Notes: a model not told the origin generated them from the sequence alone. A DNA stretch of 12,155 nucleotides from Candidatus Odinarchaeota archaeon (GCA_038826135.1 JAWBON010000034.1:1-12155); one strand, 5' to 3'. Numbered from the stretch's first letter, positions 1-12,155 are shown. A program made the numbers and translations.

Positions 1-891
1 ATCCAATGGGCTTTGACGGGTATACCTTATTCTTTTCTGTATTTCAGGTTTAAGCCACTCCCAGAAAAGCTTGTAAAGCTCGTTTATTCTTATTATTAAA
101 CCGTCGATAAAAACAGGCGCTGGAGCTAATTCTCCGCTCCGCATATAGTCGTCTATTGTTATCATAACCTCTTGAGCTCTACCAACAGCGAAAACGGGGA
201 TTAAAACTTTACCGCCGTTTTTAATAGTCTGGTTTATATCGCTCACGAATTTGCGCTCAGTTTTTTGAGTTGAAGGGTGTTTATCCTCAGGACCACCATA
301 CGTTGACTCCATTATTACAATGTCACCGCCCTCTGCTTTCAAATCAGCCATATCGAGTGTCCGAGTGTGTCTGGTGCTGATATCGCCTGTATAGAAAATA
401 GTTTTATCCCCGAGTGTGAGCTTAATCATCGAGGATCCTATTATATGCCCCGCATTGTAAAAGGTGACAGTGACATCGTTTTTTAATTTATATTTAACCC
501 TGAAATTCACATCGAAGGAATTCTTTCTTATTAACATGATGTCATTCATAGTGTACGGGACTGTTTCACCGCTTTCTTTAGCTATTTTAAGATTATCCGT
601 AGAAAGTATCTCGGTGATATCCTGGGTTGGAGGTGTAGTGAGCAGTTTACAACCATATTTACCTAACATAGCTGGCACATACCCTGAGTGGTCTAGGTGA
701 GCGTGGCTTAACAATATGTAGTCTGGTTTATCAGGTGATTCAAGCGGGTACTTTCCCTCCTCCCCTTCACTTAGATTAACACCTGAATCAAATAGAAAAC
801 AGCCTTTTTTCGAAGAAACTAGGAAAGAGGATCTGCCTACCTGCTTCGCACCGCCTAGAAAAATTATCTCTATATCTTCACTCAAAAACAT
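1..891 (-). CDS. Beta-CASP metallo-beta-lactamase ribonuclease (archaeal CPSF-like, no N-terminal KH domains); 3' end runs off the left edge
   Basis: Hand translation of the minus strand gives 297 open codons from ATG 891 to the edge: MFLSEDIEIIFLGGAKQVGRSS...FLFDSG...LLSHAHLDHSG...FYNAGHIIGSS...FYTGDI...MESTYG...LIPVFAVGRAQEV. These are MBL motifs 1-4 plus the beta-CASP entry motif. TTG at 885 is an alternative start, with GAGG 7 nt upstream. Not in the supplied ORF track because there is no stop within the window. Confidence 0.93.
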   Translation of the reverse strand, partial: MFLSEDIEIIFLGGAKQVGRSSFLVSSKKGCFLFDSGVNLSEGEEGKYPLESPDKPDYILLSHAHLDHSGYVPAMLGKYGCKLLTTPPTQDITEILSTDNLKIAKESGETVPYTMNDIMLIRKNSFDVNFRVKYKLKNDVTVTFYNAGHIIGSSMIKLTLGDKTIFYTGDISTRHTRTLDMADLKAEGGDIVIMESTYGGPEDKHPSTQKTERKFVSDINQTIKNGGKVLIPVFAVGRAQEVMITIDDYMRSGELAPAPVFIDGLIIRINELYKLFWEWLKPEIQKRIRYTRQSPLD

Positions 892-1041
892 TCCTCTAAT
901 ATTTAGTTAAGACATTAACCATATTCAGTTATTTTATTAAGTTTAACTATATTAAAAACTACTATTTTAAAGATGTTTGCTAAAAGTAATAATCTAAATT
1001 ACACTATATTATGTTAAAGATAACAATAACTATATAGAATC

Positions 1042-1785
1042 ATGAGATTATTCTTGAGGGATGTTATGTCTGGTGATGAGTTTCTGACAGCAGAGGCTGA
1101 TTTAAACCAGATCCCTCCGACTTTAATAACGCTGTTAGGTTTAAAGAAAACTGAATTTTTAGCTGAACCTATAGGAATCATCACCGAGAACGCTAAATGC
1201 GAGCGGATAGTTGTAATACTTTTAGATAATTTCGGCCTATTCGAATGTGTATATTATAAACCGCGTTTCATAATAACAAATGTTAAAGCGATTGTTTTAC
1301 TGAACTCTGATGATCCTTTCACTAAAAATGTAATGACCACTATAATACGCGGCGGAGCTGGCGGTAACAGTTTCAATCTATTCAACTACATTGTTAACAA
1401 TGGTTTGAAAGCTCAATTAATAGGGTGCTCTAACGATATAGAACTGTTAGGCACCGCTTTTAACACCACTATAACAAAAGATGACACTGAAACCTATGTT
1501 CAAGCGATTAAACTATTAAACCGTGTGGATCTCTTATGGATGCACTTCTTAGATTTTGAGAGACTGTACTCAACCTATAATTTTCAACCACCTATTACAA
1601 CAGCTCAAAAACTGATCACCCGCACAGATAAATGGATATTAACATTGCATAAACAGCTTAAAGAGAATTCGCTGCTTATCGTTATAGGAACCCACGGGAA
1701 TCGAAATATGGAAATGGGGTACGAAGAGCATTATAAGCGGCTGAGAGGCGCCAGTGTTCCTATAGCGGTATTCATAGAAAAATAG
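1042..1785 (+). CDS. Alkaline phosphatase / nucleotide pyrophosphatase superfamily protein, minimal and with degenerate metal ligands
   Basis: LNQIPPTLITLLGL, IVVILLDNFG (cf. vvlilvDGlG), DPFTKNVMTTIIRG (nucleophile region), LLWMHFLDFERL (cf. D..gH) and LLIVIGTHGN (cf. tlvivtaDHG) occur in the family order. Confidence 0.6.
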   Translation: MRLFLRDVMSGDEFLTAEADLNQIPPTLITLLGLKKTEFLAEPIGIITENAKCERIVVILLDNFGLFECVYYKPRFIITNVKAIVLLNSDDPFTKNVMTTIIRGGAGGNSFNLFNYIVNNGLKAQLIGCSNDIELLGTAFNTTITKDDTETYVQAIKLLNRVDLLWMHFLDFERLYSTYNFQPPITTAQKLITRTDKWILTLHKQLKENSLLIVIGTHGNRNMEMGYEEHYKRLRGASVPIAVFIEK

Positions 1786-1828
1786 GGCTTAAATAATTAT
1801 TTGAGTTAAACTATTATTGGTGAGTTTT

Positions 1829-3592
1829 TTGCTATTCCGCGAGCTTTCAGAGTACTATCAGCGATTGGAAAACACAACTAAGCGGCTCGAGATGACTGAT
1901 ATCCTCAGAGAGCTGATATCTAAGCTGGATCCGGAAGATATTGATAAAGTAGTGTATATGACTCAGGGTAAACTTCACCCCGACTGGTACGGTTACCCTG
2001 AGATCGGGATGGCGGAGAAAACGGTTTTAGACGTTATATCCGCTACGAGCGGTGTACCTGTTGAAAAAGTAACCTCTCTTCTGCAAGAGACTGGTGACAT
2101 CGGCTTAGCTGCGGAAAAAGCTCTGAAAAACAAGATTCAGAGAACAATAATCCAGGAGTTTGAGCCGTTGACAGTTCAATACGTGTATAATCAGCTTGAT
2201 AAAATTACGCGTCTATCCGGGAAAGGCTCAAGCGAGGATAAGAAGAGACTTTTTTCAGGATTACTTCACAGATGTATACCGATAGAGGCTAGATATATTT
2301 CTAGAATAGTTACCGGTAATCTTAGACTGGGAATAGCTGACATGACTCTTATGGACGCGCTCTCAATAGCTTTGGCTGGGAGTAAAGCTAGCAGGGAGGA
2401 TATTGAGAGATCCTACAATATTTGCTCTGATCTGGGTTTAATAGCTAAGAATCTTCTTCAGAGTGGAGTGGACTGGCTTAAAACAATTCAGTTAAAGGTC
2501 GGTGTCCCTGTTAGAATGATGCTAGCGCAGCGGCTTTCAACAATAGAAGAAATATTTGATAAAATAGGCCGGTGTGCTGTCGAGTATAAGTATGATGGTG
2601 AACGCTTCCAAATTCATAAGGATAAATCAGATATAAGAATATTCTCTCGAAGATTAGAGTCTATAACCGAGCAGTACCCTGATGCTGTTGAAATAATAAG
2701 CGATTCAGTGAAATGCGACACCTGCATCACCGAGGCTGAATGCGTAGCCGTCGACCCTGATAATGGTGAAATACTGCCTTTCCAGCAATTAATGCATAGG
2801 CGTAGAAAATACGAGGTTGAAGAAGCTGTTGAAACATACCCTGTGAAACTATTCTTCTTCGACTGTCTTTACAGCGACGGACGTCAGATGATTGATAAAC
2901 CCTATCCTGAACGAAGAAATTTACTGGAGAAAATTATTAGAGTGAACGATAGATGCGAGCTATCAACTCAGATAATCACAGATAACAGGGATGAGTTTGA
3001 AAGATTCTTTCACGAAGCGGTTTCCGCTGGCTGTGAAGGTGTTATCGCTAAATCTATACTGGAAGACTCGCTCTATCAGGCTGGTGGCAGAGGCTGGCTC
3101 TGGATAAAATATAAGCGCGATTACAGATCGGAGCTTACAGACACTCTTGACCTAGTTATTGTAGGCGCGTATGTCGGGAAAGGTAGGAGAGCCGGCACTT
3201 ACGGTACACTTCTAGCAGCCTGTTATGATCCCGACAGTGACGTGTTTAAGACTGTAGCGAGGGTGGGTAGCGGCTTCAAAGACGAGGATCTTTCAAACCT
3301 GTCCAATATACTGAAAAACCTTATAGTGCGCTCGAAAAACCCTAGAGTGGAAACAAATCTTGAACCTGATTATTGGATTCTCCCTAAACTAGTTATAGAA
3401 GTGAAAGGAGCTGAGTTAACGCTAAGCCCTATTCACACCTGTGCTTTTTCAAAAATAAAAAGCGGGGTTGGATTGGCTATAAGATTCCCCCGATTCACCG
3501 GTCGCATAAGAGATGATAAATCCCCTGAGGAGAGCACTACCGAAGAAGAGATAGTGGAAATGTATAATAATCAGATGAAAAGAATCAAGTAA
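1829..3592 (+). CDS. lig: ATP-dependent DNA ligase (archaeal, with DNA-binding, adenylation and OB domains)
   Basis: Adenylation motif VEYKYDGERFQIH, EGVIAK, motif V WLWIKYKRDY, DLVIVGAYVGKGRRAG and motif VI IRFPRFTGRIRDDK. The ORF track starts at TTG 1817. TTG 1829 (MLFRELSEYY) has GGTGAG 7 nt upstream and matches typical archaeal ligase N-termini. Confidence 0.97.
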   Translation: MLFRELSEYYQRLENTTKRLEMTDILRELISKLDPEDIDKVVYMTQGKLHPDWYGYPEIGMAEKTVLDVISATSGVPVEKVTSLLQETGDIGLAAEKALKNKIQRTIIQEFEPLTVQYVYNQLDKITRLSGKGSSEDKKRLFSGLLHRCIPIEARYISRIVTGNLRLGIADMTLMDALSIALAGSKASREDIERSYNICSDLGLIAKNLLQSGVDWLKTIQLKVGVPVRMMLAQRLSTIEEIFDKIGRCAVEYKYDGERFQIHKDKSDIRIFSRRLESITEQYPDAVEIISDSVKCDTCITEAECVAVDPDNGEILPFQQLMHRRRKYEVEEAVETYPVKLFFFDCLYSDGRQMIDKPYPERRNLLEKIIRVNDRCELSTQIITDNRDEFERFFHEAVSAGCEGVIAKSILEDSLYQAGGRGWLWIKYKRDYRSELTDTLDLVIVGAYVGKGRRAGTYGTLLAACYDPDSDVFKTVARVGSGFKDEDLSNLSNILKNLIVRSKNPRVETNLEPDYWILPKLVIEVKGAELTLSPIHTCAFSKIKSGVGLAIRFPRFTGRIRDDKSPEESTTEEEIVEMYNNQMKRIK

Positions 3593-3620
3593 AAACCCTG
3601 CTCGTATAAAAGGTGGTTGC

Positions 3621-4526
3621 GTGAAGACCTATGATGTTATTGTTATAGGAGGAGGCCCAGCGGGGTTATCCGCCGCTATTTACACAAGTAGAGCTAATTA
3701 TAAGACGCTTCTCATCGATAAAGGCGGTTGCCTTAACTTTAAAATAGGTAGAGTTAACAATTATTTAGGTTTCCCTGAAGGAATAGATGGAAGTGAACTA
3801 GTTAAACTAGGTTGTAAGCATATAAGACTTTTAGGCAGTGAAACTGTTAATGAAGAAGCTCTTAAAGTGAAAATGAAGAATGATCTTTACATTATTGAAA
3901 CTAACAGGTCTTCATATGCTGCTAAAGGACTTATTATAGCAATGGGTGTATCGTATAAGAAGCTGGAAATAGCTAACTTGGAGAAGTTTGAGGGAAAAGG
4001 CATAAGCTACTGCGTGACATGCGACGGGTTCTTCTTCAGAAATAAAACAGTCTTCGTTATAGGCTCTAAAAACTACGCTGCTAAGGAGGCTTTAGAGCTT
4101 ACAGATTACACAGATGATGTCACAATATATACTAATGGTTTAAAAATAGAGATGGATGAAGCCTTTATTGAAAAACTTAAATCTAAAAATATAGCGGTGA
4201 AAACCCCTAGAATAATTTCATTCATCGGCGATGAAAAATTAGAGGGTTTAAGATTAGAAAACGGTGAAGAAGTTAAATGCAACGGGGTTTTCATAGCAGT
4301 AGGCTCCTCAAGTTCAACTGATCTAGCTATGCAGCTTGGTATAATATTAGAGAACGGTTACATTAAAGTTGATAACAGGCAGAGAACAAATCTGCCACGG
4401 GTTTACGCCGCAGGAGACTGCACAGGCGGTGTTAGACAGATAGCTACAGCTGTAGGGCAAGGTGCAACAGCCGCTATTAATCTAATCTCAGAGTTTAAGG
4501 GCATAGAACACGTGGACTACCATTAG
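3621..4526 (+). CDS. trxB: Thioredoxin-reductase-like FAD-dependent disulfide oxidoreductase
   Basis: FAD motif IGGGPAGLSAA, redox centre SYCVTCDG and second FAD motif TNLPRVYAAGDC...QIATAVGQG. An SD-like AGGT lies 6 nt before the GTG. NADPH motifs are degenerate (see findings). Confidence 0.85.
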   Translation: MKTYDVIVIGGGPAGLSAAIYTSRANYKTLLIDKGGCLNFKIGRVNNYLGFPEGIDGSELVKLGCKHIRLLGSETVNEEALKVKMKNDLYIIETNRSSYAAKGLIIAMGVSYKKLEIANLEKFEGKGISYCVTCDGFFFRNKTVFVIGSKNYAAKEALELTDYTDDVTIYTNGLKIEMDEAFIEKLKSKNIAVKTPRIISFIGDEKLEGLRLENGEEVKCNGVFIAVGSSSSTDLAMQLGIILENGYIKVDNRQRTNLPRVYAAGDCTGGVRQIATAVGQGATAAINLISEFKGIEHVDYH

Positions 4527-4538
4527 AGGTTGATAGTT

Positions 4539-5306
4539 TTGAAAGCTGAGAGAAAAACATTTCAATTTATTATAAACAGAGATGGGGGTTTACAGCTTGT
4601 AGACGGTAACCCTAGTCTATTCGATGATAACTCGGTTATACTAGTCGTTGATGAAGAGAATTATAGAATCTGGCTTTACATAGGAGCTGCTGTATCCCTC
4701 ATCCATAAGAGAGCTGCGATGAGAGCTGCTAACTCGATAAGAAGATTCGGTTATCATTTAAATGAAAGCTTAATAGGCAATAAGTGTAAAGAGCTAATTG
4801 TAATCGACCCTGAAACTGATTCAGAGCAGCGATCGACAGCTGTGCAACAGTTAAAGTCAATTATCAACGCCAGCTCATCCACGCCGGTATTGGAAAAAGT
4901 TGAGAACGCCAGTAAACCGTTTAACTTCACTGATTTAAAGGAGAGGCCTCTTATCAGACCGATAGAAGAGTTGAATAAGAGTGTTGAACACTCAAGCGGT
5001 AAAACTTCAACCCTCTCTAAAAGTCTAGTGACTTCTTTAAAAACTAATAGTGAAACCAGTTACAGAAAACTAGGAGTATTATTAGCATCTATTCTATCAA
5101 TTTACCCGGAGATAAAAATCAGCCGGCTGGGTGAAGGTTACTCGGTTGAAGCTCCGAGCGGGGTTATCTGTAAATTAAAGGTTAAGAATGATAGGTTAAT
5201 AGTGTCCGCGTCTTCAACATTCGGCGGTGAAAAAATAAAGTATAAGATTCAGAAAAAATTCGTATATTTAGTGGAGAGAATGAAACCTCTATTTGAGTTA
5301 AAATGA
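4539..5306 (+). CDS. Gelsolin-like domain protein (N-terminal gelsolin fold, S/T-rich linker, uncharacterised C-terminal alpha/beta domain)
   Basis: FDDNSVILVVDEENYRIWLYIGAAVSLIHKRAAMRAANSI fits the gelsolin-repeat pattern (l.s.dvfild...iyvW.G...s..ek..A...A..i). The ORF track starts at TTG 4530, but GAGGT at 4526-4530 favours TTG 4539. The gene is next to profilin. Confidence 0.6.
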   Translation: MKAERKTFQFIINRDGGLQLVDGNPSLFDDNSVILVVDEENYRIWLYIGAAVSLIHKRAAMRAANSIRRFGYHLNESLIGNKCKELIVIDPETDSEQRSTAVQQLKSIINASSSTPVLEKVENASKPFNFTDLKERPLIRPIEELNKSVEHSSGKTSTLSKSLVTSLKTNSETSYRKLGVLLASILSIYPEIKISRLGEGYSVEAPSGVICKLKVKNDRLIVSASSTFGGEKIKYKIQKKFVYLVERMKPLFELK

Positions 5307-5331
5307 GTTTTAGTTGAATGAGAACTACAGT

Positions 5332-5697
5332 TTATAATATTTTAGCTAATTGACGCGCTGCTTTATCGATTTCAATATACGCGGTTCTCGCATCACCGTT
5401 AGGACTGACGTAACCTATTAATAGAGCCTTGGACCCTATAACAGCTCCGACTATATGACCGCGGCCGCCTACGTTTGTAGCTATTAGCCTGTCTTCGTTG
5501 ATATCTATAACTGAGTATTTAACGCCTTGTATAGTGATACTTGGCTCCTTGTTTTTATACACATTCACCGTATGAGCTCCGTCAACACTCCAATTCGAGC
5601 TTTGATAAAGGATCTCCCCCTTCATGGAAATAACAGCTGTAGCTCCTATGCTGCTTCCAGCTACAATAAGACCTCCAGCAAGCTGTTCAACACTCAT
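5332..5697 (-). CDS. Asgard profilin (actin-monomer-binding protein)
   Basis: 121 aa with GATAVISMKGEILYQSSNW, SITIQGVKYSVIDINEDRLIATNVGGRGHIVG and ALLIGYV...AYIEIDKAARQL. Recognised from memory as very similar to the characterised Odinarchaeota profilin. SD GAGGT lies 7 nt upstream. Confidence 0.93.
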   Translation of the reverse strand: MSVEQLAGGLIVAGSSIGATAVISMKGEILYQSSNWSVDGAHTVNVYKNKEPSITIQGVKYSVIDINEDRLIATNVGGRGHIVGAVIGSKALLIGYVSPNGDARTAYIEIDKAARQLAKIL

Positions 5698-5742
5698 ATA
5701 TATTACCTCACTGAATATTATTAGGTTAATTTAGATTTAAAT

Positions 5743-5755
5743 CTTTATATTTTCA
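5743..5755 (-). promoter_or_regulatory. Putative BRE plus TATA box of the profilin promoter
   Basis: The minus strand reads TGAAAA-TATAAAG about 45 nt upstream of the profilin ATG, leaving room for a short leader containing the SD. Confidence 0.5.
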
Positions 5756-5892
5756 GGTTAAAAAATGTTGCCTTGCTACATAATTATCATAAGATTAGGC
5801 TCTCAAAAGCTTTTTAACCAACGCTTCTGAACTATATTTTTAAAACTGTTTCCTAAAATTATTTAAAACCAGAGAATAGGAGTAGTGATAAA

Positions 5893-6852
5893 TTGACTTT
5901 AAAAGATTTAATAATAGATAAACCGCGAAAATTCCTCTTATTCGGAGGCAAAGGAGGTGTTGGTAAAACATCCAACGCTGCAGCTGCAGCAATATGGGCT
6001 GCTGAACATGGAATGGAAACCCTTATCATAAGCACAGATCCCGCTCACAGCCTCTCTGACAGCTTCGCCCAAGATGTCTCCGGTGGGGATATTCAGATAG
6101 TTAAAGGCGTTGAAAACCTGTTCGCTATGGAAGTTAACCCTAAAAAAGAATTTAAAAAATATCAGGAGACTCTCAGCGAAGAATCTTTAAACTCTCTATC
6201 CCCTCAATTCCCTATGCCTGACCTTTTAACAGATTTAAGCGGGTTAACTCCACCGGGAGCTGATGAAGCGCTAGCGTTTTCAAAAGTTCTGGAATTTATA
6301 GGAAGCAGCGACTATGATCTAATAGTCTTCGACACAGCTCCAACAGGTCATACGCTTAGACTTTTAAGTCTACCCGATTTATTAAACAGTTTTTTCGGTA
6401 AACTTTTAACATTCAGACTTAGATTATCCAGCATATGGGATAGATTTAAAACATTCTTCGGCAGAGGGGAGAGTGTTCACGATGACTCTCTGGAGAAACT
6501 TGAAACTTTAAAAAAGAATATTGAAGCCGCATCCTCCGAGTTATCCGATCCTAATAAAACAAGCTTCATAGTTGTTATGATACCTGAAGCTATGGCAATA
6601 TATGAGACTGAAAGGCTTCTATCAACACTTTACGAGTATGAGATACCTGTCGACCATATATTAGTTAACATGATTTACCCTGACATGCCTGACTGTGTTT
6701 TCTGCAGATCTAGAAAAACTATGCAGGATAAATATTTAAAGGAAATCCATACTTTATACTCGGAGTTTAACATTACAGAAATCCCGTTATTCAGCGATGA
6801 GATACGTGGAATACCTAAGTTAAAGGATTTAGCTGATATACTTTTTAAATAA
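5893..6852 (+). CDS. Get3/TRC40-type (ArsA family) single-domain ATPase
   Basis: Deviant Walker A GGKGGVGKT, switch I STDPAH, switch II DTAPTGHTLRLL and a helical insert after switch II. The only cysteines are the C-terminal CVFC (the Get3-type Zn dimer motif). No duplicated ArsA halves. Confidence 0.88.
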   Translation: MTLKDLIIDKPRKFLLFGGKGGVGKTSNAAAAAIWAAEHGMETLIISTDPAHSLSDSFAQDVSGGDIQIVKGVENLFAMEVNPKKEFKKYQETLSEESLNSLSPQFPMPDLLTDLSGLTPPGADEALAFSKVLEFIGSSDYDLIVFDTAPTGHTLRLLSLPDLLNSFFGKLLTFRLRLSSIWDRFKTFFGRGESVHDDSLEKLETLKKNIEAASSELSDPNKTSFIVVMIPEAMAIYETERLLSTLYEYEIPVDHILVNMIYPDMPDCVFCRSRKTMQDKYLKEIHTLYSEFNITEIPLFSDEIRGIPKLKDLADILFK

Positions 6853-6924
6853 CGCCGCGCACCAGCAAATAATAATCAAAAGATTTGAATATAACCGGTA
6901 TAAAATTAGTGAGTGGTGACGTGA

Positions 6925-7335
6925 ATGAAAGTCGTATCCAAGACTTTAACTGTATCGAGCAGGGCGAGAACCGAGATTATTAATATAACCTACCAGGTGA
7001 GGGATATAATCACCAAGGAGGGTTTAAAAAACGGTATCGTAAACATTTTTGTGAAACACACAACTTGCGGTTTAATTATTAACGAGGCTGAAAAAGGGCT
7101 TATCACCGATATTCTAAATTTCTTCAACAAACAGGCTCCTTATCAGGCTGGATACATCCATGATAGAATTGATAATAATGCTGACGCTCATTTAAAATCT
7201 ATTTTAACAGGTGTATCTGTCACTCTTCCTGTAATAAACGGGGAGCTAGCCCTCGGAACCTGGCAGTCTATTCTCCTATGCGAATTAGACGGGCCAAGGG
7301 AGAGAACAGTCAACCTTACATTCATGGTGGAATGA
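6925..7335 (+). CDS. yjbQ: YjbQ/UPF0047 family protein
   Basis: KHTTCGL, NADAHLKS, LGTWQSI and ELDGPRER family motifs; 136 aa; SD-like GGT 7 nt upstream. Confidence 0.92.
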   Translation: MKVVSKTLTVSSRARTEIINITYQVRDIITKEGLKNGIVNIFVKHTTCGLIINEAEKGLITDILNFFNKQAPYQAGYIHDRIDNNADAHLKSILTGVSVTLPVINGELALGTWQSILLCELDGPRERTVNLTFMVE

Positions 7336-7357
7336 TATTTTTAACACATGTTAACGG

Positions 7358-8242
7358 ATGAGCTGCTTGATAGGGGAAGTATTCGCTCTCATGGCTGCTT
7401 TAACCTGGGCTGTCGGCTCCATTTTCGACAGGATAGGTCTCACTAAAATACCGCCATTACTAGCTAATACAATGCGCTCTGTACCAGCCGCTATATTCAC
7501 TTTTATACTCACAGTGATTATCGAAGGTTTAACACCTTTAACCAGTATAACAGTTATAAATATAATCTATATACTCCTCGGTACAACATTCGCTCTCCTA
7601 ATAGGCGACTATTTATTTTTATATTCTCTTAGAAGACTGGGGGTTTCTAAAACAATGCCTATCGTCTCAGTTTACCCTGTATTCGCAATACTGGGTGCTA
7701 CACTTCTACTAGGCGAGATTGTAACAATCTTCGTAGTTATAGGAGTTGCCTCAACTATAACCGGGATATTTCTCATAAGTAGAAGCAACAGCGGTAAAAT
7801 TGAAAATACTGGTTTAAACCCTAAATATATGCTAATAATCCCGGTTATAGCCGCTGTAATGTGGGGTTTAGGCCAAGTATTCTTCGGATTAGCGCTTTTA
7901 GACACACCGCCTTTAACAATGACCACTGTCCGACTTCTATATTTCAGTTCTTTTTTAGTCACTTTAAATTTTACCTTGGGTGATAGAAAATTCTATAAAA
8001 AATATAATTCCTACTGGGGTAAGATGGCCACTATAGGCGGTTTTCTCTCACTAGCATTAGGCGGCTTATTTCTAATGCTGGGTCTAAACTACGCTGGGGT
8101 TTCTAAAACCTCGCCTTTAACCTCCGTTACACCTATGTTTTCAACTATTTTAGCCGTGCTTTTCTTAAAAGAGAAGTTAGATATCAATATATGCTTGGGG
8201 ACAGCTCTAATTATACTAGGCATAATCTTAATAGTTTTTTAA
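7358..8242 (+). CDS. EamA/DMT superfamily membrane transporter (two repeats, about 10 TM helices)
   Basis: Highly hydrophobic. The internal duplication LGVSKTMPIVSVYPVFAILGATLLLGE / AGVSKTSPLTSVTPMFSTILAVLFLKE is typical of EamA. Confidence 0.92.
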   Translation: MSCLIGEVFALMAALTWAVGSIFDRIGLTKIPPLLANTMRSVPAAIFTFILTVIIEGLTPLTSITVINIIYILLGTTFALLIGDYLFLYSLRRLGVSKTMPIVSVYPVFAILGATLLLGEIVTIFVVIGVASTITGIFLISRSNSGKIENTGLNPKYMLIIPVIAAVMWGLGQVFFGLALLDTPPLTMTTVRLLYFSSFLVTLNFTLGDRKFYKKYNSYWGKMATIGGFLSLALGGLFLMLGLNYAGVSKTSPLTSVTPMFSTILAVLFLKEKLDINICLGTALIILGIILIVF

Positions 8243-8329
8243 GTGTATTTACTATTATAAAGCGGTGGGGGTATTAGATTAAGCGACCATTTTCTTTTTG
8301 AAATAGAATCCGAGCCTCAAACACCAGCA

Positions 8330-8974
8330 TTGTGGAGGAAGCTCATCGGAATATTATACTCCCCTACAAAAACTTTAAAACTTTTAGCTAGGATGCCTGA
8401 CAGCCGGATTCCGTGGATTAACGCATCTCTGATAATATTTTTCACGTCACTATCCTATCTAAGCTTATACTTCCACATAACTGTCACAGGCTCCGAGGGT
8501 TTTGTAACCACTTTTAACAATTATTTTCTAGCTTCTTTAATCAGTGTTTTCCTCGTAAATACGCTTCTAACCTTTACAACATGGTTTATTATTGTTTTAG
8601 TATACTGGTTGATTACTAAACGCGTAGTTGTAAGAAATTATTACAGTGACGTGTTTAAACTGGTTGTAGCGTGTTTAACCCCTCTAATATTCAGCAGAAT
8701 TATTTTAGCCGCGGGCGTTTACATTACTTTACCTAGTATTATTATATTTGAAGGCCAGAGCGCTGAGATGATAGCGGGGGAAATGGCTGTTTTATTTAAC
8801 TCTTATACCTGGATAGTTTACAAGATTATCGATGCCGGAGTCTGGTTGTGGTGCGCTTTCATCATATCAATCGGTTTTAAGGAATTCTATAAAATCAGTT
8901 TTAAAAAATCCTTGCTTATCTCATATCTTGTTATAGGATTCTACTTATTTTTAATAATGCTCCCCGTATCTTAG
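8330..8974 (+). CDS. Yip1-domain integral membrane protein
   Basis: N-terminal ILYSPTKTLK motif, about 5 hydrophobic segments, and a C-terminal W...IISIGFKEFYKISFKKS pattern typical of Yip1-domain proteins. The frame is open upstream to 8261, so the true start may be about 8273. Confidence 0.7.
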   Translation: MWRKLIGILYSPTKTLKLLARMPDSRIPWINASLIIFFTSLSYLSLYFHITVTGSEGFVTTFNNYFLASLISVFLVNTLLTFTTWFIIVLVYWLITKRVVVRNYYSDVFKLVVACLTPLIFSRIILAAGVYITLPSIIIFEGQSAEMIAGEMAVLFNSYTWIVYKIIDAGVWLWCAFIISIGFKEFYKISFKKSLLISYLVIGFYLFLIMLPVS

Positions 8975-8976
8975 TA

Positions 8977-9981
8977 TTAGATAAATTTGAATTTTAATTT
9001 AACAGGTTTCTCTAAGTCCCCGCTGATCAAATATACTATATCGTTTTCTATTATATTATATTCTTTAAACTTGAATTCCGGGTCTAGAAACCTTCCCTTA
9101 TATATCATTTTAGAATCCTTTAACCCGAATATCATGTTTAAACGGGCAGTAGCGTTTTTAACCTCCTCTAAAGGGTTTATAGCAAACTCCTCTCCTTCTA
9201 TATTATACTTGTCGCCGCATACTATGCATTCAGGGTTTCTAGAAACCTCCATATATGTGAATCGCCCGCTCTCCCCGTCATAGAAGAGGTACTCTTTCAG
9301 CAAGCTATCTTTTAAACCCATAATTATCTTTAAAGCCTCCTGGCATTGTATCCCGCTTACAACCATACATGTAGTGTTGATTATCGGGGTTGGAGTTGTT
9401 TTACCATCTGTTTTTATTCTACGCGCCCTCCCAGCGGGTGAACAGTATTGTTGAAGTCTATTTCTAGGTATGAGAGGCTGGCATTCTAAACAGGCTGTCT
9501 GGTACGGTAACACTACCTGAACATCACCCCACCATCCATATAACGCTCCGTGAATTAAAGGCTTCTTTAAAGCCACGGAGATAGAGTTTAACCATCTTCT
9601 AGTTTCAAAACTATCTAAACCGTCGAGTATTATATCCGCTTCTTCAAATATTTTTTTATCAAGTCTTCTAAGATCGCTATTATAAGCCTCTACTACGACG
9701 GAAGGGTTCAGTTTTTCAAGTTTTAATTTAGCTATATCCGATTTAAATTTACCAACATCTTCTTCACTGAATAGAATCTGTCGATTAAGGTTAGAAACTT
9801 CAACAGTGTCATAATCCACTAATATCAGTCTTCCAACACCCATAAGAGTGAAATTCATCGCTGAGAAGCATCCTAAAGAGCCTACACCTGCCACTAAGAT
9901 AGTGCTCTTCTCTAATCTTTTTTGATTCCAATTCTTTAAAATAACCTGTCTGGAGTATCTTTCAATCTTTTTCATATTCAT
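8977..9981 (-). CDS. Ubiquitin-activating enzyme E1 (ThiF/UBA fold with catalytic Cys and C-terminal ubiquitin-fold domain)
   Basis: ERYSRQ, GVGSLG, LVDYDTVEVSNLNRQ, LDGLDSFETR, Zn pairs CLEC and CIVC, and a candidate catalytic Cys in QQYCSPAG. ATG 9981 overlaps the E2 stop (TGATG), suggesting translational coupling. The ORF track starts at 10002, inside the E2 gene. Confidence 0.92.
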   Translation of the reverse strand: MNMKKIERYSRQVILKNWNQKRLEKSTILVAGVGSLGCFSAMNFTLMGVGRLILVDYDTVEVSNLNRQILFSEEDVGKFKSDIAKLKLEKLNPSVVVEAYNSDLRRLDKKIFEEADIILDGLDSFETRRWLNSISVALKKPLIHGALYGWWGDVQVVLPYQTACLECQPLIPRNRLQQYCSPAGRARRIKTDGKTTPTPIINTTCMVVSGIQCQEALKIIMGLKDSLLKEYLFYDGESGRFTYMEVSRNPECIVCGDKYNIEGEEFAINPLEEVKNATARLNMIFGLKDSKMIYKGRFLDPEFKFKEYNIIENDIVYLISGDLEKPVKLKFKFI

Positions 9982-10442
9982 CAACTTATTTTTTGATTCC
10001 ATGTAGCATATTTAGAAACATATTCTCTGACAGTTTTTTCGAATTCAGAAGGCTTCAGCATCATTTGCTCAGCGGCAACCCTGTTAAGAGGATCTTTAGG
10101 GTTTGGAAAATTTAACAGATTTCTAATTGTCTCTATTACACCGACAAGATTAATACCCGGTCTCCAATCCTTCCCTAGAATACCAACGCAAACACGACCG
10201 TCTAATCCAATATTCGGATGCCAGATAGGGGTTTTAAATAAAACTCTCGGCGGCTCAAAAGGATAGGTCCGTTTAAGCTCTATATCTATGTAAAAAACAC
10301 CGTTATCATAAATTCCTGTACCTAGTATGACCCCTCTCCACGCTGTCACATCGCCTTTAACAGAGTGGAAGGTAGGCTCCTCCAATTCTAACTGCTGGGC
10401 TTCTACAGCCAGCCTTCTATAGAACGCCTCCTCTTCTAATAT
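9981..10442 (-). CDS. Ubiquitin-conjugating enzyme E2 (UBC fold), probable non-canonical ATA start
   Basis: W.G.I, YPFEPP, WHPNI, catalytic GRVCVGIL, DWRP and PNPKDPLN. Helix 1 (FYRRLAVEAQQL) lies in frame upstream of the ORF-track TTG at 10385, so the start is placed at ATA 10442. Confidence 0.95.
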   Translation of the reverse strand: MLEEEAFYRRLAVEAQQLELEEPTFHSVKGDVTAWRGVILGTGIYDNGVFYIDIELKRTYPFEPPRVLFKTPIWHPNIGLDGRVCVGILGKDWRPGINLVGVIETIRNLLNFPNPKDPLNRVAAEQMMLKPSEFEKTVREYVSKYATWNQKIS

Positions 10443-10449
10443 TTCACTT

Positions 10450-10455
10450 ACCCCC
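10450..10455 (-). promoter_or_regulatory. Shine-Dalgarno-like site for the E2 gene
   Basis: GGGGGT (within AAGGGGGTAAG) lies 7 nt upstream of the in-frame ATA. The same 6-7 nt spacing occurs at profilin, trxB, yjbQ, RING, ubiquitin and the gene at 11099. Confidence 0.6.
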
Positions 10456-10461
10456 TTTTAA

Positions 10462-10695
10462 CTAGCCGCCCTCTGTTCTCACAATCAAATATATTTTATC
10501 CTGCTCCTCCACCCCCGCTTCTTTTAATGTTAAATGATCTGCCTGTTCACGGCCTCTAAAGGCTAACACAAATGTGTCTGCAGGCAGATTCTTAACTTGG
10601 CTTATCTTTTTCTTCAAATCAGCGAATGTAGTTTTAGACTCAACTTCGAAAACCATTTTACTTCCACCTATAGCGGAAACAACCTCGATCTTCAA
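10462..10695 (-). CDS. Ubiquitin homologue (beta-grasp fold, C-terminal diglycine)
   Basis: 77 aa, with TFADLKKKI, LAFRGR, TLKEAGV and IYLIVRTEGG-stop. It lies between the RING and E2 genes, with SD GGAGGT 6 nt before the TTG. Confidence 0.94.
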   Translation of the reverse strand: MKIEVVSAIGGSKMVFEVESKTTFADLKKKISQVKNLPADTFVLAFRGREQADHLTLKEAGVEEQDKIYLIVRTEGG

Positions 10696-10698
10696 TTT

Positions 10699-10947
10699 TT
10701 AACCTCCAGAAGTTAAATCTTTTACACTTAGCTTACGGCTACAATTAGGACAGGTACCTTTAATTTTAACCCACTCTAAAACATGTTCCCGGTGAGAGGG
10801 TACCCCGCAGTAAGGGCAGAAAACTTTTGCCTCGAACTCATCTATTTCCGAGGCGCAGACTATACATTTTAACTTATCCCACACCCAATCCCCTACTGAA
10901 ATTTTCCTTGAAATATAGAATCTACCGGGAACAGACTCTAATACCAT
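10699..10947 (-). CDS. Small RING-finger protein, putative E3 ligase
   Basis: C-x2-C-x12-C-x2-C-x4-H-x2-H-x10-C-x2-C, with the E2-contacting Trp in LEWVK and a CPNC knuckle. SD AGGAGGT lies 6 nt upstream. First gene of the ubiquitin operon. Confidence 0.85.
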   Translation of the reverse strand: MVLESVPGRFYISRKISVGDWVWDKLKCIVCASEIDEFEAKVFCPYCGVPSHREHVLEWVKIKGTCPNCSRKLSVKDLTSGG

Positions 10948-11098
10948 TAGGTAACCTCCTTAACTATATTTTAATTTTTTAAAATAAAAAGATACATTAT
11001 AAATAAGTGGGATTCAACCAGCTATAAAATAATAGGTTTAGTAATCTTTTTTACACTGGATGTGTAGAATATTATCAGATTTACGGCGGGGTTATTCT
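10948..11098. promoter_or_regulatory. AT-rich divergent promoter region between the ubiquitin operon and the coiled-coil/UEV genes
   Basis: A 151-nt non-coding gap between head-to-head genes, with several TATA-like AT tracts on both strands. Individual boxes could not be assigned with confidence. Confidence 0.5.
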
Positions 11099-11536
11099 AT
11101 GGGTTTGAAAGATAAGAGAATACCTGTTGAACTGAAGGTGATTAACACACCTAAAGGAGAGGTGCCGACGGTTGAAAGCTTTAAAAACCTTGTGAACGGT
11201 TTGAATATCCTAGACTCTGAGATTGAATCGTTGAGAGGAGAGTACCTGAAATTGATTGAAGAGGTTAGGAGAGATGTTAAATCTGTGAAGAAGCTTGTTA
11301 TGGATAATACTATTAGCCTCGAGTCTGTTAATGAAAAACTTGTGCAGCTGAATAAAACACTGAGTGAATCTTTATCGAATGAAAACGCTTCCATAAACAC
11401 TCTTAGAGATGATTTTTCAAAAGCTTTAAACGACTTGTTGAAGGCTCAGAGAAACCTTGAAGAATCATTTGTTAAATCCATTGAGAGTATTTCTAAAATT
11501 GTAGGCTTAAAATTAAGCGCTAGAAAAGAGGGGTGA
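11099..11536 (+). CDS. Hypothetical long coiled-coil protein (145 aa)
   Basis: A short N-terminal beta-hairpin-like segment (IPVELKVINTPKGEVPT) followed by about 105 aa of 3-4/3-4-4 hydrophobic periodicity. GGGGT 6 nt before ATG 11099 favours this start over ATG 11060. Confidence 0.8.
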   Translation: MGLKDKRIPVELKVINTPKGEVPTVESFKNLVNGLNILDSEIESLRGEYLKLIEEVRRDVKSVKKLVMDNTISLESVNEKLVQLNKTLSESLSNENASINTLRDDFSKALNDLLKAQRNLEESFVKSIESISKIVGLKLSARKEG

Positions 11537-11595
11537 TTATAGAAGAACTGTTTTTAACTAAGTTTCGCGCTAATACTATAATAGGTGATTAAATT

Positions 11596-12155
11596 ATGGA
11601 TAACGAGATTGTGTATAGGGAAGCTGAATTAATGTATAAGATGGCTCCAGGATTTACACCTGTTAACGGCAACTTAAAACACTGGACTGGTGAAATAAAG
11701 TTTAAGTCAGAGGACCGTGTTTCAAATTGTTTAATCGATATACTTCTGCCTGAAAACTTCCCTTCCTCACCGCCCACAGTCTCCTCTCTAACCGGTTTAA
11801 GACACTCCACTATAGATCCTGCTACAGGACGTTTTGCTCTAAAAATATTAAGAGATTGGAAACCTAAAAACCATGTTTACGAGATAGTTAACGCTATTAA
11901 AGATGAATTTTCAAGGAAAAGCCCTAAATTACTAGGCTCTCTGAAACCTATATCTAAACCATCTGCAATTCGTGAACCACCCTCATATAATAGCCTCAAA
12001 GATTTAGAGGTTAAAATAAAAGATTTAGAGGAGGAGATAGAGGGTCTTAGAAAGAATATAGCTGAAAAAAATGCGGAAATAAGTAGGCTTCAAACTGTTT
12101 TGAAAACAAAAAGTTTAAGTTCAAACCTGCCAGCAGAACAGTCTCCTTCAGATAG
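11596..12155 (+). CDS. UEV-domain, Pro/Ser linker and coiled-coil protein; Vps23/TSG101 (ESCRT-I)-like; runs off the right edge
   Basis: Hand translation from ATG 11596 (SD AGGTGAT upstream) has no stop before the edge: MDNEIVYREAELMYKMAPGFTPVNGNLKHWTGEI...IDILLPENFPSSPPTV...RHSTIDPATGRFALKILRDWKP...VYEIVNAIKDEF. This is a UBC fold with HPN replaced by HST and the catalytic Cys by Ala. It continues KPISKPSAIREPPSY and then LKDLEVKIKDLEEEIEGLRKNIAEKNAEISRLQ. Absent from the ORF track. Confidence 0.8.
   Translation, partial: MDNEIVYREAELMYKMAPGFTPVNGNLKHWTGEIKFKSEDRVSNCLIDILLPENFPSSPPTVSSLTGLRHSTIDPATGRFALKILRDWKPKNHVYEIVNAIKDEFSRKSPKLLGSLKPISKPSAIREPPSYNSLKDLEVKIKDLEEEIEGLRKNIAEKNAEISRLQTVLKTKSLSSNLPAEQSPSD

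Follow-up and report, generated by a model that had tools for sequence, protein, structure and literature searches.

A known ubiquitin-ESCRT gene cluster in a new Odinarchaeum genome and the eukaryote-like genes beside it

A contig of a hot-spring Odinarchaeum carries genes for a gelsolin-like protein, a profilin, a Get3-type ATPase, a Yip1-domain protein, a ubiquitin cascade and an ESCRT-I subunit within 7.6 kb. Do these genes form one functional unit? The original prediction took the ubiquitin and ESCRT half to be already known. Indeed, this half is the published Asgard cluster, described for Odinarchaeota by Hatano et al. 2022 (PMC9192718). The prediction further proposed that the actin regulators and Get3 extend it to a single larger unit. 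Were actin control, the insertion of tail-anchored proteins, ubiquitin tagging and ESCRT sorting coupled at a single locus, this would suggest that Asgard archaea already had a wired membrane-protein life cycle of a eukaryote-like kind.

Gene content of the contig

The window, i.e. the whole stretch of DNA that was analysed (12,155 nucleotides), is an entire contig, and its last gene, which encodes a UEV/Vps23-like protein, is therefore cut by the assembly. The following genes were located:

1-891, minus strand: beta-CASP metallo-beta-lactamase RNase-like gene, housekeeping block (Pfam, NCBIfam)
1042-1785, plus strand: 247-amino-acid protein without Pfam match, housekeeping block
1817-3592, plus strand: ATP-dependent DNA ligase, housekeeping block (Pfam, NCBIfam)
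3621-4526, plus strand: thioredoxin-reductase-like (TrxR) gene, housekeeping block (Pfam, NCBIfam)
4530-5306, plus strand: gelsolin-domain protein (AF2, Foldseek, VIA-align)
5332-5697, minus strand: profilin, standing alone as a single gene (phmmer against 5ZZA chain P, Pfam)
5893-6852, plus strand: Get3/TRC40/ArsA-family ATPase (PF02374, TIGR00345)
6925-7335, plus strand: YjbQ/UPF0047 (Pfam 137.9 bits, NCBIfam TIGR00149)
7358-8242, plus strand: EamA-type transporter (Pfam 137.7 bits)
8330-8974, plus strand: Yip1-domain membrane protein (Pfam PF04893 35.5 bits, cut-off 28.6)
8977-10002, minus strand: E1 (ThiF 224 bits)
9981-10385, minus strand: E2 (UQ_con 120 bits; HPN and Cys)
10462-10695, minus strand: ubiquitin (Pfam 57 bits; C-terminal GG)
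10699-10947, minus strand: RING protein (Pfam 28.8 bits, cut-off 29.1; eight Cys/His ligands)
11060-11536, plus strand: conserved coiled-coil protein (alignments A1 and A4, AF2)
11596-12155, plus strand, coding to 12153: UEV-Vps23-like ESCRT-I subunit (UQ_con 36.5 bits, UEV 27.1 bits, Pfam)

The housekeeping block (1-4526) lies outside the finding; its genes border the region elsewhere in the genus and in the sister family as well. ORF counting and Pfam searches gave 12 ORFs between 4530 and 12155 instead of the thirteen genes claimed before. The eukaryote-like gene types were confirmed, and every gene type that had been named was present at its place in Pfam, PDB and structure comparisons. 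The ORFs that are not eukaryote-like are YjbQ and EamA, ordinary prokaryotic genes which are read in the same direction as Get3 and Yip1. The 12 ORFs fall into five transcription units of mixed orientation, alternating in strand. Taken alone, the density of eukaryote-like genes does not go beyond chance; approximately 0.8-1 such genes are expected per 14 flanking genes under the rough assumption that they make up 80-100 of about 1400. Rfam and tRNA scans across the whole window gave no match. Among the sequencing runs containing the stretch, none is recorded as RNA. Two runs labelled as metatranscriptomic (probably DNA, kept as contigs) and two DNA runs yielded only scattered read-sized pieces with a depth of 2-4.

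The gelsolin-like protein, whose start is placed at 4539 by the public gene call, consists of one gelsolin domain and a C-terminal alpha/beta domain. Pfam Gelsolin (PF00626) matched it with an E value of 0.072 and 13.4 bits, below the cut-off of 21, and detected just 2 of the 48 members of its family at E 0.01. A sequence search of the PDB gave no match. Structure comparison alone was informative. The best Foldseek match of the AF2 model (pLDDT 83.6) was 7C2F_B, the Thor ProGel, and further gelsolin domains filled many of the ranks below it. VIA-align superimposed the N-terminal domain (residues 9-113) on 7C2F with a Z score of 12.1 and 1.9 Å over 88/88 residues, and its top 22 matches were gelsolin, villin, fragmin or Sec23/24 gelsolin-like domains. 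The protein carries a predicted gelsolin fold by this comparison. Its C-terminal domain (172-256) gave generic matches only, with Z scores of approximately 5. With only 3 nt between the TrxR-like gene and its start, the ORF probably closes the transcription unit of ligase and TrxR; in both Odin families the gelsolin-like gene is located downstream of DNA ligase.

With the gelsolin-like gene the profilin gene forms a convergent pair separated by 25 nt; relative to Get3 it is divergent. Its product matched the Odin profilin (chain P of 5ZZA) over the full length with an E value of 3.4e-59 (phmmer), shares 83% identity with the LCB_4 orthologue and reached 23 bits with Pfam Profilin, slightly under the cut-off of 25. 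The Get3-type ATPase scored 316.5 bits with PF02374 and 307 bits with TIGR00345 (cut-off 135). It possesses a single ATPase domain and the CxxC dimer motif in the form CVFC. E values were 1e-77 and 5e-72 for the archaeal Get3 structures 3ZQ6 and 3UG6 versus 9e-40 for E. coli ArsA; the best PDB matches were archaeal and eukaryotic Get3 structures. A single ArsA-type domain above the curated cut-off together with CxxC marks it as a Get3/TRC40-type protein, with targeting of tail-anchored proteins as its putative role.

The ubiquitin-ESCRT genes, the coiled-coil gene and Yip1

The genes for RING, ubiquitin, E2 and E1 are arranged as one operon (8977-10947), in which E2 and E1 overlap by 22 nt and RING and ubiquitin are spaced by 3 nt. 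All four are co-directional, and their catalytic features appear intact from the sequence. The same RING-Ub-E2-E1 order was found in Hermod-, Baldr-, Atabey-, Frey- and Jordarchaeia.

On the opposite side the UEV-Vps23-like protein combines a catalytically dead E2 fold, in which the Cys of the aligned motif is replaced, with a coiled coil. The contig ends after 186 of approximately 250-260 residues, and the encoded part is 57-60% identical to the genus orthologues of 250-260 amino acids. The complete Ca. O. yellowstonii LCB_4 genome shares this gene order and has Vps28, EAP30/Vps22, Vps25, Vps4 and two Snf7 (ESCRT-III) genes next. C57, a second contig of our genome, breaks off inside Vps22, of which it has the C-terminal part; Vps25, Vps4 and two ESCRT-III genes are on it too. 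Of the downstream genes that the original prediction suggested looking for, Vps28 and those of ESCRT-II, ESCRT-III and Vps4 are present when the LCB_4 locus and C57 are taken together. In the assembly itself a Pfam VPS28 search did not find Vps28, and the control genomes were likewise without a match; the gene is probably located in the gap between the contigs.

The most convincing reading, which we hold to be likely, is that the right-hand part represents the published Asgard ubiquitin-ESCRT supercluster and that the left-hand genes owe their place to an arrangement passed down within the Odin order rather than forming one functional unit with it. The right-hand 3.8 kb would then comprise Yip1, the RING-Ub-E2-E1 operon and a divergent operon starting with asCOG005522 and UEV-Vps23, and the supercluster would go on past the contig end to Vps28, Vps22, Vps25, Vps4 and two ESCRT-III genes. 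Judging from published biochemistry on orthologues, E1, E2 and RING would ubiquitylate target proteins, and the ESCRT-I subunit UEV-Vps23 would read the ubiquitin and hand over to ESCRT-II, ESCRT-III and Vps4.

The coiled-coil gene heads the ESCRT-I operon and is divergent from the RING gene; its true start is likely the ATG at 11099. The AF2 model (pLDDT 82.4) of the protein showed a short beta-hairpin with the motif TPxGxVPTV, followed by one helix of about 120 residues. This motif is invariant in 19 sequences from at least eight lineages (alignments A1 and A4). Comparison with the PDB by sequence gave chance-level matches only, and modelling of a complex with UEV-Vps23 (LCB_4 pair, with alignments) gave no verdict either way, with a score of 0.00. 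A search of the genome contigs with the coil alignment detected 33 loci. The gene is a constant member of the ubiquitin-ESCRT cluster, and the protein agrees with what Lu et al. (preprint 10.1101/2023.07.25.550441) describe as asCOG005522, which is uncharacterised. The gene is the orphan coil that the original prediction counted as a candidate.

The Asgard sample comprised approximately 100 genomes from a larger phylum set, many of them fragmented assemblies. The Yip1-domain protein has several hydrophobic segments; its orthologues score 34-57 bits and have 4-6 such segments. An N-terminal zinc ribbon, present in most Asgard orthologues, is missing from the Odinarchaeum protein (alignment A3). 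The Yip1 gene stands tail-to-tail with E1, the stop codons being 2 nt apart. Tail-to-tail pairs with a distance of 0-70 nt or an overlap were observed in 25 of about 55 genomes having a ubiquitin-type E1. They belong to 7 of about 15 such families: Odin f1 and f2, Hermod f12 (12/12), Baldr f15 (4/4), the Hod-type f21, and also f8 and f14. The E1-paired (zinc-ribbon) Yip1 is thus kept from Odin to Hodarchaeales, and Yip1 is the only extra gene with a widely kept position beside the ubiquitin genes. In f7, E1 adjoins membrane proteins of 357-371 amino acids. The idea that these are divergent Yip1 proteins was rejected, as Pfam gave no match for them and the real f7 Yip1 is found elsewhere.

Is Yip1 a working partner of the ubiquitin cascade, e.g. 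as membrane anchor, receptor or substrate, in a unit of Yip1, ubiquitin operon and ESCRT-I operon? We regard this as possible but doubtful. The adjacency in seven families speaks for it, as do the position of Yip1 beside ubiquitin or 5-7 kb from the cluster in f3 and f18, the cytosolic location of the zinc ribbon on most orthologues, and the Yip1 that Lu et al. (bioRxiv 10.1101/2023.07.25.550441) already noted in the Hodarchaeia cluster. However, a convergent pair is not co-transcribed, and Yip1 and E1 are unlinked in Frey-, f4- and f7-type genomes. Furthermore, Yip1 occurs in 93 of 101 Asgard genomes, including ones without ubiquitin-type E1, and the Atabeyarchaeia possess the cluster but gave no Yip1 match. 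LeuRS is also kept beside Yip1 in Hermod and Baldr, with a LeuRS-sized ORF near E1 in f24; consequently, an old gene order can persist here without function. Yip1-E1 adjacency is nevertheless kept far more widely than ordinary synteny suggests, which runs counter to a merely inherited order.

With similar reserve we suggest that the conserved Asgard ubiquitin-ESCRT unit may be larger than in the literature by two proteins. These would be the E1-paired Yip1, as membrane receptor, anchor or ubiquitylation substrate, and asCOG005522 as a fourth, stalk-forming ESCRT-I subunit, by analogy with Vps37 or Mvb12.

Linkage of the left-hand genes

Within the genus, including LCB_4, synteny is complete and extends to the beta-CASP gene and the ligase. 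The sister family shows the order Pfn-x-Get3-YjbQ-HDAC-Yip1-E1, in which a histone-deacetylase-family gene on the opposite strand takes the position of EamA. This 411-amino-acid gene beside Yip1 was also considered as the longin-Rab GTPase of Hod clusters and rejected as such. The gelsolin-like gene of the sister family lies approximately 10 kb from profilin, still beside the ligase; the intervening genes are housekeeping genes for an aminoacyl-tRNA synthetase, an M24 peptidase, a HAD hydrolase and a Na/Ca exchanger. Profilin, Get3, YjbQ and Yip1 all remain within 4.5 kb of E1. The linkage hence reaches past the genus, an observation counter to the inherited-order reading.

The linkage of gelsolin-like gene, profilin and Get3 to the cluster was observed only in the Odin order (f1 and f2). 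In five complete genomes outside this order (G017, G027, G040, G029 and G073) the distance from E1 to profilin amounts to 551, 501, 795, 359 and 364 kb and that from E1 to Get3 to 246 kb, 164 kb, 79 kb, 1.4 Mb and 1.5 Mb, respectively; gelsolin-like matches, where found, are 0.25-1.3 Mb away from the ubiquitin-type E1. All other genomes with a ubiquitin-type E1 outside the Odin order have the three genes on different contigs from E1. Profilin, Get3 or a gelsolin-like gene was found within about 9 kb of the coiled-coil gene at none of the 30 named loci outside the Odin order. Profilin occurs in 79 and Get3 in 91 of 101 Asgard genomes. Both, like Yip1, are found with or without ubiquitin-type E1, and their presence does not track the cluster. 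A faint older neighbourhood of profilin and Get3 is possible from the Loki-like family f9, where 6 of 11 genomes have one profilin paralogue at a distance of 16-19 kb from Get3.

For gelsolin-like gene, profilin and Get3 we thus observed neither linkage across independent Asgard lineages nor a shared orientation or operon. Inheritance of gene order is the preferred explanation of their position. Individually the left-hand genes (gelsolin-like gene, profilin, Get3, YjbQ and EamA) are genuine, and probably they were placed by inheritance in a small, compact genome: the gelsolin-like gene as tail of the DNA ligase/TrxR unit, profilin alone and Get3 paired with YjbQ.

Could the gelsolin-like gene and profilin at least be a small actin-control pair of Odinarchaeum, unrelated to the ubiquitin-ESCRT genes? 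Both are credible actin binders by homology, and in each of the four genomes from the genus they face each other convergently with 25 nt between them. We consider such a pair improbable: convergent genes share no promoter, the two are separated in the sister family, where the gelsolin-like gene stays with the ligase, and they are unlinked in all other lineages. Still less credible is the proposed 7.6-kb membrane-remodelling and quality-control locus (Get3 insertion, ubiquitin tagging, ESCRT sorting, actin control), at least for Odinarchaeales, since despite the unusually dense co-location in the genus and the closeness of profilin, Get3 and Yip1 to E1 in the sister family it is conserved in no other Asgard lineage sampled, consists of five separate transcription units, shows no co-variation of presence and absence, and shares its synteny block with DNA ligase, beta-CASP nuclease and other housekeeping genes, so that retention is not specific to the eukaryote-like genes.

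The extension of the known cluster to actin regulators and Get3 was therefore not borne out. Linkage restricted to the genus, which the original prediction had named as evidence against itself, is nearly what was found, apart from the looser version in one sister family. Of the neighbourhoods compared across Asgard archaea, those of profilin, Get3 and the gelsolin-like gene are scattered, and Yip1-E1 adjacency holds in seven families. Scattering of the modules outside the Odin order speaks against a wired membrane-protein life cycle. The genes truly travelling with the ubiquitin-ESCRT genes are Yip1 and the uncharacterised coiled-coil protein, a smaller, testable residue.

Comparison with known systems

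The cluster known from Ca. Odinarchaeum yellowstonii LCB_4 (Hatano et al. 2022, PMC9192718) was reportedly also described by Zaremba-Niedzwiedzka in 2017. Our locus has the same order gene for gene from beta-CASP to UEV-Vps23, with 47-88% protein identity. Unlike LCB_4, it belongs to another species of the same genus, and the fragmented assembly splits the cluster over the contigs C34 and C57.

The gelsolin-like protein falls into the architecture class of Thor ProGel/1DGelX (Akil et al. 2020, PMC7444086; PDB 7C2F), with a single gelsolin/cofilin-type domain followed by a non-gelsolin C-terminal part, and actin binding is predicted. In contrast to domain X of 1DGelX, a predicted coiled coil (Akil et al. 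2020), its C-terminal domain is a compact arrangement of helix, four strands and helix, and its similarity to Pfam Gelsolin is sub-threshold. The profilin is an orthologue of the Odinarchaeota profilin in complex with rabbit actin (PDB 5ZZA), with no notable difference. The Get3-type ATPase resembles archaeal Get3 (3ZQ6, 3UG6) and eukaryotic Get3/TRC40 as a single-domain ArsA/Get3 ATPase with CxxC and is nearer by score to Get3 structures than to tandem ArsA. Unlike in Get3/TRC40 systems, no Get1/2, WRB/CAML-type receptor or tail-anchored client gene was identified near it.

As in the Asgard UEV-Vps23/ubiquitin clusters (Lu et al., bioRxiv 10.1101/2023.07.25.550441, cited as Cell Rep 2024), the coiled-coil gene heads the UEV-Vps23 operon beside RING and ubiquitin. 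Yip1 adjoins the ubiquitin genes as in the Hodarchaeia cluster, which carries Yip1 and a Rab-like GTPase (Lu et al.). In contrast to that cluster, the Odin locus has no Rab-like GTPase, and loss of the zinc ribbon sets the Odinarchaeum Yip1 apart. The Yip1-E1 pairing, published for Hodarchaeia, is now extended to Odin, Hermod, Baldr and two further families. Overall, the locus is a known system in a new genome.

Gene content of the contig

Contig C34 (JAWBON010000034.1; 12,155 bp) comes from a genome of 1.26 Mb in 105 contigs (G000), which is 93% complete. By the matches obtained here it belongs to the same genus as Ca. Odinarchaeum yellowstonii, and the orthologue in the complete 1,418,269-bp relative LCB_4 (G002) is annotated as OdinLCB4_005800. 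No RNA genes were found in the window.

Genes of the window: position, strand, product and basis (for the first four, ORF listing and Pfam/NCBIfam)
1-891, -, beta-CASP nuclease
1042-1785, +, 247-aa protein, no Pfam match
1817-3592, +, ATP-dependent DNA ligase
3621-4526, +, TrxR-like gene
4530-5306, +, gelsolin-like gene (ORF listing; sub-threshold Pfam, fold comparison of AF2 model)
5332-5697, -, profilin (match to 5ZZA)
5893-6852, +, Get3-type ATPase (TIGR00345, CVFC motif)
6925-7335, +, YjbQ/UPF0047 (Pfam/NCBIfam)
7358-8242, +, EamA transporter (Pfam/NCBIfam)
8330-8974, +, Yip1 (Pfam)
8977-10002, -, E1 (Pfam)
9981-10385, -, E2 (Pfam; HPN + Cys)
10462-10695, -, ubiquitin (Pfam; C-terminal GG)
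10699-10947, -, RING (Pfam)
11060 or, more likely, 11099 to 11536, +, coiled-coil protein (ORF listing, alignments)
11596-12153, +, UEV-plus-coil Vps23-like gene, cut by contig end (Pfam)

ORF listing, Pfam/NCBIfam and fold or sequence checks of the weak calls recovered the gene types of the original prediction where it had placed them. It had claimed 13 genes for positions 4539-12155; 12 ORFs were counted, in five units of alternating orientation, and the observation itself held. The 247-aa protein encoded at 1042-1785 gave a faint phosphopentomutase/alkaline-phosphatase-like NCBIfam match (E 3e-4), and its gene adjoins the beta-CASP gene in both Odin families.

The gelsolin-like protein remained under the Pfam threshold (E 0.072) and had no sequence match in the PDB. 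Its family is small, with 66 representatives in a full HMMER search, 48 of which were used to build an AF2 model (pLDDT 83.6, two domains). The best Foldseek match of the N-domain was Thor ProGel 7C2F (VIA-align Z 12.1, 1.9 A over 88/88 residues), and the next VIA-align matches were about 20 gelsolin, villin or fragmin domains. As modelled, the N-domain unambiguously adopts a gelsolin fold. The C-domain (residues 172-256; window 5044-5306) consists of a helix, four strands and a helix and gave only generic structural matches (Z ~5). The architecture therefore falls in the class known from Thor as "1DGelX" (PMC7444086), with a different X here. The same C-domain recurs in other proteins of 240-264 aa in the same genomes (G000:C100:1572-1802, G002:C1:1209893-1210192, G001:C3:85589-85864).

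The profilin is orthologous to the Odin profilin known from crystal structure 5ZZA (E 3.4e-59). The ATPase exceeds the TIGR00345 cut-off, has the CVFC motif in place and gives better scores against Get3 structures from archaea and eukaryotes than against tandem ArsA; by sequence it is of the Get3 type and probably acts as a housekeeping chaperone ATPase. The gelsolin-like protein and profilin would act on Odin actin, independently of the ubiquitin-ESCRT cluster.

Linkage of actin regulators and Get3 to the cluster

Ubiquitin-type E1, profilin, the gelsolin-like gene, Get3 and Yip1 were mapped in 100 genomes across the phylum, with ORF maps of 20 E1 neighbourhoods and of 33 named loci found via the coil protein. 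Within the genus the entire contig is syntenic, housekeeping genes included. In f2, the sister family in the Odin order, the gene order is Pfn-x-Get3-YjbQ-HDAC-Yip1-E1-E2-(Ub)-RING-RING-coil, with UEV-Vps23 13 kb off. The gelsolin-like gene lies about 10 kb away, still immediately downstream of the DNA ligase; the intervening genes encode, among others, an M24 peptidase, a Na/Ca exchanger, an aminoacyl-tRNA synthetase and a HAD hydrolase. Family f2 has retained the block as a whole and not the eukaryote-like genes specifically.

Distances in complete genomes outside the Odin order
G017 (Atabeyarchaeia): E1 to profilin 551 kb, E1 to Get3 246 kb
G027 (Atabeyarchaeia): 501 kb, 164 kb
G040 (Freyarchaeia): 795 kb, 79 kb
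G029: 359 kb, 1.4 Mb
G073: 364 kb, 1.5 Mb

The gelsolin-like match is 0.25-1.3 Mb from E1 in G017, G027 and G040, was not found in G029 and is not listed for G073. In all other E1-bearing genomes outside the Odin order the three genes and E1 are on separate contigs. Among the 30 named loci from outside this order (Hermod-, Baldr-, Atabey-, Frey-, Jord- and Hod/Heimdall-labelled), not one carries profilin, Get3 or the gelsolin-like gene in the roughly 9 kb on either side of the cluster. Profilin, Get3 and Yip1 occur in most sampled genomes, with or without a ubiquitin-type E1. In the sampled genomes the proposed extension to actin regulators and Get3 is thus confined to the Odin order, and the modules are scattered in other Asgard archaea, close to the pattern named beforehand as refuting it, with the order in place of the genus.

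Two other neighbourhoods were observed. In the Loki-like family f9, whose members have 4-6 profilin paralogues, a distance of 16-19 kb separates the best profilin match from Get3 in 6/11 genomes of three genera (e.g. G042:C27:216407-236087, G057:C22:19333-37351, G064:C16:6382-26071), a loose yet repeated neighbourhood outside Odin. In Freyarchaeia (f19) four genomes of one genus have a further ThiF-family (E1-like) gene, of 390 aa, about 4 kb from Get3 (e.g. G040:C1:1906014-1911373, G048:C157:39524-45018); it is not the E1 of the ubiquitin cluster, which is 79 kb distant.

The Yip1-E1 pair

Pfam-confirmed Yip1, mostly with an N-terminal zinc ribbon, stands tail-to-tail with E1, a few nucleotides apart or overlapping, in f1 (the family of the window), f2, Hermod f12 (12/12 evaluable), Baldr f15 (4/4), Hod-type f21, f8 and f14 (1/3 genomes). 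This amounts to 25 of about 55 genomes and 7 of about 15 families bearing a ubiquitin-type E1. Yip1 is beside ubiquitin or 5-7 kb from the cluster in f3 and f18 and unlinked from E1 in f4, f7, Frey f19 and f24; no Yip1 match was found in Atabey f13. The CPxC...CPxCG ribbon is absent from Yip1 of Odinarchaeum (window 8330-8974) and f8 and present in sister-family, Hermod, Baldr and Hod orthologues (compare L026:17641-18426 and L035:3947-4705).

Yip1 as part of the island was therefore upheld as a neighbour of E1, but the pair is convergent and thus not co-transcribed, and Yip1 is near-universal in the Asgard sample independent of the cluster. Yip1 could serve as a membrane partner. The pair is directly adjoined in Hermod- and Baldrarchaeia by an ORF of about 965 aa (L035:804-3698, L039:4789-7707, L042:4204-7104), in Hermod (L035) a leucyl-tRNA synthetase by Pfam; an ORF of similar size is near E1 in f24. 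The retention of this ORF shows that old gene order around the cluster persists without obvious functional link.

The ubiquitin-ESCRT core and known systems

E2 carries HPN and Cys, neither of which is present in the UEV, and ubiquitin ends in GG. Past Vps23, LCB_4 continues with Vps28, EAP30/Vps22, Vps25, Vps4 and two Snf7 genes. C57, from the window's own genome, terminates within Vps22 and bears Vps25, Vps4, two ESCRT-III genes and SSB. C34 and C57 therefore adjoin each other in the genome, separated by about 1.4 kb when compared with LCB_4, a gap that probably contains Vps28 and the N-terminal part of Vps22. The Vps4 match on C57 (G000:C57:4988-6631) is in two pieces, about 390 nt apart.

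In Odin, Hermod, Baldr, Atabey, Frey, Jord and Hod/Heimdall-labelled genomes, homologues of the coil protein lie between RING and UEV-Vps23 or, if UEV has another location, beside RING-Ub; the coil gene accompanies the cluster. An N-terminal TPxGxVPTV motif (window 11099-11200) is invariant in 19/19 orthologues from Odin to Hod/Heimdall-labelled genomes (alignments A1, A4). The AF2 model predicts a short beta-hairpin at this motif followed by one helix some 120 residues long. The region between RING and the coil gene (10948-11098) is divergent and AT-rich, and a divergent promoter here could place tagging and ESCRT-I under joint control.

Our analysis establishes the identities of the genes, their catalytic motifs, the layout of the operons and the pattern of conservation. 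The ubiquitin/ESCRT half, assigned beforehand to the known Asgard cluster, has the order of LCB_4, whose cluster was described by Hatano et al. 2022 (PMC9192718); in that work Vps23 bound Odin ubiquitin through its UEV domain, and Vps23 bound Vps28. Lu et al. (10.1101/2023.07.25.550441) report that UEV-Vps23 is mono-ubiquitylated by an E1-E2-RING cascade from Helarchaeia. The same authors noted Yip1 in the Hodarchaeia cluster and listed the coil protein among these clusters as uncharacterised asCOG005522; its membership is therefore not new. Only the breadth of the Yip1-E1 pairing and the coil protein, conserved but unexplained, have some novelty. The "island" beyond the core is synteny specific to the lineage, and the window adds a further copy, at species level, of a system already known.
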